Of a stretch of DNA of 64,000 nucleotides, positions 1 to 64,000 are shown piece after piece. How positions within the stretch are numbered: the first letter of the stretch is position 1; every line of letters starts with the position of its first letter. The notes under the pieces were generated by a model. It did not search any database, was not told the origin of the DNA, and worked only from the letters and a program-made list of their open reading frames with translations. The stretch comes from Eledone cirrhosa (lineage: Eukaryota). The stretch covers positions 20,646,001-20,710,000 of the forward strand of contig OZ024748.1 in assembly GCA_964016885.1 (NCBI GenBank), given 5' to 3'. The translations under genes and the position numbers were made by a program.

Positions 1-277
1 CGTATATATATTGCCCTTATTACCTACAACAGTTAACTGCATCCTAACATGGTATCTAGTTATAGCTATGTGTATTGGACCAATTTTATTGAGAATTAAG
101 TATCTTTGCCATGGACAATACAGCATATAAAGCTTTTGTTCAGCAAGGAACTTTGACTACCAGTTCAGAGATTAATGGAGTGGATCAGTAGTCTCACAGA
201 GTGATAGGAACACTTCAGCATGCATGCATGTATGGACCACTGACTCCTGAGAGAGTCATAGGAAGGCTATAGTGATA

Positions 278-1184
278 TACGAGGTGTGTCAAAAGTTCCA
301 GGACTGATGTCTAAAGATTTATTTCAAACCCAAACTTCACACTAAGAGTTTTCTCCTTCAAAAGTAATCCCCCTGGGGTATGTAATTAATCTTAGCTCTC
401 TGCAGCGATCAAACTTTTTCATAATTTTATATACATGTCCCCTGTTTCAGGTCGTCAAGCAATGAGCACAGCAACGGATAAATTTGAAATTTCTGGTACG
501 GTTGGGGAAAACTCCATCAGAAGCACTGGCATTGCTGTAGCAAGTGTATGGAGATGAGATGATGTCACGCTCACGTGTTTTCGAGTGGTGCAAGCGATTT
601 AAAGATGGATGCGAGGACGTGGAAGATGACCCCAGGAGCGGAAGGCCCTCAACAACCAGGACTGAGGTCAACGTTGAGCGCATCAGGCAGATGGTGTGTA
701 GCGATCGTCGGCTGACTGTTCGACTGATGGCAAATGAGCTGGGCATGAATCGGGACAGCATCTGGAAGATTCTCACTGAAGATTTGGACACGCAGAAAGT
801 CTGCGCGAAGACGGTGGCAAACTGCTGAACGATGATCAGAAGGGTCTACGCATACAAGTGTGCCAGGACATCCTCGAGCATCTTGAAACCGAACCAGACT
901 TGCTAGGGACAGTCATCACCGGTGATGAGTCATGGATCTTCGAGTACGACCCGGAGGGGACCCGTTTTGAAGTTGTGGACGACATAAAAAAGGCTGTGAC
1001 GACGGAACTGCAGAGGATCCCGAAGTAATCCTTCCAGGAGTGCATGCAAGCATGGCAGAAAAGGATGGAAAAGTGCATTAGATTCCAGTGGGATTACTTT
1101 GAAGGAGAAAACTCTTAGTGTGAAGTTTGGGTTTGAAATAATTTTTTTGTGACATCAGTCCTGGAACCTTTCTGACACCTCGTA
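278..1184 (+). mobile_element. Mariner (DD34D-type) non-autonomous element, internally deleted, ~95-bp TIRs
   Basis: TACGAGGTGTGTCAAAAGTTCCAGGACTGATGTC... at left and its reverse complement at right, TA on both flanks; HTH region (VFEWCKRFKDG..DDPRSGRP) and GDESWIFEYDPE fused directly to the C-terminal GTRFE..DYFEG. Confidence 0.95.
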
Positions 1185-2997
1185 TAACATGTATTGAGCA
1201 AATAAAACCTCGCAGAGTCAATCCCTTATCCAGATCTGAATACAGCCAATTTAGAAAGGAAGGGAGAAAGTGATATGGAATATCAACCCCCAGTTCTAGA
1301 GCGATACTTTTTATTAATTAAATTGACCTCGAAAGGATGAAATGCAAAGTAGATCTTGGTAGGCTTTGATATCAGAGGATGGGATTGAATACCATTTAAT
1401 ATTCTACAGTGAAGTGCTATTGACTAAATACAAATATATATTTCGACCCTTTGCCCAGTAGGAAGCTCATGTATCACTTCAGACAAATTATATTAGATTA
1501 CATCCACTCAGCCAGGTCTTAAGATAAAGATTCAGTGAAGTAGGCATTTTAGACAATATATTAAAAGGAACAAAGTCAAGGAAATTAATTCATCAAAATA
1601 AAAGTTTAAAACTTTAGAAACTAAAGTTAATTTTTGCTGTTTAGTCATGAAGTGAAGGGTAGTGGCCATGAATCTTCAGGGCTTCTGTTACTAGTAGGGA
1701 GGGAGAAAGACCCGATCTGAATGCTTACAACAGAATGATTCTAATAAAGGCATCTATGGACAAGGTGGTAGTTGAGAGCATTAAACTGAGAGTGTCTACC
1801 ACCTACAGACAAGGAGGTGGGGGAGCCGTTAAACTGATGGATTAAGTCTACCAGTTATGGACAAAATGGTGGTGTTGGCTATAAAATCGACAGATTAAGT
1901 CTACCACCCAAGTAGGCCACATCTGGATTTGAACTCAGAATGTAAAGAGTTGAAACAAATACCAAAAGGCATCTACACTGAATAGAATTTCTGATAATAT
2001 CACAAGACTGATAATTCATTTTAACAATCCATTTTTTTTTTTATTATAACTTGGTAGGTCTAGACTTCTGAACAAAAATATAGAAATAAATACAGCTCTT
2101 AAATTTACTTTCAAATTTCAAATATTTCGAAAATTTCAACAGAACTTTTTTCTCTACAGGAATTTAGTAATTTTTTAACTTTAATCACCTAACTCCGGAT
2201 AGTCACGGGAGCAGTGTCATGGATAGAGCATTTCTTGGGTATTTTAAACCTGGCAGAACCCATCCCTCTCTATGTCTGAAGACAGCAGATTTCTTCCAGA
2301 GAGAGAAGGATAAATGTGAGAGGAAGTGAGAAAGATAAAGAGGAAGTACTTTTTTTTATCAACCTTGAAAGGATGAAAAGCAAAGTTGACCTCGATTTAG
2401 TAATCTAACAGATCTAAGATTTTAACCAGTTTCTGCTGTGATTCTTTCATAAGGCATTCTAAATGAAACTGAACAAACGAAGCTGGAGAGATAGTGACTA
2501 CCTTGGAGTGACTCCTTGACTTCCAGTCGATACACCAAGTAAGATTATTCCAGATATCTGAAGCTACACCTGGTTTTATCATTCATAAACTGCCAGCTTT
2601 AAAATATTCATACACATATATTAATGCTTTCCATCATAAACATGAAAGGTGGCTATATTACTAGATTCTTCCAAGTTTTATTTTTCAAAATAAAATATCA
2701 AAAGATGTGGTAACCCAAGGATTTAAGACTATTCCAAGACATTCATCTGGTATTTAATTCCCTTAAAGATTGGAAACCAGAATAATGATGAAAGACTAAA
2801 AACATTTAGAAAGCCCAATAGTTCATCGCAAACAAAATTTTTACCAACTTAACCTCCAAAAATATGAAGAAAGAATCGTGTCAGATTGGCCCAAGGAAAT
2901 TGTTTTTATTGGCCATGCCATTGCCAATACCTGTTGGTTGCAAATTCTAGCAGGTGCTATGTAAACCCAAAACTCATCCTGATTAGATACCATAAAG

Positions 2998-3179
2998 CAG
3001 GCATGTCAAATATGTGGCCCTTTGCAAGCACACCTGCAACCCTCAACCTGCACAAAGGTTTTTACAGCGTGAACATAAAAAAAAAAAAAAATTGTAATAT
3101 GCGCAATTAGTTGTCCTGTGTGGCCCTCAGACAAAATGACCCATGTGGCCCGCAGGGGACCCTCAGTTTGACATGCTTG
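2998..3179. mobile_element. hAT (Charlie-like) MITE, 182 bp
   Basis: TIRs CAGGCATGTCAAA / TTTGACATGCTTG; perfect 8-bp TSD CCATAAAG at 2990-2997 and 3180-3187. Confidence 0.9.
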
Positions 3180-3322
3180 CCATAAAGGATCCTTTTAGAT
3201 TCTTGAACAATTCCATTAATCCATCAAGCCATGATAAATACTTTATCAACACTAAAAGGATGAAAAGACAAACTCGTCCTTGGGATTTAAACTGTGTGCA
3301 ATGAGCCAAAACAAATATTGAT

Positions 3323-3592
3323 GCATTTAATGCTAACAACTGCCAATTCAGACTAAAGTGGCATTTAATGCTAACAACTGCCAATTCAGACTAAAGTGGC
3401 ATTTAATGCTAACAACTGCCAATTCAGACTAAAGTGGCATTTAATGCTAACAACTGCCAATTCAGACTAAAGTGGCATTTAATGCTAACAACTGCCAATT
3501 CAGACTAAAGTGGCATTTAATGCTAACAACTGCCAATTCAGACTAAAGTGGCATTTAATGCTAACAACTGCCAATTCACAGACTAAAGTGGC
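3323..3592. repeat. Minisatellite, 38-bp unit x7
   Basis: GCATTTAATGCTAACAACTGCCAATTCAGACTAAAGTG head-to-tail; last copy has a 2-bp insertion. Confidence 0.97.
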
Positions 3593-4817
3593 TGTAAACC
3601 AATGATCTCTAATTTAGGCACAAGGCCAGAAATTTTTTGGTGGGGAAAGGGAGGTCGATTATATTAACCCTGGTCCTTGACTGGGACCGTTTCATCCTTT
3701 CAAGGTAGATAAATCAAGTTGGCTTTGAACAGAAAGCAAAGACCCTAAAGAATATACTGCTGAATATTTGATGCTTTAAAAACTAGCTATCTGTTGCCTA
3801 GTAAAAGTTTTAATAATGTAACAACAATAGGAAAACCTCGTTAGTACAGCTAAAGATCTGGGACCACTAAGATAACCCCAGACCCATCAAGTAAGAGCAA
3901 TAGATTAGATTAAAGACTACCACAACTACTGACAATGTATAAATTCTCATCTTACTGAAGCTCCTTCCTCATCTCCCATTATTTCATTTAATTCACAGCC
4001 CAAGCAAAAACACTTTCAATCTCATGAAAGCAAAGGGCTAAAAACTTGACTCCATGCAACCTTAAATTAACTCTTACCAATACAGACTTCACTAGTTACC
4101 TTGGATTCCGGATTTTACCCCAAACAGCTAAATACATATATCAGGTATTGACTGGTTACCATGGTTAACAAGCATGTTTATGGTGGAGCTCAAATCCTTC
4201 AGTTTAAACTCAAAATATAAAGACACAAAATTGAAACCACAAGCTATCTGATTTAGCACTAAAGATCTCATCTTTCAATATGGATATAAGACTTAAAGGT
4301 GCATGATGTCACCTTTACTGTTCATAATAGTGAATAGAATTTAAATGAACAGATGGGGTGAAAGTGGTAACAAAATTGGCGAGAGTTGATATTTGCAAGC
4401 AACATGATGCTACTTAACTCATCAGATCTCTAACATGCACTAGATAGGTTTGGTTTGCTATTGTGTTACAAGGCAGGAATGAAAAGTCAGTGCATGAAGA
4501 TAAACATTCATCCTGGCAAGAAAGCCTGCACTATGCAGTTAACATACGAGTGACATTACACTGAAACAGGTATTCAAGTATTTCAGACATTTTTATCAGT
4601 AATGAAAGGCAGGAAGCTGAATTAGATATAATTGCTGAAGCTGTTGTAGTAATACATTAATCTTCAGTACTCAGAAGTGAGGTAAGTGTAAAAGCCAAAT
4701 CTCGCACTCTTCAATTTGGTAGTTGTGCCTACCCTTACAATCAGGAATCTTGAGTAGTGACTAAAAATAATATAATTGCAACTAGAAATGACTGAAATGG
4801 AGTAACACTACTTAAGA

Positions 4818-5310
4818 TGTAACTGCGGTCAGGGAGTCATTCTAGATAGAGCTGCTACTTCCTTACATCAAATGATCAGAGCTGTAGCAGAACTACTTCA
4901 TACCAATGGTTTCATGGGATTTGGTTAAACAAACCAATCATTAGATCGCATATTGTTGCCTCCTTATAAAGCCTAGTTCATCAGAGAGATAACCCTAGAC
5001 AGCAAGAGGAGAAGACATACTATGGAGTAGTTCCTGCATATTCCTCGTATTTTCCTGTAAGGAGGAACTAAATATTTAACAAGACATTCAACATTTCAGG
5101 AATTGTTCTATTACGGTAGGAGATATTCAATGTTTCCTGTTCTGTTCTAGACAATATCTGCCTAGCTTCAACCTCATGGCCAGTAATTACCTTCATTTCT
5201 TATACCCTCCTGTGTGATATATAAATTCAGCCTTCTAATAATAAATGTGTTTATATCGAATTGAGTGTTAAAAAAGATTTATAAATGGATGTCAGAAGTC
5301 CGTCACTGCA
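4818..5310 (+). mobile_element. Possible degraded solo LTR
   Basis: TGTAACTGCGG...CCGTCACTGCA termini, internal TATAAAG and AATAAA; no TSD seen. Confidence 0.35.
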
Positions 5311-5594
5311 TGTAAAAGGAGGACCACACTAACCAAGGTCTATAAATGTTTCAGCCTGTAATTATTAATAGGCATTTAACTCTTCATTATAGAGCTTTGG
5401 TACTCGTCTTAGACATACTAACCCTATGTCTAAGAAAAGTGCAGGTGCAGATTTTATGGGCAAAGGCAAGTGGCAGGATATAGAGATGTAAACAAGCAAG
5501 ATGTTTGGATAACATCCATAACCTTCATGGGTTTGGCCTGGGGATTCAGCCAGATCATTTGATGACAATGACTTGCTTCTAATAGGACCATATT

Positions 5595-5775
5595 TGAAGG
5601 CATGTGCGTGAGGCCAGCCCCATAAACTCAAGGAAGAGGTGTAAGAAGAACCCTCTTCGAAGAGCATGTGAAGACAGCCCCATAACCTCAAGGAGGTTAT
5701 GTAAGGATCCTCTTGGAAGAGCATGCGAGGACTGCTCTATAACTTCAAGAATAAGTAAGTAGGTGTAAGAAAGAT
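5595..5775. repeat. Degenerate ~60-bp tandem repeat x3
   Basis: Recurrent GAAGAGCATG..CAGCCCCATAA.CTCAAGGA..TGTAAG. Confidence 0.6.
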
Positions 5776-6430
5776 TCCACCATCCCACTGCTCTTGACAG
5801 GAATTTTATTCACATCGAAAGGATGAAAGGTAAAGTTGAACTCAGACTAAAATGAGCCAGAATAAAGAGCAAGATATTTCACCCCCTATTAAATATTTAT
5901 CACTAGATATTTACTATGCTTGCATGGATTACACGGGCTGTCACATTATGAGACTAGATAGGACAGGTGACCACATCTTAATGATTAGTCTATAAATAGA
6001 AAAGTCATAAAACCCAGTCAAGAAATTACACAAATCGTTCCTTATTGGATGTAGCTAGTAGATTGTGTTTATGAGAGCATTACAGTTTCTATCTGTTTTT
6101 CCATACCACTATATAGTGGACAATGTCCAAAGCTTATCTCGGTTCCATGAGTGTTAAGAGAGAGTACAGGGAAACCAATCTTACTTCCAACTGCCTCCAA
6201 CTCATTTTTTATCAATAAACTTAACACAAAATAAAACCTTGTTTGAGGATACAACACATCTAGTCATGGGATCAAACCCAGGTTTTTATGCTCAGGATTC
6301 CAGCAGTCACTTGGTTATGTGCTTTCACTTATGCATATTGTGGGGGAGGGGGGACTATACTGAAAATTTATCTAGATAAATAACTAGTAATTGTAGAAAA
6401 CAGAACTGGAATCCAAGTATTACCATAAAA

Positions 6431-6461
<31 letters not shown>

Positions 6462-9084
6462 TTTTAAATAATTTTTACCCAGTCGAAATGTCATGCAAAC
6501 CAGTCAGTAATTCTTGCCAAAGACAAAGACTGGCTGGACACCAGAAGACAAAAATAAAAATAAATAAATAAAAAAAAGGTAACTTGGTGTTTAACACTTA
6601 ACATCTTGTAATGATTTGGCAGAAAATATTAGACAGGTTTATTCAAATACTTATAGTAATTTTACTAGTGGATAGATCATTGTGAAAATGTGTTAATTTA
6701 GAGAAGAAAAAAAAAACTAACTTTTAATGTAATTCAGCCATGTTTTCTACTTTTCAAGAACATCTAATGTGGTTTCATTTGCTACAGGATGTTGAATGAC
6801 TAGTTTGAAATCAAACTACAAGATGAACAGTGAGCTCATCTCCAATGCCAAAACTCAAGTTAATATTTGGTTAAGAAAGTGGTCTGTAGCCAATTTGAGA
6901 AAAGTCAGATAAAACAACTATTGAGAAACATCAAAATGATATCACAAATAGACAAGCCCCTAACGTTGCCATGGTTTCAACCAGGAACAGGAATGTTAAA
7001 AGAAACAGTTGCCATGAGTCTTATCAGAAACAGTAAAAGAATGTTACAGGTAAATATTCCATTAACATTGCCTTCTATCAAGAACAGGAACAATAAAGGA
7101 AGGTCACCAGTAGCCATGCCACAAACATTGCCTTAGGCTATCTTTATGACCCTCGAGACTGGTTATATAATCTTTTTGTACCCATGCATCGTAAAAAAAA
7201 AAAAAAAAAAAAAAAAAATCTTGGGCATAACTTGACTACAAAACGTGAAACTTTCAAAAGACTCCAACTAAACTCCTGACAAATCCATTTCTTTAATCCC
7301 ATGTGTTCACCACAATAGTTACTATCGGGGACAGTAAAAGAAAATTGCTAGTGAAAGAAAAAGATTAAAATTTCATAAAAACTAATTCAGCTAACATCCT
7401 ACATATATTTAGGAGAAAATATCTAAAAACAGCTATGTTAATTCAAATGTTTGTAGTATATTGACCAGTAGACAGATCAGAGAATATTTGTAATAAACTA
7501 AAGCAAAGTCTAATTTTTCATATGGTGTTTGAATGTCTATTCTGGTATGATTTCACGTGTTAGAGGGCATGAACAGTTAAAGGTAACTCGATGGATAAAG
7601 TTATTTCTGCCTAAGAAACTTAGGAAAGATTTTTATAAAATGGAAAATCCCTTCTAAGGACCATTTAAAATTTATATACAAAATTAAAGGTTATTACAAA
7701 ATCAGACAAAGGTAACAAGCTTTATGCTCTTTTTATTGTTGATATCTACCATTCACCAGTAGAAGTGTCACCACTTTTCCTGCGACAAGAGTTGGGTATT
7801 GAACTCGAAATACAAACAGCTAGACCAACAAGCCATCCTATCTACCACAAAGGATTCTGCTAGTCTCAGTCCAAGACAAAGGATGAAAGGCAAATTTGAT
7901 CTCAGAAAGATCCCATTTGACATGCAAATGATTCTAATAGTCATAACTAGGGAAAATAGCACTTATGGCAACTAGTAAATTTCACCCCTGCCCAAACAGA
8001 CGATAGCTTATCTGACTTTAATATAAAGTGCTCCTAGTTCAAAAGGCACCCCCGTTTCAAGTGGCACCTATGGCGCATACCATTAGCACCATACCTCAGT
8101 TACACCCGACTATACAGGCTTGATACTTTGATCACGATATGACAGAAAAGTTGACCTCGGCAGTATTTTGGTTCAAAGAATCGTTAACTGTCAAGATTTT
8201 ATTCCACACTAATTCTCTCAATTCAACACCTTTAAATACATAGGATCCCTTCATTCCTGATGGAGCTGTAGGAGCACTATCCCGACACAGAATGTTTTGG
8301 CTATTTTAAACCAAACAGAGCTCTTCCCTCTCCAGCCAATGTCTTCCATAGGAGGAGAGAGGAAGTGAGAATGCTATAGGAAGAATCAAACCCATTAGTA
8401 AATTGGAACAATTTTTATATCTACCACCAAAGGATGAAAAGCAAAGTTGACTTTAGTGGAATTTGAACTCCCGAGTGCAAAGAACTGGAATGAATAATGT
8501 AAAGAATTCTATTTGACATTTTACTTGCCAGTTTGCTGCCTCTTTATATACTTTCAATCTTTAAATATATAACTATGCATAACTAAAAACTCAAATTGTT
8601 CCTTTACTGTGACCACAACAGTGTGGTTTATGAGAGAGTTCAATTTAGTTTTATAACTTTTTTCATGCTTGTATATTGACCAGAGCTTATCCCAGTTTCA
8701 TGGGTTTTAAGTGACAAAGTACAAAACTTATTACAGATCCAGTTAATTTGTCAAGCTTCGAAATAGTACCATAGAAATTGTGGTACATTAATACCATACA
8801 ATCCTTAGCTATTTATATAAACCAGTTACCAAACCGCCCAAAGACACCTGAAAAAAATGTTGGTTCATGTGACCAAGCCGCCCAAAACCGCCCGTACTCA
8901 TTCATATTTAAATGAGAATATCAGAGCAAATCTCGTTAGTACATTCGTGAAAACACGTGATTATACTGCCTAAACAATTGGGCTACAGTTTTGGACAACG
9001 ATCGACGTGTTATTTTAATTGTGAATTTTGGGAGATTTTTTTCCAAATTTGTTCCTGTTCTGTTTTGAAAATTTGTAATTCTGA

Positions 9085-9125
<41 letters not shown>

Positions 9126-9586
9126 TACCAATTTCATTCCGTCAAGCAGCGAGTCAGAATTCGAAGGATTTTCCACTGAAGACCTTGAAAAATTTAACTT
9201 GGAATAAAAAAAAAAATAAAATTAAAAAAAAAAAAGCACGTGGTATTTGATAATGAATCCAATGTTTCATTTTCCAAAAGTGAAAACTGAATCCGAGAGC
9301 TCCGATGACAGCGATAAAGAAAATGAATTGGCACCTGAATGGAGTAAAAATTTAAAAACTGTTTCTTTCAGGGATTTTTGTGAAGAAACTGGACCAAGTC
9401 AGTCTATCCCAGGAGAGCAAAGCTTTAGACTATTTCCTTTTACTTTTTCCTATGAGCTTGTTTGAAATCATTACAGCAGAAACAAACCGTTACGCTGAAA
9501 GTAAACAGTGAAAAAAAGGATAGTTTGTGGTTTCCCACAAGCTTAAATGAAATTAGAGCTTATTTTGCCATAAATATTATTATGGG

Positions 9587-10901
9587 TGTAGTGACAAGCG
9601 AGTTACTTTCCTTGTATCGGCACTATCTTAAATATAGGAGAAGCCCTAGACATGGAGGAGGACGAACTGGCCAGCCTGTTCGGTAGGACATTCAGCCCGG
9701 GACCTATGGACAACTTCCAGAAGTCCCTGGCCTGGCAGTGCTACCGAGGAGCTTTACCCGTTCGAGAAAGGCTCTACAGACATGGGCGCCCGGGTAGGGA
9801 CCCCGCCAAAAAGATCTGTCCCAGATGCGTGTGCGACGAGGAAACCGTTGCACACGCATTGGTACACTGCTCAGGCGTAGCCGATCTGTGGGGCTATGTC
9901 GAACAACTGCTGTCAAGGGTGGGACCGATCCGGTTGACCACCGAGTCTATTGTAATGATCAAGTCGCCTCCCCCCTTCAAAGATGAAGCAGAGGCGGTGT
10001 TTCTGTGCGTAATAGCCATGGCGAAAGAGGTTGTATGGTGGACGCGTCTGAAAGGACTGAGGTCAGGCACCTTTCTCTCTGGCCAACAACTGGTCCGTTT
10101 CTTCCGATATCATTTCGGAAGAAATGATCAGGATGGAGAGAGAGGTGCTGCACCCCAGTCGTTTTTATGAAAGGTGGGTGAAAGTGGCGAGAATGGCCCG
10201 TGTGAATGGGCCTTCTCTTTACATAAGCCTGTAGGTGGAAAAGAGGAAGGAACGAGGGAGCACCCCCTCTGTGCTCCTGAGGAAAAGGGTTGCACAGGAT
10301 TTTGTTATAAATTTTATTTTTTGTTATATTTTATAACAAAATCCTCTATTGAGGATTTTGTTATAATTCTATTTTTTGTTATATTTTATTTTATTTTTAT
10401 ATATTGTTATTGCCTCCTCCCTATTGAGGACGCCTTGTTTTGTAAACTCCCATGGTACTTGTCCCACTTTTGATGCCCTTGTGGCAAATAAAAGAAACAT
10501 ATCTTAAATATAGGAGAGGCTATTGAGTGAGAAGGGTAACTGATCTCTCTCTTCCATGCTGGCTACAATGGAAAGCGGACGTACAAATATTCTCCGATTA
10601 TGACGGCCCGACTTGGCGGGTGTACTCTATGGAATAGCTTCGTTTGGAACCAAAGACTTTGCAACGCCTCGTCTCCTGCATACACACATCCTTTCATTTA
10701 GCTCTGTCCATAAAATAATAATTAAGCCATTTCTGTTAATCCGCAAGGTATGTAGGGATTGAATTAACGTTTGTATAGAGTTTATTAAATGTATCATTTA
10801 ATAAAGGATTGTTTATTTCGACTTAAAGCCCTTCTGAAGTTATTTTACATAAGCAAGACGATATGTTGTCCGTTCATTGACAATATATCGTTTTCACTTT
10901 A
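9587..10901 (+). mobile_element. Solo LTR inserted in the piggyBac transposase
   Basis: TGTAGTGA...TCACTTTA termini, (A)TGGG duplicated on both sides; removing it restores the transposase frame. Confidence 0.8.
9642..10499 (+). mobile_element. Tx1/L1-clade LINE, 5'-truncated 3' end
   Basis: ORF2 C-terminal zinc-knuckle region (LPVRERLYRHG..CPRC..ETVAHALVHC), T-rich 3' UTR, AATAAA; 17-18-bp TSD TATCTTAAATATAGGAGA (9624-9641, 10500-10517). Confidence 0.92.
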
Positions 10902-11379
10902 TGGGCTTCAGAAAGCTACCCACAATTACAAATTACTGGAGTAGCGATGAACCCTTTGGAGACGAATATGTCTCCAGTATAATGACGAGGACACGGTTTT
11001 TAAAATTGACGCAATATTTACATGTAAGAAACACAAGCAGTACACCAGTACGTGGAGAACCAAACTTTTGGTTAGAAATATGGTAACGAAAGAAGGTATT
11101 TCACTTATAGCACTTATAAAAACAAGATCCTTCGAAGACTGATCACATGCAATTATAAAAAGATAGGATAAGGGGTTAAATTTTATCTATCTATAGTAAT
11201 GGTAGAATTAGTTTTAACACATTAAATATAAATGTTTATAGTTTTTGTATAATTCCAATTCAAGACAAATCAATGTCAATGCTTGGCTATTTATATAAAT
11301 CAGCTCATGAACTTCCTAAATACCTTGAAGGATTTTTGCAGGAGATCTCAAGCTCTAGGTTATGGTGCAAGAAACTTAC

Positions 11380-11450
11380 TGAAGATGTCAAGACTCTCGG
11401 TGACTTCAAATTAATGTAACTACTTATAGCCTTGCTTGCACCAATATAAA
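11380..11450 (-). other. Candidate internal exon of a host gene (71 nt)
   Basis: tttag| acceptor and |gtaagt donor on minus strand, open frame VYIGASKAISSYINLKSPRVLTSS; no homolog recognised. Confidence 0.25.
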
Positions 11451-11637
11451 CTAAAATATAGATCTACAAAGTATCCTGAATAATCAATCCCTAAACAACT
11501 GCCTCCGAACTGTTGGTTGCTGTAGAGCCAATCTTCAGAAATGGGGATATGCCACTGATGATTCTAACACAAACACAAACAATTACAAACTATGCAGTGC
11601 CTAGTTTGCACCAATCTTGAATATTCATTTACACTGA

Positions 11638-12622
11638 GATGCCAACTTACAGAATGCTACGGTACTGAAATATGCAGATGACATCAAGCTGTACCTTGAA
11701 ATCAAAAGGACTGATCCTGAAATTTACAACTCTTTCCTACAATCAGACCTGGACACAATGCAGCAATGGATCACAGACTGGCAACTGAAGCTGGCTGTGG
11801 ACAAGTGTACCACCATGCATTTTGGAAGGAAAAATCCAGCGTCCACATACTCCCTCCACAACACTGATATCAAGAAGTCCTCTTGTGAACGTGACCTGGG
11901 CATTACTGTCAGTAGCGATTTGCGTTGGACAAAGCATGTCTCTAAGATTGTCAAGAAGGCCGAGAGTGTCTTGGCATCACTCAGCAAGACCTTTGTTAGC
12001 CGCTCTCCAGCCATCTATTTAAAACTATACAGCTATGGTACGACCACACTTGGAATTCGCATCATCAGTCGGGAACCCCTATCTTGCTCAGAACATTGAC
12101 CTCCTGGAAACTTCAGAGACGTGCAACCAAGCGCATACCCATCAGACACCTACCATACTCTGAATGCCTCGCTTCCCTGGGCATGGATTCATTGAAGCTC
12201 CGACGTCTTGCAATGGACTTGGTGAATACCCACAAAGTTATTAACCATCTCGCCAATTGCAATCCTGAGCACCTTTTTGATCTCCATGTGTCTAACACGT
12301 GGACATGCCTACAGAATCAGAAAACAGCACAGCTCCCATGACTTTCGTAGACATTTTTTCACGCTCAGAGTTGCTGAAGCATGGAACAAACTGCCTGCGT
12401 CAGTTAGCTGCCGAGACACTGCATCCTTTAAGACACTCATGCTTCCCGAAATACGCCAAAACTACACCCGATGTACCCCTTCCATACACATGCACACGTG
12501 TGTATCATGACTCCTGCACTGTTCATTTTACTGATGTTTGTGAATTGCCCTAAGTACTGTACATGCACTTTGATGAGTTGTGTACCTGGGCACTACACAA
12601 TATTTCATTATTATTATTATTA
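11638..12622 (+). mobile_element. CR1-clade LINE, 5'-truncated
   Basis: KYADDIKLY, LQSDLD..W..DWQLKL..DKC, ERDLGITVSSDLRW, QRRATK, FFTLRVAEAWNKLP; (ATT)n tail. Confidence 0.92.
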
Positions 12623-13489
12623 TTTAACCTTGAAACCTTAACACTCTAGGCAAGGCCCTGTATGCGACACTGGATGGGTGTAGTAACTCAATAAAAAGAA
12701 GTCCCCAAACTTGTTACAACCCAACTCAGTTCAGGTTTGTAAGTTACCAAGATTATATAATAGCACCAATATACTTATTGTAGTAAATATGGACATTTAC
12801 CTAGCATTTGAAGAAATTGATATTTACAACCGAGAAGTTTATTTCGTCCGTCAACCTCTCCATTGTAAATAAAACATGGAACTTATTTTAAGCAAAGTAA
12901 TGTAGCATATATACATAGCTTATGCACTTGTAGAGCAGTCACAAACAATACAATCTTAGAATATTCCTCCTTTAGTTTCAGTCTCACTTGTCTGTTACTC
13001 GCTTCGTAATATGGTGTATAAGACAAAGCACTTGAAGTGGATAGGACCCATGAAAGAGGAAGAACAAGGAACACCTGGGACGAAATGAAGGAAAAAGTGA
13101 CCTGAAGAAAACTTTATGAAGGACATGACAAATGACTGGCAATTTACCATAATACAAGCACCGTGACACTAAAGTAAATAGGGTGAGAGACCAGAGGTTA
13201 CAGTTTTTGGCAATGAAATTGAGACAGTATAGAGTTTGAGAGGATATCAGTCTAGACAAGTAGTGCTTGTGCCATAAAAAATTAGATGGTTGGCATAAGG
13301 GATCCAGGTAAAAACCATGCTAAATATGGAACAAAACGAGCAAAATAAGGTTGCTCTGACATGTCTAGTCTTTGACTGTGAGAACTTGTCCAACATGCCA
13401 ACTAATACAGATGTAAAAATTATGAATATTGCCTAGTTGGCATTTTGAATACCTCATCGGCATTGCCTTTCAGTCGATGAGGGGGGTAA

Positions 13490-13990
13490 TGTAGTGAATA
13501 CATATGCAAAGGCTCGATGATGTCACTTCCATCCAAGTGTGACGGGTGTGAAAACTTAAACTGAACAGTTCAGTTCAGTTGCTGCTAGATTTCCAGCCTG
13601 CCAAGACATGTCCAGCGCTCCTATCACCAACTCAGGACACCACTAGCTGACATATTTCATATGCTGCAACATGCCATTATTCTTATTTGAAGCAAGAACT
13701 TTATCTTCTTGAATGTGAGTAACTGAAAGTTATTTACAACACTTATGGACTTGAATATTATTTTCTACTGACCTGCTCACATACACCTTTGTGGATGTAC
13801 ATTCCCACATCCAAACACCATCTTTATCACCCACCTAATTTGTTACATTCATACATTCTGCATTAGGAGACCAACTCACCAACTACACCATCACGACATG
13901 TGGTAAATTATTTCTATTGTGTTATTGACTCGTGCGATATAAAACTTTGTACAAACATGCACCAGCCATTCTTATTCTTTTTAATATTAT
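13490..13990 (+). mobile_element. Possible old LTR
   Basis: Polypurine GAGGGGGG then TGTAGTGA, the same start as the LTR at 9587; 3' end uncertain. Confidence 0.3.
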
Positions 13991-14096
13991 TATTATTATA
14001 AGTAATATATACACCAATACTAGTCATCTAAAAGGATGAAATGGTGATAATTAGTGCTATTCTACAAGCACAATCTAATGTAGAATTCTATCATAC

Positions 14097-14340
14097 CTGT
14101 TGCTGGTGGAAAATTTACTGCTGCAGTAAATCCTAAAATACTGACTTTTTTTGTTCAATACCACAAATCTAATTGTTATAATTTGGATGCACAAAACAGG
14201 TGATCTCCAAGAACATGAACGATAATAGGAAATATTTGCAACATTAAGATTACTCAGCACCAAATGTATGGATCATATTTGGAATTCTGAGCTACATAGA
14301 ACATGCAAAATAACTCTAAGCTGATCTATCAACTGAAGTT
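14097..14340 (-). other. Candidate internal exon of a host gene (frame broken)
   Basis: tttctttag| acceptor and CAG|gtatga donor in non-repetitive DNA; no single open frame across it. Confidence 0.25.
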
Positions 14341-14782
14341 CTAAAGAAACATTAACACTGTCAAATGATGAACTAATACTGAATTGGAATGCAAGATGGA
14401 ATGGCTCTTTCAACGCATCTCCCTTACCATTCTTCGGAGAAACGCCTTCTCCATTCTGTCCACCAGGGCCGGGGGGGGGGGGAGCATGTGGGACCCCATT
14501 TACTCACAAAAACAGATGGGGAGGGCGAGAGATGGAGGCGATGACAGTAAGAGTTTGGCTCTTCCATGCTTGGACACATTGCACCCGTCATGTGGATCAT
14601 GGGATACGATATGTTGAATTTTTTCAGCAGCTCCAATGACGGTTTCCTGCTGTTATCTCTCCCATTCTTATCTTATTCGCATTATACTGTTTTGTGCAAA
14701 ACACAGCACACTTTCTATTACTTGAACAAATCTATTTCTATTCCCCTTACGATTACATACTGAAATATAGCAGTTACACTGC

Positions 14783-15318
14783 AACAAGGCAGCGTTACAT
14801 TACACATTCTAACAAGGCAGCGTTACATTACACATTCTAACAAGGCAGCGTTACATTACACATTCTAACAAGGCAGCGTTACATTACACATTCTAACAAG
14901 GCAGCGTTACATTACACATTCTAACAAGGCAGCGTTACATTACACATTCTAACAAGGCAGCGTTACATTACACATTCTAACAAGGCAGCGTTACATTACA
15001 CATTCTAACAAGGCAGCGTTACATTACACATTCTAACAAGGCAGCGTTACATTACACATTCTAACAAGGCAGCGTTACATTACACATTCTAACAAGGCAG
15101 CGTTACATTACACATTCTAACAAGGCAGCGTTACATTACACATTCTAACAAGGCAGCGTTACATTACACATTCTAACAAGGCAGCGTTACATTACACATT
15201 CTAACAAGGCAGCGTTACATTACACATTCTAACAAGGCAGCGTTACATTACACATTCTAACAAGGCAGCGTTACATTACACATTCTAACAAGGCAGCGTT
15301 ACACTGCACATCCTAACA
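14783..15318. repeat. Minisatellite, 28-bp unit x19
   Basis: AACAAGGCAGCGTTACATTACACATTCT, 18 apparently identical copies and one diverged terminal copy. Confidence 0.98.
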
Positions 15319-15518
15319 TCTATGCATGCACTAAACTAACGATATCACCAACATTTCTAGATGAAGAACATGAAGTATTAAATAAATGGTAGTGACGGAG
15401 TTAGGAATGAAATTGTGGTCATCTGTTCTGCAAGCAAATGATATCAGGATAATTTAACCATTTTCAAGCTGACAGTCAACTTTAAAATATCTGTTAACTG
15501 AATCATGTTAATGCTGTG

Positions 15519-15576
15519 TACGATGGCCGCCCCCTCGTTATCGAGTATGGCCATTGCACGAGGGGGAAAAAAAAAA

Positions 15577-15619
<43 letters not shown>

Positions 15620-16915
15620 CATACATACATACATACATAGTTATTAATGTATAACAATAACGACAACAATAATATACATATATATATATACACACATACA
15701 TGCACACAAACATATCTATACACACACACGATAGCAACTAACAGCGCTGCAATCAAATGTGGCTTTTTAGCCCAGCCAATGATCTAAATTGTCTTGTAGA
15801 GTCGGCAACCAAAACATTCACTGAGAATAATCGGCTGTGGTTGGAGTTCGCGTACTTTTGCATGTCGCTCGAGCTCTCCTGCTGATTTACATTCTCTACC
15901 ACATGTTTGGCAAGCATGATGAGTAGCATATCCAACAGCAGCCTGGTAGTCAACCACTGGTCTTACTTTATGACTGCGAAGATGACTTTCGAGTCCAGCT
16001 TTGCTTAGGCAGAGTCTCGCACAGACGCTGCATGTCAGCACCATAGGAGGACCCTCGCCGTCTGGAAGTGCAAGAGCAATGCCCTTCCGCACATCCTGCT
16101 TTACTTTCTCGTATGTGATTCGAGATGCCTCAAAGGTAACTTTTCCCCTCATACAGTCTTTCTCCATTTATTACCATCAGCAGCAATATTTTCCCATATA
16201 TCAGCAGAGATGTCAGCGTCTTTCAGAGAGGCTTTCAAGGAATCCTTATACCTCTTTTTTGGTTTATGTGGCGGTTGTTTTCCTTTAACCAACTCTCCAT
16301 AAAAGAGTCGTTTTGGTATTCTAGAATCCTTCATCCTGGCAAGGTGACCACTCCAACGGAGTCATTGCTTAAGCACAAGAGCTTCTATACTGTCACAGAG
16401 CTTTCCAAAATCGATATCACTGATGTGGTCCCTCCAGTGAACGCCATGGATCTGCCGAGACACATCTGATGGAAATGCTCCAATTGCTGAAGGTGGTGTC
16501 GATATGTGACCCAGGTCTCGCAGGCATAAAGAAGACAAGAGAGCACACATGCCCTGTACACCTTTACCTTTGTCCTCCTGCATATGTCTCGCCGACCCCA
16601 GATTCGCCTGTCTAGCTTTCCGAAAGCATCACTTGCTTTCCTAATGAGATTTCACCGTCAAGGTTGCCTTATCGATTGACAGTGCTTCCCAGGTAGACAA
16701 ACTGATCAACCACTCCAAGTCGTTTACCATACAGATATTTGGTTCAGTGTACTGCTTACCAGGGGCAGGTTGGTACATGGTTTTCTTGAGACTGACGGTC
16801 AATCCTAGGGCAGTGCAAGCATCAGAAAATGCATTCAAAATGTGCTGCATATCACTGTGCGCTACAAGATCGCAATCATCTGCATACAAGAGATCTCTTA
16901 TGATTGATGTAAATG
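15519..16915 (-). mobile_element. RTE-clade LINE, 5'-truncated, with C-terminal C2H2 zinc fingers
   Basis: LLYADDCDL, RIPKRLFYGELVKG..PKKRYKD, three CxxC..H motifs, microsatellite-rich 3' UTR, 3' stem-loop GGCCATACTCGATAACGAGGGGGCGGCC. Confidence 0.9.
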
Positions 16916-17334
16916 CTGTGTATACATGCATGTATACACACAGCATTAACCTATCCCTAAACCTTGTCAGTGAGAACATGACATTAACAAGTAAACTATC
17001 AACAGCTTATAGATTAAAATTATCTTTAATAACAGCATATATTAGACTATATAAGAAATTTAATGTAAATATAACTGCAGTGTTTTAAATATAGAAACCT
17101 AATTGAAAATAATGAAGTGTAAACACCTCACTATTCCCTCCGTGCACAAAAACAAGATTAATCTTTATACATTTCAGAGATTATTATCTGCTCATCAGAA
17201 AGTATGTACCCCAACGATTTTGCCTACCTAAGGTTCTCGATATGATTGTTTTCATCACTAGCTTGACATAACTAGCAGAGAAAGCTTGATGAGGATAAGG
17301 TCATGAAACACTTGCAATGGTCAATGGAACAATC

Positions 17335-17505
17335 GTTTCTACTGTTGGCACAAGGCCAGCAATTACTCCAGTGCATTACTGGTACTTCAGCTTTATTTCA
17401 TCCTTAAGGATGAAATAAAGCTAATCTTGGAATTTGAACTCAGAAAGTAAAGGGCCATAACTATGTTGCAAAGCATGGTGTCTAATGCTCTACTGATACT
17501 GCCAA
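17335..17505 (-). mobile_element. tRNA-derived SINE (CpG-decayed copy)
   Basis: Aligns with the SINE at 55165-55353 (GGCACAAGGCCAGC..AAGGATGAAA..TTTGAACTCAGAA). Confidence 0.8.
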
Positions 17506-17522
17506 TCAACAATAACATAGGG

Positions 17523-20500
17523 CAGTGGTCGCCAACATTGGTTCCGTAAAACAAACTCCGGGTTCCTTAAAAAAAATATTTACATTACCATTAATATTTT
17601 GGGTTTTCTGAATACGGTGCAAAGAAAATGCCAAAGGTGCAATGTATAAATGAACAAGTACTATTGTAGTGTACACAGGTTCTCCACTCCAATTCGTGGA
17701 AAACACTTTCAGTTTCTCACTTGAATTAGCAGAAAAACACTTCCGAGATTCGTGGATATTGAATACTTTCAATTTCACATCAATTCTTGGAAAGAGTTTT
17801 CTGAATTCTGAGAATTTGACTACTGATAATACACTAATTGAACTTAGAAATTGACCAATCACGAACAAGTAAATGTTGGTCGATGACAGCATAACTTTAA
17901 ACTGAAAACTTCAGTTCAGCGAGGTCTCTCAGCCAAGAGGCAGGGTCAGTTCGCTGTTCTCACAACGTAGTTCAATAGAGAACACGTTTTAATCTACTAC
18001 CCTCACAAAAGCTTTAAAGTCGTCTAAAGTTTCCTCACTGAGTGAACTCGCTTACTAGTCGTTTTCAACATGCATCCAGTTCCACAGACAATTCTAAATA
18101 AGAACACGTTACATTCTGTTGTACTTTGCACAGAAAATATAACGCCTGTAAAGTTTTGACTACTAACAAAGGTAATTTTGTATTCCATGCATACACTATA
18201 AACTTTGCCACACAATTATGTATTCATTTGATGAAATATATTTACATTACCAATAATATTTAATACGACCCTAAAGTAGTATATGCAGGAAGTGCTGGAC
18301 TCTGAAAATATTTCTTCTAGTTCATAAATTTGCACCTTTTTCAGTAACTCAATATTTTAATATTATTATAAGACTTTAAATAATATGTTTGCCATCCTAA
18401 AATGGAGAAATTTCAATTTTTTAAATTTCAATTTTTTTTTAACTAGTTAAGTTTTTCCAAATATCTCAATTTAAAGTTAATTTAAGTACTTTTTGTAATT
18501 AAAAAACTTAATTTCTCTTGTTTATTAATGTCATATTAAAAATGTTAACTGTAGATAGACTTGACGTCTATTATTAAGAAGCTGGAGTTAGATACCGGCA
18601 GTAAGGTTAGACAGTGGTGTGATGATTATGTTAGATATGGATTTCAAAAAGCTGACACTAAAAAGGATACACCAGATCAGCCCATGTGTTTGCTATGTTC
18701 AAAAGTTCTAACAAATAGCTGTTTAAATCCTGAAAAACTTAAAAGACACATTGATACTAATCACACCAATGATAAAAACAAGTCACTGGAATACTTTACT
18801 TTGCTGAAAAACATCAAAAAATCACAAGCTAATATGTATGACTTGTTTTGTAAAAAGTCGGATAGAAATAAAGCTTTAACAAGAACATCTTTTGAGATTT
18901 CACATTTGATTGGTAAAAACAAGAAACCATTTACATTAGGAGAACAGTTAATTCTGCCAAGTATAAAAATTGCTACAGAGAATCTTTTTGAAAGCTGCAG
19001 TATTAAGGACAAAGAAAAATTAAGCCAGTTACCATTGTCAGCAAATACCGTAAAAAAAGGGATAATTGATATTTCTTCCGATATAGAAAATCAGATACTA
19101 ACTGCACTAAAGAAATGCCCATATTTTGGACTGCAAGTGGACGAAACAAGGCTCAATTTGCTCTGTACGGTTTGTAGACCTTGATAAAAAAAGAATTAGT
19201 AGAAGAGTATTTGTTTTGTCTGGCATTAGATATCAACTAACGGTCAAGATATATTCAATAAAATTGAAGAGTATTTTTTTTTTAAATGGTGTATCTTGGA
19301 GCAAGTTTACTTCAATAACAGATGGAACAGCTGCAATGACTAGTAAAAATTCTGGTTTGATTGCAAAAATTAAAGAACAGACCCCAAATTGTATTTCAAA
19401 TCATTGTATGATTCATCGAGAGGTTGTGTTAAAAAAATTCAAAGACAGATGCTCAAATATTAAATGACCAGCTGAAAGACATTGTCAAAATTATCAACTT
19501 GATCCATGCAAGAGCAAAAAATTCTAGAATGTTTGAATCTATTTGTGAATCTTCTGGAAGTAATTATAATAGATTGTTATTGAACAATCATGTGCGTTGG
19601 CTGTCTTTTGGGGATGCTATGAAGAGAGTTTTTGAACTGAGAGAACAAAGTTTTTCTAAAAAAACAGAATGATGAAAGAGCAAGTGTATTAGAAACCAAT
19701 GAATGGAATGTGCAACTCGCTTATTTAGTAGACATTTTTGGTGAACTGAACAAACTAAATAAGTGTCTTCAGGGTAACAATGCAGATATTTTTTACTTCA
19801 ATCAATTTTATTACATATTTTCAATCAAAATTAAACATCTTTATAAAAAGAATTGAATCGGACAATTACTTTCAAACCTTGAAATAGAGCTTAAAAAGAA
19901 AATTTTGACTCCAGCAATCTAAAGAAGATTATTCTTTCTCATTTAAACATGCTTTCCACAGGTTTTTCAGATTATTTTGATGGAAAGAGATATTGTTAGC
20001 GGAAATTTATGGATAAAAAACCCATTCACCAAGATTGAGCAGTTAGTCAGAAAATGACGCTGGAAATTGTAAAAATTTACTACCTGCCAATGCTTACATC
20101 AGTTGATGGATTTGAATTCAAACAAAGACCTGAAAGTGATATTCGAAAGCAGAAAGAAAGAACTATGGATCGACTTATTCTTGATTGGGGAGTAATGAAA
20201 TCAGCCAACTTGCATTGAAGTATTTGACTTTATTCCCATCTAGCTATTTGTGCGAAAAAGGGTTTTCGCAGTTGGTGGAAATCTGCACAAAGAAGAGGAA
20301 TAAACTGTCAGCAATTGACGAGTGTATGAGACTGGCATTAACTAGTGTTGAACCTCGATTTTCTAAACTCACTGACGAGGCGCAGCAGCAGTAAAGCCAT
20401 TGTGTTCGATTACATACACACGCATGAAACACTAAAATAAATAAATACTTTATTATTTTTTTTGAAAAGTTTTGTATTGTATAGGTTCCGTGAAGAATTC

Positions 20501-20547
20501 AAAATATTTAGAGGGTTCCTCAGTTTTAGAAAGGTTGGCGACCACTG
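17523..20547 (+). mobile_element. hAT (Charlie/Buster) DNA transposon, apparently full length, 3.0 kb
   Basis: Perfect 14-bp TIRs CAGTGGTCGCCAAC / GTTGGCGACCACTG, subterminal GGTTCC motifs, imperfect 8-bp TSD ACATAGGG/ACATTGGC. Confidence 0.93.
18561..20394 (+). pseudogene. Frameshifted Buster/Charlie-type transposase
   Basis: BED-like finger (PMCLLCSKVL..KLKRH..H), KPFTLGEQLILP, LQVDE, TDGTAAM, HCMIHRE, VRWLS, FPSSYLCEKGFSQL across several frames. Confidence 0.92.
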
Positions 20548-20802
20548 ACATTGGCGAGTATTGACAACATTGAAGATGGGTTATATATTCATTAGTTATA
20601 CTTTCATTAAATTTAAATGCAAGCTCAATTTTTTTGTCTACATTGTAGACAACCTATTCAACTAAAGTAACCCAATTCTATGGCAGAAGAAATATTTTTA
20701 GATAAACTGAATTGTGACAACTCAGATTTATATTTAAACAATTGAAATGGAATTAAAAATTTGTAAGGAAATTGACAATTATATTTCAAATTTCTTGATT
20801 AG

Positions 20803-20836
<34 letters not shown>

Positions 20837-21018
20837 AGCAGGCTTTCCATAAAGTTATATATCATAGGAAATTTTTTCAGATGTTTTTATATGTCATGAC
20901 TTTTGAGGTGGTGGGCTAACTTTCCCGGTGATAAGAAATGCGAGTTGACCTTGACATTTAAACAGAATTAATGTGTAAGATATTCTGCCCTATATTATAA
21001 TAATTTTGACATTCCACA

Positions 21019-21861
21019 TAGAAGGCAATCACATATGCTCAAACATTTCATTTCAGTAGCGAGGACTAAGTGTCTAAAGTTTTGATCGTTTTGTCAATAC
21101 ACTTAAGGTACCAACAAAAATAACACTGGTAGAGTAGAGAGTAGAGAGTATGGGCCATAAAAGTGAATGCTGAGCATGGGACAACTTCTTGGACTCAATT
21201 GTCATGGGTGACGAAACCTGGATGTTTCACTTTACACCAGAGACCAAACGACAATCACAAGTGGCAGCATCCCTCTTTGCCCAAGCCGCAAAATTCAAAC
21301 AAACAGTCTGCCAGTAAAGTCACGAGTTTTGGGGACCGGAAGGGGGGTTTTGTTGGTCGAATTTATGCCTGCTGGGACCACAATAAACGCTGACAGGTAC
21401 TGTGAAACACTGAAAAAAAAAAAAAAATCAGAACGGCAATTCAGAACCGGAGAAGCGGAATGTTGAGCAAGGGCGTAAGCATTCCCCACGACAACACTCG
21501 CCCAACAAACCGTCGCTCTCCTGCAAAACTTTGGTTGGAACATCACCCACTCACCCTATAGTCCGTACTTGGCACCCAGTGACTATCACCTGTTCCCTAA
21601 GTTGAAAGAACATTTGGCCAGAAGGTGATTCTGCTCCAACGAAGAGGTGAAAGATGGGGTTCAACGCTTTCTGGAAGACATGGCGGCAAGCTGGTATGAC
21701 CTGGGCATACAAAAACTGCCACAGCGTCTACAAAAATGCATCAACCGAAATGGCAATTATGTAGAAAAATAATTGTTCAACCTTTAAAATGTAAATATAG
21801 AAAATAAACAGTTTGTATTTCTAAAAAAAAAGGAGACCTTACTTTCGGGATTGCCTTCGTA
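21019..21861 (+). mobile_element. Mariner element (second family), catalytic domain retained but degenerate
   Basis: GDETW, HDN, PYSPYLAPSDYHLF, KCINRNGNYVEK*; right TIR ...GGATTGCCTTCGTA, short left remnant TAGAAGGCAATC. Confidence 0.88.
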
Positions 21862-21869
21862 AAAAGTTA

Positions 21870-22325
21870 ACATTAAAGAATATGGTTTAGCAATGAAAAT
21901 GTGAATTTTTTTTATGCCAAGAATAAAATATCTGGGGCAAATTATTGACAAAAATGGACGAAGCCCAGCCCCGTCAATTTCAATAAAAAATATACCTGCC
22001 CTAACAAACATTAAAACTTTACAAGCATTTTTAGGGCCACAAATCACTACCAGTTATACATACCAAATACATGATTTGAGAGAACCTTTAAATAACTTTT
22101 AAAAAATAAATAAAAAATAAAAAACATGTTAAATGGAACTGGTCAGAGATGTTCCAAAAAGGTTACGAGGAGATTAAAAGCATCCTAACTTCAGATTTGT
22201 CATTACATTTTGACCCCAAATTAGAAATTGTGGTTGCATCAGACATGAGTGGAAAGGGTACAGATGCTGTGATTCGACATAAATATGAAGATTGAAGTTT
22301 AAAAGCTGTAGCTCATGCTTCAGAG
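21870..22325 (+). mobile_element. Gypsy pol fragment (RT C-terminus / RNase H)
   Basis: KCEFFMPRIKYLGQII, LQAFLG, LLHFDPKLEIVVASD, AVAHASR. Confidence 0.85.
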
Positions 22326-23062
22326 ATAGAAGCTCAAACCTAAAGATGTGACTAACCATTTCAGTGATTAGTCTGGCCATGCTTGGGTCACATCCCCCTT
22401 AATGGAATTTTTGCTGATTACACAACCTTCAGTACTGTCTGGTACTTATATCTTATTTCACCATTCTTATAAGATACAAGAGATATTGGTATATAAGATA
22501 TATCAGACACAAATACAGTATTTTTCCAAATTCCAATCGCTTCTTGCCCTGAACTCCATTTCCTGAAGAAATGCCTTCCCTCCAAAGCACTACACCCTCC
22601 TTTACTTCCTCCTAAGTATTATGCTAAGACTTTTAGTGAGTTTGTCATAGGGTTATTTACTCCAGTAAATACCACTGCATGCCAACCACTAATTTAATTT
22701 GATAGAATTTATATAAAAGAACTTTTGTAATTTTCCTTGGTTAGAATTATCTCTTCATTCGAAGTAATATGAAGCAAGACGAATAACTCAAAACAAGTAT
22801 CAATAACAATGTATTTATTGTGCGTGTATTACAATTTGGTAACAAAACGCACCTTGTTACATGATAGTGATAGAAGTGTAATCCTCAAATGCAAGATAAG
22901 ATTAGAAAAAGCTTAACATATTTGCGCTCATGTGTGGTCAGTTCAAGAGCCTGTTGCCAAAGAGAGAAAGATTGATCTTTGCTCTTTTATAATACCGGGA
23001 ACGGAAGTTCAAGGAATATTCTAGAAGTTCTACGGGAAGTAACTAGCTACTTCCCTTTGCCT

Positions 23063-23790
23063 GGCCCTTTTTAGTCGTGGGTTCACATATATTGACCTGT
23101 ATCGATCGTTTCTCTCGGTGGTCTGAAGCCATACCCCGGGTGGACATAACAGCTGAGTCCGTTGCCCGAGCTTTCATTTCCAATTGGATTGCTCACTTTG
23201 GTGTTCCTTCTAAAATAACCACGGATCGAGGACGCTAGTTCTAGGCTTCCTTATTTCGTGAAATATCACAACTCTTGGGTGCTCATCACATTCATACAAC
23301 CAGCTATCACCCAGCCTCCAATAGAATGGTGGAGAGGTTTCACAGAGTTGAAAGCTGCACTCCGCGCTACTCTGATCTGCAACGTTGGACCGAATTTTTG
23401 CCAATCATGCTTCTTGATTGTTCTGCCGTTAAGACAGATTTGGGTTTCTCATCAGCTGAACTTCTTTACGGTACCACCTTGAATCTTCCCGGTCAAATAC
23501 TAGCACTGGTTGATTTGTCGCATCTTGATCCAACATCATATGTCACCAGGATTCATTCTTACTTCTCGGATCTTCCACCAATGAACCCTCATGACCAGTC
23601 TATTTCCTCTGCTGTTCCATCAGATATCTACGTGGACACATTTTTATACAGAATGATTCCATCAAGGGACTGCTTACGTCACCCTATAATGGACATTTTC
23701 GTGTGCTTTCACACACCAAAACATTTCACAGTGGCTGTCAATGGTCGAAAAGAGAATATCGATTGACAGAGCAAAGAGGGCTTTCTCTGA
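23063..23790 (+). pseudogene. Gypsy-type integrase (rve core and GPY/F region), degenerate
   Basis: [64 protein letters not shown]. Confidence 0.9.
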
Positions 23791-24255
23791 AAGTCTCATT
23801 GCAATGCCTGACACGCCTCGTACATTCACTCCTATACCAACACTGCAAACACTACATACCACAACCTTGTGTCACACGAAGTGGCAGAACAGTAAAATGG
23901 TGGCATCAACAAACTTTTCAGGTTCACATACAATTAGTGTCAGAAAAGTCTGAAAACTGGTGATTATGAACTATTTGATTTTGAAGAAACCATTGAGCAT
24001 TAATTTTTTTCTCTGCTCCTTTATGGTACCTTTGAATTATCAGTTTTATGATATTTACATTTTTTCTGCATCATCCTTGTGCAGCAAAAATTCTTTGTAA
24101 AATGCTTTTACTTGTTTTGTACCTTTTTGCTATTTGCTTCAGTTGCGAGCTCATGTTTTATTCATGCACTTTCTTGTACGTTTGCTTCTCATTTCTTACG
24201 GGTTCTCGCTACAATGACCTTCGGTTGGTTGTTCGACTTCTCGTCTGAGGAGTCT

Positions 24256-24535
24256 CGTAGCGCTCTCTAGACAATGGGAAGTAGCTAGAGTTACTACCCG
24301 TAGAATTTCTAGAATATTCCTTGAACTTCCATTCCAGTATTATAAAAGAGCAAAGATCAATCTTTCTTTGGCAACAGGCTCTTGAACTGACCACAAATAT
24401 GTTAAGCTTTTTCCAATTCTATCTTGCATTTCAGGATTACACTATCATGTAACAAGGTGCGTTGTTACCAAATTGTAATACATGCACAATACAAATTGTT
24501 ATTGATACTCGTTTTGAGTTATTCGACATGCTTCA
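24256..24535 (+). mobile_element. 3' LTR of the Gypsy element
   Basis: Follows the integrase, a T-rich UTR and a purine tract; (C)GTAGC...GCTTCA termini; TATAAAAG box; AATAAA retained in the inverted copy. Confidence 0.65.
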
Positions 24536-24699
24536 ATTATTATTTTGAATGTAGAGAGATAATTCTAACCAAGGAAAATTACACAAAAGTTCTATATAAA
24601 TTCTATCAAATTAAATTAGTGGTTGGCATGCAGTGGTATTTACTGGAGTAAATAACCCTAAGACCACTGCATTGTCATTTCTCTGTATATGGAGTGAAC

Positions 24700-24955
24700 C
24701 ATGCTCAATATTACCTTATGTGACAGTAAGAGCAACACCTGGAGTTGCCAGCAGACTGGTGGGAAAGACATCACTGAGAACAAGGGCAAAGATATGGGCT
24801 GGCTATGTGCCACACTAAAGACAACAGGTGGACAGTGGATATCAAAGCAGGGGAGAAAAACCAGAGGTCAGCCAAAGCTGGTGTAACAATAACAAACAGA
24901 AGCAGCGACAACCTGGGGAAATTTCCTCCAACAGTAGTGGGAAAGCCCTGGATAC
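24700..24955 (+). mobile_element. Old RTE-like LINE 3' remnant
   Basis: WAGYV and RKTRGQP resemble the WAGHV..R.RGRP C-terminal motif. Confidence 0.5.
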
Positions 24956-25919
24956 ACACACACAATAGGACCAGATAAGTTAACATGAATTTCCTTGTTT
25001 CGCCATGCAAATCTAAAAAACATCAAGATTTAGGAGCGTAACAATTTCACAAATTACATATTTAGCCAAAGATATTTAGCAAATTAATGACTCATGCCAA
25101 TAAAACACCAACTGTATTACCAAGAAAATACTGGATTGAAGACAAGAGCACACGAAGAGTTAGCCATTGCAGATGTAGAGAGAACTATCAATCGGTAAGA
25201 TCCCAGACTCCATTCGCTCTACCGAGTTACGTGGAAACCAAATCAGACCAAGGAAACAATGTTTACATTAGTCTTGCTATTGCTGATACTATCTACTGGT
25301 TACAACTCCTGGCAGAAGGAGCAATGTGAAATAAAGTGTCTTGCTCAAGGACATAACATTGCCCTGTCTGGGAATCAAAACCTCATTGCAAATAATTCCT
25401 TAACCACTAACCCATGTATCTATACAAGAGTGGTAGCAACACAAAAATTAAAAAGCTCAACACTACACCATCTAATTTCATATTTGCAATAAGATAAAAT
25501 TGCAAGTTTTGTTTTTATTTAGAAAGGTCTTGCCATGAAAGATGCTGCCCATCTTTATAGGCCTTAAGACAATGCTGGGGACAGCTTGGGTGGGTGGAGT
25601 TGGAGGACTTACCAGAATATCTAAAGAAAAGAAAAGCTTTTAAATAGTCACTTGCTTTGCTAGAAATAGAATATTCATTAAATCACATCCAGCTGTCTTA
25701 AGACATTTGATACCATACAACTAAAAGACCCCCCCCCCCTTCCCTGCCATTCCTCCGAAAAGCTCATGGCTGGACTGTATGGTCATAACTCTGCTCAAGC
25801 AAAACTCACCTAGGGCTAAACAACTACTACATGAGATAAGGCCAGAATTCTGGTTAAAAAAAAAAAAAAAAAAAAATGAATGTCACCAGGAAAGACATCC
25901 ACCAAGTCATGAAATATTG

Positions 25920-26569
25920 TCAGTTACAAAGAAGGAATCGACCAATTTCAATGGAAATGTAAGGTACGCAGTTTAAAAAAAATCTGTCCGTTCTGGGGTT
26001 TTTGTTTTTTTTTCGGAGCCACTTAGATTTACATCAAATGATTTATATAATTTACTTCTGGTCAATTGGGTCCGAAAATATTATTGCTGACGAGATTCGG
26101 TGTAGTGAAAACTACATTACTGACTGGTGCAACTTTTTACGGGACGTGTGCAGTGAATGGGTGGAGCGAAACCCATCAAAACTGTGGAATGGATGCCGCC
26201 GGAGTCCCAATAGATGTACAAATCGATGAAAGTAAATACTTTCATCGAAAGTACGCTCGTGGGACCTGGCATGAAGGCCATTGGGTCATTGGTGGGATCG
26301 ATACCAATAATCCCAGAAAAATTTTTCTTGAAGTCCCAGATCGCACTTCTGAGACCCTGCTACCCATTATACAAAACCATGTGCCGAGTGGATCCATGAT
26401 ACATACGGACCAATGGCGTACGTACAATCCCATACAACATGCCTGTTAATTATCAGCACTACAGTGAATCATTCACTAAATTTTGTCGATCCGGTATCAG
26501 GAACGCATACCCAACACATTGAAGGACTCTGGTCTCATGCAAAAAAAAAAAAAATAAATAAAAATAAAT
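25920..26569 (+). mobile_element. Merlin (IS1595/ISXO2-like) transposase fragment
   Basis: [78 protein letters not shown]. Confidence 0.92.
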
Positions 26570-27048
26570 AAATGAATGTCACTAGGAAAGACATCCACCA
26601 AGTCATGAAATATTGCTTCAAAAAGGAATCTGATGAATATGGTTATAAATGTGTGAGGGGAATAGTGCAAATCTGGTTAAACAATGGAACAGTTCAGACT
26701 TCAGTAGCACATACTAATGACCACAAAAGGAAAGTGTCTAGCCATTTTAACCAAAAAAAAAAAAAAATAAAAATAAAAAATCCTATATACAAACAATTAT
26801 AAAATGCTATTCCAGCCATGTGCATCCAGTTGAGCCAAATTTTAATTTAATAAACTTCTACCATCAGGTATATTTAATATAAATAATAATTATATCTTTA
26901 AATATAACATTAATAATGTTATTCCAACTAGTTAACTAAGAGAAATCTTGCTAAGAAATGAAATTGAACTTAGAGCAGCTAGGTTACCTTGTAAACTGAC
27001 CAGTGAATCAGCCAAAACAGTGAAATTACCAGTCTATCTTATCAAGCT

Positions 27049-28435
27049 TATGTAATCTTGTGTGGAACACGGGTGAAGTCCCAGAAGATTGGAGAAACGG
27101 AGCGGTTGTCTGTATCCCCAAGAAGGGCAACCTTGCCGATTGTGACAACTGGAGGGGAGTGACACTTCTCTCCATACCAGGGAAGGTCTATTGTCTGATG
27201 ATCCTGAACCGCATACGTGGCATGGTAGACCGGGAACTGCGAGAACAACAGGCAGGGTTCCGACCAAAACGTTCCTGTGCAGAGCAGATCTTTACGTTAC
27301 GCCGCATCATTGAGAGGTATAACAAATTCCAGAGGCCCCTCGCCGTCAGCTTCATCGATTTCTCCAAAGCATTCTATAGCATTCATCGACCGTCACTCTG
27401 GAGCATCATGCATGAGTATGGTGTGCCCCAGAAAGTCATTTCGGCAATCAAACAGATTTACACAAACTCCAAGTGCTGCATACAGACAGAGGATGGTTAC
27501 AGTTACTGGTTTGAGGTGGTTACTGGTGTGCGTCAAGGTTGCTCGCTTTCTCCAATTCTCTTTGCCATAGCCATTGACTGGGTACTAAGAAGAGCATCTA
27601 AAGACCAGGGTATATCTTGGGTGGGAGAGCGAAAGTTGTCTGACCTGGACTTTGCGGACGATATTGCTGCACTTACAGAGCACAGCTGACCTGCAAATCG
27701 TTATGAACAATATCAATGTCGAAGCAGGAAGCTTAGGTCCCAATATCAGTGCTAAGAAGACCAAAAGCATGTTATCTGGGACACACCCATCACCAACTAG
27801 TGTTTTCATTGAACAGGGGGAGGTGGAGATAGTGGACAACTTCACCTACCTAGGAAGCTCCATTGACAATGGGGGCGCCATGAACAGTGAATTGAAATGT
27901 AGAATGGGAAAGGCTTCAGCAGCATTTAACCAGCTTTTCAAGATCTGGAAGAGCAGGAAGTTCACCCTCAAAACAAAGATGAGATTCTACAACAGCAATG
28001 TGCTGTCCACACTCTTGTACGGAAGTGAAACATGGCACCTTAAGACCAGCCAAGAGAGGAAGTTGGATGCATTCGATTCCAGGTGTCTGCGAAAGATCCT
28101 GGGGATTAAATGGAGTGACCATGTAACAAACCAGGAAGTCAAGAACTGCACCAACCAGCAGCTAGTCTCTTCTGCCATCTGCAAGCGATGCCTGGGCTGA
28201 TTGGGCACGCTTTGAGACTTCCCCCGGAGAGACTGGCGAACCAAGTACTTAAATGGAACCCACAGGGAAGCAGACGGAGAGGGCGACCCAAAATGAACTG
28301 GTGCCAGACAGTTGAGAGGGACCTGCGAGCGACAAACAGACAATGGCGGGACGCTGTGCAACTGGCTGCTGACCGAACGCGGTGGAACACTATGATTGCC
28401 TCATGCGTCGCAATACGCGGGAGCTTCTGAGAGAG
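27049..28435 (+). mobile_element. RTE-clade LINE, 5'-truncated, young
   Basis: PKKGNLADCDNWRGVTLLS, QAGFRPKRSC, FIDFSKAF, GVRQGCSLSP, LDFADD, RRRGRPK; GA-rich tail; 12-bp TSD TCTTATCAAGCT (27037-27048, 28436-28447). Confidence 0.95.
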
Positions 28436-28529
28436 TCTTATCAAGCTGTCTGCAGAAACTTATTTAGCCTAGTTGCAATATATGGATCTTTGGAATGTTT
28501 TACAATCTTCGAGTGGCTGCATATTCTGT

Positions 28530-29200
28530 TCCAATGTGCATGAACTATCAGGAATCAGTTAATCTCTTGGAGGCTGAGGTTACAAGATCAATTAAAGAGC
28601 TCAAATGTAATAAGGGGGAGGATAAAATTTGGCCAAAGAATTTAAAAGCCTTAAATAGAGACAGTATTGTGGCTGACTCGTGTACCAAATGACCTGGAGC
28701 TCTAGAAAGGCACCTAAGCAAAGGAAATCAAGGGTGATAATCCCAATTTTCAAAATGAGAAGAGATTGCTCCAATTATAAAGGGATCTCAAGTCCAAGAT
28801 AGCTAATGAACAATGTGGTTTTTGCCCTCGATTCAGGGTAGCTGACCAAATATTCACACAGTGAGCAAGTCTTCCAAAAACTGCCTAAAGATCTGCAAGA
28901 GTTTGAGATTGATGGACAGCTTGTTGCCCCGATATCTATACAAATGCCCTAATATTTGCGTTTGGATAAATGGTACTAAATTGAAACCAATGTGGGGAGT
29001 TGGACTGCCAACAGTTCATATCAGCTGTCATGTTATCTTCATGAACTGGATTGATATGCCCAGCCAGATTGGAAATGGTATCCTGACTGGCAGGTGTAAG
29101 ATCATTTGGCTGGAATTTACAGATAACATCGTATTAACTCGACAGAAGGGGATCAGCATGCACTGCTGCTGAGTGCTGCATGGCTGGAATAAAAGAAAAA
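28530..29200 (+). mobile_element. Heavily decayed LINE RT fragment
   Basis: EVTRSIKELK..GEDKI, VIIPIFK, DCSNYKGIS, DQIFT. Confidence 0.6.
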
Positions 29201-29908
29201 AAATTCATCCTCAAAGAAGCCTGTGCAGTACATTAAATGCAAGTTTCACTGAAAATCCAGAAGTCAACCCCAAGCAAGATTGTAGGATAACGGCAGGCTG
29301 GTGAAGATGCCTGGAGACAGATATAGGGGTGGGCTGATTACAGCAATGGAGGTGTATGGGAGGGGAGATGGTAGAGGAAAGTATTGCCTTCAAAACAAAC
29401 CCTGTTTAAGTTTTAAATTTTTCTCCACCCAAACCTGCATTGCCACGGCTTTCCAGCTTAGGATTTAAATAAAAAAACTAAAAATAAAAAAAAATATTAA
29501 AAAGAATTTCGTGTTTTCTTTATATATTCCATTTAATTCTGTTTCTATTTATTTTCACTTTATGCTTTATTTTTATTTTCATTTTTTCCACCCTTTCATG
29601 TTTTCACAGAACCAACACCAGCTAAAGAACAGAAAAACTCATGAGAATCAACAACCATCCATTAGAGCTGAGCAAGCAAGGAATGAACAGATATGCACCG
29701 AAAGGACAAAGTTCCATTATTTTTGTCTGGCAGGTCTAATGTCCCTTTACCAAAATTCAATTCCTAAGACATCAATCTGTCTGAGGCTATAAGAGAGAAG
29801 ATATTCAGGTAGACTGCATATAACTAGAAACCGTTAAGACACCATTATTTGAACTGGGGTGTAGGAGGAGGGTATCTAAGTGAAACATTTTATTTATATA
29901 TATTATCT

Positions 29909-31300
29909 ATCAAGGTTAATGTAAGCTCAGCATGAATGCCAACAAATGGGTTTGCAAGCTAACCAATTCTGATGGGTTTAATGGAACCATAGCAGTAAAA
30001 ACATCAGATGTCTTGACTCCCTGATCCACTTATTCTGTAGGGAGGTAATCTTTAGAAAAATGAAGCCTCTTTGATATATCTCCCTTGTAACCATTTACAA
30101 CAAACTTAAGTTAGACTGGCTCATTCAGCACATCTCCCTCACAATCACCAGGATAAACCATTCCTATTATCTAATAGAAATGAAGGGAACATCAATGATG
30201 TAGAAATACAGTGACAGAAGGTATCATCCAAATAGGTCTTAACCCATTGAACTGAACAGTATCTAGAAGCTGTAGGATCAACACGATTCATACTTTCACA
30301 AAAATCCTGACAAGGAAGTACAGTATTCTGGAAGTACTGGATCTATTGGACCAGAGATTTTGAAGAGGATTTAGGTGCATAAACCAATGATTATTCTCAG
30401 GATTTTCAGTGAGAAGACTGGACATTGGCAGTAGTGTTTAGTGGATTAGAGAGGTGCATTCATTCAAGCAGGGTGGGAAGTTTTACAATTAAAAAAAATA
30501 AGGAACCTAAAATAGTTTTACAATCATCATTGGCACTCTTCCAATGTTTCTCTGCTAACCTCCAGTAACCTTACTCTAAAATGATCAGCCACTTAAAGAA
30601 AGCTACTTCTCTTAACACCGAAGAAAAGTATGAGACTATCAAATTTAAAGAAATTCTACTCTAATAATGAGGCTATGAAAATTTATTTTAACATTACTAA
30701 TTTTTGTTTAAAGGACTATTTGGACTCATTGTGAGTCACTGAAGGACAACTGGTAACATGCAACCAAGACAACCTGTGACATGGTCAGGTTATTGGTAAA
30801 ATTTATTTTAACAGACTATATGGACTTGTTTTGTTTCTTCATATATATCAAGTTTAATGTAGGCTCAGCATGAATGCCAACAAATGAGTTTTCAAGCTGA
30901 CCATTCTGATAGGTTTAACAATGGAACCATAGCAGTGAAAACATCAGATGTCCGATTCCCTGATCTTATTCTGTAAGCAGTTAATCTTTAGAAAAATGTA
31001 CACTCAGATGATTTGGTTCTTTCAGCATATCTCCCTTGTAACCATTTCACATCTCCCTCGCAATCACCAGGATAAACCATTCCCCATCGTCTAATGGAAA
31101 TGAAGGGAGCATCAATGATATAAAAAAAAAAAAAATATTCTATTCAGTAATAGGCTATTAAAATTTATTTTAACATTACTAATTTTTGTTTAAAGGACTA
31201 TTTGGACACATTGTGAGTCACTGAAGGACAACTGGTAACATGCAACCAAGACAACTTGTGACCTTGTCAGGTCATTGGTAAAAATTTTAATATATGGACT
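29909..31300. repeat. Local diverged duplication (A-x-B-A'-B')
   Basis: 29909-30205 matches 30847-31100; 30665-30825 matches 31148-31300. Confidence 0.85.
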
Positions 31301-31778
31301 CATACATTGTGGGTATATGTCAGGTCATAGAAGAACTACTGGTTATATGCAAGCCAGGACCACTTGTCACATGGTCGGGGGTCATTGGTAACCAAACATG
31401 TAACACCACTAAGCTTGATTGGTGGGGGGGGGGGGGGAAGACTCCTTGCAGGAAGATAATCAACATAAGCTAAGGAGCAGAAAAACTCATGAGAATTAAC
31501 CACCATCCATTAGTGTGCAAGAAAACCACAAAAGACAGGTAGTCAGAGCTCGTGAGCCATGGTTGGCTGCATCTTGGAGAAGGATCATCGATTTCAAAAC
31601 CAGGGTAGATGGGACTAAGTCACCTTGTTAACAAGCTTTCAAGTGGCCATTTACTTCACTCTTGTGATGAAAATGAATGAGCTATGACTTGGTAGCCATT
31701 TGTATGTATACACTTATCTGCGTATATGTTTGTACTGTATATAATTATGTGTATTTTTCTATGTATGTGTGTATGCAC

Positions 31779-31816
<38 letters not shown>

Positions 31817-32115
31817 GTGTGTGTGTGTGTATTTTGCCTTAGCATTGTATGTGACTGCTTATTTCAGTATATGTATGTTTGTTCGATTTTTATTTATGTG
31901 TGAGAGAAAGAAAGAGAGCGAAAAAGAGAAAGAGAGAAAGAAAGAGAGTGAGCTTATATACTTATATATTTATTATTTTTCTCCTTTTCTTATTCCTCCA
32001 GCCTCACTTTCCTATATTTGTTTTTCAAAACACCAGGATTTTTTCATTCTGATGACAAAGCGAATTTGCTGTCAAGAAACCACTGGTAAATGAAATAATT
32101 ATCTTATGTTTATTA

Positions 32116-32555
32116 CATATCTAAAGATATACAGTATGTTTAATAAATAAACATTTTTAAAGCCCAGTTATGAATATTTAAAGGCTGACAGCACCATTTA
32201 GCTGATACCAGCAGAAGCAGCAAGGGATAATTGCCTATATGTATTTTGAGCTGGTGGCTCTCATAGGGACCGACTTCCTGCTGCCACTTAACAGGCAAGG
32301 ATATATTTTCACCTGTGCATGAAAATGAGACTAATCAGCCCATCTACACAAACGAAAATATATATTCTCACTTGTTCTCAAGTTTCAGCAGAAATCAGCA
32401 GGGAAGGAGCCACCACTGTCACAAAGAGAGCCACCAGCTCTAAATATAGACAATTATCCTTCACTGCTTCTGCTGGAATAGACAGCACCGTCAACCTCCC
32501 AATATTCATAGCTTGGCTTTCGAAATGTTTATTAAATGCTATATTTTTAGATATG
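32116..32555. repeat. Imperfect long inverted repeat (arms 32116-32262 / 32426-32555), probably an old MITE
   Basis: CCAGCAGAAGCAG..GGATAATTG.CTATAT..GAGCTGGTGGCTCTC and its reverse complement. Confidence 0.85.
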
Positions 32556-33159
32556 AAATTTACATATTTAAATATATAAATATGTTTTAAGATATTGCTA
32601 AATATATTTGAATAAAGACACTTCCAAGAAATACTTTCTTTCAAATTCTTTTTCCAGAAAACCACTTTCATGCCATTAGTTAGAAAGGCTTATAATACTC
32701 TTAGTTTAAGATATCATGCATACACCTTGCTATCAGCTCGATGTCTAAAATCCCACCCTACCATCTTTAAAAGTGAGAGTCATGACCAGATTGGCTTTGA
32801 TCAGATAGGTGGCCATTTCCAAATCTCCAGAAAGCAACGTGGCTTTGTATTTACATAAATCACAGGTTTGCTCAATCAAAGCCAAATTGGGGGTAAAGCA
32901 ACTTTCAACTAAAAAATTAGCACTGCATTTAAAAGAAAGTGACAATGTCAGGTTTATACTTTTCCAATAGTATCAGTGACAGCCAAACAAGGTGGTGGTG
33001 GTGGGAGGGGGGGGGGGGGGGGGTTTAGATATTTTAGAGAATATAAAACATTAAAATGAAAGACGCTAAGCAACACTATCATCAGATATCCTGACCTGCA
33101 GCTTTAACAAATGGTTTGTTTTTATCACTAGAGTGATTTCCAGAAGTTAACTGATAAGG

Positions 33160-34155
33160 GACCCATCAGTATGGCAAAAGATGGTCAAAAGTAGAATAAA
33201 CTAAAGCAAAGATCCATCAACATGGCCATAGAAAGGCTTAAAAAGGGGAATAAAAGAAAGCAATGCCCCATCAGTATGGCCATAGAAATGCTTGAAAGGA
33301 ATGATCCATCAGTATGGCCATAGAAAGGCTTGAAAGAGAAATAAAAGAAAGCAATGATCCATCAGTATGGCCATAGAAAGGCTTGAAAGAGGAATAAAAG
33401 AAAGCAATGATCCATCAGTATGGCCATAGAAAGGCTTGAAAGAGGAATAAAAGAAAGCAATGATCCATCAGTATGGCCATAGAAAGGCTTGAAAGAGAAA
33501 TAAAAGAAAGCAATGATCCATCAGTATGGCCATAGAAAGGCTTGAAAGAGGAATAAAAGAAAGCAATGATCCATGAGTATGGCCATAGAAAGGCTTGAAA
33601 GAGAAATAAAAGAAAGCAATGATCCATCAGTATGGCCATAGAAAGGCTTGAAAGAGGAATAAAAGAAAGCAATGCTCCATCAGTATGGCCATAGAAAGGC
33701 TTGAAAGAGGAATAAAAGAAAGCAATGATCCATCAGTATGGCCATAGAAAGGCTTGAAAGAGGAATAAAAGAAAGCAATGATCCATCAGTATGGCCATAG
33801 AAAGGCTTGAAAGAGGAATAAAAGAAAGCAATGATCCATCAGTATGGCCATAGAAAGGCTTGAAAGAGGAATAAAAGAAAGCAATGATCCATCAGTATGG
33901 CCATAGAAAGGCTTGAAAGAGGAATAAAAGAAAGCAATGATCCATCAGTATGGCCATAGAAAGGCTTGAAAGAGGAATAAAAGAAAGCAATGATCCATCA
34001 GTATGGCCATAGAAAGGCTTGAAAGGGGAATAAAAGAAAGGAATGACCCATCAGTATGGCCAATATAGATGGTCAAACCATAATAAAAGTAAGGAATGAC
34101 CCCTGAATATGACCAAACAGGCTTGAAACAAGCAATGACCTCAGTATGGCCAGAA
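33160..34155. repeat. Minisatellite, 53-bp unit, 14 core copies (33303-34044) with degenerate flanks
   Basis: GATCCATCAGTATGGCCATAGAAAGGCTTGAAAGAGGAATAAAAGAAAGCAAT tandem. Confidence 0.97.
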
Positions 34156-34189
34156 GGTTAAAACCAGAATGAAAAGAAATGAAAATCAC

Positions 34190-34437
34190 CTTCCTCCCTT
34201 TCAGATAGCCCTTATATATTTAGCATTCATAGGACCTTCAAGGATAATACCAAGGGATGTGGAGGCCTTTAACCCCTGTTCCATATTCAGTCGAAATAAT
34301 TCCCACCATCCCTATGTTGGGGCACTAGTGATTTATGAAATGAGAAAAGGTGACAAGCCTTATCTGCTAAAGACTTATTGCTCAAGACCGTGGGTGATAT
34401 GTGGGGGACCAAATGTAGCGACAGTTTATTTACAAAA
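34190..34437 (-). other. Candidate second exon of a host gene
   Basis: tcttttag| acceptor and AAG|gtgatt donor; about 49 open codons in phase with the candidate first exon, then stops. Confidence 0.3.
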
Positions 34438-35159
34438 CTAAAAGACAAGCCAATACTGATAACTGCAGTTTAGCTTTGTTTGTCAAGTTGAAACTCTTAA
34501 AGAGTAAAAATAGGGAGTATTAGGGCAAAAGGCTTAGTGTTCAAATCTACAATGAATCTCGAGCTCATTACCTCCTGGTAACTAAATGAATAGAACCAAA
34601 GCTTCTAGGTCTGCTCTTGGAAGGAGTCGTGGGTTTAACAACAGCCAGTCACTGACAACAGCATTATATAGCCAGACATTCAATGAATATCAGAAGGACA
34701 GAAGCTACTAGGCCCTGAGGATTTATGGAGGTCAAAACAACCATTCTCCAAAAAGCATTATATGGCCAGATCTTTACCATGGTCGAATTCCTAGGAATGG
34801 TAATAATTTGTAACAGTAAAACTCCTTGGACATACTAATTCTAACACCTTGATGCTCCCAGAAGTGTCCAAGCAAGGAGTGAACAGTTATACACTGGAAG
34901 GACAAAGTACAAAGTTCCATTTTTTTGTCAGACAACAGGCTTCTTTAATTTCTCTTTACCAAAATTCAACTCCTAAGGCATTAATCTATCCAAGGCTATA
35001 AGAGAAGCCAGATACTGCAAGAGAATAAATTCAGGTAGACTGTAGCTGGAAACCATTTACACAAAGTTGAACATGAATGGAGGTGGGTATCGAAGTGAAA
35101 CATTGTTTTGTGTCTTGACAAAATGACTAAGAAGACAGTATAGAATGTTAATATAACTA

Positions 35160-35254
35160 TACGAGGTGTGTCAGAAAAGTTCCAGGACAGTGTAAAGTTT
35201 GGGTTTGAAATAAATCTTTTGTGACATCAGTCCTGGAACTTTTGATACCTCTTA
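35160..35254. mobile_element. 95-bp mini-MITE of the 278-1184 mariner family
   Basis: TACGAGGTGTGTCAGAAAAGTTCCAGGAC...GTCCTGGAACTTTTGATACCTCTTA with TA flanks. Confidence 0.88.
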
Positions 35255-36761
35255 TATATGAATTAATAACCCCTGGTGGAACCGTATAGCGTTTCTTAGG
35301 CAATTTAAACCTGGCAGAGACTTTAGGTCTAAATACAACCGATTTCTTCCAGAGAAAGAAAGTGAGAAAGAAATATCGAAGAAGAATCTACCCCAGTATT
35401 AGACTTGTACTTTTATCGATTGACTTTGAAGGGATGAAAATTACCTCAGCAGGATTTGAACTCAGAGCAGAGAGAACGAAAAGTGCAAAGCATTCTAGCC
35501 GATGTTTTAATCATTGGACTAGTTCCACCAAAGAGTTAGATGAAGCTTTACTACAGTGGGGAGAGCTGGGTTTGTCAGTCACAGTTACTGATGAGGATAG
35601 AAGGAAGTAGAGAGTATGGGACAATCTGCATTCAAGGGAAACTTTCAACTGATCTTTCTGATCAATTTACTAGGAGCCACTTTCTGCTAGCGCAAAGTTC
35701 TCGGGGGACTGGATTGATGCTCTGCCTGTAGCCAACATTGGTGGCCTCAGGACAAACTCCACATCTCCATTGCACTTCATGTAGAAGCCGATGTCTGGGT
35801 TTGAGATGTTGCTGTGGTAGGTCCCTCGACTCCCAGGTTTCCCTGGTTTGTCCTAACTGAATGCCGGTCATTTTGCCCATCACACTGAGTTAAACAGGCC
35901 CCGACTCATGTTAATACCCCCACAGTTCTGGAGGTGACTGGTTTATCTAGAAGTGATGGGAAGAGACGGTCTTACCTTTGTCCCTGAACGAGAGGTAGGT
36001 GTCTCATCTGGGACGTCTGACTTTTGCCCCCTCCCACATCATGAATGCTTTGGTGAATGTGGGACTGCTTCTGGACAGAATAAAATTCTGGAATACCAGG
36101 ACTTAGACAATTATTTTTGACGTTCAGTGGAGTTGTGCCACTAAGTCAACTTCACTGGCGACTGATGTATCAGGTGATGCCCATGAAGGGATTTCAGCAC
36201 CTTAGCCTCGCCATCACCCGTAGTAATGCTGCAAACGTTGGCTTACCTGAAAGTGTCCAGTTAACTTTCAAGGTGTGAAGTGTTGCAGATTGTCACACTT
36301 GGTGAATTTCCCCCTTTTTTTTCTTTTTATCATTTTTGTTTGTGAATTTATGCGTTATACACGGTTTGGACACATTTGTCCTTCCTTTACGCATTTGTTA
36401 TTTGTAATGCTATTTATACAACCTTAATAAAATGAATTTTTTTCTTCCCTCAAAAATATAGAGGGTTAATTCTCGTAGTTCTGCTTGAAGGAATTGTAGG
36501 GAGTATTAACGAAGGAGATAGTATAGAACACTCGGAAGTTACAGAAAAAATAAACTATTCTGTACGACAACCACCTGTTACTAATGGTGATAACGGAAAA
36601 ACTATCAAAACTAGAACGACTTTCATTGAAGTTAGTGAATGGGGTGTTAAATGAAAAATATATTTATAACTAAAACAAATCTTGCGATTACACTTAAAGG
36701 TGAAGGAGGAACATTTACAAATGACACCGGAGACGGGATGAAGAGAGTTTTCTTCGTAATG

Positions 36762-36797
<36 letters not shown>

Positions 36798-38151
36798 GTG
36801 CCTATAATAAGAGAAAGAGGAAGTTATTCTCAAGCCGGAGACCCAGTCTTCTGAATGCAAGCCTATCTGCAACCTTTTGTGATTTGGGTGCCTCAACATT
36901 TCGTGGGGAACACTAATTTACTAGGGAATATTTTGGTTTTGTTTGTTTTTTCTTCTCCACAAGTACATACGAGATAGGTATAATTGTTATAAAATCTCAG
37001 AGGGTAGGGAACTCCGAGTTTCGTCCCATCATTTCCACCACCCCTTTTTCTTAGAGAAATAAAAAGTCAGTTCTGACTTTTTGGTAGATCAAATTCGTTT
37101 AAAAAAAAAAAAAAAAATTCTACCCGAACCAGAGAGGGTTGTAACAGTTAAAAATACCGTTTATTATATTTTAACCAACTTCATCGGTGACCACTTTTCT
37201 AAGTTTATTTGTTCGTTTGAGATAAAGTTACTAAAAGACTTCAAGGGGCTATTTAAATTTGAGGGTGTACCATTGAAAATTAGGTGGAGGGCAGTGCCAT
37301 TCAGTGACACCACCCTCATCCACACCTTTTTTCTTGGCGACGTGCCCGCTCGAATGTTTACAACAAAATGAATTTAGTTAAGAGGAGCCTAATAGAGTTA
37401 ACTAAACGACATAATTTGTCACGATTTATAATTAACGGTACATAAGGTATGTAAACAACTATTAAGCATATACAGTAATTTTTTAAGAGATGAGAATGGT
37501 GAGAGTTTGTGATGTTCATGCGTCAATTAATTGCCACAGTATCAAAAGAGGCCAAATAGAAACGATATGCGGGTCTGTCGAAACGGCCGGAGCTCAACCG
37601 TCGGGGGGGGGGGGTCCCGACTTTTCATTATATATACATACACATAACAAAAACACAAATAAAACGAGTCTTTTACAAAGGTACGAAAACTAAGATCCGT
37701 TAGGTGTTTGTAGAGCGTGTGGCATTCATGCTTTTCAAATAATTGTTTCTACTTTAGGCACAAGGCCAGCATTTCACCAGTGCATTACTGGTACTTTATT
37801 TTATCGACCCCGTAAGGATGAAAGGCAAAGTCATGAACAAAGTATATTTTATTGTCGAGCTAACGAGGTTGTCCCGACGCCGTCGTCTGACATACTAGAC
37901 AAAGCTAAATCCCCTTTCATACCTTGGTGTCAAGATAAATATACAATGTCCTAGATATACCTTAGAGAAAAAAGAATTATTAGAATACCTTTTACCACAG
38001 GTTTTCTCAATCAGGACTGACCTGGGGCTAAACAACAGTTGTCACAACAGAAAGAAGTTTTCAAAACAAAGTTATGAATAAAAGACAAAGCCACTCACTA
38101 TTAAACATAAAAAATATAAATATACATACATGAGTATGTATAATGTCTCAC

Positions 38152-38800
38152 CTGCATATATGTACTAGCAGCGGTCTAATCGGCAAGCTTCCACACGTGT
38201 TTATCAGTCAGTAAACTACAGCCATAGTCTCGAGTGAGGAGGGACAACGACAGTTATATCATAAATATATTATATATATTTTAACAGTAGTTTTAGCCAC
38301 AGTTTATATCCACCATAAGTTTCCGTCGTTTTTAATGTACCAGTTCCGTGGTTTGTAAGGTGCTTCTGTTAGTAAGCGTTGTGTGTGACCTTGTCGACCG
38401 ACCAGGTGGAGAATGGGTGCGAGGTGGGTGGTGATAGTTTGTGATGAAAGTATGAGAGAAGGTTGTATATAGTAGCAGCAAGGTAGACGGTGATGGTGTA
38501 ATGGTGGTGACGACAATCGTTAAAATGGTGGCGGCGGTCAGCTGTTGGCTTCTTATATTACTTTCACTTGAGTCATTCCGGATGGAAATTACCACAGGAC
38601 TAAACCGGTCCAGGTAACGAAAACAGGTGAGAAGGAAGATGATTGATGAAGCGGGGTGAGAGCAAAAGAAAAGTTTAGAAGTGGTTTCGCGAGATAAAGC
38701 TATGACAAAGATGCGAGTCAAATTCGTGAAGCGTTGAGATATTTTCAACACAAAAGTATTTAAAAAAAAAAAAAAAACCTTAGGGGCTGATAGTTAAGTT
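38152..38800 (-). other. Candidate first exon / 5' UTR of a minus-strand host gene
   Basis: Non-repetitive CpG-containing block near the CpG-depletion boundary, ending in CAG|gtgaga; ATG at 38225 reads MAVVY*LINTCGSLPIRPLLVHIC; upstream limit approximate. Confidence 0.35.
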
Positions 38801-39429
38801 GGGTTGGGTTGGATTGAATCCCGGTAGAGAGACACCTGGCAATATCCCGACAGTCTTAATGAACAGCAGACGATATAGATGGACGATTCTGTAAACTGCT
38901 CAAATATTACTGTCCTCTTAAAAATAAATATTGTATACTTTAGTTTTAATATCCACATTCAATAAAAACACCAGGGTTTTTTTTTTTTTTAATTCTGATG
39001 ACTGAAAGCAAATTTTACTTTAGTTTTAATGTTTTTCGCCCGTCCCTTGTTTTGTTACTCAGATTTTTGTTTAACAAAGTAGCGAAGTAGAGAAATAGAA
39101 TGCGTTAGTTGATCATTGTCAAATGTTTTATGTAACTAGCATTTGTTATATATAAAATCACGGTCCGTTTTGTTGATAAGAAACCATGACAACAGCTAAT
39201 CAATATAGGTCAACATTACTTGAAGCTTCAGCTAGACATTTACATATCTATAAAGTTGGCTCTGGTCTATTGAACAAAGAAAATAAATGGTGGTGGGTGG
39301 GCTACCAAGCCGTTTATTTACATTGATCGTGAATTAAGTGCTTCACCGCTTTAAGGATCTGGAGGAGTCACTATGATAGTTATGTAGTACGACGCCTTGC
39401 GCCCCCCCCCCCCCCCCTGCCGCCAATGG

Positions 39430-39790
39430 ACACTAGGAAACAGTGTCAAGACTGCTGTCCCGAGGGATGTTGCCTCGTGGACGCATGTCTTTGTAAGGAA
39501 AGATTCTGTGAAGCCCCCCCCCCCCGCTCACACAGCCTTACACTGGACCTTACCGTGTCTTAGCGCGCTCGGCTAAGCATTTCACTCTAGATATTAAAGG
39601 GTCCAGGGAGAGTTACAATAGACAGGCTTAAGCAGGCACACCTGGACACGGACGCTGTGGTTCCTGATCCACGAACCCCTTCGTATTTGCCTGTTGAGCG
39701 AACGTGGGCGTTACAGTTACCTGGTCAGGACGAGTTTTCCATCTATCGGTCTTAAAGTCGCCGCCGCCGTATGGTGGTGTGGGATGTCAG
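39430..39790 (+). mobile_element. Gypsy integrase C-terminal remnant
   Basis: WTHVF.RKDSVKPP..LTQPYTGPYRVLARSAKHFTL..TIDRLKQAH. Confidence 0.8.
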
Positions 39791-42740
39791 CGTGACAAAT
39801 TCCTTAATTTTTGCGTAATGGGCTGAGATGATTCTTTTCATAAATTGTCATGTCGACCGAACACTTATCGAGAGAAACTAATTATCGAACAAGCTTTAGG
39901 ACATTTTTAAAGATAAAAGCACGAGATTAAAACTAGATTTGTTCCCAGTTTATTTAATCTCCATAGCTAAAAATGTTTTTCGAATTGAAAACATACTTGG
40001 AATATTTTACTGTTTAGTAATTGAATAAAAGCCACTACCCCTGATCCGTTTCAAGGCTTCCGAGACGAATGAAAGGTGGGAGGGAATCCTTAAACCAAAT
40101 GCTTACAACAGTGTAAACTCTGCTAAAGGCATTTAAGAACAGTGGTATTTAAACCATGAACGCAAAGAGCCGGAATAAATAAAGGATCTCGTCGCAGCCT
40201 CCACAATCAGTCAATCTATTACCTTGGACGGGTGCTTTATTTTATCCCTAAAGTAAAAAAGGCAATAATAGGATTCGAAGTAAAAGCAAAAGAAAGCCAA
40301 ACCAAATACAACAACGCATGTCTCAAGATTATAATTTTGACTTCAATAAACCTTGAGGAGCGAGAAATATTTCATAGCAATGTGACAGATTTGTCTTTTA
40401 GGCCATTAAAATTCCACCCCAACATGGACGAACTACCAATTCATACTCCTAGCTCACAACCGAACGATTCTATTTTATGGCTCCCTCAAATGGAAGCACT
40501 ATCATCCAAAATATGGTTGCATAAGACAAATTCCCTTACGTCTGGTTCCCTGTAGCCAGATATAATCCAAGAAGTCAAAAACTTGCTCCCCTCCTCCCTC
40601 ACCTGACGATTCGCTACAATAGTTTGACAAATTAATCACAATTCTGCATAGGAGAAGCGACGAAATAAACTTGATTTCTGAAGAGCAATATATGTTAAGC
40701 AGACTGTGGCCCAGAGCTTCGAGGTAGGACAACTGGCGGACCATGAAAGTGGCGGAGTATACTCCGCAAGAGTGAAAATGATCTCGAGGACGACCTCACC
40801 CGAGTGGCCAAGGCTAGCCCATGAACGATGTCGCTGGATGCAGTCCAGAGAAGGACTTCGATTAGTGACTGACCTGTGATAAACCCAATGTATGAAAAAC
40901 AAAATGTTCTTGAGCTTAAAGTCCTAATTGCTTTAAATCCACACTACTGAAGAAGTCAAGAGAAATGATCCTCCAGGAATGACAATGCCCTGATAAATGG
41001 GGACATTTAGCGAGTATTTGTGCATAGTTAACAGAACTAGGTATAATTTGTCTTGGAGCCCATGACTATTTTGGGGGTTACTAAGTTTTCCTTCATTCCT
41101 GCATGACAAGCCATACAGCGGAATTAATTCGAAGCAACTAACTTTCTCATACATGCCTGCAGTGATAAATGTGTGAGAAGCACAAAATGTTCTTTAGCTT
41201 AAGACCCCTTTCGACTAGACCACAATACTAGGATAAAACAACTGTTGAGGGAGAGCGAGAATACTGGAAGTTAACATTTTGAAACACGTGTTTCTCCAAA
41301 TACTCCCAATAACCCTTCAGTTTAATCCTTGCTTCTATTTAAGGAGATTTCTATTGGTCTCTTGACAGGGTATAGAAAGTGCCTTTCCATTAGTTAGAAG
41401 CAGTTATCCAAAGAGTCATGTATCCAATGAAATACATACACGAGTCAGTCATTGGAGTAGAGGCTAATGTCACCTAACTGGGTTGGCGAAATAAAACTAT
41501 CGCGAGTGTGATTGGGGTTGCTGTTCGCAACACAAGTAATCATTCCACGTTTGATACCTGGAAGTAATAATGTATACTACCGTTTCACCAAATGTTCAAC
41601 ATAACTCCTGTGGTACCTACAAGCACAGAACGTCAAGCACAGAAGACTTCCCCCACCTACACAATAACATTTGTAACTCCATGTGAAAACTTGTATTCGA
41701 AATTTTTTTTTTTCCCCGACTCAATTCCTGTTTCTTTTCTGACAACTCGTAATTTCCTCAGCATTACAAAACAAAGCACCCGCTTGTTTCTCTTAACGAA
41801 ACCACAAAGTAACAAAAAGGGTAATACTGGAAAGCCAGTGTGTGGTCAAGTCCCACCGATCGATCACTATATATTAGAGATGTATTGAATAAAGTGGGAT
41901 ACTCTAATTGTGTTGAAGCTTGGTCATCCTCCATAATATAAAGGCCATTGTACAATTTAATGGTTCAATCTCAGGCAGTTATGTCTAGCATATTGGGGGG
42001 GGGGGGGTCAAGGAGGGCAGAAAACTACACTACGTAACCCCGCTTTCATTTAACATTAATCATTCCATTTGCTTTGTATATCTAGAACTACATTATTTAA
42101 TGTGTTTGCTTTAAGACGTTAGGTTGTGATTTGAGATTTTGGCTGCTATTTCAAGCAGGCCTTTATTACAAGTGACAGGAGACAGGGTGGTACACTTCGC
42201 AAACTTTTCAATGGTGCTCCTTCAGATTTAGAAAAGATTAATAGAACAAGCCACATTTCATCGTAAAATTATCAGGCGTCATAGATACGTGTTCATTACC
42301 GTATTTCAGAGGCTTTTAACCATATTGGGTGTATTGGAAATCGATTGATATGCCTGGCATGGTTTACCTATCTCGCATCTATATCAGATTGTATTTTCTG
42401 ATTGTAGCAACATCGACTCGTGTCTCATTCGAAACATTTTCCAACGGCTTTCGTGTACGAAAACCAGAAAACCCGAGTCGAAGGAAGGCCATTGTAACAT
42501 ACGGCGAGTAACATACTGGTTTAAACAGTCGATTTCTTCCGAGTTGAAAATTGAGAAAGAAAGAAATATCGACTCCAGTACTGGACTGGCACTTTGTTGA
42601 CCTCAAAATGATTAAGTCGGACCTCAGGATTTGAACTCTGAATATAATCAAATTGAATACTACAAAGCATTCTATCTAACGTTCTATCGTCCAACATGTC
42701 ATATCAAGGACACTAAAATAGTTCAAAAGATAGATAACTA

Positions 42741-42925
42741 GGACACTGAAAAACCCTGCCAAAAACAGGTAGCCAGGGCACTGCCTGTGGAAAAACCCCT
42801 GCCAATAGAACAGATACCCAGGACACTACCTGTGGGGAAAAACTGCCAAAATAATAGGTAGATACCCAGGACACTGCCTGTGAAAAGAAACCTCCCAAAA
42901 ACAGGTAGATACCTAAGACACTGAA
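42741..42925. repeat. Degenerate ~40-46-bp tandem repeat x4-5
   Basis: Recurrent GATACCCAGGACACTGCCTGTG..AAAC..GCCAAAA. Confidence 0.75.
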
Positions 42926-44099
42926 AACAGTGGAAGATTTGTTTAGAGTTAACATTATGCCTAACAAAACGAAAAAATAAAAATGGAGACAAACTACTCT
43001 TGAATGAACGGTATATCTCAATTGTTTCCCATGAAGAACAGCCAGAAATACCAGCTGCTGCAACCATTTCTTTCTCAGGTCTGAAGCTCTAGACCCGATT
43101 TGGCGGCGAAATTTCTGACTAAGCTAAATAGACACATTTGAATTATTCTAAGGACTGGTTTATCAGACCTAATATAACCAGTTTTATTAAAAATGACAAG
43201 ACCATCGTTCCAGGATGAGCTGGGAATTAAAATAATGTTAACAGGCAAGAATTAGACTAAAATGGAAAATAGGGTAAGAATAAGAAAAGTGCGAGGCTGA
43301 TTCACAGACCACAAAAGGAAAAATGACAAAGTGAGAAAGTTACTATTTACAAATAAATAGTGACTAATTTCTGTTGCAACTAAAAATATTTCCCTTACTA
43401 AGTTGGAAAATAAGACACTAATGCTACATCTTTAAAACGTCTCATTACTAGCGTGATTTTAAAGAAATTTAGATGGTCGAAATTCTTTTGATCATAAGAT
43501 TGCCCGCTCATCAAGACGAGCATGGAGACGAGACAGTACCTAAATCCTTGGTACCCCAAATAGTATTTTAATCATAGCGACCCAAAATATGCTTATAACA
43601 AGAAAATCTAAGATACTGAAGTAGATGGACAATGACAATGAGATTGATATTTGACAAGGGTAGAGAGTAAAAAAATAAATAAACATTTTCTATAGATTAT
43701 TCCCAAGAATGCCATCCACGTAAATGGACGTGTGTTACGGGCAACATAGGAAGAGGAGAAACAATGTGTGCGATGAGCGACATCTACGCTTAGACCGACA
43801 AGAATCACTAGTAGGCCAACAGAATAGTGGAGAACAGGACCGCTAGGAGGAAATTGCAGGAGGCATCTGTTGATGACTGATGATGTTGAACCTCCATCCA
43901 ATAGCTTTAATCGCTTTCACCAATTCCGTGTAAACGTATATTTCTGTAAATACCTCCAAGAGCAACAAGTTATAAAATTTACAAAATTAACCCCAATAAA
44001 CTATAGGGGTGCATATTACTGGGGGTATGTTACCTTGTTAGAACACTTCGCGTTATCAAATGAAGTTACCACTGAATGGCTCCCATTTTGTGAACCGAA

Positions 44100-44370
44100 G
44101 AGGACTATGTGGACAACGGTGAAGTGGAGAGTCATTCAGGAAGAACCCTTCTAGACCTGCTTTGAACAATGGAAGGAACGCTAGTTAAATGTGTGGAGGC
44201 AAAGGGGGTCTACTTCAAACGGGATCAGCAATTGAAACCCACCACAAGGTTTTTCTGCAGCAGTCACAAGGGGTCTACTTCGAAGGGGATCAAGAATTGA
44301 AAACCCATCAACAAAGAAAAAGGTTACTCCAGTCTACTAAGGTCGGATAATTTTTTAACAGACCTATTAT
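44100..44370 (+). mobile_element. Mariner C-terminal remnant with a small internal duplication
   Basis: CFEQWKER..KCVEAKGVYF; GGGGTCTACTTC..GGGATCA occurs twice. Confidence 0.55.
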
Positions 44371-44854
44371 TCAATGCTATATTTTCCTTTGACTTTCAGC
44401 ACATGCAGTCATGAGGATATCGTTTCCAAAGATTAACAGGTTATTGCACTTGGTTCTTACTTCGACTGGAAACATCTCCGGAACAAGAGTTTCCATTCTG
44501 TCCTCCAGAACCACGCGGCAATAAGTGGAAAAGCTATGGAGATATAAAGTGACTGTACATGCTATAATATCTGGTTAAACTACGATACGACGTGACAATA
44601 AGTGGACAACTCCCCAACCTACAATGGTAACGTAACTGGACATACTATATTAAAGAGTTACGCAATTTAATTCATGTGTGAAATCAATAAGTAAATATAA
44701 ATTTCTAATTGAGGCACAAGACCAACAATGTTTTTTTAGGGGGTGGGGGAAAATTTGGTAATTTATTTTATCGATCTCGGAAAAATGATACGCTAAGTCG
44801 ACTTTGGTAAAATTTGAACTCAGAACAAAATCATAACTAAATCCCGAAAGACAA

Positions 44855-45072
44855 GTTCTAATTTAAGCACATAGCCGGTAATTTCGGGGAGGGAGGAATG
44901 GGAGTGGAAGTTAATTAAAGCGACTACCAGTACTTTACTGGTACTTTATTTTATCGATTCTAGAAGGATGAAATACGACGTTGGCCTCGGCAGGGTTTGA
45001 ACTCAGACTACAGAACCAGAACAAATAACGCAAAGTATTTCTTCCATCGCTCTAACAATTTTGCCAATCCAC
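44855..45072 (-). mobile_element. tRNA-derived SINE
   Basis: GGTACTTTATTTTATCGA..AAGGATGAAA..CCTCGGC..TTTGAACTCAG..TGCCAATCCAC. Confidence 0.8.
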
Positions 45073-45164
45073 AATAATACAAGTAACTGCCACACCAACA
45101 GTCATGTCCACACACTATTGGGGTACACTAACAGCACTAATAGCTACATTATGGGCACATACTA

Positions 45165-45360
45165 CAGGGTGGCTCAAAAGTCACAGGGGTCGCATGACCG
45201 CCATTTGAAAGTATTTTCATAAGTAATGTAGGCGTGACAAGGATTGACGAGTACAAAATAATTCCCATTATGTCCTTTAAGTTGTATCAAAATTTCATAC
45301 AATCTGTACAATTCAGGGAGTTAAAAACTAAAACCCCTGTGTGACTTTTGGGCCACCCTG
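45165..45360. mobile_element. Tc1/mariner-type MITE
   Basis: TIRs CAGGGTGGCTCAAAAGTCAC / GTGACTTTTGGGCCACCCTG, TA flanks. Confidence 0.9.
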
Positions 45361-45479
45361 TATAATAGCTGACTAACAGAACCAATAACTACATTGAGTC
45401 GAAAATGATGCACTGGGGTACGCCAACAACAGCACCAGTAGCTACATTATGACCACAGTAGTGAGATGTGTAATAAGGA

Positions 45480-45688
45480 TTTCTACAATAGGAACAAGGC
45501 CAGCGATTTTGGGGGAAGGGGAAGTCAATTAAATCGACCCCAGCGCGTTACTGGTGCTTTATTTTATCAAAACCCCGTAGGAATGAAAGGCAAAGCTAAC
45601 CCCGTGGGATTTGAACTCAGAACTTAAATCGCCGTAACTATGCTGCAAAGCAATGTGTGACGCTCTACCGATTCTGCCAATCCGCCAC
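45480..45688 (-). mobile_element. tRNA-derived SINE, full length
   Basis: Reverse complement of the SINE copies at 61767-62213. Confidence 0.85.
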
Positions 45689-46972
45689 CCTCATATAGCC
45701 ATATATCACTTGACTGGGGTACACACCACCACCAATAGCCACATTATGTTCAAATATTGTACTGAGATATCCTCTGCATGATTCTTTCCAGAAGTAAAGA
45801 GCTAAGTCGAGGTATACTTGTATTGAGTACACACCAATAACACATCTACATAATTCCACATTTGTTTTCGAGCTCAGACATCGGATTATACATTGAAGAA
45901 CTGAACTTAATGAGAAACTAATTGAGGGTTTAAGCCTATATAACTACTCGTGCTTTTAGTAATTTAGGCATCCCGTTATGACCGAAATAAGTTTTACGAT
46001 TGTCGATCGTTTCATTAATCTCTTCATAGAAGTTATTTCTTTAATTGCTGTATCACGTGATGGGCGAGTTCTCTCCCTTAAGCCGAATGGAGCGTTGAAC
46101 TCGATAGATTTTACAAACTGGAGATCGGGTACCCAAAGATAGAAAGTTAAGAGGAAAGTCTTTACCCAGCTATGGCATAACAGTGGTTTGGTTAATTTAA
46201 TAGCACCAGACTAGAAATTAAAGATACAGCAAAAAACAACTTTCAAAATATCGATTTCTATAATAGGTTCAAAGCCCAAAATCTGGGTAAGAAAGTAAAT
46301 TATATCGGCATACATTTCTTTCCGTATCTGATTTATACACCAATAGCTACATATCCACGCTGTACTAGAGTACACAACACCAATAGCCACATGCCCAAAT
46401 ACTGTACGAAAATAGCTCATTCTATGTATATAATTCCTTCCGGCAGTAAAGACGCAAGTCGAGGTATAACTATTGAGTATATACCAACAACACTACACCG
46501 TATGCATCATTACCACATGTTAAAGGCAACATCTACCGATCTATTCAGTAGTGTAGCTCTGTGACAAAATGTCCACAATAGAAGAACAGTTAATAGTAAA
46601 GTATCAGTGATTTCGTGGCCCGTGTACTCAATAGAATGTTGAGAATGTAATGGTGGCGAGGCTAGAGTATTCAGCATTGTTTTATATATAAATATGAATG
46701 TAATAGATATAGAAGCAGTTGTAATAAAAAAAATTTCATAAGCTGTAAATCTGTCTTCCTTTCTTTCCTGATGAAGGACTTAAGTCTGAAACCTCCACTT
46801 CAACCAAGCGTGAACCCAATACACTCGTGGAAAATTGCCTCCTGCGTTTTGTTGGTTATTTTCAACTATATATATATAATATATATAATACATACAGAGT
46901 TGAAAACCAAATTAAAAGCTGTTTATAGAGAGAAAGGGCCGTTAATATAAAAGATACTGTATGTCACACACA

Positions 46973-47497
46973 CCCCAGGAGCGGAAGGCCCTCAACAACC
47001 AGGACTGAGATCAACGTTCAGCACGTCAGGCAGATGGTGCGTAACGATTGTCGGCTGACTGTTCGACTGATGGCAAATGAGCTGGGCATGAATCGGGACA
47101 GCGTCTGGAAGATTCTCACTGAAGATTTGGACATGCCGAAAGTTTGCGCGAAGATGGTTCCAAAACTGCTGAACGATGACCAGAAGAGTCGACGTATGCA
47201 AGTGTGCCAGGACAACCTCGAGCCTCTTGAAACCAAAACAGACTTGCTTGGGACAGTCATCACTGGTGATGAGTCATGGATCTTCGAGTACGACCCGGAG
47301 GGGACCCGTTTTGAAGACGTGGACGACATCAAAAAGGCCGTGACGACGGAACTGCGGAGGACCCCGGAAGAATCATTCCAAGCGTGGCAGAAAAGGATGG
47401 AAAAGTGCATTACACTCCAGGGGGATTACTTTGGAGAAAACTGAAGTTTGGGTTTGAAATAAATCTTTTGTGACATCAGTCCTGGAACTTTTCTGAC
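46973..47497 (+). mobile_element. Second, truncated copy of the 278-1184 mariner derivative
   Basis: High similarity, including the same deletion junction GAGTACGACCCGGAGGGGACCCGTTTTGAAG. Confidence 0.93.
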
Positions 47498-47504
47498 CTG
47501 GCTG

Positions 47505-47855
47505 TCAGAACTTCGTCGACCACACTTCACCTGACATCTGCAACCTCCTCGACTTTTTTGTGTGGGGCGCAGTGGAACGAGACACCAACAGATCTAGATC
47601 CAATACGAAAGACGATCTGAAGGCCAGGATCACAAGTGCCTTTAGGGGCCTAAGTCGGAGGACAGTGACGAAGGCCTGTAGCCGGTTCCGAGGCCACTTT
47701 GAGGTGGTCATCAAAGCCAATGGCGGGTTTATCGAGTGAGATCGAAAGAACGCATGAAGACAAACTGACCCAAGTTTGATAAATATATCTTAAAAAATAA
47801 AACTACCGTGTTTTCCTATACAGTAATCCTGCGAACAAATATCGTCCGCACCCTG
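47505..47855 (+). mobile_element. maT (DD37D)-like transposon 3' end
   Basis: SPDICNLLDFFVWGAVE..LKARI..ACSRFRGHFEVVIKANGGFIE*; end CACCCTG+TA. Confidence 0.75.
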
Positions 47856-48280
47856 TATATATTCCCATCTAAGTTTTAACTATACGATACACGGCTTCCA
47901 CACCACTTTGGAATACTACCTTGACCACCGGCTCAACCGCGATTTAATCCGCCGTGACCAACCTCTGAACGTTCCCCAAACTCTCCCACAAACCTTTTCT
48001 TCCCTTGTTTATTTTTTTCCTATTCTATTGCATTATTTCTTGATCATAATTATTTTACTGTATGTTTATTTCTGCTTATGATTTGTCTGATTTTTTTGTC
48101 CATGTTTTCCTGTGCATACTTTCACCTTACGATAATTTTGTTTTTATTTTCCTTCGTCTGTCTACCATTTTTGCACTTACTCCTTTGTTCAACCCCCTCC
48201 CCCCCCCCCCCCATTCTCAAAAGCGTGAACCTAATAAACTCTTATTTGTACTGCCTGTTTTTGTTCGTCTAAGTTTTAAC

Positions 48281-48311
<31 letters not shown>

Positions 48312-49209
48312 CATATATATACATATATATATATATAATGTTCTCCGACCTATCACCACCAAGAGAATCGACTTAACGGTTAATTTCATACAAGATACAT
48401 CAAACCAATGCTTGAAATATCTTGGAAATGCAGGGTCAAGAAGGAAATATTTCCATCACCAGATCACAGCCTTTCTCAAATTCAAATTAATCCGTCCCTA
48501 AATGAGCTGGACGAGTTTCAAGTTTAGCGAACCACTCCACGTCTCACTCCCTTACTTGATAGTCTCAATGAAGGAACATGGTTTGGCGAAGTTAAAAGGT
48601 CCTTAACTTCTCGTAGAGTCTTATAAATGCCGTTCTGAAACGCGTCGTTTCTCGGGTATTTTAAACCTGGCAGACCCCATCCCTATGTAGGTCTGAATAT
48701 AACCGGTTTCTTCCAGAGAAAGATAAGATTTTGCTTCCCAATGTTAGACTAGAATCATCAACGTTCTACTTGAAAGACGAGCAGAAGAGAGAAATCTGGC
48801 AGATTTTAGTATCAAATCAGACATCGTTGGTATCAAACTTGGCAGAACCCATTCCCGTCTAGAATTAAAAGTAACCATTTCTTCTAAAGAAAAAGAACCA
48901 ATGCCCATTACTAGTGTAGCATTACCACCCCGCTCTACTTGAAAGACAAGGGGAAGAGAGAAGAGGAACAGAGAAGAGAGGGATATGGTAGATTTTAATA
49001 TCAAACCAGACACGCTGAGAAAAGCGGCCAAAAGACGTTCTTCAATCGTGAAATGGCAATGGATCAGAAAGAAAGAAAGGTTGGCGAAAGGAAAGGACGT
49101 AATGAATGACTGACATCTATTATTTGTGAGGAGCAACACTACAACAGTGGATGTAGTTCTCATCTGCCATCCGTTCCTTTGTCCAACGTTACATTTGTAT
49201 ATACGATCT

Positions 49210-49735
49210 ACCACAGCACCGCAGTATGTTCCGAATCAAGAGCATGCTCAGTCTTTATTTCGACATCCGCGGTATTGTGCACCGAGCATTCTTCCACCAG
49301 AACCAGACCATCAATCGAGAGTTATACTGCTACGTTTTGAGGCGTTCGAGGGAGGGGGTTCGGCAAAAGTGACCGGATCTGTGAAGCGCGAACAATTGGA
49401 TTCATCACGATACACCCTGCTCGCCGAGCTCCCATCACTCGTGAGTTTCTCGGCAAGATCAACATCGTATCGCTTCCAAACGCGCCGTATTCGCCAGATT
49501 TAGCGCCTACAGACTTCCATCTCTTCAAGCTGAAAATGTAGCAGAGACCCAGAGCGAATCACAGCTCAACTCGCTTATGGAAAACGACTTCCAGGCTGGA
49601 TTTCAAAAGTGGCAGTAACGCTTTGAAGGTGCATTGCTGCGCAATGCGACTTGCTAAAAGGAACGTCAAAATCTATGTAAACAGTTTTTTTTAAACTAAA
49701 ACGGGTCCGGGAATTTTTAAATATCGCATAGTATG
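49210..49735 (+). mobile_element. Degenerate mariner transposase fragment
   Basis: FDIRGIVH, QTINRELYC, HHD, PYSPDLAPTDFHLF. Confidence 0.8.
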
Positions 49736-50790
49736 TTCCAAATTGATAGTTCCTTAGTTAAGTAATAACATGTTATATCACATTGGCAAGTTACCAAACT
49801 AGTACTGCCATAAGAATAATCAGCATATTAATATAACTCGTCTCAGCAGAATTTACAGAATGTACGGCGGCCGAGTACCCAAACATTTTATACGGAGAGT
49901 TGGGTAAAGGAAAGCAACTCGTAAACATACAATATGTCAGCTAAAGAAACGATGGAAAGCTGTAACACCCTAACCATCATCCTCGAAGCCGGCAGTGCGG
50001 TAAGGTCTCTTCAAGTTAGGAAAGACTTGCCCAACAGTCAGAGGAAAAACGGTGAAAGAGGAAGTTCCAACGTCTGATAAACGAGAATCAGACTTCGTCT
50101 GTAGTGGGTCTAGGTGAGGCTGCCATTCTCGTATAGGACCGTCAAGCTACACCCGATGCTGCACCATAAACAGCACCCAGTGTACAACTCCATAGTTTCC
50201 CCGAGACTGATAGATACCTAAGGAAACAGGAATATATCAGTTTCATTAAACCACTTGCAAGGAAAAAGAATTGAATCTGAAAAAAAAACAGTGAAAACAA
50301 CCTTTCGCGCTTTCATTGCCTCTCGCCCTCCGGGCTTCTTTGCTGCCAGCAAAAATAAGTTACCGTTAAGATGACAAAAGTGTTAATAGTTTAGGCTCAT
50401 ATTTGTTTAATTGCACTGTCTCTTTCAATTCGAAATCGGAAATTGTGAGAATACCGATTTCATAGCGAGCCACGTAAACAAAACCTAAACTTCCTTCACT
50501 TAATTAGCAAAGAATACATTACGTGCTCAGAAAGTGTAGTGAAGATTTTAGTTAGAGAATTACAAAATACTGTAGTTATAGTAAAATAAATGATCTAACT
50601 TCAGAAGACTAGCACAAGGAGAAAACGAATTAGAGTACACATTTGAGTCATCGATATAGAGTACACATTTGAGTCATCGATAACCTTTACTACTAATAGA
50701 ATAAGTAAGTGAGGGGGAACCTCTACATGGTCGCTCGACCTGTTAGAAATAGCATCTGCATCCTCTAAAAAAAGGGGGATGAAGGGGACA

Positions 50791-50994
50791 GTGTCTTGGC
50801 CAGACTTACAATTAAACTCTATCTGGAATGTATCGAATAATATTACGCCCCCTCGGCGTGGGAAGACAGCCTAAGTCCGTGGTACGAGCGGCAGCTTCGT
50901 CGTTTTTGTTTTTTTTCTCAGTGGCGATTGGTGTCTTGGCAGGTTCAACCATTCTCGGGTAGTCGACCATATAAGGACGAACTAAGGCGTAATA
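50791..50994 (+). ncRNA. Candidate HDV-like ribozyme fold at the 5' end of an R2-type element
   Basis: P2 TATTACGCC(50841-49)/GGCGTAATA(50986-94); P3 CCC/GGG around L3 TCGGCGT; P4 GTCC/GGAC; J4/2 CTAA; possible P1 GTGTCTT(50791-97)/AAGACAG(50863-69). Confidence 0.6.
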
Positions 50995-52250
50995 ATGAAT
51001 GAATAATAAATCCATACGGCAGCTGGGGGCCGAAAAACCAGCGACTAAAGATGGGATGGGCCTTTCTAGCCTGCCGCAGCGTGCTGTAATGGCCCTCTGG
51101 CGCAAATGGCAATCATCTCCCACGGCTGACATCGAGTCGGGTCATGACCCTCGTAAGAATACCGACTCGCTGGATATGGATCAACGGAAGATAGTTACCG
51201 ACAATAACAGTTCGTGTGTTCCGGATAAGTTCACTCTGGATTACAGTACGCATGTCTTGGTGTTGAGAGGCAAACAGCTTCCCTCACAGTGGGCGCGAGA
51301 CCCCGTGGACTGTCGGCTAGGTCGGATTGCCCGTTGCTGGAGAGGATTGCCTCGTAAAAGCGTCATGTTTTGCTCACTGTCCACGTCACTTCTCTGCCCT
51401 GTCTGGTTGGGCGGAACATTTGCTACATCGGCATGGGCGAAAACCGATTTTCAGACGTTTCAAATGTGGTAGGGAGAGTGGTCACCTTCATTCACCACTC
51501 TGGCCGATGTACAGACAGGAGATGGGATGACAATTCTGCCGACTCGGGCCTGGGCCATAAATGTGGGGAATGCGACCGTGCTTTTCGTATGATCGCCGGA
51601 AGATCTCAGCACGAGAGAGACCAGCATCCCGCGGTTACCAATCGCCGCAGAATTGCGAAACACGCTGAAGAGATCGAACGAAAGCGTGCGACTCGTACTG
51701 CAATCCCTCGCATTCGTGTTCGTAGGGGCTGCTGGTCCGAGGAAGGGGTGGCGATCCTTGAAAAAGAGGGATAGCTCTTAGCGGGATACCGTCGCGTCAA
51801 CGTAGGTATCGCTCCGTTCCTGCCTGGAAAGACCGTTAAGCAGATTATTCAGATCGCTCTTTGAACTAAAGAGAGGTGCAATAAACGGTCCTCTACCCGT
51901 GCGATCGCCTGACCAGATGGGTGGAACGATCACCACGGCAGCCCTCGATTCTGATGGGAGGAACTCGTTTAGTGATGTGGTGGAACCGGGTCGCTTCGAT
52001 GAGCCGCTGCCTTTGCCGAGTGTCACCACATTGTGATGAGATCACGGACGAGGGATGGGGGTGCGTTCGGAGTTTCGATGGATAGTTGGAGAACATGCGT
52101 TCGCGTAGGAGGCGCGCTAAGCCCGCGAAAAAGAGTGGACGTAAGAGGCCCTACAAGAAATCTGGTAGAAATAGTGTAAAGAGCGCTTTACGCTCACTAC
52201 CAGTATTTACACGACAGAGATCGGGCAGTCTATACGGTGTCACAGCCCAG
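50841..52250 (+). mobile_element. R2-clade non-LTR retrotransposon, 5' part only (zinc fingers and Myb)
   Basis: CSL/CPRHF..WAEHLLHRH, a degenerate CCHC-like finger, CGECDRAF..GRSQHERDQHP, Myb-like WSEEGVAIL..VNVGIAPFLPGKTVKQI; no RT downstream. Confidence 0.8.
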
Positions 52251-52689
52251 TCAATAAGATCGGGCTTCGGTAGAATTTGAACTCAACACTGCAAGCTAAT
52301 GAAACATTGTTACAGCAACATTATATATAATGCCCCCCCCCCACTCTCAAGCCTGAAATTAATAACATTTGTACTGCCTCTTCGCTTCCACATTTGTTTT
52401 GTCTCAACTATAAAAAATATATATATATGTATATATATGCACATATATACACGTGCGATGAGTCGATCTAAAACACTAATTGTAACACTAACTAACCCTA
52501 ATTTTAGATCAACTTTTTACATCTACCTTCACCTAAACGGACACTTAAAACGTTTACCGTTTCAAACAAGTTTTATCTCATTGTATTTGGTTACATTCTA
52601 GTTTCCCCCTTGTCCATTCCTATAGATTACGCTTACCTTGCCCTAAACCGCACGCATTACGGAAAACTACACAAATACTGTACAATGAT

Positions 52690-53040
52690 TTAGTGGTATT
52701 CCGATCTAGACCTTCTCCATAGCCAACATTCAGCCAAAAAGGTATTGTCTCCATGTTAACTCAGACAAAACGGAATACATAAGCTTAAATCAAAATGGAA
52801 GTATCGAGACATTATCCGACACCTCAACTGTAGAACAATTTACTTGTTTGTAGTAAAATCTAACTGCGATAGGTATGTAAAGATATATTTGTAAGGCCTG
52901 AGTGTCATCCTAGAGCGGAAAGGTAGACTTCCAGACAAAAGGAACTTCTTTCAAGCAACTATTACCTGTTTTATTATACAACTGCTCAGCATGGACCCTT
53001 ACCTCTCAAAACTGGAAAGAGCCTACACTCGCTTGTGACT
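52690..53040 (+). mobile_element. Decayed RTE-like LINE remnant
   Basis: LHVNSDKTEYISLNQNGSI, VEQFTCL, LLYNCSAWTLT. Confidence 0.55.
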
Positions 53041-53533
53041 AAGCAGGAAGCGCGCACCCTATCAGTTGGCCTCACGTCCTAAGAGCAACATACCAAAGCA
53101 TGCACCTTAAGTTTCAGCACATGACAAAATTTAAAGAATTACTGAAAAGAGGAAAAGTTGATTATTTTCAGCACACGAGATAGGAAATTAAATGGATGAA
53201 GACATTCTCAATCCGGATATCGGGACCGAGTGCTTGCCACAAAGTAAACTCCGCTAAAGTTACCCTAGGGTGAAGTTGTGCTAAACTGGGAGACATTACA
53301 ATTAGCACCCATCCCACCAAAGAAAAGTTGATATTTTCCGTTTACCAAATGTTACGCAATGCTTTGGTCAACCTGAGGAAATGGTAGAAGACACTTGCTC
53401 AGGATGTCACTGAAATTGAAGCTGAAACCTAAGGCCTTAAGCGAATTTGAACAAATCCCCGGAAATTCTTGGGTCGAGTACGATGTAGTATTGTCGACAT
53501 CCTACATCCTGTACTTTCCAGCACGATTACAGT

Positions 53534-53573
<40 letters not shown>

Positions 53574-55164
53574 GGTTACTTAGATCAAGAAAACGGATTA
53601 CTCTCCAAAACGTGTCACAGGCCTCGTCGAAACCACGTAGATACTAGGTGAACTTAAACCACGTAACCATACTTCTGTTCAACTAAGAGGAAAAGGTTAC
53701 AAAATAAAAAAAAATAAAAATAAAAATAAAAAAAAAATAAAAAAAAAATAAAAATAAATTCTCTCCAGAAATACCCCCACCTCTCCAAACCTAGCGATAG
53801 TTGCAATATGCAAAATTGTAATCGAAATATAAATTTATTTCCAAGTTTAAGAGAAATAAATTTATTTTTAATAGTATACGGCAGTTATAAAAAATAAAAA
53901 AAAATAAAATTTAAGAAAGGCCACACTAACAGTTTGCAGGAACGGAAACTATCAAAGTATGGAATAGCAATAAATCTCAGATTAGAAAATAAAAATATTT
54001 TCTAGAACTAAATAGGAAAACTATTTTCTATAATCAACAATGTGTGGGCTTTAGGATAATGACGGCAAAGAATTGTTAGTATTCAATTCTTTGTGAAGGT
54101 AAGTGGCTTCACATGAAGAGCCGACCATTAGATTGGACTAAGGAAACATTGTTTCGTTTCCTTGGTCTGTCGTTGCCGGTCGCAACTACTAGCAGAAAAT
54201 ATGAAAAGGCAGCAAGCAAGAAGAAAAAAAAATAACTAAAAAAAAAAAATAAATTAAACAAATTTAAATTTTTTTTTAAATAAAAAAAAAAAAAAAAAAT
54301 TAAATTACTTATCCTCCAAGAGATTAGACGGTAAAAAGCGTTGCTCAAGGAAGCCGTTTGCCTTAGGCGACACTTATCTGTATTGTTACAGTGTGTGTAT
54401 GGAGGGCGAGGTATATATAATAAAAATTTAAAAAAAAAAAAACTAAAAAAAAAAACATTAGGTGGCGCAACCTCTAACTACGCCACAGAAATAAACCAAA
54501 GAATCATTGTTTACAAATTCAATTCCACGAAGTTATAAAAACTCTACAGACCAATTTGACTTCAGTTATAAAGTTTCGGGGTAGATTCCTATATACGTTT
54601 TCTTTTCTTTCTGAACCACGTATGATAAGTCAAATTTGAATAAAAACTCAAAAATAACTAATACAAATCTCTAGATTCACATGAAATCTGTCGAGGGTTC
54701 AATTCAAAAGATCCGTGAGGTGAGGCTGTTTAGCTGGTTCGCAGGGTTGATTTTTTCTTCTCACATCTTTGGTAAACAGTTCCAACAGGATATCCGAGTC
54801 GTCCAATTTGACTGCTGGAAAGATTAAAAATATCCCTTTATCATTACTCTATATTTAATATTGAACTTTTGTATTAAAGGCTTTATTTCACAATTATCTC
54901 AATATCGAACCTACGAGATTTTCATATTTATGTTAAGAACAATAACTTATGAGTTTGAGTAGCCAGTTGCAGCTAGTTTTAACAGAAAGGTGACAGTTCT
55001 GGCCGGATATGACTAAAGGGTTAAGCCCGTATATACTCATGTATAAGTTGCTTCTTTTCTTCGTTTAAATACAAGGTAAAAACCAGCATAGTGGGACTAA
55101 ATGTCGTTGCAAAGGGAATTTATCTAAATTTGAGAAAAAAAAAAAAAAAATTATTATATATATA

Positions 55165-55353
55165 TAATTGTTTCTACGTTAGGCACAAGGCCAGCAATTA
55201 CCCAGTGCAATACTGGTACTTTTTATTTTATCGACCCCATAAGGATGAAAGGCAAAGTTAACCTCGGCGGGATTTGAACTCAGAATGGCAAGGGCCGTAA
55301 CTCCATGCGTCAAAGCATGGCGTCCGTCCCTCTACCGATACTGCCAATCCACC
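55165..55353 (-). mobile_element. tRNA-derived SINE, near full length
   Basis: A/B-box head and GCCTTTCATCCTT..GGGTCGATAAAATAA core on the minus strand. Confidence 0.88.
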
Positions 55354-56716
55354 ATTATTATTCTTCAGATAAATATGCATCCAAGACTACATTAATGCAT
55401 CTTATGATGGCAAAGTGTGGTTTGAAATCTCTGCAGCCAATAGCAATCGATTGCTTCTACCGCGGGTTCGATCCTTCCAGAAATAATTTAACGATAAAAT
55501 TAAACGATTTAAGAAATTAAAATACTCTAAAGTTTAAATGATTTAGATTAAATGTTAAGTCCTACAAGCAACGCTGGTTATCTAGCCACAAGTCAATGTT
55601 AAATCAAGCGAAACTATTAACGCATCCCAGCCATGACTATCCTATCTTAGTTTCATTTTTGGAAGTATGTTGTATCCAACGCTACATTATTATTCTTATG
55701 ATGGCAAAGTGTGGTTTAAGGGAAATTTAGCTATGTTTTAGTAAGTTGAGCGACAATCCCGAGTCAGACTCCGTTCGAGTTGTACAAGTTAAGTGAGTTT
55801 ATTCCAGACAGTGAATACTTCTGAAGTTTGAAACGGGGGGGGGGGGGGTCTCCCATGTTCATTTAAACTAACGAATTGAACTGTTCAACTGAAAAGCATT
55901 GAAAAGGAGCGGTCATGGGGCGAAGGAATTTAGATCAAACAGCCACATTTAGCTACAAGTCAACCTTCATTGAGCAAATATTTCAAAAGATAATTGTAGC
56001 ATTAGCAGTGTTAGAGATATTAAGGACTACATTACTCAATAGCACATTCCTTGTTTAATCGTATTTCTAATAAAATTTACCGTATTTCTAACAAAATTCA
56101 CTACCTATGGTTTTCAAAGAATTTTCAAAATAAAGAGTTATTAAACAAACTTCAAAACTAGACGGGTGTTACAGAAAACCAAAAAATTACCAAATTTTCG
56201 AGTTTAATCAAGTATTTATAAGTGTCCCACCACAAAAATATTGAAAATATTGGCAAGATAAAAACAAGTTGAAACACTTACTTGATAACTGCATAGCCAC
56301 AGTTCAGTAGTTCATAACTGCAGTGTTACAAAATTGGAGTTCTCGGTTAGTGGATAACTGGACGTCTTCTAGGAGGCGCCACGTGTAGTCCTGATTATTT
56401 CCCGTCGAAAAATGTAGAAGATTGTTTAACGGAAGCAGGAACCTCTAAGCAAGAAGCATTGAATTCAGATAAGAGGAATGCAGTAAGTTTATGAAGAGTA
56501 CACACAGATTTGATGGTTTCATTGCTTGCTTATCTGGTATAGTGAACAAATAAGACAAAGGCTCAGAAGATGATACAGGCCCGTTTCATTTAGTATACTT
56601 AAAAGTCTTCAGTTGCTTCAGTAAAACATTGATAAAATAAATGGCTTGTTCCTTAGTTTCGGCACCCCAGGAAAAGATTGAAGGATATAAAGCCATCACA
56701 AGATACAATTACGGCG

Positions 56717-56752
<36 letters not shown>

Positions 56753-58612
56753 TTTTAGGCGCCCCCATGTGAAGTCATTAAGGAGATGAGCGATTGCAAT
56801 AGAGAAGCGACCTTGCAATTGCCGTTTAAAGCTTCAAACCAGACTCTTGTCTTATGGTTACTGGTCGTAATCAATTCGCCACTTATTACCAGGACATTAA
56901 TCAATAAATGTTTATTACAGTACACCGGTCTGACAGATAGGTGTAGTCATAGTAACATTTGAAATTTTAGAGTAATTAGTTGACATGCTTCGTTAGAAGT
57001 TTCAACAGCGAAATTTGATTTCGCTACGATTTTCACGCTTTGAACGAATATTCCTTTTAAACCCGCCGTAAATAGTTTTGCGACTTGCTTAAACACTCCC
57101 ATAAAACCAGTCTCGGAGATGGGCGTAATAATATATTACCGAAGCGAGCTTGGTTTATTGGTAGCAATACATTTGTCAGTGGATACTAAAACATTAGTAT
57201 AATGTTCACAAAAGAGTTTTCTTGACCTTGTTGAGAGCGTAACAGAAATAAAAGTGGAACGCATGGTTACATTCGTTTGTTGGATTGGTGACAGTCTCCG
57301 AAACATTCTTAAACAAAAATATAATTCCAAACAGAGTTCAAAGTTCTTGGCACTATATCGAAGTGGAGCGAGGTATGGCACAGATAATAGTAATAGTCGG
57401 TAGAATGACAATAAAATCCGTTGTGGAGATGAAAAAAAAAAAAAAAATTAAAATAAAGCCCTTTACTGTATAGATAAAACTCTGACGTATGTCATGGCTT
57501 TTATGTAGAGTACGGGAAAACACGAAACGGGATCTTTTCAGTTTATATATGGTCATTCTCGGACTAAATTGCCAACCAACGTAACAGAGGCGCTATGCCT
57601 TCATGTAATAGCAATACGGATGTGCTGCAGACATGCTTCCCATTATCAAGGACTGAATAAATTGTTTGGTTTGGTAACATCCATAACAGGCTTGCTGGAG
57701 AAAATATCTCTGTAGATATTGTATCTATAATAAACATCACGAAAAATCACTTGAAACCAACTGGTTAGAATAACGGTACATCGCTTGTTATAGTAAAGTT
57801 CTGCGCTTCAATGTCGTTACCGCCGCTGTTGCCGTGGTTCTGATTTCTCCCATCTCTGTGACAGTACTGCGATCATTCAGATTTTTAAGCCATTCTTATA
57901 ACGTCAAAGCCTATTGGAACATCCTATTTTTCTGTGTTAGTAGGTGTGTTCAGGTACCTATTAATATTACTATTTCTTCCAAGTAAGACAAACCTTACTG
58001 AAATAAATTGATTATTAATATTTGTATGTGCGTTTGTTTATATCGCTATTTTTTACGACTGTCTGTGCTCTGAATTCAAATCTTGCCGAGGTCAACTATG
58101 CTTTCAACACTTTTTTTTTTTTTTTTTTTTTGGCGGGGGTGATACATTAAAGTAACACTCAACTACTGGGTCAATTTAATCTCCTAAATTGTGCTTAAAA
58201 TAGAAATTATTGTGTATCTATATCATTATTTATTTACGACATTCTATGTTCTGAGTTCAAATACCGGCGAGTTTAACTTTCAGATGCCCTTCATCATTTC
58301 GGGGTTCAGCAAAATAAAGTACCAGTTAAGTACTAGGAGTAATATATTCGACTTTCTTCTTACCCAAATTGGTGACCTTGTGTCAATGGTAGAAAGAAAT
58401 ATTTTGTGGGTATAAGCGCGCTGCCTGCGTGATTAAAATTACCGCTCTGTGTTCCCACTGTACGAGATGTTAGCCAAATATTTTCAACAATAGATTCGAG
58501 TTGATCAATACTTTCCAATCACAAGGTCCTAGATTCTAACCCTATATTTTTCTCTGCAAATAGTTATTTCTCTAAAGTTAATCTTGTGTCATTTGTGTGT
58601 GTGTGTATATAT

Positions 58613-58650
<38 letters not shown>

Positions 58651-58654
<4 letters not shown>

Positions 58655-58885
58655 ATAATAATAAAATTGAAGACTAAAATCCAAAGAGGGCTCGATAAGG
58701 AAAATATATATCAAATATATAAGAACCGAAGAGCAAATATTTATTGACGTTATAAGAATGGCTTAAAAATCTGAATGATCGCAGTATTGTCACAGAGATG
58801 GGAGAAATCAGATCCCTGGCAGTTTCAGAAGATCCCGTTAAGGATGAAAGCAGCGATTCTTTGCTTAAACTTTAATCTGTTATTT
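58651..58885 (+). mobile_element. Penelope-like terminal fragment inserted in (TA)n; shorter copy at 59450-59550
   Basis: Both copies start AGTAATAATAATAAA.TTGAAGACTAAAATCCAA and contain CAGAAGATCCCGTTAAGG..GAAAGC (decayed hammerhead-like). Confidence 0.5.
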
Positions 58886-58887
58886 TA

Positions 58888-58952
<65 letters not shown>

Positions 58953-58959
58953 AAAATCT

Positions 58960-59432
58960 CCTTATGGAAATAAAACCATGAACACAATCATCACACCACC
59001 ATAAACACCGTAACCTTTCATCACAAACAACAACACCACACCACGCACAAAAATCACCCACATCTACATGCCAAACTGTCTACCGACAACCAGCACCCCC
59101 ACATCACCGCCAACTTCAACCTGCGACCGACACCACCAACTTATCACCCCCCCCCCTACACACACACACATACACTACAGGCAAAAACATCCCTATGAAC
59201 TAATCCACCAATCAAAACAAAATTTAATCATCACCATAGGAACTTCTGACTTTATCATACAACATGTATTCATTTTTCAGTTAACATTACAAGGGATCTG
59301 ACGAACCGGGGATTACAGAGCCGGGTCAGATCGATACAGATCGAACCTTGAGCTGATCAGTGGCGAAACGCGCGTCACCAACCAATAAACGTAATGAAGG
59401 AGTAACCAATGGTCCTTGTTATCTTATTTCAC
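58960..59432 (+). mobile_element. Penelope-like 3' end with a degenerate hammerhead (59293-59379)
   Basis: CTGACGA...GAAAC-GCGC-GTC-ACC followed by AATAAA and (TA)n. Confidence 0.55.
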
Positions 59433-59546
59433 TATATATATATATATATAGTAATAATAATAAATTTGAAGACTAAAATCCAACGAGTTTCAGAAGATCC
59501 CGTTAAGGGGGAAAGCAGCGTTTCTTTGCTTAAACTTTAATTTTAA

Positions 59547-59780
<234 letters not shown>

Positions 59781-59785
<5 letters not shown>

Positions 59786-59903
59786 AGAGTTAGGACCCCG
59801 ACGGCTGAGCTCTGGTCGTTTCGACAGCTAGATCCGAACTGTATTGAATATTGAGTAGCCTGGTGCGTTATGGTCTACCTAATATCTTACCACAACCTCT
59901 TTG

Positions 59904-59983
<80 letters not shown>

Positions 59984-60172
59984 CGGAGGAAATGTGGTAA
60001 GGAACCAGGTGAGGTGGACCATAACGCACCAAAGTACTCAATACTTAGGGTAGTAGAGTGGGTAATAGGAACGAGTAGGACCCCGACGGCTGAGCTCAAG
60101 CCGTTTCGACGTGTAATTCTGAATTAGCCGTCGAAACGGCTTGAGCTCAGCCGTCGGGGTCCTACTCGTTCC

Positions 60173-60175
<3 letters not shown>
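59781..60175. mobile_element. Two inverted copies of a small element around (TA)n, plus a perfect 47-bp palindrome (60065-60175)
   Basis: 59850-59906 is the reverse complement of 59980-60045; AGGACCCCGACGGCTGAGCTC occurs three times counting both strands. Confidence 0.75.
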
Positions 60176-60211
<36 letters not shown>

Positions 60212-60436
60212 CAGAGAGAGTGAGTGAGAGAGAGTGTGTGAGAGAGAGAGAGAGGGGTGTCTGTATGTATGTATATATATATATACACAAGGTTTAATAT
60301 AGAAATGGCTTCTGGTGATTTCTCCCGAATGAAACAGTTCTAGTCTTCTAGAAGCCATTTCTATATTAAATATTTATACTCTGCTATGTATTGACTACCT
60401 TACTTACTGTAGTTACCCCCGATTGAACCCGGGATA

Positions 60437-60514
<78 letters not shown>

Positions 60515-60594
60515 GTATTAAGGATACTATTTATGGTTATGTATATAAACTTTTTATAGTTATATATATTTTAAACCCTAAACAGTGAAAGACA

Positions 60595-60642
60595 GCTCCG
60601 AAGAAGACTCCAAACCTCGGTTTGGACGAAACAATTGTAAGT
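60595..60642 (+). ncRNA. Degenerate minimal hammerhead in a mini-element within (TA)n
   Basis: GCT-CCGAAGA..TCCAAACC-TC-GGTTTGGA-C-GAAAC-AATT-GTA-AGT then AATAAA; one core substitution. Confidence 0.55.
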
Positions 60643-60818
60643 TAATAAATGGTTTGAACAGAACTTTGATTCATGTAATTTCTATATATATATTTATATA
60701 TATTTATATATATATTTATATATATTTATATATATATTTATATATATATTTATATATATATTTATATATATTTATATATATATTTCTATATATATATTTA
60801 TATATATTTATATATATT

Positions 60819-61152
60819 TAAAAGAAACCAAAGAACGCTTACAAACTCAAACAGTTTTTATTTGCTTTTTATTGTTTTAACCATTGTTTGTATTTTTTGC
60901 TTTTGAGTGCCATCAATTGTATCTGCATCTTGTGAGATCTGCTTGTGCCCTAGCATTTAGCTGTGGTGTTTAACAACCCCAGCATGTACTCTCTCCTTAT
61001 TCACCATCTCCGATCTCCCTATCTTTACCCTCTATTGTATCCCGATTGTTCGTGTTTATTAAGCTCTGATGAATCCTACCCAACCGTATGGATGAAACAT
61101 TGTAAGCAAATAAAAACTGTTTGAGTATGTAAGCGTTCTTTGGTTTCTTTTA
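60819..61152 (+). mobile_element. Penelope-type mini-element with an inverted terminal copy (60819-60866 / 61105-61152)
   Basis: 48-bp inverted arms with 1 mismatch; contains a hammerhead and AATAAA. Confidence 0.75.
61063..61107 (+). ncRNA. Minimal type I hammerhead ribozyme
   Basis: Stem I GCT/AGC, core CTGATGA, stem II ATCC-TAC/GTA-T-GGAT, GAAAC-ATT-GTA cleavage triplet. Confidence 0.8.
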
Positions 61153-61766
61153 CGTATAACGGCTCTGTTCTCGTACATTGAGCTAATACAATACCGTCAA
61201 AATATAACATGGTGCTATACGTACGTAAATAAATAAATATATATATATACATTATTCAAATATCATTATCTTTAATCACTTCTGCGTGTCAGTAATGAAG
61301 ATAAACTATAGGATTTCTTTAATGCAAACACGTAATTGATCCGATCGCATATTTCCCGGTCTGTGAGATTGTTCCTATATTCGGTGATCCGGGAATGGCT
61401 TACTAATGAATGTATGTATGGTCCCGCAACACCTGATGAAGTCGTATCGGTGTCGTATTGATATACAGCGTTTTTAGGGTCATATTTAAAATTGAGGATG
61501 CCCATTTCTTCTCCATGTCTGACTACAGCAGATTTCTTTCAGAGATGGACAGAGAAAGGGAGAGAGTGGAAATGATAAAGGGATATAGAGGAACGATTAA
61601 CCCATTACTTGACATGCACTTTTTTATTAACCACCAATGGATGAAGGGCAAAGTTAACCTAACACACTAATAGTGGACAAATTAACCCTTTAGCATTTAC
61701 ATTACTCTATATATACTATTATATTTTCATAGAAAACACTTTATTTCACATAATTACCTCACATAA

Positions 61767-62374
61767 CGGTGGATTGGCAGTATCGGTAGAGGGTCGGACG
61801 CCATGCTTTGGCGCATAGAGTTATGGCTTTACGGTCTGAGTTTGAATCCTGCCGAGGTTAACTTTGCCTTTCATCCTTACGGAGTCGATAAAATAAAGTA
61901 CCAGTATTGCACTGGGGTAGATTTAATCGACTTTCCCCCTCTCCACAAAATTGTTGGCCTTGTGCCTATAGTAGAAACCATTATTACGACATTTGGGCGG
62001 TGGATTAGAGTATCGGTAAAGCGTCCGGCACCCAGCTTCCCGGCATTGAGTTACGGACCTTTACGTTCCGAGTTCAAATCTCGCCGAGGTTCGCTTTGCC
62101 TTTCATCCTTACGGAGTCGACGAAATAAAGTACCAGTAACACACTGGGTCGATTTAATCGACTGGCCTCTCCCCCAAAATTGCTGGCCTTGTGCCTAAAC
62201 CAGAAACCATTATTTAGACATTCTGATTTCAAATCCTGCCGAGGCTAGCTTTGCTTTTCATATTTACGTGGTCGATAAAATAAAGTACCAGTAACATACT
62301 GGAGTCGGTTTGATCGACTCTCCTCCACCCCTTAAAATTGCTGTCCTTGTGCCTAAATCAGAAACCATTATTAT
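61767..62374 (+). mobile_element. Three tandem tRNA-derived SINEs (61767-61985, 61996-62213, 62215-62374)
   Basis: A box TGGCAGTATCGG, B box GTTTGAATCC/GTTCAAATC, core GCCTTTCATCCTTACGGAGTCGA, tail GAAACCATTATT. Confidence 0.9.
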
Positions 62375-64000
62375 CAATTTAGATCAGTCGAAAGCCTTCG
62401 ATAGGGTCGACCATCGTTACCTAGCGGCAGTCCTGAGGGCGGCTGGCTTTGGGCCCGTCTTCAGAGGCTGGATCGCTGCCATGCACAGCGACATCTGCTC
62501 TGTGGTGAGAGTGAACGGTCACTTTTCGGAACCGTTCAACATCATGCGCTCGGTCCTCCAAGGATGTCCCCTCTCGTCCCTATTGTACGTATTGACTCTC
62601 GAGCCATTACTGCACAAACTGGAGGGGTCCCGCGCGAACTAGGATGCGGAAGATCCGTGTCAGCATATGCCGACGATGTCACCGTAGTGATGTCGAACGC
62701 CAAACACATCGAGGCGATCGGCACTACACTAAGAGAATACGAAGCGGTGACAGGAGCAATGATCAACCAGGAAAAGTCAGTGGGCCTGCAGCTCGGCACC
62801 TGGAGAGGCAGGTCCATGCCGTCCAACAGCGTCGTAGGGCGCTGGACGGACGGACCGGTTAAATTGCTAGGGGTCTGGTTCGGTCCAGACCTCCAGACGG
62901 ACAAAAACTGGGACGAGGTGACGAGCAGGGTGGCTTCTCTCACCCAGAAATGGGCCGAGAGGAAGCTATCCCTGAAAGGTCGAGCGGAGGTGGCTAACGC
63001 GTACATCGCGTCCGTCATCTACTACCGCCTGACCGTCGTACCTTGTCCTAAGCCCCGCCTGACTGCGCTGGAGCGTTTGCTCTTTCGCTTCTTGTGGAAG
63101 GGACGCTCTCCGATGGTCAGGCGGTCCATCTGCTGTCAACACCCGCTACGTGGAGGGCTGGGCATGCCGTGGCTGATGATGCGCAGACACGCGCTCAGGC
63201 TACGACATCTCCACCTCTTCCTCGACGGTGATCAGGTGTGGTCGCCGTTTGCTAGACACGTTTTTCCCCAGCTCGTCTCCTTGACGGAGCTGCAGTCCTG
63301 GGTCAAGCGAAGACCGAGAGGGAGCGCTTGGAGGCTGGAATGTCTTCAGGCGCTCACAGCCCTCGACCAATCGGGCAATGTGATCGGTGGAAACTCCACC
63401 TTGGCGTTCTATAGGGGATTAGTGGAGGGGAAGAGCGACGACGTACTTGGAGAAACTCTAGGCGTCGACGAAAATCAACTAGCCAATCTCTTCGGAAGGA
63501 CTTTCGGGCCGGGGCCTATGGACAACTTCCAGAAATCCCTGGCCTGGCAGTGCTACCGGGGTGCTTTGCCAGTTCGGGATAAACTTTACAGGCATGGAGG
63601 TGCCGTCAGCCGGGCATGTCCGAGATGCGCACAGGGCGACGAAACCGTCCTGCACGCACTCGTCCAGTGTCCGAGCATTGCTGACTTGTGGGTTTATGTC
63701 GAACACCTGCTGTCACGTGTAGGACGGATCCAGCTATCAGCTGAGTCCATCGTGAGGATTGCCCCGCCCTCTTCCTTTAGCCGGGAAGGGCAGGCAGTTT
63801 TTATCTGTCTGGTGGCCACGGCGAAAGAGATAGTATGGTGGACACGTTTGAAAGGGCTGAAGACGAGCACTTACCTCTTCGGTGATGCCCTGATTAACTT
63901 TTTCAAATTTCATTTGAAAAGGAAAATCAGGGTAGAGAGGGAAGTGCTCTCTTCCCAGCATTTTGTTGAAAGATGGGTGAGAGAAGCAAGTATGGCCCGA
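62372..64000 (+). mobile_element. Tx1/L1-clade LINE ORF2 (RT to zinc knuckle), 5'-truncated, runs off the window
   Basis: LDQSKAFDRVDH, QGCPLS, SAYADDV, LSLKGRA, GGLGMP, LPVRDKLYRHG..CPRC..ETVLHALVQC; related to 9642-10499. Confidence 0.95.

Follow-up and report, generated by a model that had tools for sequence, protein, structure and literature searches.

R2 retrotransposons are transcribed along with the rRNA unit and integrate by target-primed reverse transcription by their own protein. The P1.1 pair of the canonical HDV ribozyme is C-G. According to the searched text of the papers cited here, most R2 ribozymes take the 5′ strand of P1 from the upstream 28S sequence (Eickbush et al. 2013, PMC3774820), the usual length of P1 is 6–7 bp (PMC4908430), and a 5′ purine is required after an HDV-like cut (PMC11331408). 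The octopus elements R2-1_ECi, R2-1_OVu, R2-1_OSi and R2-1_ORu are catalogued as 28S elements (PMC13188248 Table S2). R1/R2 insertion outside 28S has been noted in Bombyx (PMC10257491), and the oyster element R2-1_CGi was first named as non-specific and was renamed after a 28S-flanked copy had been found (PMC5035012). Nonautonomous R2 SIDEs are known from Drosophila (PMC3414825).

The window analyzed here, a stretch of 64,000 nucleotides from Eledone cirrhosa, contains what is probably, on sequence comparison, the degraded first 1.4 kb, from the 5′ end, of a lineage-A R2 with 28S-sited relatives. It likely stems from an old insertion off target, and its ribozyme is predicted to be dead. The features are as follows.

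50791..50797, forward strand: taken as the P1 5′ strand in a preliminary description; flank, outside the element
50838..52224, forward strand: probable 5′ portion of an R2 retrotransposon of lineage A, ending short of the reverse transcriptase (RT)
50838..50840, forward strand: TAA, possibly the last remnant of a 28S-derived 5′ leader
50841..50849, forward strand: P2 5′ strand, starting at the first family-specific base; 9 of 9 pairs with 50986–50994; covaries among subfamilies
50850..50862, forward strand: P3 (CCC/GGG) and L3 UCGGCGU, with C at L3 position 2 (family U)
50863..50869, forward strand: P1 3′ strand (P1′) AAGACAG; family AAGAGAG, the complement of 28S CUCUCUU
50870..50871, forward strand: P1.1 3′ strand CC (family CU), C being the predicted partner of G at L3 position 3
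50875..50978, forward strand: long P4/L4 domain that has lost 11 nt after 50889
50982..50985, forward strand: J4/2 CUAA, with C50982 the predicted catalytic C
50986..50994, forward strand: P2 3′ strand
50995..52224, forward strand: pseudogenized N-terminus of the R2 ORF, with ATGs at 50995 and 50999
51366..51434, forward strand: zinc finger 3 remnant
51453..51510, forward strand: zinc finger 2 (CCHC type) remnant, frameshifted and without its first Cys
51562..51627, forward strand: zinc finger 1 (CCHH), intact (Pfam zf-C2H2, E = 0.031, under the cut-off)
51733..51846, forward strand: Myb domain remnant with a stop inside, matching via copy L041 the post-finger region of PDB 9nl2

Unlike the 28S-flanked, full-length copy L041, to which it is 69% identical over element positions 8–1514, the window copy is dispersed, truncated and frameshifted. 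Its nearest copy shows 77.5% identity, and sibling copies in the same genome, full-length R2s among them, are about 68–82% identical to it. The finger and Myb remnants are scattered across frames and stops, and no finger is intact in the frameshifted ORF that starts at ATG 50999. By tblastn the window matches the L041 ORF at residues 11–371 of 995 (E = 2.6e-67), with the alignment stopping at 52224. The element has no RT or endonuclease after 52224, Pfam gave no significant match for eight ORFs in or near the element, and a homolog search returned three RT proteins at 30–32% identity. Many BLAST matches also stop at 52224; a nonautonomous 1.4-kb family ending there was considered and rejected, since the siblings run on into the RT. 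The stop is a break private to the window copy.

Among the indels of the window copy, 18 of 26 break the frame in comparison with C1a, itself decayed, and 24 of 27 in comparison with L041. Differences fixed between subfamilies are chiefly synonymous (synonymous:nonsynonymous 140:56, 39:13 and 65:26), whereas the window-private substitutions comprise 15 synonymous and 22 nonsynonymous changes. The parent evolved under selection, and the decay of the window copy came after its insertion.

The genome of the window (G000, 3.0 Gb) was searched with 50780–51300 as the query, and 34 matches from the best 30 scored candidates were obtained, 69–83% identical when the window itself is excluded; none begins before 50840. 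L041 is a 3.8-kb element between 28S sequence ending GACTCTCTT on the 5′ side and TAGCCAAATGCC on the 3′ side; both junctions are canonical, and Rfam places LSU rRNA on each side. Its ORF matches solved R2 proteins at E-values of 1.6e-114 to 5.9e-111 (8gh6, 9e-64; L1, 1e-20) and carries in one frame the Myb domain and three fingers, CCHH, CCHC and CCHH, aligned to 9nl2. The sibling ORF is alignable from the fingers through the RT with PDB 9nl2, 9dou and 9nl3, three-finger proteins that are closer to it than 8gh6; the clade and species of these four entries, beyond their printed names, are our presumption. An R2-type RT is present in siblings, and a CCHC knuckle with a PD-D restriction-like endonuclease in C18a, C11, C1a, C6b and C11b; the window copy ends ahead of the RT and lacks both. 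By the finger architecture of the siblings, the family is probably a lineage-A R2.

The preliminary description, made from the letters of the window, had read a cephalopod R2 of lineage-A architecture with zinc fingers and Myb downstream of the ribozyme. This reading holds: three fingers and Myb are seen, though their frames are split by stops, and the remnants align to the L041 ORF, whose best matches are R2 proteins. L041 itself agrees by eye with R2-1_ECi (curled octopus) at all cells shown, namely in the first ~400 aa, both 28S flanks and the first ~400 nt as printed in PMC13188248. At L041:5855, ~630 nt are missing compared with siblings, including the knuckle and endonuclease region; this copy matching R2-1_ECi is probably defective.

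The further suggestion of a non-rDNA R2 lineage finds no support. The canonical 28S site (AAGG/TAGC) is the family's target, the window copy itself lying outside 28S; the family's P1′ complements 28S, PMC13188248 Table S2 already lists the family among the 28S R2s, and the dispersed copies are not one clade. An exact 20-nt core pattern located 29 heads among the matches listed, against one in the control. Inspection of insertion sites, as had been proposed, found 28S within 1.5 kb upstream in 20 of these 29, so that the family as a whole does not qualify as a non-site-specific R2 (R2NS). At the junction itself, 18 of the heads directly follow 28S, one follows 28S across a short rearranged piece, five follow other R2 sequence, and five, the window included, follow unrelated DNA. 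A 3′-end profile run over the fetched regions gave 25 matches, none within the window; after three truncated ones were excluded, 22 complete ends remained among the matches listed, of which eight abut 28S, five continue with TAGCCA(A) and then other sequence, five abut another R2 head, and four meet unrelated DNA. Three of the last four lie at TA or CA microsatellites (L051 on C5, L100 on C7 and L157 on C23). These head and end counts describe the best candidates listed and are not copy numbers. There is only one uninserted 33-nt target in the assembly, thus the main rDNA arrays are probably under-assembled. That the window copy lacks a P1, an RT and a 28S site is due to its being only a fragment.

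DNA trees of 25 and 28 rows are ladder-like. End branches measure ~0.01–0.02 in the young group, 0.03–0.05 in mid-age copies, 0.11 for the window copy, and 0.09–0.19 for the window copy with most of its neighbors. Dispersed and 28S copies are interleaved (five changes), the AU test rejects a tree that groups all 18 dispersed rows in a single clade (P = 6.5e-39), and the young dispersed copies C5 and C18b are nested among 28S copies. The share of dispersed copies, 18 of 28 tree rows, is high for an R2. The old stratum (the window copy, C2a, C28, C1d, C2c, C386 and others) could instead be a relaxed-specificity offshoot that spread beyond rDNA, carrying within it the P1 strand taken from 28S. 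When C11b is left out, a clade of nine old dispersed copies lacking a 28S flank is not rejected (AU P = 0.39), fixed differences, most of them synonymous, set the old stratum apart (the 39:13 above), and R2NS-1_SMed and R2NS-1_CSi are known to have lost specificity (PMC5035012, text searched). A quick protein tree rooted with a second R2 lineage puts the root near the young copies and the old stratum as derived; diagnostic-site root counts are 14:8, 18:16, 6:6 and 8:7. However, C11b (L145), the one member of the old clade whose complete 3′ end can be read, is on 28S: a family-type 3′ end is followed by decayed 28S (72% over 211 nt). C11b sits with the window in a starred 12-row old clade, the two having no aligned column in common. 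Moreover, the longest end branches fall in the old group, pointing to age rather than a derived burst, copies number only tens among those found, and young 28S subfamilies shed dispersed copies too. An offshoot comprising this stratum is accordingly judged unlikely, and relaxed specificity outside rDNA for the early branch that includes the window, taken more broadly, only slightly less so. Two other 3′ ends were considered. The 28S junction of C3b comes after a 3′ end that differs from the family's and may belong to a second insert, and the 3′ UTR by C386 was rejected as the end of the old subfamily, being 93% identical to mid-age copies.

For the favored reading, an off-target insertion from a 28S-sited family, the following sequence of events is proposed. 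The parent would have been transcribed together with the rRNA unit, and its RNA would have adopted an HDV-like fold with the P1 5′ strand supplied by 28S CUCUCUU; the pairing is seen in the sequence and the cleavage is presumed. RNA thus freed would carry a short 28S leader and would be inserted through target-primed reverse transcription by a ZF3-Myb-RT-RLE protein, the domains of which are seen in siblings, occasionally outside rDNA, as is seen for young copies too. Dispersed copies would escape rDNA turnover and then decay, which could explain why the oldest copies are mostly dispersed. Loss of the 3′ part of the window copy, and of nearly all its leader, would have come afterwards.

The edges of the element bear on this proposal. 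Other dispersed old heads have TCTCTTAA or CTCTCTCTTAA in the place of TAA at 50838–50840, and the 28S leader is kept at CTCTT up to CTCTCTCTT in other dispersed heads, compared with TAA at most in the window. The window's own 3′ junction is gone, and the insertion site is unreadable. Common short repeats lie on both sides of the element (50710–50755 and 52322–52450), and an R2 3′ UTR fragment stands alone at L098:8204–8437, ~52 kb upstream of the element and just beyond the window. A normal 28S insertion followed by DNA-level rearrangement, which moved the copy or stripped its rDNA flanks, would fit with the missing 3′ part, with rDNA pieces spread over many contigs and in places rearranged, and with several relatives that are inverted or interrupted. 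On the other hand, a trace of 28S is absent on both sides, as first reported (Rfam gave no match, and local-alignment scores are at the control level); the 5′ break is ≤3 nt from the point where the family joins 28S, which is the position expected for a 5′ end templated by RNA, and other dispersed heads end at the same few bases. Rearrangement is therefore regarded as improbable, well behind old off-target insertion.

The ribozyme core of the window copy is as first described: the 9-bp P2, P3 with L3 UCGGCGU, P4 and C50982-UAA are all in place, the CUAA/P2 block ends 4 nt ahead of ATG 50999, and the long P4 and atypical P1.1 are borne out. The outer stem of P4 is formed by 50875–50882 with 50967–50978. 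A search descriptor that requires a P2 of 9 bp matches a single site in the window, compared with 0.067 on average in 30 shuffles; when P2 is reduced to 6 bp the shuffles yield 1.3, thus the signal rests on the long P2. Rfam returned no HDV-family match at E ≤ 5 on window 45–60 kb, and neither ribozyme nor rRNA at the locus in a whole-window run at the gathering score. Single-strand folding gave no support (z = +1.91), as expected of a pseudoknot. The P1 5′ strand placed at 50791–50797 falls outside the family homology, which begins at 50840; an equally good partner occurs in 26% of random 60-nt window stretches, and no genome match spans 50774–50850 except the window itself. The imperfection of P1 and P1.1 reflects private decay together with the wrong choice of P1 partner.

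Three core changes are private to the window copy, at L3 position 2 (U in 35 of 36 parsed heads), at P1′ position 5 (C in the window only) and at the second P1.1 base, and the family's P1 5′ strand has been lost. A 6–7 bp P1 with P1.1 is found in 28S-flanked siblings and not in the window copy. The lost P1 strand, the three private changes, the 11-nt P4 deletion and the frameshifts together predict a dead copy with an inactive ribozyme, in line with the suspicion voiced at the outset. Continued activity through a new P1 with 50791–50797, kept by the host, is highly implausible: P2, P3 and the catalytic C have been preserved and G at strand position 3 fits the private C of AAGACAG, but the cleavage-site pair would be a G-G mismatch, the P1 match is at chance level, L3, the P1.1 strand and P4 are altered, and divergence is similar to that of the dead ORF.

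The family ribozyme was characterized from 36 parsed heads, of which seven were found by hand and 29 through the pattern, in which several positions are fixed. P1′ is AAGAGAG in 31 of 36, the dinucleotide after it is CU in 34 of 36, and the J4/2 C is present in 36 of 36, the parser having demanded it. In 28S-flanked copies the complement CUCUCUU is 28S sequence, 3–4 nt ahead of P2; by this complementarity, the family's P1 5′ strand is 28S CUCUCUU. Covariation across genomic copies, suggested earlier as a check, is found in P2 and P4. In 16 aligned heads, 86.5% of cells are paired, compared with 82.3% in shuffles (0/500), and double-sided changes number 22 against 8.9, a test inflated by kinship. 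Four of seven P2 pairs covary, and the long P4 stem has 34 consensus pairs, nine of them changed on both sides; the number of covarying pairs by itself is not above shuffles (72/500). The HDV-like nested order of P2, P3/L3, P4 and the J4/2 C is thus accompanied by covariation, with relatedness inflating the shuffle comparison.

In the 7-bp P1 register, G at L3 position 3 is predicted to pair with the C after P1′ (G-C in 14 of 16 aligned rows), giving an inverted P1.1, and the cut may fall at 28S −11, ahead of C, whereas PMC11331408 gives a purine as required there. Alternatively, the cut may fall at −13, ahead of G, with G-U at the cut and a 9-bp P1 containing an A-C mismatch. The C conserved in three Octopus heads and in both R2 lineages here favors −11, an additional A or GA found upstream in two or three dispersed heads favors −13, and the 5′ junction lengths favor neither register. 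For an octopus R2 ribozyme with inverted P1.1 that cuts before cytidine at −11, we put the chances at about even. Its combination with an early branch, the window included, that spread outside rDNA with the 7-nt 28S strand is quite unlikely, more so than such spreading taken singly. An L4 motif, GGCAGGUU..ACCAU.CUCGG (window 50930–50965), is common to both R2 lineages, the SIDEs and all heads, and is also seen by eye in Octopus R2 heads; it is perhaps bound by protein.

Other R2-derived sequences were encountered in the genome. A young nonautonomous R2 SIDE family of 1.16–1.38 kb consists of a ribozyme head with a longer L4 plus the 3′ UTR, and showed no match to the R2 ORF. Its loci (L061, L063, L064, L066, L069–L071, L073, L074, L077–L079 and L085–L087) are 81–100% identical to each other; 28S lies upstream of 14 of 15, L069 is inside a full 18S-5.8S-28S unit, and L074 is inside a CA microsatellite. 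The second R2 lineage (L044:8582–10000 onward on G000 C18, and L034 on G000 C7) has ~47% amino acid identity to the L041 ORF and the same AAGAGAG-CU ribozyme core, and its head starts TAGCCAA-like, so that later inserts may be able to use the 28S site again. Head-to-tail R2/SIDE arrays occur at G000:C18:15044000–15077000, G000:C3:332078000–332095000 and G000:C7:29285000–29297000, joined via TAGCCA(A) or with the 3′ end directly to a head.

Elsewhere in the window, 49341–49700 and 46929–47441 hold what we take to be Mariner-like transposase remnants, Pfam giving no match on 49341–49538. Transposon ORF remnants also lie at 27024–28197 (with an RT, Pfam RVT_1, at 27033–27686), 62405–64000, 9595–10167, 18555–19181 and 23245–23763. 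The window end is an open RT-like frame of 532 aa, and by eye the other remnants resemble the C-terminal parts of LINEs, a DNA transposase and an integrase.

Taken by itself, the window copy is unremarkable, a dead piece of a 28S R2 family that has already been catalogued. Dispersed fossils of this kind preserve successive R2 subfamilies, which would be erased by rDNA turnover, together with natural ribozyme covariation. The predicted inverted P1.1 and the possible pyrimidine at the cut may be of interest for R2 gene-insertion engineering, as may the off-target and head-to-tail insertions that a lineage-A R2 has left here. The 1.2-kb family would carry R2 SIDEs beyond Drosophila. Our literature search, with most subscription journals outside its scope, found no description of a cephalopod R2 ribozyme or SIDE and no report of a mollusc R2 SIDE, and octopus R2 ribozymes, dispersed copies and SIDEs are not discussed in the searched text of PMC13188248.

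As far as the printed sequences extend, R2-1_ECi, R2-1_OVu, R2-1_OSi and R2-1_ORu have one common L3-AAGAGAGCUU head, and their finger and Myb peptides are homologous to those of the window family. Like the R2 ribozymes in the searched text of PMC3774820, the octopus ribozyme has a 28S-supplied P1 of 6–7 bp, a variable P4, a conserved U/G in L3 and a conserved catalytic C; unlike them, its L3 is UUG(A/G)CGU, so that P1.1 is predicted to be G-C, not C-G. R2-type copies outside rDNA are also described in the searched text of PMC5035012 for R2NS-1_SMed, R2NS-1_CSi and oyster R2-1_CGi. The R2NS families have young nonspecific copies (>98% to consensus), whereas young octopus copies are mostly in 28S. 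The history of oyster R2-1_CGi presents the same situation as that of the octopus family.

What the first reader, a model, noticed from the sequence alone, without database searches (positions are those of the whole stretch)
60819..61152. Hammerhead mini-element whose inverted terminal copy stops at the ribozyme cleavage site
Seen: an intact minimal hammerhead (61063-61107, GUA cleavage after 61104). The 48 nt from 61105 to 61152 are present as an inverted copy at 60819-60866, so the inverted arm matches the 3' cleavage product to within 1 nt (the junction runs into a T tract). Known: Penelope-like elements carry minimal hammerheads in pLTRs and often have inverted partial pLTRs. Inference: self-cleavage defines the RNA end copied during integration, giving a 334-bp non-coding TIR-like retroelement.
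Basis: partly seen in the sequence, partly recalled or inferred. Interest (0 to 1): 0.75.

Follow-up and report, generated by a model that had tools for sequence, protein, structure and literature searches.

The report
Head-to-head truncated Penelope retroelement ends
This stretch holds two cut-down tail ends of one Penelope-like jumping gene lying head to head in a TA-rich repeat, a known insertion form; the short arm's end at the hammerhead cut site is likely a draw from a broad spread of stopping points, so it is ordinary.

Summary
Window 60819-60867 is the reverse complement of 61104-61152 (49 nt, 1 mismatch). 61052-61116 carries a complete hammerhead core, with the predicted cut after 61104.

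It is not a 334-bp mobile unit. It is the junction of two 5'-truncated 3' ends of an abundant Penelope-like element (PLE) of the Hydra type. That element has a hammerhead in its 3' UTR, 49 nt before its 3' end, and inserts into (TA)n.

Head-to-head (minus then plus) pairs are the usual form here: 14 pairs among the first 100 listed copies of this family, about 26 among 100 of a sister family.

Arm ends are spread from +13 to -1187 relative to the cut site. At nucleotide resolution, 6 of 21 breaks within -13..+1 in the two families lie at the site:
- binomial P = 0.07; P = 0.15 without the window's own event;
- 5 of the 6 keep the base 5' of the cut.

In the listed rows, 99 of 100 (this family) and 100 of 100 (sister) copies read through the site.

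Verdict: a known PLE insertion architecture, with at most a mild, unproven preference for the hammerhead site. The scan noted the same coincidence earlier in other genomes.

The parts
60434..60512 (.). (TA)n microsatellite, left flank of the family-B element
60513..60682 (+). Family B: a ~170-nt non-coding element with a hammerhead-like motif (core CCGAAGA, GAAAC AATT GTA, cut-equivalent after 60639). It is flanked by (TA)n on both sides in 6 of 6 aligned copies.
60683..60812 (.). TA-rich microsatellite (TATATATTTA-like units) abutting the 3' end of the inverted arm. Read on the minus strand it is the A-run type that follows the element's 3' end in other copies.
60813..60867 (-). Inverted arm: the last 55 nt of the PLE 3' UTR (positions -1 to +49 relative to the cut site, plus the first bases after CTTTTA). 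It uses the short 3' end and has no tail extension.
60868..61153 (+). Direct arm: 5'-truncated PLE 3' UTR, starting 276 nt before the cut site in the coordinates of copy L047. It is 84% identical to that copy over the blastn alignment, which includes a 36-nt deletion before the hammerhead.
61052..61116 (+). Minimal type I hammerhead motif with a complete core; predicted cut after 61104.
61154..61239 (+). Optional 3' 'tail' extension (ACGGCTCTG...GAGCTAAT...TACGTACGTAAATAAATA), shared by a subset of copies and by the sister family. In the window it has an internal deletion of about 30 nt.
61240..61250 (.). Short (TA)n at the right flank

Best explanation
The 334 bp are two 5'-truncated 3' ends of one Hydra-type Penelope-like retroelement family lying head to head in a TA-rich microsatellite. 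They likely arose in one insertion in which reverse transcription was primed on both strands of the cut target.

Shown:
- Both arms belong to a dispersed family whose copies run from a C-terminal endonuclease ORF through a ~2.4-kb 3' UTR to a hammerhead, followed by 49 nt.
- The two arms use different 3' ends. The short arm stops at ...CTTTTA. The long arm carries the extra ~85-nt tail.
- Minus-then-plus pairs are the common form of this family.
- Arm ends are spread widely.

Inferred:
- Each cDNA started at the element's 3' initiation sites and stopped early, after 55 nt and about 290 nt.
- The two were joined at a 2-3-nt CT(T) overlap.
- The short arm's end beside the ribozyme cut is mainly a draw from a broad distribution of stopping points, with at most a 2- to 3.5-fold local preference.
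For: Family and anatomy:
- At least 1261 first-look candidates. 41 forward-strand places were scored, and all but the window's own match only 37/48-334.
- Other copies continue upstream.
- L035 links the UTR to an ORF end with GIY-YIG-like motifs.
- The sister copy L061 has a 962-aa open frame with RWR, DKT, CNCX5C and CxxC...CxH. These are the marks Craig et al. 2021 give for the Hydra clade (section read). It has the same hammerhead-plus-tail layout 2.2 kb after the stop.
- (TA)n or (CA)n lies at 3' ends, and (TA)n at the 5' ends of truncated copies.

Pairs:
- 14 minus-then-plus pairs within 3 kb among the first 100 of 205 anchors.
- About 26 among 100 of 970 in the sister family. None was plus-then-minus, counted by eye.
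- The arm ends plus L037 and L046 lie at -1, -1, -3, +5, -11, -16, -29, -33, -59 ... -1187.

Independent initiation:
- The window's minus arm lacks the tail and its plus arm has it. At the second site-ended locus L031 it is the reverse.

Literature:
- An Anolis PLE protein cleaves and extends both DNA strands in vitro. It starts at two internal sites that bound the 'tail'. Hammerhead mutants do not change the insertion product (Frangieh et al. 2024, main text read).
- An inverted 5'-truncated copy is a usual PLE feature (Craig et al. 2021).
Against: The site is not clearly neutral:
- 6 of 21 breaks whose first canonical base lies in -13..+1 are at -1/+1: the window, L031 and L089 in this family; L081, L082 and L090 in the sister family.
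- Binomial P=0.068 for two of 14 positions. P=0.014 if only starts at -1 are counted.
- Two independent head-to-head loci of one family share the same arm start.

Other weaknesses:
- Priming on both strands was shown in vitro for a PLE of another clade only.
- Pfam finds no RT or GIY-YIG domain in the ORFs, so the clade assignment rests on motifs read by eye and on weak Atlas kinship.
Confidence: 0.65

Rival explanations
1. Stall at the folded hammerhead. The reverse transcriptase copies the 49-nt tail and the cleavage-site nucleotide N17 of an uncleaved RNA. It then stops or switches template at the base of helix III, at the three-way junction. The site would be mildly preferred because of RNA structure, not cleavage.
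For: - 5 of 6 site events keep the canonical base at -1 (A in this family, T in the sister family). P=0.022 if a flank base matches by chance 35% of the time.
- A mild excess sits at the site (6 of 21).
- Other junctions sit inside the near-palindromic helix III/loop 3: L079 at -4/5, L080 at -6/-6, L070 at -5/-12, and family B pairs centred on CAATTG.
Against: - The excess is not significant once the window's own event is removed (P=0.15, or 0.05 for -1 only).
- In L081 and L082 the -1 T is also in register with the flanking (TA)n.
- No direct evidence that the motif folds on the template.
Confidence: 0.18
2. First reader's idea. The short arm was copied from the 3' product of hammerhead self-cleavage, so the cDNA ran off at the new RNA 5' end.
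For: - Three events in this family (window, L031, L089) and three in the sister family (L081, L082, L090) start at -1/+1.
- L090 starts exactly at +1.
- L081 and L082 are solo 48-nt fragments flush with (TA)n, the product the idea predicts.
- Earlier scan notes report over-use of the site in another genome. These are leads only.
Against: - 99 of 100 and 100 of 100 listed copies read through the site.
- Only 6 of about 1175 anchors (205 + 970) start there.
- 5 of 6 carry the base 5' of the scissile bond.
- Family B, whose core has C in place of U4, shows 4 of 33 local breaks at the same place, with its main peak elsewhere (-11, 12 of 33).
- Minimal PLE hammerheads cleave poorly, and single motifs not detectably (Cervera and de la Pena 2014, passages read).
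- In the Anolis PLE no RNA reads start at the site, and ribozyme mutants insert normally (Frangieh et al. 2024).
Confidence: 0.12
3. A 334-bp non-coding mobile mini-element with terminal inverted repeats, moving as a unit.
For: Only the shape of the locus.
Against: - Only the window itself matches the query over 1-334, 1 of the 41 forward-strand places scored.
- The one similar composite, L031, has a different plus-arm start, swapped tails and different flanks.
- The plus arm is a truncated piece of a longer element.
Confidence: 0.02
4. A later local inverted duplication of the plus arm's 3' end, by replication or repair error, unrelated to retrotransposition.
For: The arms are 48 of 49 identical.
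Against: - The inverted arm ends at the family's canonical short 3' end and is followed by TA-rich repeat, as independent copies are. The plus arm continues into the tail, so a local copy would have carried tail sequence.
- The same orientation recurs in 14 of 14 close pairs.
Confidence: 0.03

Closest known systems
Hydra clade of C-terminal-endonuclease Penelope-like elements (Craig, Yushenova, Rodriguez, Arkhipova 2021, PMC8557442)
   Same: - Single ORF with a divergent RT followed by a C-terminal GIY-YIG-like endonuclease.
- RWK-like (RWR) and DKT motifs.
- CxCX5C linker.
- CxxC and CxH around the conserved E and N.
- Canonical hammerhead.
- Insertion into (TA)n.

   Different: - The elements here are longer: about 2.4 kb of ORF plus a 2.2-2.4 kb 3' UTR, against 'generally short (<3 kb)'.
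- They are extremely abundant: 60,955 first-look candidates for the endonuclease part.
- No phylogeny was made.
Usual PLE insertion architecture: 5' truncation, inverted 5'-truncated copy at the 5' side, optional 'tail' (Craig 2021 citing Evgen'ev and Arkhipova 2005 and Arkhipova 2006; Frangieh et al. 2024, PMC11167929)
   Same: - A head-to-head partner.
- Heavy 5' truncation.
- Two alternative 3' ends bounding an optional extension.
- An AT-rich target.
   Different: - The tail here is about 85-100 nt rather than 30-40 bp.
- No direct pseudo-LTR is present at this locus.
Minimal hammerheads of metazoan PLEs (Cervera and de la Pena 2014, PMC4209133)
   Same: - Type I topology.
- Long helix II (7-8 bp) with a bulge.
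- Tiny helix III with a near-palindromic sequence suited to dimers.
- Dual motifs 100-700 bp apart on opposite strands were already noted there.
   Different: - The G10.1-C11.1 pair they found highly conserved is absent. It is A-U in the window and unpaired in 32 of 38 copies.
- A 2-bp helix III with a 3-nt loop is present.
Non-LTR retrozymes of animals (Cervera and de la Pena 2020, PMC7229834, search listing only; Li, Clavereau, Pollet 2026 preprint, abstract read)
   Same: Short non-coding hammerhead-bearing sequence related to PLE pseudo-LTRs. The neighbouring family B is a small non-autonomous relative.
   Different: No tandem monomers at this locus. There is no evidence for circular RNA.
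L1 twin-priming inversions (Ostertag and Kazazian 2001; recalled, not read here)
   Same: Inverted 5' part produced during target-primed reverse transcription, with microhomology at the junction.
   Different: In twin priming the two parts are different segments of one RNA. Here both arms start from the element's 3' end, so there were two initiations at the 3' end.

Membership tests
Hammerhead ribozyme, type I, minimal PLE type | Conserved core C3 U4 G5 A6 N7 G8 A9 / G12 A13 A14 / A15.1-U16.1 / H17 | tested here: met
   All present at 61066-61072, 61094-61097, 61103 and 61104. The alignment's invariant columns fall mostly in the core and cut-site region, across 38 copies.
Hammerhead ribozyme, type I, minimal PLE type | Helices I and II kept by pairing across copies | tested here: met
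   86.3% of cells are paired, against 34-49% with slid partners. 3 helix-II pairs change on both sides, and 0 of 500 shuffles reach the covariation score. Caveat: the structure was derived from these sequences and the copies are related. Family B is out of register in the upper part of helix II.
Hammerhead ribozyme, type I, minimal PLE type | G10.1-C11.1 pair | tested here: not met
   A-U in the window. Not a standard pair in 32 of 38 copies.
Hammerhead ribozyme, type I, minimal PLE type | Match to a curated Rfam hammerhead model | tested here: not met
   No match at gathering score over 64 kb, nor at E<=10 over 60000-62000.
Hammerhead ribozyme, type I, minimal PLE type | Self-cleavage after H17 | not testable with these tools
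   No RNA run is listed for this stretch.
Penelope-like element, Hydra clade | Single ORF with RT and C-terminal GIY-YIG endonuclease | tested here: inconclusive
   Read by eye: FDIDAYYTS, MGSSDS, YRDD and FLDVTL, then IVY...YIGST...R..H. Pfam finds nothing and PDB sequences give nothing. Atlas kin clusters carry GIY-YIG on 26-50% of members and RVT_1 on 18%. The 124 homologues carry only PF26215 or PF28514.
Penelope-like element, Hydra clade | RWK and DKT motifs, CxCX5C linker, CxxC and CxH motifs | tested here: met
   RWR, DKT, CNCRRASGC, and CNLC...CPH in L061 or CIH in L035, compared with the description read. Read by eye, with no profile.
Penelope-like element, Hydra clade | Hammerhead in the UTR / pseudo-LTR | tested here: met
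Penelope-like element, Hydra clade | Insertion into (TA)n | tested here: met
   Flanks. One site-ended solo copy (L089) lies in unique sequence.
Penelope-like element, Hydra clade | Inverted 5'-truncated partner and optional tail | tested here: met
Penelope-like element, Hydra clade | Element shorter than 3 kb | tested here: not met
   The frame after the repeat-coded part is about 800 aa, followed by 2.2-2.4 kb of 3' UTR.
Non-LTR retrozyme | Tandem monomers, each with a hammerhead | tested here: not met
   No direct repeat of the unit in 60815-61400. The second motif at 60590-60655 belongs to another family.
   Of the 41 forward-strand places scored, only the window itself spans 1-334.

The most novel reading that the evidence does not exclude
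The hammerhead of these PLEs is folded, or even cut, on a minority of template RNAs in vivo and leaves a genomic footprint. Insertion arms that begin at N17/+1 are 2- to 3.5-fold over-represented in two families with an intact core. The window holds one such arm.
Probability: 0.3. Interest if true: 0.55.

Novelty: new member of a known kind. Interest (0 to 1): 0.3.

Why it matters
What PLE hammerheads do in vivo is an open question. In vitro they cleave poorly, and ribozyme mutants insert normally. If arm starts truly piled up at the cut site, genomes would hold a free record of ribozyme action during retrotransposition.

In this genome the record is weak. The site is used by about 0.5% of copies (6 of about 1175 anchors) and is at most mildly favoured.

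The locus itself is an ordinary example of the PLE head-to-head insertion form.

The data do add that this form dominates two families here. They also show that some junctions sit in the palindromic helix III.

Tried and rejected
- Rfam at gathering score and at E<=10: no hammerhead match. The only hits were weak miRNA-like ones on an unrelated hairpin.
- Generic core pattern in the window: not above chance.
- RNA evidence: no RNA holder listed. Three runs of unknown kind hold a small share as contigs, which cannot show RNA ends.
- Pfam on four ORF pieces and PDB sequences: nothing.
- Homologue names: uninformative.
- Pattern VHVB + anchor: 0 matches, because it excluded the canonical A at -1 that the window's arm keeps.
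- Family B census with the window's own anchor variant: 0 matches, and the denominator is unknown.
- Rows set aside before counting as indel variants or interrupted copies, not breaks:
  - L075, L076, L077 and the two GTTACGTAAGGAA rows;
  - 5 of 10 rows and 1 of 6 rows;
  - C21:20377047 was kept, as -11 (L083);
  - 8 of 41 rows.
- Break positions were read by eye. Where fetched, they were checked by blastn. The family B rows were not fetched.
- The earlier idea that L009:2473 and L027:2553 were a second family sharing the 3' module was dropped. They are the short plus arms of head-to-head pairs.
- The idea that the family is a 1.47-kb non-coding element was dropped.
- Print search for a link between hammerhead sites and inverted-arm breakpoints: none found in the held library. 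Supplements were not read.

Full report
**Observation.**
The inverted repeat is real. Arms 60819-60867 and 61104-61152 are 49 nt long and 98% complementary. blastn to a long natural copy carries the inverted arm on to 60813.

The direct arm holds a complete hammerhead core:
- CTGATGA at 61066-72;
- GAAA at 61094-97;
- a 2-bp helix III with loop ATT;
- GTA ending at 61104;
- helix I (61055-60 and 61063-65 with 61105-07 and 61109-14);
- helix II (61073-79 with 61086-93).

By itself the loose core pattern is not above chance in the window: 5 matches against 2.4 expected. No Rfam model matches.

Support comes from relatives. On 38 distinct copies of three related families, 86.3% of pair cells are standard pairs, against 34-49% with slid partners. 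Three helix-II pairs change on both sides. The usual caveat applies: the structure was derived from these related sequences. The G10.1-C11.1 pair typical of hammerheads is missing.

**What it is.**
The window lies in a 3.0-Gb genome. The 334 bp hit at least 1261 first-look candidates. Of the 41 forward-strand places scored, all but the window's own match only query 37/48-334.

In alignments, the other copies continue upstream of 60868. So the plus arm is a 5'-truncated copy, with a 36-nt internal deletion.

In L035 the same sequence follows the end of an ORF with a GIY-YIG-like domain, after about 2.4 kb of UTR. That domain has 60,955 first-look candidates in the genome, and many sit in open frames of 844-962 aa.

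A sister copy, L061, has a 962-aa frame. It carries RT-like motifs and the marks that Craig et al. 2021 list for the Hydra clade of Penelope-like elements: RWK-like, DKT, CxCX5C, and CxxC and CxH. 2.2 kb after the stop it has a hammerhead of the same build, followed by a homologous 3' region.

Pfam and PDB sequence searches see nothing in these ORFs. Atlas kin clusters carry GIY-YIG and, more rarely, RVT_1. The clade call therefore rests on motifs read by eye.

Copies end either at ...CTTTTAC, 49 nt after the cut site, or about 85-100 nt further on. Either end is followed by (TA)n or by (CA)n(TA)n. The extra piece is homologous to the sister family's 3' end. It matches the optional PLE 'tail' bounded by two reverse-transcription start sites (Frangieh et al. 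2024).

**Head-to-head pairs are the rule.**
- Among the first 100 of 205 places holding the 22 nt after the cut site, 14 minus-then-plus pairs lie within 3 kb.
- Among 100 of 970 places in the sister family I counted about 26 such pairs within 8 kb, and none in the opposite order (counted by eye).
- Mapped on a natural copy, arm ends lie at -1, -1, -3, +5, -11, -16, -29, -33, -59, -69, -82, -82, -90, -104 ... -1187.
- Some pairs are perfect palindromes (L038 -82/-82; L080 -6/-6).

In the window the minus arm uses the short 3' end and the plus arm the long one. At the only other head-to-head locus of this family with the same arm start (L031), it is the reverse. There the plus arm also starts 23 nt further on, and the flanks differ. 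These are therefore independent events, and neither is a copy of a mobile 334-bp unit.

**Breakpoint census.**
I searched for copies in which two bases upstream are non-canonical, with the anchor after the cut site kept exact. The printed sequences then show the break.
- This family.
- Sister family.
- Checks by blastn.

Events whose first canonical base lies in -13..+1:

| Family | Events | Positions |
|---|---|---|
| This family | 7 | -13; -12 with -5 (one pair); -6; -3; three at -1/+1 (window, L031, L089) |
| Sister family | 14 | -13; -11; -9 three times; -6 twice; -5; -4/5; -3; -2; three at -1/+1 (L081, L082, L090) |

So 6 of 21 events lie at the site. All figures below are:
- Binomial P=0.068 for two of 14 positions, and 0.146 without the window's own event.
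- Counting starts at -1 only: 5 of 21, P=0.014; 4 of 20, P=0.050.
- Five of the six keep the canonical base 5' of the cut (P=0.022 at a 35% chance match).

Downstream (+3..+13), each family shows about five further breaks.

Family B has C in place of U4. It shows 4 of 33 local breaks at the site, with its main peak at -11 (12 of 33; read by eye, not fetched).

In the listed rows, 99 of 100 and 100 of 100 copies read through the cut site.

**Mechanism.**
The best-supported reading has four steps:
1. The element's protein cut a TA-rich repeat.
2. cDNA synthesis started on both strands from the element's 3' initiation sites. This is inferred; it was shown in vitro for another PLE.
3. Both cDNAs stopped early.
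4. They were joined at a CT(T) overlap at 60865-60867.

The short arm's end is mainly one draw from a broad spread.

A mild real preference for the hammerhead site cannot be excluded. If real, the retained -1 base favours a stop on uncleaved, folded RNA over run-off on the cleaved 3' product.

A mobile 334-bp unit and a later local duplication are both rejected by the data above.

**Comparison and novelty.**
The following are all in print:
- the inverted 5'-truncated partner;
- the tail;
- the (TA)n target;
- the minimal hammerhead;
- dual hammerheads on opposite strands.

I found no paper linking arm breakpoints to the cut site (searches; supplements not read).

Earlier notes of this scan report the same coincidence in other genomes, with verdicts from 'over-used' to 'only mildly favoured'. 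My census here agrees with the milder reading.

The locus is a new member of a known kind.

Noticed in passing
window 60513-60682: Family B is a ~170-nt non-coding element with a hammerhead-like motif whose core reads CCGAAGA (C in place of U4) and whose loop 3 is the perfect palindrome CAATTG. It is flanked by (TA)n on both sides in 6 of 6 aligned copies. It has at least 2117 first-look candidates, some 99% identical over its last 80 nt. It is the real 'mini-element' of this region.
   Followed up: partly
G000 family B copies: 12 of 33 truncated or rearranged family B copies begin at -11 (AAACAATTGTA|AGC), just after G12 of the motif. The upstream letters vary. The cause is not resolved: it could be microhomology with (TA)n, or an internal deletion between similar AAACAAT stretches.
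   Followed up: no
L079, L080, L070, L074, L038; C4:234581430/449 and C15:29947294: Some head-to-head junctions are perfect palindromes with equal arm ends, and several are centred on the near-palindromic helix III/loop 3 of the hammerhead. This looks like snap-back synthesis.
   Followed up: partly
L004, L007, L011, L016, L022, L030, L031 3' ends: In many copies a (CA)n run lies between the element's last bases (...CTTTTAC) and the flanking (TA)n. This may be reiterative copying at the AC start site by the telomerase-like RT, or a target preference.
   Followed up: no
window 60066-60174: A G+C-rich, near-perfect hairpin of about 45 bp gives weak miRNA-family hits on both strands (best 40.8 bits against a gathering score of 61). 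It is probably a fold-back repeat.
   Followed up: no
window 17331-17510, 37739-37833, 44927-45007, 45539-45691, 55161-55353, 58231-58337, 61767-62371: Copies of a tRNA-like SINE (...GAGTTCAAATCCCGCCGAGGT...GGGGTCGATAAAATAAAGTACC). The same SINE is inserted in some PLE copies (L035, L043, L047). 61767-62371 holds several partial units in a row.
   Followed up: no
L047:1-7540 and L048:1427-4270: Large arrays of a 20-nt satellite (ATAAAAAACGGGGCACCCAA).
   Followed up: no
L048:5804-7375 (minus strand): ORFs that look like LTR-retrotransposon RNase H and integrase lie next to a truncated PLE copy. This was judged by eye only.
   Followed up: no
G000: The Hydra-type endonuclease domain gives 60,955 first-look candidates, and dozens of open frames of 844-962 aa. 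PLEs appear to be a major, partly young, component of this genome.
   Followed up: partly
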